From positions 1 through 43,687 of the forward strand of contig JBGTNQ010000005.1 in NCBI GenBank assembly GCA_041742965.1: a stretch of DNA of 43,687 bases, read 5' to 3'. This DNA comes from Minisyncoccia bacterium (GTDB lineage: Bacteria > Patescibacteriota > Minisyncoccia > Phycocordibacterales > Zambryskibacteraceae). The translations under genes and the position numbers were made by a program. The notes under the pieces are model-generated. The model was not told the DNA's origin and made no database searches. It saw only the letters and a program-made list of their open reading frames with translations. Position 1 is the stretch's first letter, and each line of letters opens with the position of its first letter. Positions 1 to 43,687 of the stretch are shown one piece after another.

Positions 1-1
1 A

Positions 2-616
2 ATAAATAAATTTTTTACCATCGAATAAATTCGGGTCTTGTATTAATTCAATACTAAATGGGGCTGGCGCATTATTATCATTAGCAACAATTTCTTTCCA
101 TTTATCCTGGGGCTCTGCTTTCTTATCACCAATTAATATCGTAGAAATATTTTTAGTTATATCTACAGATGTACCTAAGCCATCATTTAAATATGCAGTT
201 ATTTTATTTGGAGTAATTGTGAAATTACCAGATTCGTTAATCTTAACTATAATCTTGAAAAGCAGAACCCTGTCACCACTTATGCCCCCAGGAACTCCCC
301 CAACAAAAGAAATCTTGTGACTCTCTTCGAGTGATGGCTTCCTTGGCCATATAGAAAAAACAGAATTCGCTAAAATAATTTCTCGAATTTCAAAATTATC
401 ATTGCGCTCATCAGACAAAGACAGAGATCCATCAATGGAATTTATCGTCTGCCCTTCTGTATTTAAATACACCTCCAATATACTAGTGTCTTCTGCAAAA
501 ACTGCACTGATACTTGAAACATTAATAGTCGCCGAGAAAGCCAAACTAGGAGCAAGTAAGGTAATTAGCAAAAAAACTTTTGAAAGATTATTCATTTTGA
601 AAGATTCGTATTTCAT
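2..616 (-). CDS. Secreted cohesin-like domain protein (3' end runs off the window; not in the ORF track)
   Basis: Manual translation MKYESFKMNNLSKVFLLITLLAPSLAFSATINV...LEVYLNTEGQTINSIDGSL...SVFSIWPRKP...ISFVGGVPGG...AYLNDGLGT is open to the window edge. It has a Sec-type signal and motifs typical of CPR cohesin-domain proteins, and starts 3 nt after the dockerin gene stop. Confidence 0.75.
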   Translation of the reverse strand, partial: MKYESFKMNNLSKVFLLITLLAPSLAFSATINVSSISAVFAEDTSILEVYLNTEGQTINSIDGSLSLSDERNDNFEIREIILANSVFSIWPRKPSLEESHKISFVGGVPGGISGDRVLLFKIIVKINESGNFTITPNKITAYLNDGLGTSVDITKNISTILIGDKKAEPQDKWKEIVANDNNAPAPFSIELIQDPNLFDGKKFIY

Positions 617-619
617 GTT

Positions 620-3046
620 CTATAAAGGTTTTTTACCCCATTGATAAAGCATAATAGAGAAATCAACCGAATCAACCTTATTATCTTTATTTATATCTAC
701 ACATGGATTTTTAAATGGAGAACTTGTTTTCCAGAAGAAAAGTAGGATTGAGAAATCGGTAGAATTCACTAAACTATCTTTATTAAAATCGGCACCATTG
801 CAAGATCCCTCGGTTACCGCTGGTACACCACCTCCCCCTCCACCACCACCGCCACTGCCACTAGGGGGTGGGGTGGAAGAAGGGACGGTAAATACTCTAG
901 ATGCTCCAGAACGTTCGGTACCGAAGTACACTACTAATTTAAAATAATATGTACCAGCCGTAGAAACTGCGGCCGACAAACTTGTATTCCAATCTTCGCC
1001 AGGATTTATGTATTTTGCGGCTGAAGCATAATATGCATCATCATTGCCACCACATTGATTATTTAAATCAGAAACCACACACCATTCATATTGATATTCA
1101 TAACCGGTCAGGCCTTCGTTTGTAATTGTCACATTACCTAAAATGTTACTAATACTATTCACAGTCACAGAGTTTATTAACACTTGAGCCGGTGAACCGG
1201 AGACTTCCCAATAATCATTGGTTTGAACTATTTTTCCACTCTCAACTTCAGTAGAAATAAGTGTCTCCCAAAGTCCTTGGGCCGCTGCACTGTTTACAGA
1301 ATATGTATATTCATAGACTCCAGTACTTACTAAAGTCATGGCCACACCAGACACAACTACATTTCGATCCACATCATAAAGTGTTACCGTGGGCGTAGCA
1401 AAGGGCGCGGCTGGAGTTGCACTGCCATCTAAAATAAATATTTTTGCTCTATAAACCTTACCCGTTTGCACTCGCTCTATATTACTCATTTTGACAGACC
1501 AAGTATCTGCTCCAGATACAGCAGAAACTGCAACATCAAGATTTGAAGTCACCTGTTCACCAATAGAACCAATGGTGGTTAGTGTTGAAGATAAAACATT
1601 CCAAACATCTGCAGCTGTAATGTCATTACCATAGTTAGAAAGTGTTCTAGTGCCATTTGCCCAGACCGCTGCGGCTACTGCAGAAGTGGAATAGTCAGAA
1701 AGTGTTCGGGTTGCCGAAGCCCAGACATCAGCCGCAGTTAGGTTGCTTGTACCTCGAGTGGAAACTTGAGTATCTAAATTATCTACCACCAATTTCCCAA
1801 TACTACCAATGGCCGTAAGACCAGATGTTGCACTGTCCCAAATGGCATCAACGGAGGCATTTGAAATATCTACATTAGAAGTTAAACTCCTCGTTCCAGC
1901 AGCCCAGACATCAGTAGCTGAGATGTTATTAAGCGCAGCAACTGCAGTTAATACATCAGAAATTTGTGCGTCTATGTTTGTAGCCACCTGTTCACCAATA
2001 GAGCCAGTGGTGGTTAGTGTTGAAGATAAAACATTCCAAACATCTGCAGCTGTAATGTCATTACCATAGTTAGAAAGTGTTCTAGTGCCATTTGCCCAGA
2101 CTCCAGCTACGACAGCATCTACGCCCGTAGTCGATAGTGTTCGGGTTGCCGAAGCCCAGACATCAGCCGCAGTTAGGTTGCTTGTACCTCGAGTGGAAAC
2201 TTGAGTATCTAAATTATCAATTACTAATTTACCAATGCCACCAAAAGAGGTGATGCTTGATGTTGCTCTATCCCAAATCGCTCCCACGGACGCACTGTCT
2301 ATAGTAACGCTTCCAGAATTAATGGAACGGGTTCCATAAGCCCAAACATCAGCTGCAGAAATATTATTTAAAGCATTTATTAAGGCTTTATTTGCGTGAA
2401 TCTCTGCTATAACCGTCACATCAGATGCGTCAATATAACTCTCTGTTGCAAGAGAGCCTCCACCCGAAATATTATTAGTTGTTAGCTGTCGAGTGGGAGC
2501 GAAAGTGTTATTCCAAATATCAGCCGCCAGAGCTCCAAATGAAGTTAACGTACGGCTTCCACTTCCCCAAACACTGGCCGCAGTATCAACGACCAACGTA
2601 CCAAAAGACGTCAATGTTCGTGTTCCGTTTGCCCAAACAGAAGAAGCAATAGAGGCATCGGTCACTACTGGGTTTCTTAAAATAAAAGACTTATCTAATT
2701 TTAATAGATCACCACCTATAAGTGTTCCGCAAGTGATAAAAGTAGGATATTTCCCTTCAACTCCTGGTGTAGCATAAGAATAATAATGCCAACCAGTCGC
2801 AACCGCAGTCATGACCACCTCGTTTACAAGCACTACACCCGCTGGAGAGTAAATAGAAATAGTGCAATCGTCGGTTGTGGGTGTGTAATCATCCTCATAT
2901 ATAAATTCCCCTATAACAACAGTGTCTCCAGGAACATATACTTCGGTAGCATAAACAGTGTTTGCGGAGAAAATTGCAAATATCAAAAAAATACTCGTAC
3001 CAAACAAAACACAAATTATTTTATTTTTTAAATTATTTATTATCAC
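620..3046 (-). CDS. Large secreted protein: Sec signal, Ig-like domains, Trp-containing (DVWxxxTRTL) repeats, Pro/Gly linker, C-terminal dockerin type I-like domain
   Basis: Signal peptide ends at VYA. Many A-D/A-VW-x3-TRTLS repeats. Paired EF-hand-like motifs DFNKDSLVNSTDF and DINKDNKVDSVDF follow PPPSGSGGGGGGGG. Confidence 0.8.
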   Translation of the reverse strand: MIINNLKNKIICVLFGTSIFLIFAIFSANTVYATEVYVPGDTVVIGEFIYEDDYTPTTDDCTISIYSPAGVVLVNEVVMTAVATGWHYYSYATPGVEGKYPTFITCGTLIGGDLLKLDKSFILRNPVVTDASIASSVWANGTRTLTSFGTLVVDTAASVWGSGSRTLTSFGALAADIWNNTFAPTRQLTTNNISGGGSLATESYIDASDVTVIAEIHANKALINALNNISAADVWAYGTRSINSGSVTIDSASVGAIWDRATSSITSFGGIGKLVIDNLDTQVSTRGTSNLTAADVWASATRTLSTTGVDAVVAGVWANGTRTLSNYGNDITAADVWNVLSSTLTTTGSIGEQVATNIDAQISDVLTAVAALNNISATDVWAAGTRSLTSNVDISNASVDAIWDSATSGLTAIGSIGKLVVDNLDTQVSTRGTSNLTAADVWASATRTLSDYSTSAVAAAVWANGTRTLSNYGNDITAADVWNVLSSTLTTIGSIGEQVTSNLDVAVSAVSGADTWSVKMSNIERVQTGKVYRAKIFILDGSATPAAPFATPTVTLYDVDRNVVVSGVAMTLVSTGVYEYTYSVNSAAAQGLWETLISTEVESGKIVQTNDYWEVSGSPAQVLINSVTVNSISNILGNVTITNEGLTGYEYQYEWCVVSDLNNQCGGNDDAYYASAAKYINPGEDWNTSLSAAVSTAGTYYFKLVVYFGTERSGASRVFTVPSSTPPPSGSGGGGGGGGGVPAVTEGSCNGADFNKDSLVNSTDFSILLFFWKTSSPFKNPCVDINKDNKVDSVDFSIMLYQWGKKPL
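1550..2218. repeat. Intragenic direct repeat, 435-bp (145-aa) period
   Basis: Approximately 1573-1666 matches 2008-2101, and approximately 1701-1783 matches 2136-2218, essentially exactly at DNA level. Confidence 0.9.
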
Positions 3047-3106
3047 AAATGCATCGTGAAAAATAAAAATGCATTATCAAAAATATAAAGTTGAATCTAT
3101 CAAAAT

Positions 3107-3280
3107 CTATTTTTTATCTTGATTATTGATACCACCCTTATCATTGTCTTTTAAAATACCTGTCAAATTCTTAAGGGCCTGAACTAAGTTCTTTGCAAGC
3201 TCGGGTATTTTTTTAGCTCCAAACAAAAGCACAATAACAACAGCTATAATTATGATTTCTTTTGGTCCTAATCCAAACAT
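3107..3280 (-). CDS. tatA: Twin-arginine translocase TatA/TatE family subunit (copy 1, 57 aa)
   Basis: MFGLGPKEIIIIAVVIVLLFGAKKIPELAK: polar E8, FG hinge and amphipathic helix. The true start is the ATG at 3280, not 3328. Confidence 0.9.
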   Translation of the reverse strand: MFGLGPKEIIIIAVVIVLLFGAKKIPELAKNLVQALKNLTGILKDNDKGGINNQDKK

Positions 3281-3296
3281 ATGATTTAACGAAATT

Positions 3297-3328
3297 GTGA
3301 CGCGCAACTGTCTTTTTTGGCGCGACAC
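3297..3328 (-). promoter_or_regulatory. Inverted repeat upstream of tatA copy 1
   Basis: GTGACGCGC-N14-GCGCGACAC, 16 nt upstream of the ATG. Confidence 0.6.
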
Positions 3329-3353
3329 TCATTCGAAATTAAATTAATAAATA

Positions 3354-3509
3354 TTATTTCTTTTCCTCATCAGCATCTTTAAATGCCCCGAAAATGTGCC
3401 GTACTGCATCAGCGATTGCTTTTGTGAGTTCGGGAATTTTCTTTGACCCAAAAAGGAGCACGATAAGCACAACTACTATTATGATTTCTTTTGGTCCTAA
3501 TCCAAACAT
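3354..3509 (-). CDS. tatA: Twin-arginine translocase TatA/TatE family subunit (copy 2, 51 aa; missed by the ORF track)
   Basis: Manual translation MFGLGPKEIIIVVVLIVLLFGSKKIPELTKAIADAVRHIFGAFKDADEEKK. The first 11 codons are shared with copy 1. Confidence 0.9.
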   Translation of the reverse strand: MFGLGPKEIIIVVVLIVLLFGSKKIPELTKAIADAVRHIFGAFKDADEEKK

Positions 3510-3525
3510 ATGATTTTGCTAAATC

Positions 3526-3557
3526 GTGTCGCATAACCTTGACGCAAAATGCGACAC
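3526..3557 (-). promoter_or_regulatory. Inverted repeat upstream of tatA copy 2
   Basis: GTGTCGCAT-N14-ATGCGACAC, 16 nt upstream of the ATG. Confidence 0.6.
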
Positions 3558-3568
3558 TTATTATATTT

Positions 3569-4300
3569 TTAAGTTAGTAAATTACGACCATTATTATTTT
3601 TTCTATTCAAAAAAACCGTAAGCTCAAAGAGCAAGACTAATGGCGCCGCCATTAGTATTAATGATAGACCATCAGTTGGTGGAAGTAAAGATACTAGGAT
3701 GAACACCACCACAAAAGCGTGCCTTCTTTTTGAACGCAAAAAATTAACACTTACAATTCCTAAACGCATTAAGAAGGTTAATATCAAGGGGAAAGTAAAA
3801 AGTAGTCCCAGAAGAGAGGATGTCAAAACTATTTGTGAGACAAATTTAGTTATGTCCCAATAGTTTGCAATACCAATACTAGCATTTACTTTTGCCATTA
3901 ATTTTATACCGTAATAAAGCATCCCTCCCCCATACAAAAATCCAAAAATAAATAATAGTAATCCGAGAGGAAGCGACAATACAAATATTTTTCTTTCAGC
4001 TTTTAGTAATCCCGGTTTCAAAAAAGAATATAGGTGATAAATAAATATTGGCAAGGTAATGATGCAGGCAGAAAAGAAGCCCACACTCATTGCAAATTCT
4101 ATCAACTGGAATGGTGAAGTCGTAACTATAGTAACATCAGTAATATTAAAATAAGCTATGAAAAAACGAATGACTGGAGTAGTGACAAGAAAACCAATTA
4201 TAAAACAAATTACAAAAACTTTAGTAAGAAAAAGGAGCTTGGCTCGTAATTCTTCGAAATATACACCATATTTAGCAAGACTTCTTTGAAAATTATTCAC
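3569..4300 (-). CDS. tatC: Twin-arginine translocase subunit TatC
   Basis: YFEELRAKLL, SPFQ, YSFLKPGLLKAERK and LLPPTDGLSLILMAAPLVLLFE motifs; about 6 TM segments. Likely GTG start at 4300, just after the upstream ORF stop. Confidence 0.92.
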   Translation of the reverse strand: MNNFQRSLAKYGVYFEELRAKLLFLTKVFVICFIIGFLVTTPVIRFFIAYFNITDVTIVTTSPFQLIEFAMSVGFFSACIITLPIFIYHLYSFLKPGLLKAERKIFVLSLPLGLLLFIFGFLYGGGMLYYGIKLMAKVNASIGIANYWDITKFVSQIVLTSSLLGLLFTFPLILTFLMRLGIVSVNFLRSKRRHAFVVVFILVSLLPPTDGLSLILMAAPLVLLFELTVFLNRKNNNGRNLLT

Positions 4301-4304
4301 GGTG

Positions 4305-4481
4305 CTACTCAGACATAATAAAAACATTACCACCTGCGGTCGGTGCTTCTAAAAGCAAATATTGCGTACTATTGGTTTCAACCAAAATATCAGCCAAAAG
4401 ACCAGCATAAACAGCAGAAGGTATTTCTATAATGAAGTCCTGTCCTTCACCCTCTTGATAATTTATATCTTCAAGCGCCAT
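4305..4481 (-). CDS. Small acidic hypothetical protein (58 aa; missed by the ORF track)
   Basis: MALEDINYQEGEGQDFIIEIPSAVYAGLLADILVETNSTQYLLLEAPTAGGNVFIMSE exactly fills the gap, with 5-nt and 4-nt spacing to its neighbours. Confidence 0.75.
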   Translation of the reverse strand: MALEDINYQEGEGQDFIIEIPSAVYAGLLADILVETNSTQYLLLEAPTAGGNVFIMSE

Positions 4482-4486
4482 AAATT

Positions 4487-5119
4487 TTAACCTATTTTTC
4501 TTTTAACCTTTCTTTTAATCATACTAACGGGTTCTTCGGTTGTAATAACCTCTGGGGCAACCACATCTTCTATTGCGGGGATATTTTCAGGCAAAACTTC
4601 TTGTTCAATTACTTCTTCTGGTATAGGTTCGACAATAGTTTCATTTTCTACAGGCACATTTTCTTCAGGCATATTTTCTACAGGCACATTTTCTTCAATC
4701 GGTTTTTCAATTTCTTCTATTGACCTTTCTTTTTCTTCAATAAACTTTTCAGTATCTACCATTTGATTTTCCATATTTTCTTTTTCGGCATTCAGTGTTT
4801 GGTTTAAGGATTCTGGTTCGAGGGTACCATTATTCATTTTAGCCAAAAGTTCGTTGTTCATTCGTACATAAGACGCAGAAGTATGAGTAGAGTTAGGGTC
4901 AATCTCAAGTATAGTATTGCCTAATTCAATGTGGTCATTATAAAGATACACCAACCCGCCATATATTATAAATTGCGCCTGAAAAGCCCCCGCTATAAAG
5001 TCGGGATTTTTAATATCATAAAACTCAATCAGGGCTGTGTCTTCATAGTCTCCAGTCGCTGTAGCCACTCGTAGATTTTCATTCTCAGCAATTATTTGAT
5101 CTTTTATAATATGAATCAT
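4487..5119 (-). CDS. Hypothetical protein with Glu/Pro-rich acidic C-terminal region and basic tail
   Basis: 210-aa ORF in the operon. A 30-bp-period duplication at 4643-4697 encodes EENVPVEN twice; the protein ends KRKVKRKIG. Confidence 0.75.
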   Translation of the reverse strand: MIHIIKDQIIAENENLRVATATGDYEDTALIEFYDIKNPDFIAGAFQAQFIIYGGLVYLYNDHIELGNTILEIDPNSTHTSASYVRMNNELLAKMNNGTLEPESLNQTLNAEKENMENQMVDTEKFIEEKERSIEEIEKPIEENVPVENMPEENVPVENETIVEPIPEEVIEQEVLPENIPAIEDVVAPEVITTEEPVSMIKRKVKRKIG

Positions 5120-5120
5120 A

Positions 5121-7250
5121 TTAATTTTGCGTGAGTAATGCTCTTACTTTTATATCATCAGCCAAAGCGAGTGGTGTATAACGAATATAAGTAATGTCAT
5201 TTGCTTTATCATTAGAATTATAGGCGCCCCAGGTGGCTCCATCGTCCGTTGATTTTTCCCAAACACCCGCTGGACTTACTGTAGTATCGTCTACTAAAGG
5301 CCCAGAGCCTGTTACTGCATCGTACAATCGAACCCTAAGCTCTGGGACAGTACCACCGAATGCGGTGGAGAATCTCCAAGCAAAAGTCTTTCCTACTGTA
5401 GATGATTGGGCTACTGATGGCTGATAGTGAGAATCTGTTGTATTGTCTTCATAAACCAAAGATAAACTATATATTCTTGCCGGAATACAAGTAGTACCTA
5501 GTATTCTAAATTCAAACATAAATTGAATTTCTGTAGATGGAACCAAGTAAGCCAAATCCCCAGAATCTTCTATAATTACCCATGATCCTGTATTATCATC
5601 TATGCCATTCAGTCGATAGTACATTCTAAACGGCTCCAAAGACATACCTAGTGTTCCATTGCCAAGCATTCTTTCGCTGTCTACATACAATTTTGAGTAA
5701 GAAATTGCATTAGGAGTCAACATCTTTGGAGTAATCAATTGCTGATTAAAAGTTCCTGACGCATAAGCCCAGTGTGCACCAATAGGTAGAGAGTATATTT
5801 GATTTAATGTAGCAGCTGTTCCGTTTCTACATAAAAAACCAATTCCATTTTCAACCCAAGCTGAAAAAACAGATGCATTAATAGAAGGGTGAACAACTGC
5901 ATCAGAATCTGCTGTATTCTGGTCAAGCTGCTTATCTTCAGCTAAAAATATATGGTCAAATTGTTCTCCTGATGTTTGGTACCTCGTTACATAGCTTCTG
6001 ACACCAGCAGCCCCAGAACTCATTACAATAAGTCTATCAATCGTGTCACTTACTTCTACAGAGCTAAGGGCATTAGTTAATGCATATGTTGTTGATCCCC
6101 CCGGTGGGTTTTCTGTCATTGAATCTGATTGCCAAGTGGTGTTACCACTAGTTATATTAACCAATTCAGCTCTAAAGACACGAGAGACTGTAACGAAATA
6201 TAAACACTTCACGCCAACACCTGGGCCATGATTTAGTGTGCCTATTCTTCCATTATTTATCTGTGTTACTACGGTTGCGGGGTTTTGCGCACCTGTAACT
6301 AAAACAAAACCACTAGTTGTTTTACCCGAAGCTATAGATGTTAAAGGGGCACGAATGTTATATTTATAAACTCTGCAGGTTGTCGTGGTTCCATCAATTA
6401 CATAAATATATTGTTGTGTCCAAGAATCTTTTTCATCAATAGCAAGACCACAAGAGATTGTATTCGTAACCGTTCCCGCATCAGCAAGCCAATAAACAGC
6501 TCTTATATTGTCTATTGTAGTAGCTGCTGGTATGGTAGTCCCACCGGGCGCAAAAGCCAGTGGTTGTAAACCTTTCACTAAGAAAACACCACCATTTGTT
6601 AATGTGGCATTTGTTGTGGATACTGCAATACTTAAATCTTCAATTACGTAATCTCCACTAGCTATTATTCCAGCATCTGTTGTAAGTGTTATGCCCGTAT
6701 TAGAATTAATACTTGAAATTTCATACCATGTAGATATTTGTGCTGCGTCAGTAGAACCAAAACCGATTCTGCACCCCACTGATAAACCACTATCAGCCCA
6801 TGCTGTGCCTACTCCCGTTACTGTTGTTCCGTTTACCGAGGCAGTACCTGTAGTATATAATTCTCTTGCCACTCTAAAACCTCTTATTGTATGAGCAGTT
6901 GCTGTCGGAAAGGTTAGTGTTATAAAACCATTCCACTCAAAAGCACTAGAAGAAACTACATATTCATACATTACTATTCTTCTTGTCGCTGCCGCAGTAG
7001 AGTTTTCTGAAAGAAAAATCCAATATTTATCATCACTAAGTTTAAGTACATGGGGGTATGCCGAAGCAATAGGAACACCTGCCTCCATTGGTCTTCCTAT
7101 GCCAATTTTCATTGGACCGGCAAATTTATCAACGGACGTGGCACCTGTATACTGCTTTATTAAATCACCAAGCATCGTTTTTGTTGCATCATAAGAAGAA
7201 TACGGAACCGTATCTCCTGTAAAAAAATGTTCTGCTGCTCTTTTTGCCAT
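5121..7250 (-). CDS. Large beta-rich hypothetical protein without signal peptide; phage-structural-like motif
   Basis: Likely start MAKRAAEHFF at 7250, 4 nt after the upstream stop. Thr/Ser/Gly-rich. YTTGTASVNGTTVTGVGTAW resembles motifs of tail-fibre/baseplate proteins. Confidence 0.75.
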   Translation of the reverse strand: MAKRAAEHFFTGDTVPYSSYDATKTMLGDLIKQYTGATSVDKFAGPMKIGIGRPMEAGVPIASAYPHVLKLSDDKYWIFLSENSTAAATRRIVMYEYVVSSSAFEWNGFITLTFPTATAHTIRGFRVARELYTTGTASVNGTTVTGVGTAWADSGLSVGCRIGFGSTDAAQISTWYEISSINSNTGITLTTDAGIIASGDYVIEDLSIAVSTTNATLTNGGVFLVKGLQPLAFAPGGTTIPAATTIDNIRAVYWLADAGTVTNTISCGLAIDEKDSWTQQYIYVIDGTTTTCRVYKYNIRAPLTSIASGKTTSGFVLVTGAQNPATVVTQINNGRIGTLNHGPGVGVKCLYFVTVSRVFRAELVNITSGNTTWQSDSMTENPPGGSTTYALTNALSSVEVSDTIDRLIVMSSGAAGVRSYVTRYQTSGEQFDHIFLAEDKQLDQNTADSDAVVHPSINASVFSAWVENGIGFLCRNGTAATLNQIYSLPIGAHWAYASGTFNQQLITPKMLTPNAISYSKLYVDSERMLGNGTLGMSLEPFRMYYRLNGIDDNTGSWVIIEDSGDLAYLVPSTEIQFMFEFRILGTTCIPARIYSLSLVYEDNTTDSHYQPSVAQSSTVGKTFAWRFSTAFGGTVPELRVRLYDAVTGSGPLVDDTTVSPAGVWEKSTDDGATWGAYNSNDKANDITYIRYTPLALADDIKVRALLTQN

Positions 7251-7254
7251 AAAT

Positions 7255-7923
7255 TTATACTTCCAAATAATCGATGTTAATTTGCACTGTGGTTGTGCCA
7301 GATATGACGCAGTATAACACTTCATTTACCCCGCCTTCAATATAATTTGGGTGGTTATTTGCACCATAAAGCCCTCCGGTCTTTGGTGAGACATATTTTT
7401 CGTGATCTGTACCTCCTGCAGAAAACCTGAAAGACACGGAAGTAGCATCTGCGTTCAAAGAAAAACGTGACGCATATACTCGTATTTTTTTACCAGACGC
7501 AGGAGTAAGAACGTTTCCTGACACAGACAAACTAATGGACAACTTCTCTACGCCCTGACCCTCAATGATGGAATTCAACGTCTCTTCTGTCGCAGGATTA
7601 ATCCTAGTATTGCTGTCATTCTTGAGGCCAACTACATTTGACGTGGGAGTACTTCCCGCAACATAAGCATTAACTGATTTAGGAAGTAGAGTGGAGGCAG
7701 CCAATCCAAGTCCAGCCACTCCGGCTACTTTTAGAAACAATCTTTTATTATCGTCTACAGATGCATTGTCGGTTTTAGTTACTATTTCAATTTTTTTTTC
7801 TTTCTTTGATACTTTAAGGTTTTTTTCTTTTTTATAAATTCCATCAACTCGAAGTGTCGAAAAACTACTTTTTTTAAAAGCTTTTTTTGATTTAAGATCT
7901 AAATAGTCTTTTGCGTCAGTCAT
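7255..7923 (-). CDS. Putative Tat substrate with internal KR-type twin-arginine signal
   Basis: Residues 59-86 are NKRLFLKVAGVAGLGLAASTLLPKSVNA, after a Lys-rich 58-aa n-region. First gene of the tatC/tatA operon. Confidence 0.7.
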   Translation of the reverse strand: MTDAKDYLDLKSKKAFKKSSFSTLRVDGIYKKEKNLKVSKKEKKIEIVTKTDNASVDDNKRLFLKVAGVAGLGLAASTLLPKSVNAYVAGSTPTSNVVGLKNDSNTRINPATEETLNSIIEGQGVEKLSISLSVSGNVLTPASGKKIRVYASRFSLNADATSVSFRFSAGGTDHEKYVSPKTGGLYGANNHPNYIEGGVNEVLYCVISGTTTVQINIDYLEV

Positions 7924-8036
7924 ATGCTATCCGTAAAAGATTAATTCTACTACCTTAAAATATTAGCACAATAAACAATGTTAATAGAACGACTTTATTA
8001 GCCACTGTTTTTTATCAAAGAAAATAGGGTCGACTT

Positions 8037-8621
8037 TTACCGCCCCTTCTTTCCTAACTTATTTATTTTTCTTTTTATCTGCTCCCTCCTCCACATACCA
8101 AAGTGTTTCAAAAAACCAAACTTGTATAGCTTGATCGGAGAAAAACCGGCGAAGCCTAAAATTCCCTTCCTAATTTCATTTGTAGTATCACCAAAAAGAA
8201 TACGAAGAACAAAAGGAACCGAGTCAGATGTGACGACGACGGTGGCACTTCTCCCTCTCAAAAGTCTTTTCCATGTATATCCTCCACTTAGGAAATGATA
8301 AGCAAATCCTGGCGTCCAAGCTCTGTCGAAAACGCCTTTTAGCAAGGCCGGCATACTAGAAAACCAAGTTGGATAAAATATAACAAAATGGTCACACCAT
8401 TTCACATTTTCTTGAAAAGCCATTAAATCCGGTTCTAATTCTTGAATCTCCCTATATCCTTTGTGGAGCACTGGATCAAACTCCATATCACCGATATTTT
8501 GCCTTCTAACTTCGTGACCGGCTCCAAGCGCCCCCTTTTCATACTCACCAGCAAGAGTGCCGTTTAAACTATCAGAGTCAGGATGACCGAGTAATATAAA
8601 AATATTTTTACTTTTTGCCAT
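8037..8621 (-). CDS. NAD(P)H-dependent oxidoreductase, flavodoxin-2 / NAD(P)H:quinone dehydrogenase family
   Basis: ILLGHP..S.N, YPTWFSSMPALLKGVFDR and PGFAY motifs. Confidence 0.9.
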   Translation of the reverse strand: MAKSKNIFILLGHPDSDSLNGTLAGEYEKGALGAGHEVRRQNIGDMEFDPVLHKGYREIQELEPDLMAFQENVKWCDHFVIFYPTWFSSMPALLKGVFDRAWTPGFAYHFLSGGYTWKRLLRGRSATVVVTSDSVPFVLRILFGDTTNEIRKGILGFAGFSPIKLYKFGFLKHFGMWRREQIKRKINKLGKKGR

Positions 8622-8622
8622 C

Positions 8623-8853
8623 TTATTTTTGTCCCATGAGACCCCTAAGTTCCTCCTGATGTTTTTGCATTACTTCCATTGTAGCATCCATCTGGCTCTT
8701 ACCCCCATTCACCTTCTCCTGAACCTCTGTGGCAATTTTTTCAAAAAATTCTGGATTCTTCTCCATCATAGAAATGATTTGTTCCCTCTGTTCGGCCGGA
8801 ACATCTTTCATCTTTGATTCTATAAGTTTCCTCATCAAAAAATTCTTAAACAT
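8623..8853 (-). CDS. Small helical hypothetical protein
   Basis: 76-aa Met/Glu/Lys-rich ORF coupled to both neighbours. Confidence 0.7.
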   Translation of the reverse strand: MFKNFLMRKLIESKMKDVPAEQREQIISMMEKNPEFFEKIATEVQEKVNGGKSQMDATMEVMQKHQEELRGLMGQK

Positions 8854-8864
8854 ATTTTTCTTAA

Positions 8865-9671
8865 TTATTTCTTTCTTAGTTTTACAAGTCCGCCGTGCAA
8901 ACCACCAAAATCACCAAGTGAGGCTCTTCTGAGAGGAGGTATTACCGGAAAACTCTTTAAAGCTCCTTTTAAATATTTTTCTGTATCAATTATAGAGATA
9001 CCAACATCATTCATCATTGACCCTCCCAAAACAATCACAGATGGAGACCAGTTTACCACAATATTATTTAACCCATAGGCCAATACCTTGGCCAACCCAT
9101 CCCAAAGTCTAGGGTCATTAATCTCCTCCGGCTTTCTTCCTGTTTTCTCAAGCACCGCACTACCAGAAACCAAATTTTCTAGAGTATCTCCATGAGAGTC
9201 TATAATCTGCCTACCAGGCTCAAATCCTATAGATCTTTCGTCTATCTCTCCATTAACAATTCTGGCCCCACCAACACCGGTACTAACGGTAATATAAGCC
9301 ACAATATCAAAGCCTCTCCCCGCACCATAGACAGCCTCACCAAGGCCGACAAGGGCTGCGTCATTATCCATAATAACCTCTGCCCCAAAAAGCTTGGCTA
9401 ATTCACTGCGAACCGGTTTATCGATCCATCCTATAAGATTATTACCACTTAAAATTACTCCCTTATTTTGATCGAAAAGTCCGGCAATTCCGCCAGCTAT
9501 ATGGGTAATCTTTTCCTCTTTAGAAATCTTCAAAATATTGTTTTTTAATAGTTCAATTCCCTCATCAAAATTCTTTGGTGTTTGAAAAACTACAGGCACA
9601 TCGAAAGTGTCAGCATCTATGACTCTAGCTATCCTTGTTTTAGTTCCACCTATATCAAAAAGTATTTTCAT
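8865..9671 (-). CDS. ROK family sugar kinase (glucokinase-like)
   Basis: DIGGTK, NDAALVGLGE, TVSTGVGG and LENLVSG motifs; adjacent to pgi. Confidence 0.9.
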   Translation of the reverse strand: MKILFDIGGTKTRIARVIDADTFDVPVVFQTPKNFDEGIELLKNNILKISKEEKITHIAGGIAGLFDQNKGVILSGNNLIGWIDKPVRSELAKLFGAEVIMDNDAALVGLGEAVYGAGRGFDIVAYITVSTGVGGARIVNGEIDERSIGFEPGRQIIDSHGDTLENLVSGSAVLEKTGRKPEEINDPRLWDGLAKVLAYGLNNIVVNWSPSVIVLGGSMMNDVGISIIDTEKYLKGALKSFPVIPPLRRASLGDFGGLHGGLVKLRKK

Positions 9672-9717
9672 CTCTTGTTTTAATTTCTCTTTTTTATCAT
9701 TCGGTGTTTCTCATTCG

Positions 9718-11025
9718 TCATTTGTCATCTCCTGAAAGCATTTCTTTCGCTCTCTTTTTATATTCCTCTACATTTGGCTGATTGAAAATATTTACATTCC
9801 AAAGGGCTCCAAGGTAAATAGTCTCGAACATTGCATAAGCCATATACTCTCCGAGAGACTTAAGTGACACATCCTTAAGGACAACGTCTACATATGGTAA
9901 ATCATTTTTGAAATATGATTCTTGAGCAGAAACTAAAAGAGTTTGATTTAAATCTCCAGTACTTTTTTTAGAAACAGATTTTTCTATCAGGTCCAAAGTC
10001 TCTCCATCACCAATTGCCTCTCCTTGAAAATCATCCGCAGAAACAAAAGTGGTCACACGGTTACGTGGCCCAGCTAACACAAGTTGCAAAGTAGAGTGGA
10101 GGTCCACGGAACCAATAGACACTGTAGGCGCTAAGCCCACATGATCCTTCTCTCCTTCTATATTTTCATCTTTACCCAAGCTTTCTGCCACAAGTTGTTT
10201 GTGCCATTTTCCCAAAGTTTCAAGTCTTGGAGTAAAGAAGAACAGGTCATATATATACATTCCATTTGCATAATGCTCATCTATGGCCACAGCATTTTGA
10301 AAAGCAAAACTGTCCATGTCTAAAGAATTTTCCATAGACTCTTTTGCTCCAGAAAGAAATTCATCAAACAAAAAACCATAGAGTCCCAAAGGAACTAGAG
10401 TTGTGGGAGAAAAAGCTGAAAATCTGTCTGACAAAACTTCTGGCAGAGCAATCTTGGTTATTTGTTTTTCTTCTGCTTCATTCCAAAGAGGAGAACCTTC
10501 CTTTGAAACCACCACTATACGATCTTTTACATTTTCAAATTTCTGTTCTAGATGGAATGTCAGAAATTCAGCATTGGCCATAACCTCAAGGGTCTCTCCG
10601 GATTTACTTACTACTACTATCACAAAATCATCTACGCTTTCAAAAGATTTTAAAAGCAGGAGCACAGGCTCTGTGATAGCAGTATCTAGGACATCTAAAA
10701 AAACCATCTTCCTAGGCAAATCATATATGGCCTCCCCGTGTCCGACGATAGCATCATAGACTGCCTTTGACGCAAGATTAGCACCTCCAATACCAACAAC
10801 AAACACTATCTTAGGAAGGTTGTTTTTTGTTTTCTCCGATACAATATCTTTTATTTCACTTATTGTCTTCTCATCAGACAAAAAAGAAAGGAAGCTTTCT
10901 GGAGTTTTATATAAAAAATCCTTTGAAGCGGCGGAGAGTTCTAAAATCCGAGGCCTTAAGGCTTCTTTTGCAGAAATAATAGAATCCCCGCTAACTTTCA
11001 TTGGCTGACGAATAGATAAGTTCAT
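9718..11025 (-). CDS. pgi: Glucose-6-phosphate isomerase
   Basis: VGIGGANL, VSKSGETLE, RFS, QLVAESLGK, DLHS and FNQPNVEEYK motifs. ATG lies 6 nt after TATACT. Confidence 0.9.
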   Translation of the reverse strand: MNLSIRQPMKVSGDSIISAKEALRPRILELSAASKDFLYKTPESFLSFLSDEKTISEIKDIVSEKTKNNLPKIVFVVGIGGANLASKAVYDAIVGHGEAIYDLPRKMVFLDVLDTAITEPVLLLLKSFESVDDFVIVVVSKSGETLEVMANAEFLTFHLEQKFENVKDRIVVVSKEGSPLWNEAEEKQITKIALPEVLSDRFSAFSPTTLVPLGLYGFLFDEFLSGAKESMENSLDMDSFAFQNAVAIDEHYANGMYIYDLFFFTPRLETLGKWHKQLVAESLGKDENIEGEKDHVGLAPTVSIGSVDLHSTLQLVLAGPRNRVTTFVSADDFQGEAIGDGETLDLIEKSVSKKSTGDLNQTLLVSAQESYFKNDLPYVDVVLKDVSLKSLGEYMAYAMFETIYLGALWNVNIFNQPNVEEYKKRAKEMLSGDDK

Positions 11026-11054
11026 GCACAAAGTATACTACAGCAAACCGAAGC

Positions 11055-11483
11055 TTAAAGGGCCACAATCTTCTCCATATCCTCTTGAAGACCTGGGGTG
11101 GATTCATAGTTTTTTGCATCTTCTGGAGAAATCCAAACAAGTTCTGAGTGTTCCCAAGAAAGTTTGATGTTAGGATTTGTTATTTCTGCCAAAAACATAT
11201 GACGAATCCACTCCCTGTCTAAGTTCTTATCAACAAAAAGATAGGTGTCCCCTTTTTTAATTTCCTTTACATCTTCTTTTTTTAGACCAAGCTCCTCTTC
11301 AAGTTCAAACATCACTTTTTCTTCCATTGTCTTTTCATCATCTACAAACCCAGCCAAGCAGGACCATAGTCCCTGATAAGTAAGCATTTTTTCACTTCTT
11401 TTCACCAAAAGAAATTTGTCCCGATATTTTACGAATATAACAATAACGGGAGCAGATTTCGCATGAGTATAATCTGTTGCCAT
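11055..11483 (-). CDS. NUDIX hydrolase
   Basis: G.WSCLAGFVD...ELEEELGL Nudix-like box and LSWEH motif. Confidence 0.85.
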   Translation of the reverse strand: MATDYTHAKSAPVIVIFVKYRDKFLLVKRSEKMLTYQGLWSCLAGFVDDEKTMEEKVMFELEEELGLKKEDVKEIKKGDTYLFVDKNLDREWIRHMFLAEITNPNIKLSWEHSELVWISPEDAKNYESTPGLQEDMEKIVAL

Positions 11484-11563
11484 ATAGAATTAGTATACCA
11501 GAATAAATTTAACAATAGATAAAGTTACCCACTAAAAAGCACTCACCTAAATTAAGGGGTATT

Positions 11564-11592
11564 TTGACAATTTGCATTTTCATTGCTTTAAT
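11564..11592 (+). promoter_or_regulatory. Sigma70-type promoter
   Basis: TTGACA-17-TTTAAT upstream of the SD-led ORF at 11638. Confidence 0.6.
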
Positions 11593-11637
11593 CGTTAAAG
11601 ATCTAGTACCCACGAAAAACCCCTTATTGGAGGATGT

Positions 11638-12006
11638 ATGACCATCGAAAAAATACCGTCTGTGTCAGGAAATCCTGGAAGATTTGTTTTCTTTAAAGTT
11701 TCTGATGCTTCTGGACTAGTCAGATACTTTGTCCGATCATCAGGAGACCTGAATCATCTGCAAATCCAAAAAGCATTTGAGAGTGTGATTAGTAGGCATG
11801 ACCCAGAAGGAAGATTGACATGTGAAACTCTCGGCGGAGCATTCATTCACATTTTAAAGGGGAAAAAGAGTAATGTTATCAATATAAATATGAAGAGCCT
11901 AGCTGTTGGTCCAATCAAAGAACTCTCTCTACTACTCACTCTCCTTCAGGAGAATTTTCCGGACTTCAGCATTTTTCACGAAAAACTAGAGGGGGCAACA
12001 GGATAG
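11638..12006 (+). CDS. Janus/Ocnus (PHPT1 phosphohistidine phosphatase)-like protein
   Basis: IPSV...FVFFKV...FVR...NH..I...CETLGG.FI...KSLAVGP...FPDF is collinear with PHPT1 motifs. GGAGG SD present. Confidence 0.6.
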   Translation: MTIEKIPSVSGNPGRFVFFKVSDASGLVRYFVRSSGDLNHLQIQKAFESVISRHDPEGRLTCETLGGAFIHILKGKKSNVININMKSLAVGPIKELSLLLTLLQENFPDFSIFHEKLEGATG

Positions 12007-12031
12007 ATCTCTTGATTTCCACAATCGCAAC

Positions 12032-12051
12032 AGCCCACCAACCGGTGGGCT
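12032..12051 (+). terminator. Intrinsic terminator
   Basis: AGCCCACC-aacc-GGTGGGCT followed by a T-rich tract. Confidence 0.65.
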
Positions 12052-12092
12052 TATTTGTTTAGTAAAATCAGATTTCCCGTTTAAAAGGGTTA

Positions 12093-13544
12093 CTACTTAT
12101 CCAAATCCAAAGTTTGATCTATATGTACTTTGGCGACAAAGTCAGGAACATGAGATACGAGAATCATTGCTCCTTCGTAATTATTTAAAGCTTCAGCGAT
12201 AACAGGAATGTGACGGAAATTTATATGGTTTGTTGGCTCATCCAAAATAAGGAGTCCGGGCTTCTGAAGAACAAGTCTCGCAAAAGCCACAAGACCTTTC
12301 TGCCCTTCTGATAGATTTCCAATTCGAGTATTGATAACGTCGGCGGTTATGAGGAAGCTCGCAGCCACAGCTCGGACATGTTCTTCACTTTTCATATCTG
12401 ATACAGCCATTAGTGATTCATATACCGTATCATCAAAATTTAATGTAGAAAAATCTTGACGATAATAGCCAACACGCACACCTTCGGTGATAATCGAACC
12501 CGTACCGGTACCATTTGCGATTGATTCAAGAAGTGTCGTCTTGCCGATACCGTTTGGCCCTCGCAAAAGAAGTCTTTGTTTTTTCTTGAGAGAAATATCT
12601 ACCTTTCTCAATGTTGACTTGTGCTTTCGTATCATATTGAAAGCGGTAATGTGAATTATTTTCCCCACAATCTCTGGCTGAGACGGAATAATAAATTTGC
12701 GAATAGTCTTATCTTCTTTTCTAACATCCACTTTTTCCTCTTCTAAAGCTTCTGCTTTTTCTCGCATACGTTTCGCCACCATACGCATCTGCCCCCCTTT
12801 GTTTGCAAACATATTAGCTTGATCTTTTTTATCTTGAATTTCTTTTGCTAATCTTGCATTCTTCATATTTTCTCGCTCTATTCGCACAGAAATATCTTTA
12901 ACCACATCATGATAGTTGCCCACATATTGCTCCAGTTTTTTTGTATGAACATCAAGATAGAGGACGCCGTCTGTAAAAGCGTTTAGGAATTCTGCATCAT
13001 GGGATATGACAACTACTGTTTTTTTATAATTTTTTAGATATTCCGTAAGGTGCTCTATGCCCTCTTTGTCCAGATTGTTTGTAGGCTCATCTAGAAGCAA
13101 AAGATCTGGGTCTTGGATAAGAGCCGAAGCAAGGAGCAAGCGAGCCTGCTGTCCACCAGAAAAAGATTTAACAGTCCGCTCGCGTGGAGCGGATAGATGC
13201 ACCACCTCAAGCACTTCATCAATACGCGGATCAATATCGTACTGCTTTTCCTTGAAACACTTTAAGAAAAATTCTCGGACAGTGAGGTCAAGCTGGTCGC
13301 GTGGTATTACTTGCCTGCCTGAAGCGACGGAAAGATTGTTTGCAACATGTACTTCTCCAGATTCAGGTTTGTGTGTACCCATAATCAAACCGAAAATGGT
13401 GCTTTTACCAGCACCATTTTGTCCCATAAGCGTTATCTTCATTCCTCGACGTATAGAAAAACTTACCTCATTGAGTATTTGTTTGTTGTGCCCGAAATCA
13501 AATGACACTTCGTCAAACCTAACCACTGATTCATCTTTTGCCAT
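12093..13544 (-). CDS. ABC-F family ATPase (ribosome-associated)
   Basis: Two ABC domains (GQNGAGKS/FSGGQ/LLLDEPTNNLD and GPNGIGKT/LSEGQ/LILDEPTNH), an inter-domain linker and no TM segments. Confidence 0.93.
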   Translation of the reverse strand: MAKDESVVRFDEVSFDFGHNKQILNEVSFSIRRGMKITLMGQNGAGKSTIFGLIMGTHKPESGEVHVANNLSVASGRQVIPRDQLDLTVREFFLKCFKEKQYDIDPRIDEVLEVVHLSAPRERTVKSFSGGQQARLLLASALIQDPDLLLLDEPTNNLDKEGIEHLTEYLKNYKKTVVVISHDAEFLNAFTDGVLYLDVHTKKLEQYVGNYHDVVKDISVRIERENMKNARLAKEIQDKKDQANMFANKGGQMRMVAKRMREKAEALEEEKVDVRKEDKTIRKFIIPSQPEIVGKIIHITAFNMIRKHKSTLRKVDISLKKKQRLLLRGPNGIGKTTLLESIANGTGTGSIITEGVRVGYYRQDFSTLNFDDTVYESLMAVSDMKSEEHVRAVAASFLITADVINTRIGNLSEGQKGLVAFARLVLQKPGLLILDEPTNHINFRHIPVIAEALNNYEGAMILVSHVPDFVAKVHIDQTLDLDK

Positions 13545-13635
13545 AGGTTATACAACATACAGCATATGAGCGAAAAACCCAAAGTAAACACTCTGAGGAC
13601 TCTCTCAAAACATAGTCGCTTTGCTCCTTGTTTTG

Positions 13636-13708
13636 TGGACCCTACCGGATTCGAACCGGTGACCTCCTCATTGCAAATGAGGCGCTCTACCAACTAAGCT
13701 AAGGGCCC
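13636..13708 (-). tRNA. tRNA-Ala (TGC)
   Basis: GGGCCCTTAGCTTAGTTGGTAGAGCGCCTCATTTGCAATGAGGAGGTCACCGGTTCGAATCCGGTAGGGTCCA; G3:U70 pair. Confidence 0.96.
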
Positions 13709-13757
13709 ATATTTTATTTTTTAAATCCACCCTTTATAGGCTTTTGTTTTCACGACA

Positions 13758-13781
13758 CTCTACAACTAAGCTAAGGGCCCA
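13758..13781 (-). repeat. Duplicated 5' fragment of tRNA-Ala(TGC)
   Basis: TGGGCCCTTAGCTTAGTT-GTAGAG matches the tRNA 5' end with a 1-nt deletion, 72 bp upstream. Confidence 0.8.
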
Positions 13782-13899
13782 AACATAGCTGCCAGGTGTT
13801 GGCTTCTAGCTGCTAGCTTAGATTCAATACAATACATTAAAGTATTTTGATTTTCAAACATATTCTGTTTGGTATAATCCCAGAGTTAAAGATTAGCGG

Positions 13900-13975
13900 G
13901 GGCCTGTAGCTCAATTGGTAGAGTGCGCCCATGGCATGGGCGAGGTAAGGGGTTCGAAACCCCTCAGGTCCACCA
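13900..13975 (+). tRNA. tRNA-Ala (GGC)
   Basis: GGGCCTGTAGCTCAATTGGTAGAGTGCGCCCATGGCATGGGCGAGGTAAGGGGTTCGAAACCCCTCAGGTCCACCA; G3:U70, encoded CCA, and an extended -10 TGGTATAAT at 13870-13878. Confidence 0.96.
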
Positions 13976-14045
13976 AGTTTGATTTCTTCCAAACCTCTGA
14001 TATCATTTCTGAGGAAAAAGTTCTAAACTCTCACCGGAGAACAGC

Positions 14046-14255
14046 ATGAATCTGAGTGACTGTAAAATCCATGGACTAGAGGACGGTGTTACTCTGTGCA
14101 GACTAGACCCCAAAGATGACAAAGGTTGGCCTTCCGGGGACAAGTATGTTTCATCAATCAACGAAGAATATATGAGCTGTGAAAACTGTCTCGCCGTCCT
14201 GGATACGATGGCACAGAAAAAAGTGGCAACAAAAACAGATAAGGAGGCTGTGTGA
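14046..14255 (+). CDS. Small putative zinc-binding protein (H...C...CxxC)
   Basis: GGAG SD; IHGLEDGVTLC...WPSG...CENCL. Confidence 0.65.
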   Translation: MNLSDCKIHGLEDGVTLCRLDPKDDKGWPSGDKYVSSINEEYMSCENCLAVLDTMAQKKVATKTDKEAV

Positions 14256-14452
14256 ACAACGGAAATCCGAACGGTCAGACAACCATCCACATCTTGGCCT
14301 GTGGTCAAGTGCTTTGCACTTTTACTCCAAAGTTGCCCAAAGACTGGCCTCAGGGCAACCACTGGGTTCCGATAGCCAAGTACAAGGAAGCAAACTGTAC
14401 CGGGTGTCTCTCTGCCTTGAATCAAGACGGTGATCCACCAAAAGCCGCGTAA
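14252..14452 (+). CDS. Small putative zinc-binding protein, paralogue of the upstream ORF
   Basis: AGGAGG SD and GTGA start/stop overlap; IHILACGQVLC...WPQG...CTGCL. Confidence 0.65.
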   Translation: MNNGNPNGQTTIHILACGQVLCTFTPKLPKDWPQGNHWVPIAKYKEANCTGCLSALNQDGDPPKAA

Positions 14453-14466
14453 GCGGTGAGATGCTA

Positions 14467-14494
14467 AGACCGCCACCTACTAGGGTGGCGGTCT
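14467..14494 (+). terminator. GC-rich hairpin terminator
   Basis: AGACCGCCACC-N6-GGTGGCGGTCT followed by a T-rich tract. Confidence 0.7.
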
Positions 14495-14520
14495 ATTGCT
14501 TTTTTGATATATTCAAGACA

Positions 14521-15102
14521 ATGAAAAAACTCAAAAGATGTAAATGGGTCACTGAAGGAAATACTTTGTATGAAAAATACCACGATCTTGAGTGGGGTGT
14601 GCCTGTTTATGATGACAAAATTATGTTTGAATTTTTAGTCTTAGAAAGCGCTCAGGCTGGACTAAGTTGGCTAACAGTTCTTAAAAAACGAGAAAACTAT
14701 AGAAAAGCTTTCGCAAATTTTGACCCTAAAAAAGTCGCCAAATTTGGCAAGAAAGAAATAAAAGGGCTTCTTAAAAATGAAGGTATCATAAGAAACAGAT
14801 CAAAAATAGAAGCCACAATAAACAATGCCAAGCAATTTATCCTAGTCCAAAAAGAGTTTGGCACTTTTTCAAAATATATTTGGAGTTTTGTCGGCAGAAA
14901 ACCTATTCAAAGCAAGTGGAGAAGTATCCGAGATCTCCCAGCCCAAACACCTGAATCTGAAACTTTATCAAAAGACCTAAAGAAAAGAGGCTTTAAATTT
15001 TTAGGCCCCACAATCTGCTATGCCCATATGCAGGCAACAGGAATGGTAAATGACCACACAATAGATTGCTTTAGATACAAAGAAGTAACCACTAACAACT
15101 AG
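14521..15102 (+). CDS. tag: DNA-3-methyladenine glycosylase I
   Basis: RCKW...YHDLEWG, LESAQAGLSW, IIRNRSKI, GFKFLGPT and NDHTIDC motifs. Start at ATG 14521. Confidence 0.95.
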   Translation: MKKLKRCKWVTEGNTLYEKYHDLEWGVPVYDDKIMFEFLVLESAQAGLSWLTVLKKRENYRKAFANFDPKKVAKFGKKEIKGLLKNEGIIRNRSKIEATINNAKQFILVQKEFGTFSKYIWSFVGRKPIQSKWRSIRDLPAQTPESETLSKDLKKRGFKFLGPTICYAHMQATGMVNDHTIDCFRYKEVTTNN

Positions 15103-15119
15103 TGACTGACCACTAACTA

Positions 15120-16109
15120 CTATTTCCAATGCGTTTCAATATACGAATTTACTTCACTAATCTTTAGTGGACTTGTGGTGTTCCCTGTGCGAATAAAAAA
15201 CTCTTCATCACCGTTAACTTTAAGGTAGGCCGGCTTCTCTCCCGATTCAACTTCCACCAAACAAATATCTTTCCCTTCAAGAGATTCGAAAGTTAAGGTC
15301 ACTTTCTGACGAAACTCTGCTCCAATCGTGTTTTTCATTATTTGATTAAAGTGATTCTCAAATCCATCTCTGTCCTTTCTAACCAATGTATTATAGTCGT
15401 CCTCAAGACCATAAACCCTTCCAGCATCAGTCACTCCGATTATCAAATTTCCTCCACCTGAGTTTAGAAATGCGGCTACGGTTTTCATCACAGATTTTTC
15501 CAAAATTTTATTCACATCCTTTTTCTTAACGTCATACCGAAATGTTTGTTTGAGCTCCAAACGAAAATGCTCTCCTTCAAGAATGAGATCTAAGATAGAA
15601 AGTTTCTGGGGAGATATTTTTCTCCTTTCTAAAGCGTGGTCTACCGCATCACGAAAAAAGTCTGCGTATATTTCTGGAGTTTCAACACTTCTTATTTTTA
15701 ACACCTTGCTGTCTCTAACATGAGACAAACTAATCGTTCCATAGCCCAAAACAAGCTCTAGAGGACTCCTTTTATATTCAACAGAGGATATGTCTTTCAA
15801 AAGAAAGGAGTGTTCTCGGGGAAAAAACATTCCCCTTCTATGAATTATCTCCTTCTCTTTCAAGCGGTACTCTTCCCTATTCCAAGCCAAAAAAATCAAA
15901 AATGTAATAAGAAGTTGTAGGCCAGATACTGTCACTATAAGAAACAAATCGTAACGGAAGATCCCACCAATAGGCGAATTTCTATAAATTACTTCGTAGT
16001 TTTCAATCAGAGATACCAGAAAAAGAACTGACCCAACTACAAGCTCCACCTCAATAATCCTCCGTATAAGCACTAGTGGACTTTGTTTTATGACAATCGG
16101 AAATTTCAT
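15120..16109 (-). CDS. Membrane protein with bacterial PH (bPH_2-like) domain fused to a Schlafen/AlbA_2 domain
   Basis: Two TM helices and YRL...IIHRRG...ISSVEYKRSPLE..LGYGTI, followed by GEHFRLELKQT...VAAFLNSGGGNLIIGVTD...FFIRTGNTT. Confidence 0.8.
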   Translation of the reverse strand: MKFPIVIKQSPLVLIRRIIEVELVVGSVLFLVSLIENYEVIYRNSPIGGIFRYDLFLIVTVSGLQLLITFLIFLAWNREEYRLKEKEIIHRRGMFFPREHSFLLKDISSVEYKRSPLELVLGYGTISLSHVRDSKVLKIRSVETPEIYADFFRDAVDHALERRKISPQKLSILDLILEGEHFRLELKQTFRYDVKKKDVNKILEKSVMKTVAAFLNSGGGNLIIGVTDAGRVYGLEDDYNTLVRKDRDGFENHFNQIMKNTIGAEFRQKVTLTFESLEGKDICLVEVESGEKPAYLKVNGDEEFFIRTGNTTSPLKISEVNSYIETHWK

Positions 16110-16111
16110 AA

Positions 16112-17098
16112 TTATTGTTTATTTAATGCGAGTGTGATCAGGTGTTCAACAAATTCAGACATACTCACACCGTGAGTTTCTAGTGCCTTCGGAAAAAGAG
16201 AGGCCTTAGTAAGACCAGGTAAGGTGTTAACTTCTAACACATAGACTCCTTTCTTTGGATGCAATACGAAATCGACTGCAGAATAATGCCGTAAGCCGAG
16301 ATGTCTATGTACAGCTAATGCAATTTTCTGAACAAGCTCTGCTTCTGCTTTACTAATTGGGGCAGGAGAAATATGGTCTTCTGCGCTTTCGTATTTCATA
16401 TCATAATCAAATATCTCACTGTCCTTTTTTCTCGGAGCAATCGGTGGAAGTGAAAAAAGTGTGATACCATCAGAGCCCTCTAGTACGCCACAAGTTAGTT
16501 CTGTCCCAGGAATATATTCCTCTACAATCACTGCTCCAGAATGCTTAAGAGCACTCTCAATACCGGTACGAAATGAATTAAAGTCTCGAGCAAAGTTAAT
16601 ACCTATGGATGATCCGCCGCTTATCGGTTTTATAATCGATGGTTGAGGAATGGATTGAAATAGGGATATTAGCTTCTTATAGGTATTGTCTTTTGGGTAA
16701 ACGACTGAATGTTCTGGAGTTTTAATACCATGATATCCAAAAAGTGCCTTTGAGATATTTTTGTTCATTCCAAAAGCACTAGAAAGAGATCTAGTGCCTG
16801 TGAAAGGAACACCGAACTTTTGCAGAAAATTTTGAACCTTACCATCTTCACCGTATTCTCCATGGAGAGCATTAAACACCACATCAACATGGGGAATCAC
16901 CTTGTCTGGAGTTTTTACTTTTCCGCCCATATGCCACTCCCCTTCTTTGGAAATAAAAATATCTACTGGAACATATCCTTCTGGTAGATTTCTCAAAACA
17001 TTTTCACCAGTACGGAGAGAAATTTCATATTCTCTAGATGGCCCTCCACGGATAACACCAACCCTAATATTTTTACGAAGTGGAGCAGAGGTATTCAT
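16112..17098 (-). CDS. ddl: D-alanine--D-alanine ligase
   Basis: GGPSREYEISL, ALHGEYGEDG, GSSIG, EEYIPG and LEVNTLPGLT motifs. Confidence 0.93.
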   Translation of the reverse strand: MNTSAPLRKNIRVGVIRGGPSREYEISLRTGENVLRNLPEGYVPVDIFISKEGEWHMGGKVKTPDKVIPHVDVVFNALHGEYGEDGKVQNFLQKFGVPFTGTRSLSSAFGMNKNISKALFGYHGIKTPEHSVVYPKDNTYKKLISLFQSIPQPSIIKPISGGSSIGINFARDFNSFRTGIESALKHSGAVIVEEYIPGTELTCGVLEGSDGITLFSLPPIAPRKKDSEIFDYDMKYESAEDHISPAPISKAEAELVQKIALAVHRHLGLRHYSAVDFVLHPKKGVYVLEVNTLPGLTKASLFPKALETHGVSMSEFVEHLITLALNKQ

Positions 17099-17189
17099 AA
17101 TGCTAATTGTATACAAATGAACCCTTTGGTGCAAAAAACAAAAAAACCACACCAGCTGGGTGGGTTATACTGAGCTTATCTATATTAAC

Positions 17190-17460
17190 GACAAGACCGT
17201 TCACCTCCAGAGAGATGAACGGCCTTTGGAAAGGCTGAGTCCTAAGGGACGAGAGTCTTGTTGGTTTGGCTGTGAGGCCTCACCGATGAGCGCAGTTTGT
17301 GCCTGAGGGATGCCGAAGCATGACCATCAGAACTCTTTCGTCTCGACAAGTGCTATCGAACCTAGAAAACAGGAGCTTTCCGTCACGGGGTCTCAGCGGA
17401 CTCCGCAAGTGCGGTTGCCAGTTTCCCGGCTACCACCTCAGAGGGGATTCCTCGTAAGGT
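17190..17460 (-). ncRNA. Putative structured non-coding RNA (unassigned)
   Basis: GC-rich segment without a credible ORF, between a TTGACT-18-TAGTGT promoter and a terminator-like hairpin; contains GAAA and UUCG tetraloop hairpins. Confidence 0.4.
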
Positions 17461-17515
17461 ATGAAGACACTATCAAATCCACCATAACAAAGTCAACAGT
17501 TAAAAACATTCGAAA

Positions 17516-18841
17516 TTATTTTTTCTTTTTTGTCAAAAATAGCTCACTTCTCTTTTTTTTATGAAATGCTATGGCGAATCTATGTGCCTCTCCGTTTAAA
17601 ATCAAAATTTCCCTAGTCCGATTCCCTAGTACTTTCCAAGAGCCCAAAACGGCTCTGGGTTTATGCTTTTCATCTTTTACGACAGATACCACCGGTATTT
17701 TTTTATCTATTTCCTGAAGCACTTTTTGAGCCGTATTTATTTGTGCTCGTCCGCCATCGACAACAATCAAATCTGGAATTCTCCAGTCAGGATGATTAAA
17801 CCTTCGAGTCAAAACTTCTTTTAAATTCCCCGCATCATTAACCCCCACTTCCCCATCTCCACGAATAATAAACTTTCTGTACTCATTTTTATTTAATTCC
17901 CCACCCTCCATAACTACCATTACACCTACCGTAGAGGTGCCAGAAATATGTGCGATATCATAAGCTTCAATTCTGAAACTAGCTTTTAGCTTATAGTTAT
18001 TAGCTGTCAGAGAACTCTTTAAAAGGGCGACATCTTGGATATGGTTTATAGCAAAAATTGTCTGTTTTATCTTTTGAGCTTTTTCAAATTCGCGTGACTT
18101 GACTTCATTTTTCATCTGTCTCTCAAGGTTTCTTATTGCCTTTTGTGTTTCTCCAGAAAAAAATAACTCTAAATTATTTATAATCTTTCCATATTCTTTG
18201 GCAGAAACCTCACCCGTACAAACACCGGGGCAAAGCTCAATTTGGCGATTAAAACACGGCTTTGGGGCAGATTTGAGATTTGAGATTTGAGATTTGAGAT
18301 TGGGAATACATTTATCTCTAAATGGAAAAATTTTTCTAATAATTTTTAAAGCTTCTTTGAGTTGAGAACCGTGTGGGAAGGGGCCGAAGAAAGCTCTCAG
18401 CTTATAGCTGTCAGCTTTTAGCTTTGAATCCTTATTCCTCATTCCATATTCCTTGTTCTTCCCCCCCGCTAGTTCTCTTCCTCTTTGGATTAAAACTCGA
18501 GGAAATTCTTCGTCTGTGATGACGACAAAGTTATAACTCTTATCATCTTTTTCTTTTGAGTTGTAAATCGGTTGAAACTTTTTGATTGTATGAGCCTCAA
18601 GAATGAGAGCTTCTAAGACAGAGTTTGTTCCTTGAAAATCAATACTCGACATTTCCTCCACCATTTTCACGATCAATGGACCTCTGGCCCCCATTAAGTC
18701 GCTAGAAAAATAGCTCCGCACCCTGTCACGAAGAGATGTTGCTTTTCCAACATAAAGAATTTTCTTTCCTTTTTTAAAAAGATATATTCCTGGGCTATCT
18801 GGAAGTTTTTCTTCAATTTTTTTGAAATTCTTTTTTTCCAT
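17516..18841 (-). CDS. uvrC: Excinuclease ABC subunit C (short form, no C-terminal HhH)
   Basis: GIY-YIG (PGIYLF..YVGKA), UVR coil and RNase H-like IEAYDIAH...PDLIVVDGG...EAHRFA motifs. Confidence 0.92.
   Translation of the reverse strand: MEKKNFKKIEEKLPDSPGIYLFKKGKKILYVGKATSLRDRVRSYFSSDLMGARGPLIVKMVEEMSSIDFQGTNSVLEALILEAHTIKKFQPIYNSKEKDDKSYNFVVITDEEFPRVLIQRGRELAGGKNKEYGMRNKDSKLKADSYKLRAFFGPFPHGSQLKEALKIIRKIFPFRDKCIPNLKSQISNLKSAPKPCFNRQIELCPGVCTGEVSAKEYGKIINNLELFFSGETQKAIRNLERQMKNEVKSREFEKAQKIKQTIFAINHIQDVALLKSSLTANNYKLKASFRIEAYDIAHISGTSTVGVMVVMEGGELNKNEYRKFIIRGDGEVGVNDAGNLKEVLTRRFNHPDWRIPDLIVVDGGRAQINTAQKVLQEIDKKIPVVSVVKDEKHKPRAVLGSWKVLGNRTREILILNGEAHRFAIAFHKKKRSELFLTKKKK
18269..18303. repeat. 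Heptamer tandem repeat (AGATTTG)x5 inside uvrC
   Basis: Directly visible; encodes NLKSQISNLKS. Confidence 0.9.
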
Positions 18842-18862
18842 TGTGGGTAATATAGCACAAGC

Positions 18863-18886
18863 CCCCGACCGCCTAGGCGGTCGGGG
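18863..18886. terminator. Palindrome CCCCGACCGCC-TA-GGCGGTCGGGG
   Basis: Perfect inverted repeat downstream of the 48-aa ORF; same arms as 24006-24036. Confidence 0.7.
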
Positions 18887-18901
18887 ACAGTTGTGTGCTC
18901 C

Positions 18902-19048
18902 TCAGTTCATGTAGACACGCGCTCGCCACTTCCCGCGGTAAATGCAGACCATCCGTCCCCTACGGCGATGCTTGATAAAGCCGAAGGAAAGACGACGATT
19001 GAAACCACGGTAGAATAAGGCGTTGCCGACATGAGCTTGATTGAACAC
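18902..19048 (-). CDS. Arg-rich microprotein (48 aa; not in the ORF track)
   Basis: AAGGAG SD 5 nt before GTG; MFNQAHVGNALFYRGFNRRLSFGFIKHRRRGRMVCIYRGKWRARVYMN. Confidence 0.55.
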   Translation of the reverse strand: MFNQAHVGNALFYRGFNRRLSFGFIKHRRRGRMVCIYRGKWRARVYMN

Positions 19049-19114
19049 GGTATCTCCTTCAAGTGAAGATGGTGACTGGGAACAACTCCAAAAACCATAT
19101 CATAAATATAAAAT

Positions 19115-21745
19115 TTAACCAGTACTCTTTGTTTTAAGAACCCTTTTCAGATAGATGCCCGTATGTGAACCTTTTAGGTTGGCAATATACTCAGGCGAAC
19201 CTGCCCCCACAATATTTCCACCACCACTGCCCCCTTCTGGTCCGATATCAATAATATAATCAGCGCTTTTAATAAGATCCATGTTGTGCTCAATTACTAC
19301 TACAGTATTTCCTTTATCCGCTAATTTCTGGAGAATTTCAATAAGTTTTTTTACATCTTCATAATGAAGTCCAATCGTCGGTTCGTCTAAAAGGTATATT
19401 GTTTTCTGTATATGAGGACGATAAAGTTCAGAAGAAATCTTCACTCTTTGAGCTTCTCCGCCTGAAAGAGTGGTAGCAGATTGCCCAAGTTCCAAGTACC
19501 CAAGTCCGACATCATTTAAGCTTTTTAATCTGTCATAAATTGCTGGTATATCTTCAAAGAAATCTAATGCCTCTTCTACAGTCATATGTAAAACATCATA
19601 TATACTTTTTTTCTTATATTTAACCTCCAAGGTTTCTTTCATAAATCTCTTTCCGCCACAGACATCACAGGGCACATACACGGTAGGTAGAAAATGCATC
19701 TCCACCTCTATTTCTCCATTTCCTTGGCAAGTTTCGCATCTTCCACCTTTGACATTAAAAGAAAATCTATTTGCTCTCCATCCACGCACGCGAGCTTCTG
19801 CTGTTTCTGCAAATAAATCACGAATAAAAGTAAAAGCCCCAGTATAAGTCGCGGGGTTAGACCGCGGAGTTCTACCTATTGGAGACTGATCTATTAAAAT
19901 TGCTCGCCCCAAATATTCACTTCCTAAAAAACTTTTTGCATTATATGTTTCAGGGGACCTATATCTTCTATCAAAGCGTGCCTGAAGATTCTTGTGTAAA
20001 ATTTCATAAACAAAAGATGATTTTCCAGACCCAGAAACGCCCGTTACCGCCACAAATTTACCCAAAGGGACATCGATGTTTAAATCTTTTATATTAAAAA
20101 TATTTCCACCACGGATAGAGAGCACCCCTCGCTCTTCTTGTCTTCTTTTGGCCGGCACAGGTATGACCTCTTCACCTCGCAAATATGAAAGAGTTGTAGA
20201 ACCAGAAACATTTTTCTTCGCTGTAAGAAGGTCTTTTAAATAATCAGCAACCACCACTTTACCACCGTGGACTCCTGCCCCCGGCCCAATATCCACAAGG
20301 TAGTCAGAAGCAAATATTGTATCTTCATCATGTTCAACAACGAGAATAGTATTTCCCAAGTCGCGAAGATGAAGAAGGGTTTGAATTAAACGCTCATTAT
20401 CCCTTGAGTGAAGACCTATAGTGGGTTCATCCAAAACATAGAGGGCTCCCACAAGGCCAGAGCCAAGCTGTGAAGCTAGTCTAATCCTTTGTGCTTCTCC
20501 ACCAGAAAGAGTGTGTGCTCGCCTATTTAGAGAAAGGTATTCAATCCCAACATTTAACATAAATTCAAGACGAGATTCTATTTCCTTTGTGACCACCTTA
20601 GAAATACCCTTCTCTCTAGCAGTGAGCTTGAGTTTTTTAAAGTACTCATTTGCATCTTGAATAGAAAGTCCTGTTACTTGGACGATATTTAACCCTCCGA
20701 TAAGCACATGGAGTGCTTCTGGTCTCAAGCGAGCACCATTACAAACTGGACATGCCTCATCACCGAAAAAGTGTCGAGTTCCCAAACCATTACATTCTGG
20801 ACAGGCACCATATGGAGAGTTAAAAGAAAACATCCTAGGTTCAACCTCCGGATATGAATATCCATCATTTGGACAAGAAAGTTTTGCTGACATAAGAAAA
20901 TCATCGTCCTTAGTATCTGTGTTTTCACCTCTTTTCTTTTTTGAATCAAGAAAAGAAACTCTAACAAGCCCATCTGACTCCTCTAGCGTCTTCTCCAGAG
21001 ATTCTGAAAGTCTTTCTTCAAACGACTTTTTGTCTTCCTTAAGGTCTCGGATGTTTATCTGATCCACCAAAACATCTATATCGTGTTTTTTGGTCTTTGA
21101 TAGGATAATCTGATCACGAAGTTTTTTGCGTACACCGTCCACCACCACCTCTGAATAACCTTTTCCAAGTAAGTCGTAGAGAAGTTGATAATATTCACCC
21201 TTTCTACCTCGCACCACTGGGGCGAAAAGTTCTACATAGATAGGAAATTCTAGTGCTGTATTGGCTTTGGCAAGATTTGAAAGCTTGGTTTCTATTTTTT
21301 CTAAAATAAGACCTTTAATCTCTTCATTTGAAAGTCTTTTTATTTCTTCTCCACAAACCAAACAATGTGGATGTCCGATACGGGCAAAAAGTATACGAAG
21401 ATAGTCATATATTTCTGTGATAGTGGCCACGGTCGAACGAGGGTTGTTAGATCTAGATTTTTGGTCTATGGAAATGGCTGGTGAGAGACCTATAATCTCA
21501 TCAACATCTGGCTTCTGCATTTGTCGCAAAAACTGCCTTGCATATGAAGAAAGAGATTCTACATATCTTCTTTGCCCTTCGGCAAAAATAGTATCAAACG
21601 CCAAAGACGACTTTCCACTCCCTGAAAGCCCTGTAAAAACAATCATTTTATTCCTAGGCATCTCAACCGTAATATCTTTAAGATTATGAGTGCGTGCTCC
21701 ACGAACGATGAGCTTGTCTTCTGATTTTTTATTATCTTTTTTCAT
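19115..21745 (-). CDS. uvrA: Excinuclease ABC subunit A
   Basis: GLSGSGKSSLAFDTIFAEGQRRYVES, zinc fingers, and LSGGEAQR twice. Confidence 0.97.
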   Translation of the reverse strand: MKKDNKKSEDKLIVRGARTHNLKDITVEMPRNKMIVFTGLSGSGKSSLAFDTIFAEGQRRYVESLSSYARQFLRQMQKPDVDEIIGLSPAISIDQKSRSNNPRSTVATITEIYDYLRILFARIGHPHCLVCGEEIKRLSNEEIKGLILEKIETKLSNLAKANTALEFPIYVELFAPVVRGRKGEYYQLLYDLLGKGYSEVVVDGVRKKLRDQIILSKTKKHDIDVLVDQINIRDLKEDKKSFEERLSESLEKTLEESDGLVRVSFLDSKKKRGENTDTKDDDFLMSAKLSCPNDGYSYPEVEPRMFSFNSPYGACPECNGLGTRHFFGDEACPVCNGARLRPEALHVLIGGLNIVQVTGLSIQDANEYFKKLKLTAREKGISKVVTKEIESRLEFMLNVGIEYLSLNRRAHTLSGGEAQRIRLASQLGSGLVGALYVLDEPTIGLHSRDNERLIQTLLHLRDLGNTILVVEHDEDTIFASDYLVDIGPGAGVHGGKVVVADYLKDLLTAKKNVSGSTTLSYLRGEEVIPVPAKRRQEERGVLSIRGGNIFNIKDLNIDVPLGKFVAVTGVSGSGKSSFVYEILHKNLQARFDRRYRSPETYNAKSFLGSEYLGRAILIDQSPIGRTPRSNPATYTGAFTFIRDLFAETAEARVRGWRANRFSFNVKGGRCETCQGNGEIEVEMHFLPTVYVPCDVCGGKRFMKETLEVKYKKKSIYDVLHMTVEEALDFFEDIPAIYDRLKSLNDVGLGYLELGQSATTLSGGEAQRVKISSELYRPHIQKTIYLLDEPTIGLHYEDVKKLIEILQKLADKGNTVVVIEHNMDLIKSADYIIDIGPEGGSGGGNIVGAGSPEYIANLKGSHTGIYLKRVLKTKSTG

Positions 21746-21826
21746 TTTATATACAAAGCGCCTAGGGGTTCGTCCCTAGGGTCATACACGAAGTGATTCT
21801 AACACACAGCAGAGCAAAAAACACTT

Positions 21827-23857
21827 TTATGATTTAGACTCCAGTTTTTTCTCCAAAGCTACTATTTCATCTCTTAAAATCGCTGCAGTCTCAAAATCTA
21901 AAATTTTTACAGCCGCATTCATTTGTATTTCCTTTTTGCGAATAAACTTTCGAGGATTCTTCAAAAAGGCTTTTTCTTCTAGAGCTAATTGACTCTCCAC
22001 AACCTGTTTGTGCTCTCTGCTTAGTCCCTCTGTAATATCGTGAATCTTTTTAATAATGGTTTTAGGTGTAATGCCGTGTTTTTTATTATAAACAATCTGT
22101 AAAACCCGACGACGATTAGTCTCCCCCATAGCTCTCTCCATTGAGCCCGTAACTCTGTCAGCATAGAGAATAACTCTTCCATCTATATTTCTAGCAGCAC
22201 GACCAATAATTTGAATGAGAGAAGTTTCAGAACGAAGAAAGCCCTCCTTATCTGCATCCAAAATACCAATAAATGTAACCTCTGGAAGGTCTAAGCCCTC
22301 TCGAAGAAGATTAACCCCGACCAAACAATCAAACTCCCCTTTTCTAAATTTAGTGAGAATTTCAATCCTTTCCATTGTTTTTATGTCGCTGTGTAAATAC
22401 TCTGATTTAATCTTTTTTTCCTTCAGATATTCACTCAAATCCTCTGCCATCTTTTTAGTGAGAGTTGTAGCAATGACCCTACCTCCTTTTTTAACAGCTT
22501 TTTCTGTTTCATTTATAAAATCGGCAATTTGTCCTCCATATGTTTTAGAACTTTGAATCGGGCGGACAACTACTTCAGGATCAGTAAGCCCAGTAGGGCG
22601 AATGACCTGCTCTATCACTTCGCTATTTTTTTCTATCTCATATTTTCCCGGAGTCGCAGAAGTATATATGACCTGCCCCACCTTTCCTTCAAATTCAGAA
22701 AACTTTAGAGGTCTATTGTCTTTGGCGCTTGGCAACCTAAAACCGTGCTCCACCAAAGTTTCTTTTCTGGCCTGATCACCGTTATACATTCCACCTATTT
22801 GAGGAACTGTCACATGAGATTCGTCTATGATTGTTAAGAAGTCAGCACTTCCGTCTGCTTTGTGTGGAAAGTATGAAAGAAGTGTGTCCGGTGCATCGCC
22901 CACGAGTTTGCCCGAAAAATGTCTAGAATAGTTTTCAATACCAGAACAATACCCAATTTCTCGAATCATAGCCAAATCATATTTAGTTCTTCGTTTTAAT
23001 CTTTCTGCTTCTAAAATTTTCTTTTCTTTGTCTAGCTCTTTGAGTCTCACTTCGAGCTCTTTTGATATATCTTTTACAGCCCTATCAATCTCACTTTTTT
23101 CTGTAATAAAGTGCTTTGCTGGAAATAGAAAAAATATAGAAACATCTTCGAGCACTGTACGAGACACGGCATCAATCTTTTGAATTGATTTTATTTTATT
23201 GACATCCAACTCTATCCTATAAACCACTTTTTCTGACACAGGCATTATTTCCACAGCCCCACCCAGGGCTCTAAATGTTCCAGGGGTCAAATCTGCATTA
23301 GTGCGAGAAAAATGAATGTCTATTAGCTTACGAATAAATTCAGAGCGAGAAATTGCATCTCCCTTGGCAATTTTCAAATTCACTCTTTCATACTCTCTAG
23401 GGCTACCTAGTCCGTATATACAAGAAACGGATGCCACAATAATGACATCTTCCCGCGTAAGAAGGGCTTGGGTTGAGGCGTGCCTGAGACGATCTATCTC
23501 TTCATTAATCTGCGCCTCTTTTTCTATGTAAGTATCAGTCACGGGCATATAGGCCTCTGGTTGATAATAGTCGTAGTAGGAAACAAAATAATGAACCGCA
23601 TTATTTGGAAAAAATTCTTTGTATTCTTGGGCCAATTGAGCGGCGAGGGTTTTATTGTGAGCTATGACAAGCGTGGGCTTTTGAATTTTCTCAATTACAT
23701 TTGCCACAGTAAATGTTTTACCAGAGCCAGTCACACCCAAAAGAGTTTGGTGTGGTAAACCTTTTTTTATTCCTTCCACCAACTTCTGAATAGCCTTCGG
23801 CTGGTCACCCGCCGGAGAGAATTCACTCTTTATTTTGAACTTATTTTTTAGTTTCAT
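21827..23857 (-). CDS. uvrB: Excinuclease ABC subunit B
   Basis: PAGDQP, GVTGSGKT, YFVSYYDYYQPEAY, DESH and NLLREGLDLPEV motifs. Confidence 0.97.
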   Translation of the reverse strand: MKLKNKFKIKSEFSPAGDQPKAIQKLVEGIKKGLPHQTLLGVTGSGKTFTVANVIEKIQKPTLVIAHNKTLAAQLAQEYKEFFPNNAVHYFVSYYDYYQPEAYMPVTDTYIEKEAQINEEIDRLRHASTQALLTREDVIIVASVSCIYGLGSPREYERVNLKIAKGDAISRSEFIRKLIDIHFSRTNADLTPGTFRALGGAVEIMPVSEKVVYRIELDVNKIKSIQKIDAVSRTVLEDVSIFFLFPAKHFITEKSEIDRAVKDISKELEVRLKELDKEKKILEAERLKRRTKYDLAMIREIGYCSGIENYSRHFSGKLVGDAPDTLLSYFPHKADGSADFLTIIDESHVTVPQIGGMYNGDQARKETLVEHGFRLPSAKDNRPLKFSEFEGKVGQVIYTSATPGKYEIEKNSEVIEQVIRPTGLTDPEVVVRPIQSSKTYGGQIADFINETEKAVKKGGRVIATTLTKKMAEDLSEYLKEKKIKSEYLHSDIKTMERIEILTKFRKGEFDCLVGVNLLREGLDLPEVTFIGILDADKEGFLRSETSLIQIIGRAARNIDGRVILYADRVTGSMERAMGETNRRRVLQIVYNKKHGITPKTIIKKIHDITEGLSREHKQVVESQLALEEKAFLKNPRKFIRKKEIQMNAAVKILDFETAAILRDEIVALEKKLESKS

Positions 23858-23863
23858 AATAAT

Positions 23864-23965
23864 TTACAGCACTACTTCTCGCCTCGTAGTGAGCTCTGCT
23901 CTACTACTGAGGTCACCTGCCGGAGAGAACTCACTTTTTATTTTAAACCTTTGAGCCGATTTCAT
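23864..23965 (-). pseudogene. Truncated duplicate of the uvrB 5' end interrupted by a palindrome
   Basis: MKSAQRFKIKSEFSPAGD|LSSRAELTTRREVVL* versus UvrB MKLKNKFKIKSEFSPAGDQ; 108-bp offset. Confidence 0.75.
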
Positions 23966-24005
23966 AGATTAGAGAGTATCAGATTATACAAAATGAACAA
24001 AACAC

Positions 24006-24036
24006 AACCCCGACCGCCTAAAAGGCGGTCGGGGTT
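24006..24036. terminator. Palindrome AACCCCGACCGCCT...AGGCGGTCGGGGTT
   Basis: Inverted repeat downstream of ORF 24071-24346. Confidence 0.7.
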
Positions 24037-24070
24037 TTTCTCATCACCTAACAGGTGAGGTGCTGATACT

Positions 24071-24346
24071 TCAGGGTGCCAGAGAATGAGAATAGTGACG
24101 ACTCGCCCTATCTCGACACCTTCTCCTTCCTTGCGGATAGAGGTCTCGACGCTCTTTTGCGCGAACCCTCTGCCTCCTCTTGAACTCTTCGGGCGACACA
24201 ACATCCCCCTTCACCCTATCGAAAACACAGAGAGTGCGTGCGCCCGGGAATTCATCGCTCCAAACCTGTAGTCCATGATTGGCTGAAGACTTGATGAGTT
24301 CACCAATTGTGACAGGAGAGTCGGAAGACCTCTTTCTGTGATACAT
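24071..24346 (-). CDS. Hypothetical Arg-rich protein
   Basis: AAGGAGG SD before the ATG; flanked by an attenuator-like element and a terminator. Confidence 0.55.
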   Translation of the reverse strand: MYHRKRSSDSPVTIGELIKSSANHGLQVWSDEFPGARTLCVFDRVKGDVVSPEEFKRRQRVRAKERRDLYPQGRRRCRDRASRHYSHSLAP

Positions 24347-24380
24347 ACTTCCTCCTTAGATGAGTGAAAGAACAGTGGGC

Positions 24381-24522
24381 ACAAAAGCAGAACGGACCCT
24401 CGAATGTTTCGAGGGCCCGTTTCTGTTTTCGTAAATTATCTTAAATTAACTTAATCAGAAATAGGCCCCAAAAAGAGAGGCATAAAGGTGACAGAAATAA
24501 ACTTAAAATAATTCCTTTGCAT
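24381..24522 (-). promoter_or_regulatory. Putative leader-peptide transcription attenuator
   Basis: 23-aa uORF (24451-24522) whose 3' end can pair with the 5' arm of a downstream terminator; promoter TTGATT-17-TATCTT upstream. Confidence 0.55.
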
Positions 24523-24594
24523 TGTCTTAGTAAGATATAACACCTAGCCAAAATAATCAATCTGACTAGTCCACAGCTAAAAACCATTTACGAA

Positions 24595-25809
24595 CTATGA
24601 TTTCTTATACTTCTCCAAAAAATCTTTTTTGAACTCAAAAAAATTGCCGTCCAAAATAGCCTGACGCATGCGGGCCACCAAACCGGCAATAAATGTCAGA
24701 TTATGAATACTTGCCAATGTCCCTCCAAGCATTTCTTTTCCATGGAAAAGATGCGCTACATAGCTTCTGGAATAATTTTTACAAGTATGACACTCGCACC
24801 CTTCTTCAATTGGAGAAAAATCTTCTCTAAACTGCGTATTGCCTATATGAATTTTTCCCGATGAGGTAAATATAGTGCCATTACGTCCGAGGCGAGTCGG
24901 TATAACACAATCAAATAAATCCACACCATTCTCTACTCCCTCAAACAAATCTTCTGGCTCCCCTATACCAAGCAAGTGCCTTGGCTTTTCCTCTGGCAAT
25001 ATTTCATTAACCCACTTTACAGCAGTAGACATATCTTCTTTGGCAAAGGACCCACCAATTCCATATCCATCAAAGCCCATTTCAGAAATAACCTTTGCAG
25101 ACAACTTTCTCAATCTCTCATCCCTTCCACCCTGAACGATACCAAACAAAGCTATCGACTTAGAACTTAGAGCCGAGAGCTTATTGTGATGCTCCAGAGA
25201 GCGCTTGGCCCATCTGTGAGTACGGTTGAGTGCTTCTTCTTGATATTCCAAAGACTCGGTTGGTGAAGTGCATTCATCAAAAGCAAAAATGATATCCGCA
25301 CCAATATTGTGCTGAATCTCAATAGATTTTTCTGGTGTTATATAGTGAAGACTACCATCCAAGTGCGATCTAAAAGAAACTCCGTCTGCCCCAACAGTGG
25401 CTAGTCTTGGAACTTCAGATTCAAGCGATCGCTCTGGGATTAGAAAGTTTGGGTTTGTCTCTGCAATAACTTTTGAAATACCTTTTCCATAAGCGGAACC
25501 CAGAGAAAACACTTGAAACCCCCCAGAATCAGTCATTGCTGGCCCATGCCAATTCATAAACCTGTGTAAGCCTCCGGCCTTTTTTATCGTCTCATCACCT
25601 GGTTGTAAATATAAGTGATATGTATTGGCCAGTACTACTTGAAGGCCTGCATTTTTCACTTGCTCTGTAGAAACAGATTTTACTGTGGCCTTGGTACCCA
25701 CAGCCACAAAAGCCGGAGTTTCTATATCTCCATGAGGTGTAGTGATGACTCCGGCTCTGCCCAAACCTAGAGTATTTTTCTTTTCTATGCGGAATGAAAA
25801 ACTAGACAT
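24595..25809 (-). CDS. tgt: Queuine tRNA-ribosyltransferase (tRNA-guanine transglycosylase)
   Basis: TPAFVAVGT, LANTYHL, TDSGGFQVFSL, GIVQGG, DLFDCVIPTR and CECHTC...HN motifs. Confidence 0.95.
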   Translation of the reverse strand: MSSFSFRIEKKNTLGLGRAGVITTPHGDIETPAFVAVGTKATVKSVSTEQVKNAGLQVVLANTYHLYLQPGDETIKKAGGLHRFMNWHGPAMTDSGGFQVFSLGSAYGKGISKVIAETNPNFLIPERSLESEVPRLATVGADGVSFRSHLDGSLHYITPEKSIEIQHNIGADIIFAFDECTSPTESLEYQEEALNRTHRWAKRSLEHHNKLSALSSKSIALFGIVQGGRDERLRKLSAKVISEMGFDGYGIGGSFAKEDMSTAVKWVNEILPEEKPRHLLGIGEPEDLFEGVENGVDLFDCVIPTRLGRNGTIFTSSGKIHIGNTQFREDFSPIEEGCECHTCKNYSRSYVAHLFHGKEMLGGTLASIHNLTFIAGLVARMRQAILDGNFFEFKKDFLEKYKKS

Positions 25810-25890
25810 AGAACTACAATACCCGAAAAATGCTGAAACGCTAGACAAAACAAAACACCCCGCGCCTTAAGCGGGGGGTGTTTTGTTTTT

Positions 25891-26373
25891 TTAATTCCCA
25901 ACTCCCAGAAGTTCGACTTCAAAAATCAGAGTAGAGTTCGCAGGTATAGGACCTATTGCATTTGGACCATATCCCAAAGATGGTGGGATGGTGAGCTTTC
26001 TCTTTCCACCAACTTTCATGCCATTAAATCCTTGATCCCACCCAGCGATAACCTGACCAGCTCCCAACATAAATTGAAACGGCTGACCACGGTCAATAGA
26101 ACTATCAAACTTCTGGCCGTTCACCAATGTCCCTACATAGTGAACTGTTATTAAAGAACCAGCAACTGCCTCCGCACCAGAACCCAAAACAATATCCTCA
26201 ATCACTAGAGCCTGTGCTCCTGTTTGTTCTTCTGAATTCATAAAATCAAGTTGCACAACGTCTAGATTGTCGCTTGGTTGCGGACGAAACATCTCTACAA
26301 GGGTTCCGCTAAAAAAGAAGAAACCGATGACAAACACTCCAACCGCTATTGCTATCCACGAATTTCTGTTCAT
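25891..26373 (-). CDS. FKBP-type peptidyl-prolyl cis-trans isomerase with N-terminal membrane anchor
   Basis: [35 protein letters not shown] and [14 protein letters not shown] motifs. Confidence 0.95.
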
Positions 26374-26429
26374 AGTGCTCAAATTATTACCAATATGTAT
26401 TAAGTATATATCGAGACCCAATAAAGTAA

Positions 26430-26469
26430 ACCCTCACACCAACTTTGATGTCAAAGTTGGTGTGAGGGT
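26430..26469. repeat. Long palindrome between divergent genes
   Basis: ACCCTCACACCAACTTTGA-TG-TCAAAGTTGGTGTGAGGGT, with 19-bp perfect arms. Confidence 0.85.
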
Positions 26470-26506
26470 GTTGTAAACTAAGCCAAAGAGCTTTAGTATT
26501 ACTAAT

Positions 26507-27250
26507 ATGTCTTTAAACAATACAAACGAAGAAAGTGAAAAAGAACGAGTCGTGCACGGCCCAATGACCCTAGAAGAGATGCATGAGGCAACTCAAGACA
26601 GGGTATATGAAATCGCCAGAGAATTTACTCAGGGGTTCAAGTTCCTAGAGAAATTCCCACGCTCTGTGACTTTTTTTGGCTCTGCTCGTTTTAGAGAAGA
26701 TAACGAATACTATAAAAAAACCATGAGACTGGCCCAGAGAATTACTCAGGAATTAAAATACGCAGTTGTCTCTGGGGGTGGACCTGGAGTGATGGAGGCT
26801 GCAAATCGAGGGGCGAAAGAAGCTGGTGGAGACTCTATCGGCCTAACCATCAGACTTCCGGAGGAACAGGTGATGAATGGTCACATGACAGATCATGTAG
26901 ATTTCTATTATTTCTTCAGTAGAAAAGTATGCTTACTCTACTCCGCAGAAGCATTCATCTTTCTCCCAGGCGGATATGGAACCCTTGATGAGTTTTTTGA
27001 AGTTATAACCCTTCTTCAAACAAGAAAAATACCTGAAGTACCTGTTATTTTAGTAGGCAAAGAATTCTGGATTAAGACTATTGAATACTTAAAAGAAAAT
27101 CTTTTAAAACGAGGCACTATAAATCAAGAAGACCTCGCCCTGTTCACCATTACTGATGATGAAGATGAAATAATAGATATTATAAGAAAGGCCCCAATCC
27201 GTGAAGCTGTCCCATACAAAGGCCTGCGGGTAAACCCAATAGAAGAATAA
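26507..27250 (+). CDS. LOG family (TIGR00730-like) nucleotide phosphoribohydrolase
   Basis: FFGSAR, SGGGPGVMEAANRGA, FFSRK and PGGYGTLDE motifs. Confidence 0.92.
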   Translation: MSLNNTNEESEKERVVHGPMTLEEMHEATQDRVYEIAREFTQGFKFLEKFPRSVTFFGSARFREDNEYYKKTMRLAQRITQELKYAVVSGGGPGVMEAANRGAKEAGGDSIGLTIRLPEEQVMNGHMTDHVDFYYFFSRKVCLLYSAEAFIFLPGGYGTLDEFFEVITLLQTRKIPEVPVILVGKEFWIKTIEYLKENLLKRGTINQEDLALFTITDDEDEIIDIIRKAPIREAVPYKGLRVNPIEE

Positions 27251-27583
27251 ATGAATCCTCTATCTCAAAAACACTGCACCCCATGCGAAGGAGGAACTCC
27301 CCCTCTATCTCGCGAAAAAAGTGTTGAATTTATACAAGAAATAAATCAGTGGAATCTGATAGATGACGAAGCGATAGAAAAAACAATATTATTCAAAGAT
27401 TTTAAAGAAGCTTTAGATTTTATAAATAAAGTTGGCGCAATTGCCGAGTCAGAAGGTCATCACCCAGATATACATTTATTCGGATGGAATAAAGTGAAAA
27501 TAAGGCTTTCCACTCACGCTATTAAAGGCCTTTCTGACAATGACTTTATACTCGCTTCCAAAATAGATAACTTATTAGAATAA
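27251..27583 (+). CDS. Pterin-4-alpha-carbinolamine dehydratase
   Basis: CTPCEGG, AESEGHHPDI and THAIKGLSDNDFILA motifs. Confidence 0.92.
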   Translation: MNPLSQKHCTPCEGGTPPLSREKSVEFIQEINQWNLIDDEAIEKTILFKDFKEALDFINKVGAIAESEGHHPDIHLFGWNKVKIRLSTHAIKGLSDNDFILASKIDNLLE

Positions 27584-27636
27584 AGCACAAAGGTCCCGAG
27601 AAAATTTTCTCGGGACCTGCGTCTCTCTCACGCCAC

Positions 27637-27885
27637 CTACAAGTGATGGCGAAAAGGCTCAATCGGCTGATTGGTGAACTGTAGGAGACGCGGGTCTCCA
27701 ACACCATCACCATCATCAATATCGTCTGGCTCACCAGCCCCCCTGAAAGGAATCTCCTTCTTACTCTCGTTAGATTCCATAAGGACCGTTGGCTTCATTT
27801 TAGAAGCCGATGAAAGGGTAACTTCAGAGCCCCCGCCACCTTGAGAATCCCTGCGAGAAGGACCAAACCACGAAAAAAAACTCAT
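27637..27885 (-). CDS. Hypothetical low-complexity protein
   Basis: AGGA SD, TTGACT-18-TATACT promoter (27937-27966) and a terminator at about 27591-27618. Confidence 0.5.
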   Translation of the reverse strand: MSFFSWFGPSRRDSQGGGGSEVTLSSASKMKPTVLMESNESKKEIPFRGAGEPDDIDDGDGVGDPRLLQFTNQPIEPFRHHL

Positions 27886-27977
27886 GTTCTTTCCTTTTCT
27901 ATTTTGAGTGAGTGGAACAAAAGGACAACTAGAAAAAGTATAACACGAATACTTATACACAGTCAAATATGAGTAGA

Positions 27978-29336
27978 CTACTCTTCTTTAGGATCAAAAA
28001 TGGATGGAGAAAGTTTCTCTCCAGACAAAATACGAGAAACTCTTTTCCCACCATATATCGAGGGAAGTAAACCTATGCCGTTACAACCCAAGTTATACAA
28101 CAAAACAGAATTTCTCGGCTCTTCGCCAATCAACCTAATTCCATTCGATGTATATCCCATTAGCCCATGCCATTGAAATTTATAAGACACTCTCTTTTCT
28201 TCTCCTAATACGCTTTTAACAAAGCGACTTATACCATCTTGTGCCTCTTCTGGATAGTCTATTTCACTCTCATATATTCCCCTATCTTCAAGTTTAATTT
28301 CTGGACCGCCGATAGAAATTAAATTCTTTTTTTCCTTTCCAGAAAATTCAAATTCTCTACGAGTAACATAGTAATATGTGCCATCTAAAGGCGAAAAACC
28401 TCTTGAGTAATATGCAATAGCTGATGGTGGCTTATTATAATCTGTTAAATACCCAGACATAAAACCTACGAGCCCGCTAACTTGGTGATGGAATCTATGG
28501 TCAACATCGAGGCCAGATTCGTTTATAATAGTGAAATTTTCAAAACCATTCGTACACAAAATTACCCTATCTACTGTGGCTGTGTGATTTATGGCATCCA
28601 AAAGAGCGTGATCATTTTTTAAAACAATTTTACCAATATGAGTATGTTCAAAAAGAGAAAAGCGTTTTGGATAAGTTTCTAAAAGAAACCCAACGACTTC
28701 TTGGCAAAAGAGAGCTGAATTCATACAGCCCTTTTGGGCTGATATCATTGCATAAAAACCTTCATCCTTTGTTTCCAAAGCATCTAATATTATTTTTTGA
28801 GGCACGACACGATAAAGCCCGGCAAATTCCTTGGATATATCATTTAAAAATGGGGCATTGTTGGCAATCAAAAAATCTTCTGGCACGAGGCCTATTTTGA
28901 GTCTCGTCTGGTTATAACGAAGAAGGCTTATTACCTCGTCAAGCTCAACTATTCCTGCCCTTCCCACAAAACGAGAAAGTGGAATATCCAAACCTGCAGT
29001 TGTATACATTTCATCCAATAGCCCCCATGCCAACTCAATATCAAGTTGGCCCTCCTTGGTCTTTTCCTCACCGAATTCTTTAGCAATATCATCGAGTGGA
29101 CGCTCAAAATAACTAACAATCTGGCCCCCATTATGTCCTGTAGCACCATGAGCTAGTCTACCCCCATCAAAAAGAGTCACCTTCTTATCAGTGTATTTCA
29201 ATGTGAAAAAAGCCGTAGAAACACCAGCGATTCCAGCGCCGATTATGGCCACATCAGTCTCAATGTCGCTTAAGAGTTTTGTCGCTGGCCGATTATGGTT
29301 AAGTTGATATATCCAGGGGGAATTATTTGCCTTCAT
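27978..29336 (-). CDS. FAD-dependent oxidoreductase (DAO/PuuB-like)
   Basis: DVAIIGAGIAG, GATGHNGG, W.GLMGYT and LGCNGIG motifs. Confidence 0.85.
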   Translation of the reverse strand: MKANNSPWIYQLNHNRPATKLLSDIETDVAIIGAGIAGVSTAFFTLKYTDKKVTLFDGGRLAHGATGHNGGQIVSYFERPLDDIAKEFGEEKTKEGQLDIELAWGLLDEMYTTAGLDIPLSRFVGRAGIVELDEVISLLRYNQTRLKIGLVPEDFLIANNAPFLNDISKEFAGLYRVVPQKIILDALETKDEGFYAMISAQKGCMNSALFCQEVVGFLLETYPKRFSLFEHTHIGKIVLKNDHALLDAINHTATVDRVILCTNGFENFTIINESGLDVDHRFHHQVSGLVGFMSGYLTDYNKPPSAIAYYSRGFSPLDGTYYYVTRREFEFSGKEKKNLISIGGPEIKLEDRGIYESEIDYPEEAQDGISRFVKSVLGEEKRVSYKFQWHGLMGYTSNGIRLIGEEPRNSVLLYNLGCNGIGLLPSIYGGKRVSRILSGEKLSPSIFDPKEE

Positions 29337-29340
29337 TAAA

Positions 29341-29763
29341 TTATTTAAAATAAATCATTATCTCTTCTGCATCTGCTTTTTGCGGATCACGAGTAGGATT
29401 TGCTTTTTGAACAATCAAAAATCCCCTTTCATTATATTCTGGTTTTTCATATATTATCTCAGCTCTAAAGCTTTGAAATCCTTGACTGTCTACTTCACCC
29501 ACTTTTTGAGTTATGACTTCTGCGATAATCAGACCGTCCCAGTTTGTAAGGATTGCTATAGGCATTCCTTCCTGAATCCATGAGGATTTCGCTCTTCCAG
29601 AAACCACCACAGGATTTCCCACCCACTCTTCAGATTTTGGTGTTTCTAAAACAATAAGTCTCCCATCAACCTGAGGAGAATCGAGCCCCCTTGTCATAAA
29701 AAAGGTTATTAAAAATACACCTATCACCACACTAGCTAAAAGAATTGCATTTCTTTTTCTCAT
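29341..29763 (-). CDS. Membrane-anchored Ig-like (Gmad2-like) protein
   Basis: N-terminal TM; LETP...NPVVVSGRAKSSW...GFLIVQKANP. Confidence 0.65.
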   Translation of the reverse strand: MRKRNAILLASVVIGVFLITFFMTRGLDSPQVDGRLIVLETPKSEEWVGNPVVVSGRAKSSWIQEGMPIAILTNWDGLIIAEVITQKVGEVDSQGFQSFRAEIIYEKPEYNERGFLIVQKANPTRDPQKADAEEIMIYFK

Positions 29764-29862
29764 ATATACATCATTATACATTATCCAAAACAACCTCACA
29801 CAAAATATCTCACCGAATTAAAATCTTGCTTATAAACTCTACTTACAAACCCCTAATCCACC

Positions 29863-29951
29863 TACTTGGAAACCCTGGTTTCCAAGTATCAAGGCTAAAA
29901 TTGAACTAAAACCCACCACTTGGAAACCAGGGTTTCCAAGTGGTGGGTTTT
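29863..29951. repeat. Two copies of palindrome ACTTGGAAACC-N2-GGTTTCCAAGT, the second forming the helicase terminator
   Basis: Copies at 29863-29888 and 29908-29951, in opposite orientations. Confidence 0.85.
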
Positions 29952-29975
29952 GAAATTTCTATACAATTTTTTGTT

Positions 29976-31268
29976 TTATACAAAAGTCAGTGCTTTGCCA
30001 GTTGTATTCGCTCTTCCTGTTCTGCCAATACGATGAACGTAGTCATCATATGTGGCCGGAACATCGAAGTTTATAACATGACTCACATTTGGAATATCTA
30101 AACCACGAGCCGCCACATCAGTAGCTACAAGAATCTGAACGTGGCCATCTTTAAATGCACCTAAAGCTTTCTGCCTTTGGCTGTGAGTTTTATTTCCGTG
30201 TATAGACTCTGCTTTAAAACCCCTCTTAGATAAATCTGTAGCCAAACGAGAAACTCCATGTTTGGTTCTTCCAAATATGAGAACCTTTTCAAAACCAGTT
30301 TGATTCAAAAGCTCATGGAGAGCATCTACCTTGTCCTGACCGGGTTTCATCCTGACAATATCTTGATCAACATTTTTTGAAGTATCTCTAGTTTTTACAG
30401 AAATAGATACGGGCTCACGCAGAAACTCCCCTATCAATCTCTCAATCTCTTTCGACATTGTCGCTGAGAAAAATAGTGTGTGACGAGGTGTCGGCATATG
30501 ACTCATTAGAAAACGCATGTCAGCGATAAATCCCATATCAAGCATTCTGTCTGCTTCATCCAAAACCACAGTATTAATATCAGAAAGTGAGAGAGCTTTT
30601 CTATCCATAAGATCTTTGAGTCTACCAGGAGTACCTATCACAAACTGGTTGAGACGACGAAGATCACGAATCTGGGGAATAATGTTGGCTCCACCAACAC
30701 AAACCACAGAAAAAATACCCATCACAGGAGTAAAACCTTTTAACTCTTGTTCTATCTGGATAGCAAGTTCACGAGTAGGCACAACTATAAGGACGCGTTC
30801 TTTTGGATTCCTAATTACTTTATCTATAAGAGGTATGAGAAAGGCTGCTGTTTTTCCAGTACCAGTATTTGCAATACCTACAATGTCTTTACCACGCAAA
30901 ATATGAGGGATGGCTCTGTCTTGAATAGGAGTCGGTGCGGTGTATCCTTTTTTGATAATGTTTTTCTTTAACTGTTCGTGCACGGGGAAATCGGCAAAAG
31001 AATGCTCAGGCAAAAAACGCTGTTCTGTCTCTTCAACAATCACAGCTTTATTTATAAACATATTTATATCTAGAGTCTGGCCGAAACGCCTAGCGCCTCC
31101 ACGGGCATTTCCACCAGAGCGTCTCAACCCTTGAGGGCGACCCCCGCGAGACGATGAATGAGAACTTCGGCTATCAGAACCAAACCGAGACGAAGGTCGT
31201 TGGCTACTAGAAAAAGACTTACGAGGACCATTTGAACGGCCTCTTCCACTTGATGATTGATTGTACAT
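29976..31268 (-). CDS. DEAD-box RNA helicase (RhlE-like) with RGG/Ser-rich N-terminus
   Basis: Q motif PTPIQ, ANTGTGKT, PTRELA, DEAD, SAT and HRIGRTGR. Confidence 0.95.
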   Translation of the reverse strand: MYNQSSSGRGRSNGPRKSFSSSQRPSSRFGSDSRSSHSSSRGGRPQGLRRSGGNARGGARRFGQTLDINMFINKAVIVEETEQRFLPEHSFADFPVHEQLKKNIIKKGYTAPTPIQDRAIPHILRGKDIVGIANTGTGKTAAFLIPLIDKVIRNPKERVLIVVPTRELAIQIEQELKGFTPVMGIFSVVCVGGANIIPQIRDLRRLNQFVIGTPGRLKDLMDRKALSLSDINTVVLDEADRMLDMGFIADMRFLMSHMPTPRHTLFFSATMSKEIERLIGEFLREPVSISVKTRDTSKNVDQDIVRMKPGQDKVDALHELLNQTGFEKVLIFGRTKHGVSRLATDLSKRGFKAESIHGNKTHSQRQKALGAFKDGHVQILVATDVAARGLDIPNVSHVINFDVPATYDDYVHRIGRTGRANTTGKALTFV

Positions 31269-31381
31269 ACGGAAAGACAGAGTATCTCGCGTTTATCTGG
31301 AACTGAATCCTTATCCGTTTCAAAATTGATAAAAGAGATTATTTTCGAAAACGAAAACGAGTGAGATTGCTCTTAGCTTTA

Positions 31382-31410
31382 ATAATAGCAAAAATTAAGT
31401 TTTTTGTCAA
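31382..31410 (-). promoter_or_regulatory. Sigma70 promoter of the helicase
   Basis: TTGACA-17-TATTAT, giving a 5' UTR of about 105 nt. Confidence 0.6.
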
Positions 31411-31415
31411 TATTT

Positions 31416-31973
31416 CTAAGAAACCCTATTCTCTTTCAGCAGTTCACTGAAACGCTTTTGCACTTTTTCTAGCTTTGGATTTATGACCAATTCACAATAC
31501 ATATCGTTTTTATTATTTTCATAATAGTTCTTGTGATAGTCCTCTGCTTCATAAAAATCTTCTAAGGGTGAAACTTCGGTTACTATTGACGCGCCTGTTT
31601 GATTTGAATTATTTATATCTTCAATAAATTTTAGAGCGACTTTCTTTTGGTCTTCGTCAGTATAGAGAATTATAGAACGATATTGTGTTCCAACATCATT
31701 ACCTTGTCTATTCTTGGTCATCGGATCATGGCTACCAAAAAACACAGTTAAAAGAGATTCGTATGATATCTCTTCAGAATTATATTCAATTCTTACTACC
31801 TCGGCATGGAGAGTGTCTCCGCGAGAGACTTCTTCATATGCTGGATTTTTAGTCTCTCCACCGGCGTATCCAGGGGAAACAGAAAGAACGCCTCGCAATG
31901 ATTTAAATACTGCTTCTGTACACCAAAAACAACCGCCACCAAACACTGCTACGCTATTTTTCGTCTTAATCAT
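31416..31973 (-). CDS. msrA: Peptide-methionine (S)-S-oxide reductase
   Basis: GGGCFWCTE, NRQGNDVGTQYRS and AEDYHKNYY motifs. Confidence 0.95.
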   Translation of the reverse strand: MIKTKNSVAVFGGGCFWCTEAVFKSLRGVLSVSPGYAGGETKNPAYEEVSRGDTLHAEVVRIEYNSEEISYESLLTVFFGSHDPMTKNRQGNDVGTQYRSIILYTDEDQKKVALKFIEDINNSNQTGASIVTEVSPLEDFYEAEDYHKNYYENNKNDMYCELVINPKLEKVQKRFSELLKENRVS

Positions 31974-32364
31974 TCTTGTGTCCAAACTCTTCGTCTTCTG
32001 TATCAGCTAAAGCGCTAGCTTTTGTTTTGTGTAGCCTCTCTTCAATATGATTTGCTGGAGAATAGATTGTGTAGAGTTTAAGAGGTGTATCACCCGTATT
32101 CACAACATTGTGTTTCGTGCCGGCAGGTATCACAAAAGCAAAGTCTGACCACACAGGATATTCATCGCCTTCAATTATTACTTTCCCAGAACCATCTTCG
32201 ATTCGAAAAAACTGATCAACTCCTATATGAACTTCCTCCCCAATATCCTCTCCTGGCAAAAGACTCATCAAAACCAGCTGGCTTTTTGGTCCAGTAAAAA
32301 TAACTTTGCGAAAATTGTCATTTCCCAGAGTCTCCTCTTCAATATTTGCTAAGTAATGAGTCAT
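31966..32364 (-). CDS. Cupin domain protein
   Basis: QLVLMSL.PGEDIGEEVH..DQFFRIE.G and PAGTKHNV motifs. Confidence 0.88.
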   Translation of the reverse strand: MTHYLANIEEETLGNDNFRKVIFTGPKSQLVLMSLLPGEDIGEEVHIGVDQFFRIEDGSGKVIIEGDEYPVWSDFAFVIPAGTKHNVVNTGDTPLKLYTIYSPANHIEERLHKTKASALADTEDEEFGHKND

Positions 32365-32387
32365 AATTTAAAAAGCTAAAACCCCTA

Positions 32388-32723
32388 TTAGTTACTCTCT
32401 CTTTGAGTTCCAAACAAGGCATTTACAAGAGAGAGAACGATTGAGAACCAAAGTGCTGGCCAAAAACCAGCTATGCTAAACCCAGGCACAACCTTTGAAG
32501 CAAGGATGATGAGAAGTGCATTGAGGACCAAAGAAAATATTCCGAGAGTAAATATTGTCAGAGGAAGAGTGAGTAGTGAGAGAATCGGCTTGAAAAAAGT
32601 ATTTATGATTCCAAGAACAACTGCCAAAATCACAGCCCCCAATAATGTCACTTCAGCCCCAGGAATCAAATACGCAGATATTCCTATAGCCAAAGCCGAA
32701 ACTATCCAATGTTTTATACTCAT
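32388..32723 (-). CDS. Phage holin family / YvlD-like membrane protein
   Basis: Four TM segments; KPIL..LTLPLTIFTLGIF..VLNA. Confidence 0.8.
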   Translation of the reverse strand: MSIKHWIVSALAIGISAYLIPGAEVTLLGAVILAVVLGIINTFFKPILSLLTLPLTIFTLGIFSLVLNALLIILASKVVPGFSIAGFWPALWFSIVLSLVNALFGTQRESN

Positions 32724-32734
32724 AGTGTTTTAAA

Positions 32735-33082
32735 TTAAATGTTAAATTTTGAAGCAAACTGACCGATTATAGGAAGTGGCTGTTGTTTGTTGTTTAAGGC
32801 ATTCATGATACCCAAGACCATTAGAACGAGTATAAATATATGAAGAATGCTCCCAAGTATTGATATGTACATGAGAGAATTGATTATACTCACAACGACA
32901 AAAGCCAAGAAAAGCACGAACCCCTGCCTTACATGATATCTCACGAAGGAGTCATTCTTAGAATCGGTAAGTAAGGGAATGAAAAAAAGTATATAAGCAA
33001 CAACAGCCATTGCTTTGTGGTCTCCGCCACCCGCTGGAGGCGTACCGGCTGTCTGATTATCATTTGTTGTTTGTTCGTTCAC
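32735..33082 (-). CDS. DUF4870-like membrane protein
   Basis: AVVAYILFFIPL...FVRYHVRQG...PLPIIG. Confidence 0.75.
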   Translation of the reverse strand: MNEQTTNDNQTAGTPPAGGGDHKAMAVVAYILFFIPLLTDSKNDSFVRYHVRQGFVLFLAFVVVSIINSLMYISILGSILHIFILVLMVLGIMNALNNKQQPLPIIGQFASKFNI

Positions 33083-33186
33083 TGTTTTCTAATTACCTTG
33101 TTAATATCAAGAAATTCCGAGTAAACCACGATTTTATTATACCCCAAATAAACGAAAAGGAGGAAGGTTTATATTCCTTCCTCCAT

Positions 33187-33417
33187 TCACGCCACCTCAA
33201 GCCATTCTAGCCAAGACATGCACCAGAAGGCTCTACGGGCCGCCTCTTCGACTGAGTCGCCGAAACCGAGGGCGTCGTGAGTCTCACGGAGAGGAAGCAT
33301 GTCGGGAAACGACCTTCCATTCCGAGCAATTCTCACAAGGTAGGGTTTTGGGAACCTCCCCGAAGGGTCGTACTCCAAAACATGTACTATCTCTTTTAGT
33401 TTCTCAGAAGCATTCAT
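33187..33417 (-). CDS. Hypothetical protein (accessory cassette)
   Basis: GGAGGT SD, upstream TTGACA and a downstream hairpin at about 33159-33185. Confidence 0.6.
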   Translation of the reverse strand: MNASEKLKEIVHVLEYDPSGRFPKPYLVRIARNGRSFPDMLPLRETHDALGFGDSVEEAARRAFWCMSWLEWLEVA

Positions 33418-33496
33418 CTCACACCTCCGATGTTTAGGGTCTTTTTCTAATATAGAAATTACACAAAATTAAATATATGTCAAGTTGAAACAAGAC

Positions 33497-33940
33497 CTAG
33501 TTCCCTTCTGGAAAAATATTATCTTTTGATGGTTTTGTCACAAACACACCCCGAAGAGTTTTGGAACTAAAATAAAAAGCGAATAAAAATAGTATAGCTA
33601 TTGCAATAGTTAAAAGTTCAAAAACCCAAGATGACTTTTGATAATTTTGAATTGCTTCCACACCAAAGAGGAAGAGGCCCAGAAGTGATACGAAAAAAGA
33701 TATGTACTTTACCCACACCTGTTTAGGGTTCATGAAGCCCGAGACAAGTACAAGAACAATTATGGCGATCACATTTAGAGAACTCGGCTTAAGTATTGAC
33801 TCCTGAACAAACGGGGCCATTACTAACATAACTATGGCAATGACGAGAAAAATTCGTCTGACCGTATCTCCATAGTAGTGGAAGTGGTCTTCGTTCTTCT
33901 CTCTGATGGTACGCATCTTTATGTTTTCCGTTGAATCCAT
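33497..33940 (-). CDS. Hypothetical 4-TM membrane protein
   Basis: Hydrophobic segments; HYYGDTVRRIF N-terminal motif. Confidence 0.7.
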   Translation of the reverse strand: MDSTENIKMRTIREKNEDHFHYYGDTVRRIFLVIAIVMLVMAPFVQESILKPSSLNVIAIIVLVLVSGFMNPKQVWVKYISFFVSLLGLFLFGVEAIQNYQKSSWVFELLTIAIAILFLFAFYFSSKTLRGVFVTKPSKDNIFPEGN

Positions 33941-33979
33941 ATTTTTTATATTATACTCCCTTTTATTAAAAAGTGTGTC

Positions 33980-34513
33980 CTATTTTTCTCGCCACTTCCT
34001 AAGAAGAGACAATGCTGTCTCTGCACCATTGATAGCTCTGTGAGGGTTTGGCTCTGGTGGGACGCCAAAATATTCAGAAACCGCCTTCAGGTTAAGGCGC
34101 GGAAGATTCTCCCCACCCTTCTCCCAAGCTAAAGTGAGGACATCCAAGCGATGATAGTCCATCAAGTTTGGCTCTCCTGTATTACGAAAAGCTTCACGGA
34201 TAAAACCCCAGTCAAAAGTGACATTAAAAGAAGTGAATACTGCGTCTTTTGTTTTCCCTGAGAATTCTGACATCACAGAATCTAGTGTCTGCGCATCCTT
34301 CCAATCTTTTTCATTGTACCCATTTCTCTCGAGAGCAGCGAGAATAGCATTTTTAATGTGATGTGGCTTCACAAGCCAGTTACCAGAATCAATAATGCTG
34401 AGTTCTTTCTGGTCTACCACCAAAAGACCTATCTCCAAAATTTCATGCACCAGTGGATCATCACCAGAAGTTTCTACATCTACAATAGCGAGGGGTCTTT
34501 CGTTGAAATTCAT
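33980..34513 (-). CDS. DEDDh 3'-5' exonuclease (DnaQ-like)
   Basis: IVDVETSG, FNVTFDWGF and HRAINGA motifs. Confidence 0.88.
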   Translation of the reverse strand: MNFNERPLAIVDVETSGDDPLVHEILEIGLLVVDQKELSIIDSGNWLVKPHHIKNAILAALERNGYNEKDWKDAQTLDSVMSEFSGKTKDAVFTSFNVTFDWGFIREAFRNTGEPNLMDYHRLDVLTLAWEKGGENLPRLNLKAVSEYFGVPPEPNPHRAINGAETALSLLRKWREK

Positions 34514-34617
34514 ATATTCAATATATGCCCTTAGTACATAGGTGTCCAGAAATTTTGTGAATGATAAAGGGCGAGTCTTTCCTTCCGGATTGACTCGCCC
34601 TTTTGTGACCCGCGGGG

Positions 34618-34716
34618 TCAGCCGGCCTGGTTGGCCTCGGCGACCTCACGAATCAGTGCCACGAGATTCTTGCCGCAGTGGACACAGCCGAAGCGGTCCG
34701 CGATACGAAACGTCAT
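34618..34716 (-). CDS. 32-aa CxxC microprotein (not in the ORF track)
   Basis: GGAGGT SD; MTFRIADRFGCVHCGKNLVALIREVAEANQAG; own promoter and a terminator at about 34566-34603. Confidence 0.55.
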   Translation of the reverse strand: MTFRIADRFGCVHCGKNLVALIREVAEANQAG

Positions 34717-34782
34717 GGTACACCTCCCCCTTTAAGGTACTGCCAGTGGGCACCGAAGTGTGCCCTAACTGTTTACTCTCAC

Positions 34783-34827
34783 ATTATATCATACTACTTG
34801 ACATTTTGTCAAGTAGTATTGTATTAT
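34783..34827. promoter_or_regulatory. Mirror-symmetric overlapping divergent promoters
   Basis: ATACTACTTGACA-TTT-TGTCAAGTAGTAT palindrome; leftward TTGACA-18-TATAAT and rightward TTGACA-18-TATTAT. Confidence 0.65.
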
Positions 34828-34942
34828 GCAGTCCCTATTCTCCAAAAAATGGCTCAAAATATGAACAAAATGATATCCGACCCTGAAATGATGCTTAACT
34901 AGTAAAGTCAAAACGGCAATAATGGTGCTATACTGCCAGTCT

Positions 34943-35647
34943 ATGGAAAAACCGACATTCCCTATGAGAATAAATAAGTATCTAGCTCTAAAAAAGCACT
35001 CTACACGAAGAGGTGCGGACGAACTCATTAGCAAAAAACAAGTCTTCATAAACGGCAGGTTAGCTGTGCTTGGTGACAAAGTAACAGAAGACGATAATGT
35101 AGAGGTGCGTTTCCGAGGAAAACAAAAGCCATACATATATATCGCCTACAATAAACCGAAAGGCATCATTACCCACTCTGCCCAAAGAGGTGAGAAAGAA
35201 ATAAAACATGTTGTCTCTTTAAAAGATGTCTTCCCTGTCGGCAGACTGGACAAAGACTCACACGGACTAATAATTCTCACCAATGATGGTCGCATCACGG
35301 AGAGGCTCCTAGGACCATCCCAAAAACATGAAAAAGAATATTTGGTTACCACCAAAAACAAACTCCGCTCTAGTTTCAAAGATAAGATGGAAGCTGGAGT
35401 AAAGATTGAAAATGAACATACAGATAAATGCAAAGTTCAAATTTTAAATGAAAACACATTTAGAGTGACTCTCACAGAAGGTAAGAAACATCAAATACGC
35501 CGAATGTGTGTGGCACTGTTCCAAGAGGTAGAAGATTTACAAAGAATACGCATTATGAATATTGAGCTTGGAAATCTTCCTGTGGGCTCACACAGAGAAA
35601 TCACCGGAGACGAATTGAAAACTTTTCTAAAAAGTCTGGATTTATAA
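34943..35647 (+). CDS. rRNA pseudouridine synthase (RsuA/RluB/RluF family)
   Basis: S4 domain MRINKYLA, VGRLDKDSHGLIILTNDG and EGKKHQIRRM motifs. Confidence 0.93.
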   Translation: MEKPTFPMRINKYLALKKHSTRRGADELISKKQVFINGRLAVLGDKVTEDDNVEVRFRGKQKPYIYIAYNKPKGIITHSAQRGEKEIKHVVSLKDVFPVGRLDKDSHGLIILTNDGRITERLLGPSQKHEKEYLVTTKNKLRSSFKDKMEAGVKIENEHTDKCKVQILNENTFRVTLTEGKKHQIRRMCVALFQEVEDLQRIRIMNIELGNLPVGSHREITGDELKTFLKSLDL

Positions 35648-35665
35648 AAAGGAAAAGCGCCAGAA

Positions 35666-36658
35666 TTATTTCTTCTGACGCTTGCTATCCTTGAGTCTCT
35701 GCGAGAAACTCTTAGATGTCTTCTTAACTACAGGTTTCTGCATCTCCTTTCTCCCCTTCTTGATCGAAATGATATCAACGATCCTTTCGGGGTGAATGGT
35801 ATAGAGACCAAATGACGAGGATGTCTGGAGTCTCCGATATGAATGCACTGATGCAAATACCGGAACCCTCCCTACTTCCACATAAGGCCTCACCAATCCC
35901 TCGTGCACTGCTCGAACCAACGGAATACCTTTCTCGGCTTCATCCGCAGATCCGATGAGGACTTCACCTGGTTCCCTCTTCAAGACAGTAGAACCAAAAG
36001 ATGGCTCCCGATCCTTAAGAAGGCCGGCGAAGCTGGCTCCTTCCAAGGTATCAGAGTGTACAGTGAGACGAACTCGCCCCGATATATCAAACTGATAGCC
36101 TTTGTACTCCTTCTTTTTCGAATCATTGATATTCTCCTGTCTGACAACAATCCGAAAATGATGGAGAAGGCCCCTTGGAATTGCCCCATTCGGCAGAACC
36201 GAAGTGGGAATATCCTGAAGAGAACTTACCTTGAAAGGAATCCCCGTAGCAAACCACTGCCACGAAGAAACTGAGGAAGAAAAGGTCTCGTCTCGAAGCT
36301 CTGCGAGTTCGGCATTGGCCTTCTTCAGCTCTCTTTGCTTCAGAGAGGTTGCTTTTTCGAGCCTGCGCACTTCATCACGAAGCGCCCGAAGCTCAATGCG
36401 CATGTTTTCTCCCCTCTGGTCTCTCGCAAACTCGAGAATAAGAGTCTCGAGTTCTTCGTCAGTGGACTCCTTAATCCTGTTGAACGCCTCACTAATTTCA
36501 GAGGCAAGACCAGGAGTCGCTTCCAGACCACGGTCTGGATGAACTGAAGCCATAAGAAAGGGCTTCAGCTTCTCCGCAACCCGCCTCAGTGCTCCAGGCC
36601 TGTCCTTCAAGAGAAGGATGGAACCTGGAGCAAAGAGGACTTCGATGGGGTTTTTCAC
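35666..36658 (-). CDS. Hypothetical protein with N-terminal J-domain-like HPD motif and coiled coil
   Basis: LMASVHPDRG...SEISEAFNRIK followed by ELRALRDEVRRLEK. Confidence 0.6.
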   Translation of the reverse strand: MKNPIEVLFAPGSILLLKDRPGALRRVAEKLKPFLMASVHPDRGLEATPGLASEISEAFNRIKESTDEELETLILEFARDQRGENMRIELRALRDEVRRLEKATSLKQRELKKANAELAELRDETFSSSVSSWQWFATGIPFKVSSLQDIPTSVLPNGAIPRGLLHHFRIVVRQENINDSKKKEYKGYQFDISGRVRLTVHSDTLEGASFAGLLKDREPSFGSTVLKREPGEVLIGSADEAEKGIPLVRAVHEGLVRPYVEVGRVPVFASVHSYRRLQTSSSFGLYTIHPERIVDIISIKKGRKEMQKPVVKKTSKSFSQRLKDSKRQKK

Positions 36659-37227
36659 TCATCCCCCTCCCCCGCGATCAAGATACGGTCAGGATCTTCA
36701 ATCCTGTCCATAATCTCGTCGCAGACTGCCTCCATCATACGCCCCTCATTGAGGCGCCGCATGATGAGGCGATGGAAAGACCACTCGTGTTCCGTAGCCT
36801 CCACCTTGAGAGCAATCTCGTCCAAAATAGCAACGAGCTGACCCCCTTCGCCAGAGAGGTCTCCATCAGTGTGCTCAAACATTTTGCACAGTCTGATGAG
36901 AGAAACCGCCGAGACAGTCTGTGTCTTCGCCTCGTAGGCGAGAGCGACAATCTCTTTTGTGTGAAGCCCGAGGAGCTTTACACACTGGGGCAAACGGGGT
37001 TGACGGCCGTTAACGATTGCGAGAGCCGTCTTCGCACGCTTTTCATCACCCCCCGCGAGACGGAGCGCCCGCTTCACGGTCGACCTCATGATCCTCGCCC
37101 GAACAACCCGTTCTGGCAAACCCTTCACTTCGGCGTACCTCTTGATGATCTTGTCATCAAGAGTTATCTCCTTCTCCATCTCATCCGCCACACGGCGAAC
37201 GAGAGAGTTCGAAACTTTCTTCTTCAT
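36655..37227 (-). CDS. Hypothetical helical protein
   Basis: AGGGGG SD, TTGACA-18-TATAAT promoter (37278-37307) and ATGA overlap with the downstream gene. Confidence 0.65.
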   Translation of the reverse strand: MKKKVSNSLVRRVADEMEKEITLDDKIIKRYAEVKGLPERVVRARIMRSTVKRALRLAGGDEKRAKTALAIVNGRQPRLPQCVKLLGLHTKEIVALAYEAKTQTVSAVSLIRLCKMFEHTDGDLSGEGGQLVAILDEIALKVEATEHEWSFHRLIMRRLNEGRMMEAVCDEIMDRIEDPDRILIAGEGDE

Positions 37228-37313
37228 ACAAACCCCCTGTAGTCAAGTTGTGAATGTGCTTCTTGTTTCTGTTCGCGATTATAATACATTTACATGCTAT
37301 TTGTCAAGATGGA

Positions 37314-37352
37314 ACAAACCCCCCGTCTGCCTTGGGCAGACGGGGGGTTTGT
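37314..37352. terminator. Palindrome ACAAACCCCCCGTCTGCC-TTG-GGCAGACGGGGGGTTTGT
   Basis: Perfect 18-bp arms. Confidence 0.75.
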
Positions 37353-37361
37353 ATTCCAAAA

Positions 37362-37472
37362 CTATTTTCGCTTTTTCGCCTTGAGTCTCTCGGCTTTAAT
37401 AGCCAATCTCTTTTTAGTCTTGCGAGAACGCGATGTCTTGTTTTTTGTATTTACTGCATCTCTTTTTGCCAT
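37362..37472 (-). CDS. 36-aa Lys/Arg-rich microprotein (not in the ORF track)
   Basis: MAKRDAVNTKNKTSRSRKTKKRLAIKAERLKAKKRK; TATAGT 8 nt before the ATG and a terminator right after the stop. Confidence 0.65.
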   Translation of the reverse strand: MAKRDAVNTKNKTSRSRKTKKRLAIKAERLKAKKRK

Positions 37473-37516
37473 AGACATTAACTATACACGCAAAAGCAAA
37501 AAAGGGGAACAACTTA

Positions 37517-39334
37517 TTAGTGAGAACTTTGCCCAAGCCACCTTCCATACTTCTCTGCCATATCCTCAAAACTTTTCTTATTATTGGCAATCTCTTTTTT
37601 ACCACTGACCATCCTAATATCGGCATTTAAATCGATTGGGCCACTGTGCATTGGAACCTTTTTCAGACGAGCAATTCTGCTCTTGGCAATCTTCAAAATA
37701 TCCCCTACTGACCTTGTAACATTATTTATATAAGCAGAACTGCCAAGTTTTTTGCCGGTAGCGATTTTGACAAAGTCCGCAAATTTTTTTGTAGATGCCA
37801 GCTCCCAGACTTTTATCATCTCTTTACCCACCCGAGGATTATCAACCACGTATCCGAACTTTTTATAAAAATAATCCATCCATTGATTCAAGGCTAATGT
37901 GGCCAAACCATATCCATGATAAGAAGCAGAACTATCCCAATTATAAATATGCGGAACATTCAGGGCGCTTATGGAGTCTTCGGAGCGAGCAAAAAATTTT
38001 CTGTAGTTCTTCTTGGCAATATCAAAAACCTTCTCCCTTGTTAAGTTTTTTGATTCATATATTTCTCTCTCAAAACTCGAAACATAGATTATGCCATTCA
38101 AGCGAAGTGGTCTCAAAAAAGAAAGTTTTTCTACTTCTCTTTTAAATAGGTCGAACGGAAGTTCTTCACCAGAAGAATTTTTAGCATACCTAGACGCCCA
38201 CTCGATACTTGAAAAAAGTGTATCCAAAAACATACTCTGTGTTTCAGCCCAAGACATAGAGCAAGGAGGATATTCATGATTTACACAAACATCTTGTTCT
38301 TCTGAATTAAGGAGGTGTGCAGCGTGACCTCCTTCATGAAAGAGGGTTACATACCCATTATGAGACGAGCCCACTTGCCCATAAACCACATTACAAGTGA
38401 AGTTAGAGGACCCTGGAACTCTCTTCCCACCCCCATACCTCACCAGTTCCGGCCAGTGACAAAAACCATTACTCCACTTCCTTTTTCTGTCTAAAAGATC
38501 CAAATTTAAAACTCCTCCCTTAAAACCTATCCCCAAAGATTGAAAGGACTTCCCCCACCGAGTTAGAGCTTCATCAAAACCAAAGTAAGGACCCTTTTCT
38601 TTTGTGAAATCCCCCGACATCTTGTATCCAAAATTCCAGGGTTTTGTAATACCGGGGGTTTTCTTTTCTAATTTCTTTATATTATCCAGAGCATATTTCG
38701 TATGTTTATATATGGAATCAAAGAGAGAGAAGAGCTCTTTTTTTGTCATACCATCCTCACGACGAAGTTTGAAGTCGTAAAAATCTTCATATCCCAAAAC
38801 TAGAGCATATCGATTACGCAAAGAAATTAGCTCCACGTATTCGTCAACACAAGTAAGTGCGAGTTCCTCCATGGACTCAAAACAGGCCTTACGAACACCC
38901 TCGTCGGAGTGAGTAGACATCATGGCCCTCATCTTGTTTTCAGATGCGCCAACAAGCCTCTTGGTTTTTGGGTCTAGGTATCCCTCTTTCCGTTCTGCGC
39001 GCTTTTTATTTATTTTTGATTCAAGACGATCAATATCCTTTTTAATAGATAAAGCTTCTTTCGGTGTCTCATAAAACTCAAAAAAGGTCTGCCAAAGTTT
39101 TAATCGAGCCCCCATCTTACTATCGGCCTTTGGAATAAGGGATTTTATTTTATCCAAATTTTTCGAATCTGCCTGAAAGGCATATTTTTCACTCAGAGCT
39201 TTATCCTTGGCCTTATCTACAGATGGGTCACCCATATAGGAAATCCAGAAAAGATCTTCGTATTTTTTATGAAGACGGTGATATGTTTTGTTTAAATATT
39301 CCAAAAAACTCTTTGCGGAAAAGTCAGCCTTCAT
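37517..39334 (-). CDS. M3 family metallopeptidase (oligoendopeptidase)
   Basis: TLFHEGGHAAH zinc motif, AETQSMF and PHIY...YHGY. Confidence 0.88.
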   Translation of the reverse strand: MKADFSAKSFLEYLNKTYHRLHKKYEDLFWISYMGDPSVDKAKDKALSEKYAFQADSKNLDKIKSLIPKADSKMGARLKLWQTFFEFYETPKEALSIKKDIDRLESKINKKRAERKEGYLDPKTKRLVGASENKMRAMMSTHSDEGVRKACFESMEELALTCVDEYVELISLRNRYALVLGYEDFYDFKLRREDGMTKKELFSLFDSIYKHTKYALDNIKKLEKKTPGITKPWNFGYKMSGDFTKEKGPYFGFDEALTRWGKSFQSLGIGFKGGVLNLDLLDRKRKWSNGFCHWPELVRYGGGKRVPGSSNFTCNVVYGQVGSSHNGYVTLFHEGGHAAHLLNSEEQDVCVNHEYPPCSMSWAETQSMFLDTLFSSIEWASRYAKNSSGEELPFDLFKREVEKLSFLRPLRLNGIIYVSSFEREIYESKNLTREKVFDIAKKNYRKFFARSEDSISALNVPHIYNWDSSASYHGYGLATLALNQWMDYFYKKFGYVVDNPRVGKEMIKVWELASTKKFADFVKIATGKKLGSSAYINNVTRSVGDILKIAKSRIARLKKVPMHSGPIDLNADIRMVSGKKEIANNKKSFEDMAEKYGRWLGQSSH

Positions 39335-39422
39335 AATTGTTTATTATTGCATAATAAAAGCTGTATTAACCCTTATATAATAAATTGAAGCTATTGCTTG
39401 TGCGTACAAATGTTTTTAAAAA

Positions 39423-39950
39423 TTATTCCGTCTTTATAACAGTAGCTGATGGTAAACCATTTCTGATGGTTGAAAGATCTGATTCAGAGTAATTATTTCC
39501 AGAGACATCTAGAAGCTTTAAATTGGACAAATTACCAAGTTCATTCGGAAGTCCTGTCAACAGATTGTCAGATAAATCTAAAACTTCTAAATCCTCCAGC
39601 TGTCCAATCTCTGCAGGAACACCTGTAAATTTGTTATTACTCAAATCTAAAAACTTAAGGTTGCCCAAAAATCTGATTTCAGCCTGCAATGCACCATCAA
39701 GACTGTTATTAGACAAATCTAACCCGACAAGGTTTGTTCTATTAAATATGTAAGATGGAACCTCTGTGAGACCTTTGCCACTCAAGTCTAGAGTTTCACC
39801 CCCAAGGCTCGCTACTATAGGGCTCTCGGTTTCTTCGCCCTGAATATCTAATACTTTATCCTCTTCCTGAAGATTGGTGTTTTGCTTATCCATAAAAAAA
39901 TATCCACCGCCCAATATAATCAAAACCAGCACAGTAATTAAAATTTTCAT
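39423..39950 (-). CDS. Membrane-anchored leucine-rich repeat protein
   Basis: N-terminal TM; about five LxxLDLSxNxLxxLPxEIG repeats. Confidence 0.88.
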   Translation of the reverse strand: MKILITVLVLIILGGGYFFMDKQNTNLQEEDKVLDIQGEETESPIVASLGGETLDLSGKGLTEVPSYIFNRTNLVGLDLSNNSLDGALQAEIRFLGNLKFLDLSNNKFTGVPAEIGQLEDLEVLDLSDNLLTGLPNELGNLSNLKLLDVSGNNYSESDLSTIRNGLPSATVIKTE

Positions 39951-39977
39951 TAAAATAAAGTTAGTTTCTAATAAAAC

Positions 39978-40346
39978 CTAAAAACAATCCTTTGCTTTTG
40001 CATAGTCTATTGGTGTAGGAGAATCCCCTGCCCTGATTTCATCTGTTCTTTCTTTTCCTAGTTTTTCCTCAAAACACACTTCCATCTCTGGTGTAATTTC
40101 TGAAGGAAGCGACGCTGGATCTACTCCAATTTTTTCCAAAACTTGCTCTTGAGATTCAGATAACATGGGGTTTTTGTCGACACCACCGGAAGCACTGCTA
40201 TCAGAAGCGGAGGATGAGCTTGATGAGCCTGAGAGTAGAGACCTAATACCATAGCCATCTGTCATATAAATAGTGGCCAACACAATAATTAGAGCTAGAA
40301 ACAAAACACCCAAAAACACGAAGAAACCTGTTAAAAATTTTTTCAT
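39978..40346 (-). CDS. Hypothetical membrane-anchored protein
   Basis: N-terminal TM, Ser-rich linker and two Cys; ATG 6 nt after TATAAT. Confidence 0.7.
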   Translation of the reverse strand: MKKFLTGFFVFLGVLFLALIIVLATIYMTDGYGIRSLLSGSSSSSSASDSSASGGVDKNPMLSESQEQVLEKIGVDPASLPSEITPEMEVCFEEKLGKERTDEIRAGDSPTPIDYAKAKDCF

Positions 40347-40435
40347 ATTTGAATTATACATGTATTAGAAAAGTTATGACTCATACATCAAGCCGTTTAA
40401 GATGTCCTAATATTGCAGTCGGGAAGTGTCCTTAT

Positions 40436-40801
40436 TTATTTCCTCCCATTCCTAATGATTTGGTAGATACTGAAAGAGACTCCGGAATTGACCAATACGG
40501 CTCCAGCAATCAAAGACCAGTCTCCATAATAAATACCTTTTACAAATAAAATACACTGAACAATAAAGACTGCTACGGGCAAAACAAGAGAAACATGATC
40601 AGCGCTTTTACTGGTACGAACTAGCCACCCTTGGTGATAATATCCAAAAGCCACAACCACCCAACAGACCATGAGGCCCACACTCCATATAAATTGAGAA
40701 TTCCAAAAGATATTAAAATCCGCTAACCGTCCATAAACAAAATATGTAGCGAAAACCACAAGTGCTGTAACGCTCAATATTTCTAAATATATTTTTCTCA
40801 T
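40436..40801 (-). CDS. Small membrane protein, PQ-loop/SemiSWEET-like
   Basis: YYHQGWLVRTSKSADHVS loop between TM helices; terminal LVN. Confidence 0.5.
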   Translation of the reverse strand: MRKIYLEILSVTALVVFATYFVYGRLADFNIFWNSQFIWSVGLMVCWVVVAFGYYHQGWLVRTSKSADHVSLVLPVAVFIVQCILFVKGIYYGDWSLIAGAVLVNSGVSFSIYQIIRNGRK

Positions 40802-40810
40802 ATACTTATC

Positions 40811-41557
40811 TTATCTCTTTTTTATATCAAAAAAGAAGGTGTACTCGGAATCTCCAATGCTGGTTCCAGACCGCGCTACCGGTGTGACATCGACAAGAGT
40901 TACTTCTTCCGCTTCTGTAGTAATGGCCTGATTGAGCTCAAACACTTGGTTAGCTGTGCCTAGACCACTTTCAAGGGTGGCCCTAACTTTAACGGTCCCC
41001 GCCCAAATGCAATTAGCATTCGCTGGACAACGACTGTCTTCTAGCATTTCAACTGGAGTTATAGTAACACCAAGAGCACTTTCTATTTCTCCGATTTTCA
41101 CCTCTACCCTTTCTCCTGTATTTATTTTCAGAATTAATTCATCAACCTGAGATTGATTCATAACTGGGAAGCTCAGACGCGCTGAAATATTTTCAAGAAG
41201 TGTGGCATATCCTTTTTCAGATATGGTTCTCTCTGCAGATGATATGGGTTGATCTTGAGAGCGCACAAAAACTGCTTCTCCATTTTGAATTTCGTAATAT
41301 CCTTCAAAGGATTCTACACCACTAAAATCAGATTGAGTAAGACCAGGAAAAGCCATTATTAAAAGATTATTATCAAACCCTTCTATGGGTTGCCCAATGT
41401 CTGCGATACTAAGAGTAATCATTTGCTCCTGAAAATACTTGGCCAATCCAGAAACTTCCCCACCCGATTGCTTCTCTTTATATATATAACCATTCAATAG
41501 AAAAAATCCGCCAACTAAAATAACCACTACCAACAAAATATATAATATTTTTTTCAT
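40811..41557 (-). CDS. Membrane-anchored hypothetical protein with DSRCP...CIWAG domain
   Basis: N-terminal TM; EDSRCPANANCIWAG. Confidence 0.7.
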   Translation of the reverse strand: MKKILYILLVVVILVGGFFLLNGYIYKEKQSGGEVSGLAKYFQEQMITLSIADIGQPIEGFDNNLLIMAFPGLTQSDFSGVESFEGYYEIQNGEAVFVRSQDQPISSAERTISEKGYATLLENISARLSFPVMNQSQVDELILKINTGERVEVKIGEIESALGVTITPVEMLEDSRCPANANCIWAGTVKVRATLESGLGTANQVFELNQAITTEAEEVTLVDVTPVARSGTSIGDSEYTFFFDIKKR

Positions 41558-41615
41558 ACACCTATTATACCAAAACCACCAACACGCCAAGTGGTTGGCG
41601 TGTTGGATAAAACAA

Positions 41616-41649
41616 ACCCACCCCGCCTGCCTAGGCAGACGGGGTGGGT
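41616..41649. terminator. Palindrome ACCCACCCCGCCTGCC-TA-GGCAGACGGGGTGGGT
   Basis: Near-perfect inverted repeat downstream of the 424-aa gene. Confidence 0.7.
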
Positions 41650-41673
41650 CTTGGAAACTCAGTAGAGCTGAAT

Positions 41674-42948
41674 TTACCTATTACTTACTACTGAACTTAC
41701 ACACTGACCCTGATTTTTGAAACTTGGGTTAGTGAATGTCATCCATCCGCCCTTTTTACAATCATCCTTTGTAGAAGGAGCTGTCGCAGGAGGAGGAGTT
41801 ACAGAAGCAGTAGTGAAAGTCAATATTTCACCAGGGTACCAAGTACCATCAACATTAGACCAAGCTACAAAGTAATACATTGTATTTGGTGTTACTGCTG
41901 GCATCCCTGTCGCTGATGACAATAGAGCAGAGAAAGAGGTGTTTGCTGTAACAAGACCTAAATCAATAGTAGAATACACGCCCTCTGGAATTGATGGGCT
42001 AGCTGTACTAAATGTGTTTAATGAAACCCAAAATGAACTTCCAATAGCATTACTATCCCCATTGGTTCCATTTAGAGTTGCATTAGTTGAAGTTATGCCA
42101 GTAACAGGATTAGTTGTAGGATTATTTACAACCACTTCTTCTGGATAAATCGTCGTTGGGTCTCCAACCAAATTCATGTTCGTAGCCGTTACAACCTTGC
42201 CGTTAGCAAGAGTCACCGTAGCCACTACCTTAGTAGCAGGCATACTCTGACCATACTGCGCTTCGCGAGCATTAGTCCAATATCCATCTAGAACATAGTC
42301 GAAACCTCCAGATACATCAAATGGAGCAGAGAACTGTGAACCAGACAAAGCACTAAATGCTGGCATTATTGCTGTGTTTGTTTGAAGCAAAGTTGTACCT
42401 GAGTACAATTTAACAACCACAGATGTGGTGTCCGCTAATGTAGCATCAGTTAAACCAAAGCCCGCCGTGTATCCTGACAACTGACCGGTTACGCCAGTAT
42501 CATAGTCTACAACACCAAAATCTTCTGCTGATAAAGCTCCAGCCAAAGCTAATCCACTAGTTGTTTGCCATTCCATAGGCGATACTCCACTCATTGAACC
42601 ATCTGGAGCAATAGTCCCACTGAAATTCCAAGTAGAGCCCGGACTAAATGGACCAGTATATGTCAGAGTGAATGAGATATTATTTCCAGATACCACCCCA
42701 TTAGTAATCAATTCCCCTGTTTCACCTGGATTCGTATATGGAGCATTACCAGCTGGATATCCTCCAGTACCTGTAAATGTCCCATCAGGATTCATTACCA
42801 ATGTCATGTCGTGAGCATATGTACCCATTACAAGCCATTCATAAGTACCACTTACATCCCAAGTTGTTGCCGCCTGTGCTGGCAAAGCCATACCAAACGG
42901 AATAGCTATTAAAGCCAAGACCATCATTTTTGCAAAGTTTTTTCTCAT
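41674..42948 (-). CDS. Secreted multidomain surface protein (FN3-like segment, C-terminal two-Cys motif)
   Basis: Sec signal ending AQA; ATLNG...TPNTMYYF; C-terminal TKDDCKKGGW...FKNQGQCVS. Confidence 0.75.
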   Translation of the reverse strand: MRKNFAKMMVLALIAIPFGMALPAQAATTWDVSGTYEWLVMGTYAHDMTLVMNPDGTFTGTGGYPAGNAPYTNPGETGELITNGVVSGNNISFTLTYTGPFSPGSTWNFSGTIAPDGSMSGVSPMEWQTTSGLALAGALSAEDFGVVDYDTGVTGQLSGYTAGFGLTDATLADTTSVVVKLYSGTTLLQTNTAIMPAFSALSGSQFSAPFDVSGGFDYVLDGYWTNAREAQYGQSMPATKVVATVTLANGKVVTATNMNLVGDPTTIYPEEVVVNNPTTNPVTGITSTNATLNGTNGDSNAIGSSFWVSLNTFSTASPSIPEGVYSTIDLGLVTANTSFSALLSSATGMPAVTPNTMYYFVAWSNVDGTWYPGEILTFTTASVTPPPATAPSTKDDCKKGGWMTFTNPSFKNQGQCVSSVVSNR

Positions 42949-43217
42949 TTTTTGTTTTTAATTATCTATTAATTAATGAATAATAAGGAATAATAAAAAC
43001 ACCATTACGACTAACGATGTTTCATATATGTGCCGTGAGATCCGTGTGATTCTTACTTAAATAAAAACCTCACCACACTAATTGTCTATTGTTATATTAC
43101 AAAAGGAATATGTTCTTATTTAAAATATTTTTTCTTTAAATAAACCCGAATAAAACTACTCTCATTATTAAAATAATAATGAAAATAATTTATTATTAAA
43201 TCAGAAGCCGTCCCAAC

Positions 43218-43580
43218 CTACTGGGACGGCTCTCCGTTCTTAGCGAAAACAGATATTTCTTCAGAGTCTCTGACTCGAATTCCTACATGCAGAGCCCGAT
43301 AATACTTGAGGGGACTACGATGAATCCTTTCATGACCACGAAAACTCTTGAAGCAAGTTAAAGTCCTGAACTTAAAACGAGGGTTCTTCTGCAGGGACCT
43401 TGCAATGTGCCTGTTCGGACATAAAAACACCGTAGTGGAAAGACGATAATTTCCGAACGGCACCTTCATTCTGAAAGACTCATACCCCATCTTCTTGAGA
43501 CGATTCCTGGTCGTGCTTTCTTTTGGCCAGAGAAAAATTTCTCTGACCGGAGGAATCCCTCGTCCTCTTTTTTCAAACAC
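43218..43580 (-). CDS. Hypothetical basic protein (accessory cassette)
   Basis: AGGAGGT SD before GTG; hairpin overlapping the stop (43208-43229). Confidence 0.55.
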   Translation of the reverse strand: MFEKRGRGIPPVREIFLWPKESTTRNRLKKMGYESFRMKVPFGNYRLSTTVFLCPNRHIARSLQKNPRFKFRTLTCFKSFRGHERIHRSPLKYYRALHVGIRVRDSEEISVFAKNGEPSQ

Positions 43581-43687
43581 AGAGACCTCCTGCTTAGGTT
43601 AATGTTCTTCCAATAAACACCATATACCTTTGAAACATGGATTTCAACTTTTAAATTTCATCACGCAACAGCAACCTTTAGTAAAAA

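Follow-up and report, generated by a model that had tools for sequence, protein, structure and literature searches.

A Patescibacteria gene cassette that probably couples a dedicated TatAC translocase to phage-related proteins and a dockerin/cohesin-like scaffold

Introduction

In Bacillus subtilis, phoD lies in the same operon as tatAd-tatCd. Hydrogenase-2 and DmsAB are cases of Tat "hitchhiker" export. Cellulosome anchors carry SLH or sortase signals, and known phage tail machines are released by lysis or by a dedicated secretion apparatus. B. subtilis is described as running two operon-encoded TatAC systems in parallel (PMC13673990), and hitchhiker export of hetero-oligomers is described for Escherichia coli PaoABC (PMC4273604). 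The locus analyzed here resembles both arrangements: a two-component TatA/TatC is encoded beside the cargo it would serve, as in phoD-tatAd-tatCd, and one signal-bearing subunit is encoded beside signal-less partners, as in the hitchhikers.

The locus occupies the start of the window, a 43,687-nt stretch of contig JBGTNQ010000005.1 from a Minisyncoccia bacterium. We read it, with a probability of roughly 55%, as a captured phage host-recognition complex that leaves the cell already folded, through a TatAC of its own, and is then retained by a dockerin/cohesin-like scaffold.

Results

Layout and genomic position. The original prediction described nine co-oriented genes, mostly 1-5 nt apart. All nine open reading frames were confirmed as intact and lie on the minus strand at the predicted places (Table 1). 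The spacing holds at five of the eight junctions, as the gaps in gene order are 4, 1, 5, 4, 59, 73, 60, and 3 nt; the 59-, 73-, and 60-nt gaps depart from it. The contig end cuts cohesin-like gene 1, and the cassette runs past base 2 of the window. Another contig from this genome, G000:C6, shares 20 nt with the window start and continues the reading frame; it supplies the remainder of this gene and a second cohesin-like gene, for 10 genes in total. The host genome is 0.6 Mb in size and 98.6% complete. The cassette lies exactly between nqo and ychF, and close relatives lack it; these two genes are directly adjacent in a cassette-less relative of the same family. The cassette is an accessory island in Patescibacteria, ultra-small bacteria of the candidate phyla radiation (CPR).

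Table 1. Cassette features in the window and on contig G000:C6 of the same genome.
Feature	Position	Strand	Basis
222-aa Tat-signal protein	7255..7923	-	ORF, 21-sequence alignment, AF2 model
Tat-type signal peptide core, residues 57-86 of 222-aa protein	7666..7755	-	Alignment, Kyte-Doolittle
709-aa signal-less beta-propeller protein with C-terminal beta-sandwich part(s)	5121..7250	-	ORF, fold comparison, viral homologues; start MAKRA... as in all 20 homologues, ORF open from 7325
Inserted ~70-aa domain like phage tail-fibre N-termini, residues 131-203 of 709-aa protein	6642..6860	-	phrog_1591 tail fiber protein, E 4.5e-8
210-aa acidic protein	4487..5119	-	N-terminus MIHIEKDQ... conserved in 20 loci
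58-aa acidic protein	4305..4481	-	Conserved N-end (MALTDVNFQEGEGQDF), C-end FIMSE; 20/20 genome loci
tatC, 243 aa	3569..4300	-	PF00902, 128 bits, E 4e-37, model positions 3-208 of 208; start from called 243-aa protein, ORF open to 4333
tatA copy 1, 51 aa	3354..3509	-	PF02416, 39.4 bits vs cut-off 21
tatA copy 2, 57 aa from MFGLGPKE	3107..3280	-	PF02416, 49.6 bits; ORF open to 3328, paralogue alignment begins at 3280
808-aa surface protein	620..3046	-	Pfam Dockerin_1, MG2; repeat analysis
Cohesin-like protein 1, N-terminal 205 aa, Sec-type signal	2..616, on to G000:C6:6837-6535	-	20-nt overlap, frame continues
Cohesin-like protein 2	G000:C6:6542-5100		G000:C6 overlap, in-frame continuation

Conservation. 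The same genes were found together in 21 species-level Patescibacteria genomes and on 56 metagenome contigs, with content kept and order permuted. Among the 21 genome loci, presence was scored wherever sequence covers the place in question: the 222-, 210-, and 58-aa genes and TatC were each found in 20 of 20, the 808-aa gene in 19 of 19, and cohesin-like genes in 17 of 17. Eleven genome loci are co-linear, seven have the 808-aa and cohesin genes divergent upstream, one has tatCAA first, and two are too short for classing. Among metagenome loci, the 709-aa gene lies directly downstream of the 222-aa gene in 42 of 44; of the 14 that include the 58-aa gene and continue for 800 nt or more past it, 13 have TatC. 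Six cassette genes gave dN/dS values of 0.03-0.13 for the closest pair of loci (58-aa gene, 0.033, L015 vs L016). That the nine genes form a functional unit is borne out by this conservation around homologous tatC genes, which persists in the genome and metagenome loci despite rearrangement. One metagenome locus (L069) counts against our main reading: it carries the 222-aa gene, three 709-aa copies, and the 210- and 58-aa genes, followed by pilin genes where tatC would be expected.

The Tat system. The translocase is a minimal TatAC, with one TatC and one or two TatA proteins, and the cassette copy is the only tatC in the genome. Compared with six other TatC loci read in the class, the cassette TatC is about 27% identical and has different neighbors. 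The best 120 relatives listed are at least 57% identical across 81-96% of the query. The cassette TatC belongs to a subfamily of its own. In a heuristic scan of the whole genome, the full Tat motif occurred only on the 222-aa protein, the first gene of the cassette, and the many conventional substrates that would speak against a private system were not found. The Tat system therefore looks dedicated, as proposed, given the single tatC, the restricted motif, and the distinct subfamily. Its premise that Tat is uncommon in CPR bacteria also fits, with TatC above cut-off in 15 of 401 sampled genomes of the class, this one included. Energy supply counts against the main reading. Tat needs a proton-motive force, yet neither ATP synthase (PF00006, PF00137) nor H+-pyrophosphatase (PF03030) was found in this 98.6%-complete genome. 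PF00006 was present in only one of five further carrier genomes, leaving five of six carriers overall without ATP synthase.

The 222-aa protein. This protein consists of a Lys-rich disordered N-region, an NKRLFLK motif, an h-region, a VNA|Y site, and a C-terminal jelly-roll (residues about 120-222; AF2 pLDDT 85-93 across residues 130-222). Many small uncultured-phage proteins match the jelly-roll fold at TM 0.6-0.73. The signal core opens with D-D-N-K-R-L-F-L-K, followed by a hydrophobic stretch and an A-x-A site; across the family, the motif is D-x-x-[K/R]-R-x-F-L-K followed by a mildly hydrophobic stretch and A-x-A. D57, R61, F63, L64, K65, and the Ala at -1 (A86) do not vary among the 21 sequences aligned. 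Maximum Kyte-Doolittle hydrophobicity is 1.82, below that of the cassette's Sec-type signals (2.57 for the 808-aa signal). The predicted Tat-like signal is thus upheld by its conserved motif, h-region, and A-x-A site, with the qualification that the window form is the K-R variant. At the twin position, genome loci carry 18 K-R and 3 R-R, and the 53 metagenome loci with the N-end present carry 38 K-R and 15 R-R. K-R signals are less effective in E. coli. The K-R form in the window and the unusually long N-region ahead of the motif (about 57 residues from the annotated start) were both counted against the main reading.

The 709-aa protein and its phage relatives. The propeller fold spans residues about 46-500. 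Of 1252 protein clusters for the 709-aa protein, none had a Pfam match or a name. The inserted tail-fibre-like domain occurs once in the window protein and three times in most homologues (comparison with G040). Homologues were found on 24 viral loci, 23 of them full-length (40-58% identity); the other (L056) shows only the C-terminal part, clipped by the locus start. Carriers include complete 360-520-kb jumbo phages. L039 also encodes tail sheath, tail tube, terminase, and portal, in L035 the homologue is flanked by tail-fibre genes, and in L048 it comes after the major head protein gene. The 222-709 pair is adjacent in phage loci L044, L048, and L049. In the four phage 222-like proteins, the jelly-roll is kept and a coiled-coil N-terminus replaces the Tat signal; two of the four (L048, L060) keep the VG-x-K...INPAT motif. 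Of 28 viral loci, six have a 210 homologue beside the 709 gene, five of them on its downstream side and L045 on its upstream side; a 58-like viral match was seen once, weakly. The description "phage-like structural proteins" is therefore literally true for the 709-, 222-, and 210-aa proteins, which have relatives in viral loci, and this phage link is new in the present analysis. In the 709 tree, the CPR clades group with the viral clade that includes L044, L048, and L049, each with a 222-like neighbor (SH-aLRT 93); the tree is unrooted and is compatible with transfer either way between phages and cells.

If the cassette were what is left of a prophage in decay, or a phage "moron" that does nothing for the cell, this would account for 709, 222, and 210 families common to phages and for its all-or-none occurrence in close relatives. 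This origin is extremely unlikely. The flanks (pgi, glk, nqo, ychF, leuS) contain no capsid, terminase, integrase, or tail genes, every gene is intact under the low dN/dS given above, and the cassette recurs in at least 21 species-level genomes. None of the 28 viral loci, taken with up to 10 kb of flank, contained TatC, 808, or cohesin, its constant companions in cells, and TatC was found in none of five jumbo-phage records with the 709 gene (CheckV: four 100% complete, one 34%).

Structural matches also suggest that the cargo could be an enzyme rather than an adhesin, the propeller acting as a secreted glycan depolymerase, in the manner of the endosialidase tail spikes of phages, that cuts the capsule or a wall polymer of a host to gain access or to feed. 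Endosialidases and bacterial sialidases are among the top Foldseek matches (4hiz, E 3e-6; 1v0e; 3gvj; 1eut), the K1E tail spike also turned up, and the sequence holds one Asp-box-like S-T-D-D-G-A-T-W. However, TM-scores are about 0.2, the VIA Z of about 14 is generic, being matched by dozens of unrelated propellers, no sialidase family in Pfam or NCBIfam matched the sequence, and no catalytic residues were identified in the protein. We regard a depolymerase as unlikely.

Partners of the 222-aa protein. The 210-aa protein has a conserved N-domain of ~110 aa, a variable acidic linker, and a short basic C-end. Like the 709-aa and 58-aa proteins, it has no signal and no hydrophobic segment. It is therefore conceivable, though doubtful, that the 222-aa jelly-roll is the only Tat cargo, and that the other three are cytoplasmic, serving as folding or modification factors or in a co-inherited, unrelated phage-derived function. 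Their putative partnership with the 222-aa protein rests on co-occurrence, and the latter's invariant His, Glu, and Asp residues (21-sequence alignment) are possible ligands of a metal or cofactor, whose presence would classically call for Tat export. Against this, the phage 709 family sits among tail-fibre or virion genes and so acts outside the cell there, and 222-709 adjacency is shared by the phage and cellular loci. Two or three consecutive 709 matches also occur in 7 of 56 metagenome loci (L061, L069, L073, L076, L077, L083, and L107), with three full-length paralogues read in L069. Such tandem paralogue arrays are typical of receptor-binding proteins, not of chaperones.

The scaffold. 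The 808-aa protein contains a Sec-type signal, an N-terminal beta domain, 11 Trp repeats, MG2/Ig-like domains, and a Gly run, and ends in a type I dockerin (650-790) with two Ca-binding-like repeats. Both its predicted features were confirmed: the Trp repeat is a ~20-aa V/I-W-x(4-5)-R/S-T/S-L unit, and Dockerin_1 scores 26.1 bits against the Pfam cut-off of 22.9. The MG2 domain was also matched. Each of the two cohesin-like proteins begins with a Sec-type signal and ends in a membrane anchor. Their cohesin identity survives as a lead from ESM Atlas, in which protein 1 (feature score 0.90, structure TM 0.79) resembles clusters aligning over PF00963 Cohesin, but curated models give no support: 0 of 17 members matched Pfam, and PDB profile matches to cohesins were not significant (E 0.27 and 0.69).

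Discussion

Functional unit, private Tat, and phage kinship are the parts of the original prediction that held; we infer the putative binding, export, and display of the cassette proteins from co-occurrence, as we do carriage of the 709-aa by the 222-aa protein, seating of this cargo on the dockerin/cohesin scaffold, and host attachment. In the proposed mechanism, the 709-aa propeller would fold in the cytoplasm, as phage fibre proteins do, perhaps aided by the 210- and 58-aa proteins, and would then bind the jelly-roll of the 222-aa protein, whose Tat signal stands where phage versions have their coiled coil. The private TatAC would translocate this complex in its folded state, as in hitchhiker export. 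Signal peptidase would cleave after the conserved A-x-A site, or the signal would remain as a membrane anchor. The 808-aa protein would leave by Sec and dock through its dockerin on the two cohesin-like anchors, and together these could keep the complex at the cell surface or extend it there. Its likely purpose is binding another cell or a surface glycan, for example on the host of an episymbiont. Tat cargo has an upper size limit; if the propeller is a trimer, like many phage fibres, the complex would exceed known Tat cargo sizes, which would count against this reading.

A displayed or shed copy of a phage receptor-binding protein might instead mask a receptor or compete with phages. The close kinship of the cargo to phage proteins in the 709 tree and the patchy, accessory distribution suit such a defence or competition device, but a dockerin and cohesin membrane scaffold seems more elaborate than masking would need, and we consider it very unlikely.

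The proposed host-recognition complex differs from the described systems. Compared with phoD-tatAd-tatCd, the cassette cargo is not a cofactor- or phosphate-related enzyme but a jelly-roll followed by three signal-less proteins with phage homologues; its signal is mostly K-R, and the cassette adds a dockerin protein and two cohesin-like anchors. Known hitchhikers are redox enzymes assembled around cofactors, whereas the presumed passenger here is a 77-kDa phage-kin beta-propeller (~97 kDa in 885-aa forms) in a putative partnership. A second Tat cassette type in the class, found in at least three of the six other TatC loci read (L027, L029, L032; L030 and L031 were read in part), has a 76-87-aa RRxFLK protein adjoining a tatC only about 27% identical. 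It lacks 709, 222, 808, and cohesin genes; radical-SAM-like proteins and surface proteins of very large size are encoded nearby instead.

As in cellulosome-type scaffoldins, a secreted multi-domain protein ends in a type I dockerin beside membrane-anchored proteins with a cohesin-looking N-domain. Unlike in cellulosomes, no glycoside hydrolase or carbohydrate-binding module was detected in the cassette, the cohesin domains fall below the Pfam model, and the anchors are C-terminal transmembrane helices. Tailocins, extracellular contractile injection systems, and type VI secretion likewise represent cells using kin of phage virion parts. Sheath, tube, baseplate, and ATPase are absent from the cassette, and PHROG matches among six cassette proteins were confined to tail-fibre families; it keeps only the fibre/host-recognition end, whose release would go via Tat. 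Coupling its own folded-protein exporter to phage-shared proteins and a docking scaffold, the cassette probably builds an attachment device on the cell surface, of a type that has not been described before.

Conservation and genomic setting of the cassette

We scanned the 709-aa beta-propeller family against one genome per prokaryote species and recovered 21 loci, comprising 19 genomes labelled Patescibacteria and two short contigs labelled Gammaproteobacteria. The presence of each remaining cassette gene was determined by tblastn and counted where a locus had sequence (see the table below). The original prediction had proposed examining whether the neighbourhood of tatC is conserved, and the same gene set indeed recurred across the 21 genome loci with its order permuted. 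Eleven loci were co-linear with the window, seven carried the 808-aa and cohesin-like genes divergently upstream, and one began with tatC-tatA-tatA. The remaining two were too short to class, as L012 stops at tatA and L025 stops inside the 709-aa gene. That content has been kept despite a shuffled order argues for function over inherited synteny.

Within this shuffling, the 709-aa gene directly followed the 222-aa jelly-roll gene in all 20 genome loci whose upstream side is covered. Scanning metagenomes with the 222-aa family added 56 further loci, and the same adjacency was found in 42 of the 44 with room for a 709-aa gene. TatC was present in 13 of the 14 metagenome loci in which the 58-aa gene is followed by 800 nt or more of sequence; in L069, the fourteenth, pilin genes come next. 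Two or three consecutive 709-aa matches occurred in seven metagenome loci, those of L069 being three full-length paralogues. For the closest locus pair, dN/dS was 0.03-0.13 for six genes, a set that excludes TatC.

All nine co-oriented genes of the original prediction were intact. Their spacing had been described as mostly 1-5 nt. Measured from homologue-supported starts, the gaps are 4, 1, 5, 4, 59, 73, 60, and 3 nt, such that the description is accurate at five junctions and wrong at three. Contig C5 of a 603-kb genome (98.6% complete) begins with the window, and the first 20 bases of the window are identical to the last 20 of contig C6. As the cohesin-like reading frame runs unbroken through these shared bases, C6 and C5 are neighbours in the genome. 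C6 provides the membrane-anchored C-terminal end of cohesin-like 1 and a 480-aa cohesin-like 2, followed by ychF, a 307-aa gene, and leuS. The cassette is thus ten genes spanning ~9.6 kb.

A cassette-free relative from the same family has the order pgi, glk, a small gene, nqo, 468 nt, ychF, the 307-aa gene, and leuS. In the window's genome, the ten cassette genes are inserted exactly between nqo and ychF. The cassette has thus been gained or lost as one block. The second cohesin-like gene is also followed by ychF in two other carriers, L007 and L013.

On the other side, the window's upstream neighbour is a flavodoxin-like quinone reductase gene, which is also found in a cassette-free relative. 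In the co-linear carriers L007 and L013, inspection by eye of the upstream regions identified an ECF-type sigma factor-like gene with a presumed anti-sigma gene, a lamin-tail-domain-like surface protein, and an NDH-2-like flavoprotein. Scans for promoter-like sites (38 versus 26.6 ± 5.1 expected) and terminator-like sites (3 versus 6.3 expected) were not informative. One DNA run was listed as containing the stretch, and no RNA datasets were.

Coordinates and occurrence of cassette genes and related features (L, loci; G, genomes; occurrence as loci with the gene over loci counted)
Feature	Location	Coordinates	Genome loci	Viral loci	Remark
Cassette, nine genes	window, minus strand	2-7923
222-aa gene			20/20	4/28	222-like in viral loci
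709-aa gene				24/28	three in tandem in L045
210-aa gene			20/20	6/28	210-like in viral loci
58-aa gene			20/20
TatC			20/20	0/28
TatA copies	window	3354-3509; 3107-3280
808-aa gene			19/19	0/28
Cohesin-like genes			17/17	0/28
Shared 20 bases	window; G000:C6	1-20; 6818-6837
Quinone reductase gene	window	8037-8621
Upstream region	L007	6402-8220			co-linear carrier
Upstream region	L013	938-7302			co-linear carrier
709-aa paralogues in tandem	L045	9611-16925			three copies; 479-kb jumbo phage
709-aa paralogues in tandem	L069	9483-17410			three copies
Second Tat cassette	L027 (G273)	9715-11006			TatC ~27% identical to window's
Second Tat cassette	L029 (G105)	5522-6757			TatC ~27% identical to window's
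Second Tat cassette	L032 (G088)	9640-11126			TatC ~27% identical to window's

Phage kinship of the putative cargo proteins

Annotation by sequence models was sparse. The 222-, 709-, 210-, and 58-aa proteins and the window's cut last gene had no Pfam match, and PHROGs and NCBIfam were likewise without a match for the 222-, 210-, and 58-aa proteins. Sequence-profile searches of the PDB with the 709- and 222-aa families returned only non-significant hits (E 0.16-0.97). For the 709-aa protein, PHROGs matched ~70 residues (131-203) to tail-fibre families (E 4.5e-8).

The C-terminal domain of the 222-aa protein gave a confident eight-stranded jelly-roll model from a 21-row alignment. Its PDB matches were generic (best Z 8.7) and included phage cement proteins and spore-appendage pilins. 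In a viral library, the best matches (TM at most 0.73) were to small uncharacterised proteins from uncultured tailed phages and to the terminal parts of tail-fibre proteins. The 709-aa model was of moderate quality (pLDDT 64.8), with a predicted beta-propeller at about residues 46-500 and beta-rich C-terminal parts. VIA related this propeller to many unrelated propellers at Z ~14, and the top Foldseek matches were podovirus nozzle proteins, endosialidase tail spikes, and sialidases. We take this to indicate only that the propeller is of a type found in phage tails.

A more specific assignment of the 222- and 709-aa proteins, as podovirus adaptor (gp11) and nozzle (gp12), was considered because nozzle proteins ranked first in Foldseek (7y22_Y, E 8e-7) and one viral locus, L048, has the order head protein, 222-like, 709-like. 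It was not adopted, as the TM was ~0.2 and the family also occurs among fibre genes in sheath-bearing phages. Complex prediction for the 709-aa protein with residues 86-222 of the 222-aa protein scored 0.00 in two runs without controls, which is uninformative either way.

Relatives of the 709-aa protein are abundant. The family comprises 1252 clusters in a large protein collection, none of them named and none with a Pfam match. An IMG/VR scan found it in 24 viral loci, full length at 40-58% identity in 23 and as the C-terminal part only in L056. Profile searches covering 28 viral loci also recovered 210-like and 222-like genes (see the table). A PHROGs neighbour scan of three of these loci identified all of them as real phages: L039 has tail sheath, tail tube, large terminase, and portal genes; in L035, the 709-aa gene is flanked on both sides by tail-fibre genes; and in L048, it comes after the major head protein. 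The original prediction's phage-like structural proteins are therefore borne out for the 709-aa family, whose homologues lie in phage structural and tail modules. Four of five large viral records are rated complete (362-519 kb), three of these with terminal repeats, and TatC was found in none of the five. A tblastn search of the 50,697 deposited phage records in INPHARED with the 709-aa protein gave no match, so all of its phage relatives are uncultivated.

In an unrooted tree of 45 sequences, the cellular 709-aa copies formed two well-supported clades of 3 and 17. Both grouped with a viral clade of seven (SH-aLRT 93), which includes L044, L048, and L049, each with a 222-like neighbour. Three further viral groups fell outside this grouping. 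The four phage 222-like proteins have the jelly-roll in common, and two of them (L048 and L060) also share the preceding VG-x-K...INPAT segment. They differ where the Tat signal would be. L048 and L060 have long N-terminal regions, which in L048 looks by eye like a coiled coil; the N-terminal region of L049 is unrelated, and L044 has almost none. Alignment of the 222-aa family by hhalign with the gene upstream of the 709-aa homologue in two jumbo phages gave a probability below 1%; a 222-like partner is thus not universal in phages.

Besides the paralogues listed in the table, tandem 709-aa copies occur in L076 and L083. The ~70-residue tail-fibre-like insert is present once in the window, L006, and L007, and three times in most others. 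Together, tandem copies and variable insert number look like the diversification of a recognition protein.

A prophage origin of the cassette as it stands was rejected, since the flanking genes are housekeeping genes; no phage or integrase genes flank it. A PHROGs scan of the six non-Tat proteins matched tail-fibre families only, with no sheath, tube, or baseplate genes in the cassette. Compared with the first reading of this locus, the chief new result is that the putative cargo genes are related to phage genes.

A probably dedicated Tat translocase and its signal

TatC matched PF00902 over model positions 3-208 of 208 (128.4 bits versus a cut-off of 25.1, E 4e-37) and contains five hydrophobic blocks on the Kyte-Doolittle scale. 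It falls under the NCBIfam equivalog cut-off (112.8 versus 132.7). Both TatA copies matched PF02416 (39.4 and 49.6 bits versus a cut-off of 21). These are the only two TatA genes in the genome, which has a single TatC, and tatA and tatC are clustered with the gene for the signal-bearing candidate cargo. Both TatA copies start with MFGLGPKE, placing a Lys-Glu pair at the start of the membrane helix. Among 20 carrier loci, nine have two TatA genes and ten have one, with one locus cut at a contig end. One versus two TatA genes may reflect a TatA/TatB-like division of labour.

The premise that Tat is uncommon in the candidate phyla radiation (CPR) agrees with our sampling of the class, in which TatC scored above cut-off in 15 of 401 genomes, the window's included. 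As the 709-aa family was present in only one of these 401, the window's genome, the other TatCs belong elsewhere. Closer to the window, TatC was found in none of four genomes of the same genus, none of 20 elsewhere in the same family, and 2 of 16 in other families of the order. In the literature, TatA and TatC have been reported from Microgenomatia, Paceibacteria, and Saccharimonadia (PMC9166423).

The cassette TatC subfamily contains 597 clusters. The best 120 of the 597 are all at least 57% identical to it, and the named members among these 120 are Pacebacteria, Nomurabacteria, Yonathbacteria, and Campbellbacteria. By comparison, six other TatC loci read from the class are ~27% identical to the cassette TatC. 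At least three of the six (L027, L029, and L032) encode a 76-87-aa RRxFLK protein beside tatC, with the conserved C-terminal end GNFKV...GEEI. The other neighbours in this second Tat cassette are very large surface-type proteins and, in L029, also two genes that look radical-SAM-like by eye. Each of the rare Tat systems in these bacteria may be devoted to a single cargo encoded beside it.

In the window's cassette, the signal belongs to the 222-aa protein. Its family motif is D-x-x-[K/R]-R-x-F-L-K, whose D, R, F, L, and K do not vary across the 21 aligned sequences. A Gly/Ala-rich hydrophobic stretch follows, and then an A-x-A site with an invariant Ala at -1. The motif is K-R in 18 of the 21, including the window, and R-R in three; among the 53 metagenome sequences with the N-terminal end present, 38 are K-R and 15 R-R. 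The cassette points to a naturally occurring family of Tat signals in which K-R outnumbers R-R. Tat signals are typically less hydrophobic than Sec-type signals, and the h-region of the 222-aa protein scores 1.82 versus 2.57 for the cassette's Sec-type signal (Kyte-Doolittle). A loose heuristic pattern scan of all ORFs in the genome gave 29 candidates, with the full x-R-x-F-L-K motif only in the 222-aa protein; most of the other candidates read as apparent membrane anchors or spurious frames.

The Tat translocase is thought to need proton-motive force. In the window's genome (98.6% complete), searches for ATP synthase alpha/beta or c subunits and for H+-pyrophosphatase gave no match, and ATP synthase was found in one of five further carrier genomes (L007, L011, L013, L018, and G040).

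A putative dockerin and cohesin-like scaffold

The 808-aa protein has a Sec-type signal, 11 Trp repeats of ~20 residues each, Ig-like domains, an MG2 domain (Pfam), a glycine run, and a C-terminal type I dockerin encoded at window positions 650-790. The dockerin matched PF00404 at 26.1 bits versus a cut-off of 22.9 (28.6 bits in the genome scan), with its two repeats visible as DFNKDSLVNSTDFSIL and DINKDNKVDSVDFSIM, and is the only dockerin in the genome. For this protein, a tblastn search of INPHARED gave no match, a scan of viral contigs for its family with two peptide patterns confirmed no member, and the nearest Atlas clusters to the Trp-repeat part are viral at scores of 0.86-0.88, below the level that counts.

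Cohesin-like 1 and 2 each carry a signal and a C-terminal membrane helix. Their cohesin identity is a soft call. The cohesin model PF00963 matched none of 17 members, and PDB profiles gave two cohesin chains at non-significant E values of 0.27 and 0.69. Atlas related the domain to clusters whose aligned part is PF00963 (feature score 0.90, structure TM 0.79).

Proposed mechanism and comparison with known systems

Gene content, a conserved signal, an apparently private TatAC, phage kinship, a dockerin, and the signals and anchors of the putative scaffold proteins are established here, and it is from these that we infer function. The propeller protein would fold in the cytoplasm, bind the jelly-roll protein, and be carried through TatAC as a folded complex. 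At the surface, the complex could be held directly, or via the 808-aa protein docked on the two cohesin-like anchors, where it would attach to a glycan or to another cell. Fibre-type proteins of phages are folded, and in many cases oligomeric, before use, which would close the Sec route to them and could explain the use of Tat. Points that weigh against this mechanism, or that it does not account for, are the mostly K-R signal, the pilin genes in place of tatC in L069, the soft cohesin call, and the lack of an ATP synthase match in the window's genome and four of five other carriers.

How such a complex arose is more speculative. To one bolder account we give a probability of roughly 0.3: an ultra-small episymbiont may have taken over the host-recognition end of a phage for its own use. 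The adaptor's virion-attachment N-terminus would have given way to a Tat signal, and a co-evolving private TatAC would export the folded adaptor-propeller to form an attachment organelle mounted by dockerin and cohesin. Cells of this size seem too small for jumbo phages to replicate in. As jumbo phages have the same propeller family, phage and episymbiont may share recognition of surface structures on larger hosts.

Little is known about how bacteria of the CPR select their hosts and attach to them. The cassette offers a defined ten-gene set for testing attachment, which includes a clear candidate for the recognition part. It was found in 21 species-level genomes, and metagenomes add TatC clusters in the hundreds and more than 1000 709-aa family clusters, the latter common to phages. 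No Pfam model exists for the 709-aa family, a component of uncultivated jumbo phages that had no name before. If the proposed mechanism is true, the range of Tat cargo would grow by a new class, namely fibre proteins of phage type that need folding before export, and the translocase in most carriers would run without a recognisable ATP synthase.

We found no description of the cassette in the literature searched. The nearest known systems are the substrate-linked TatAdCd operon of B. subtilis, hitchhiker export of redox-enzyme complexes, cohesin-dockerin display, and domesticated phage tails, each of which has one feature in common with the cassette. None of them combines a private Tat translocase, phage-type structural cargo, and a docking scaffold. 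In kind, the cassette would be a dedicated Tat operon with candidate hitchhiker cargo; the cargo itself is unprecedented among these systems.
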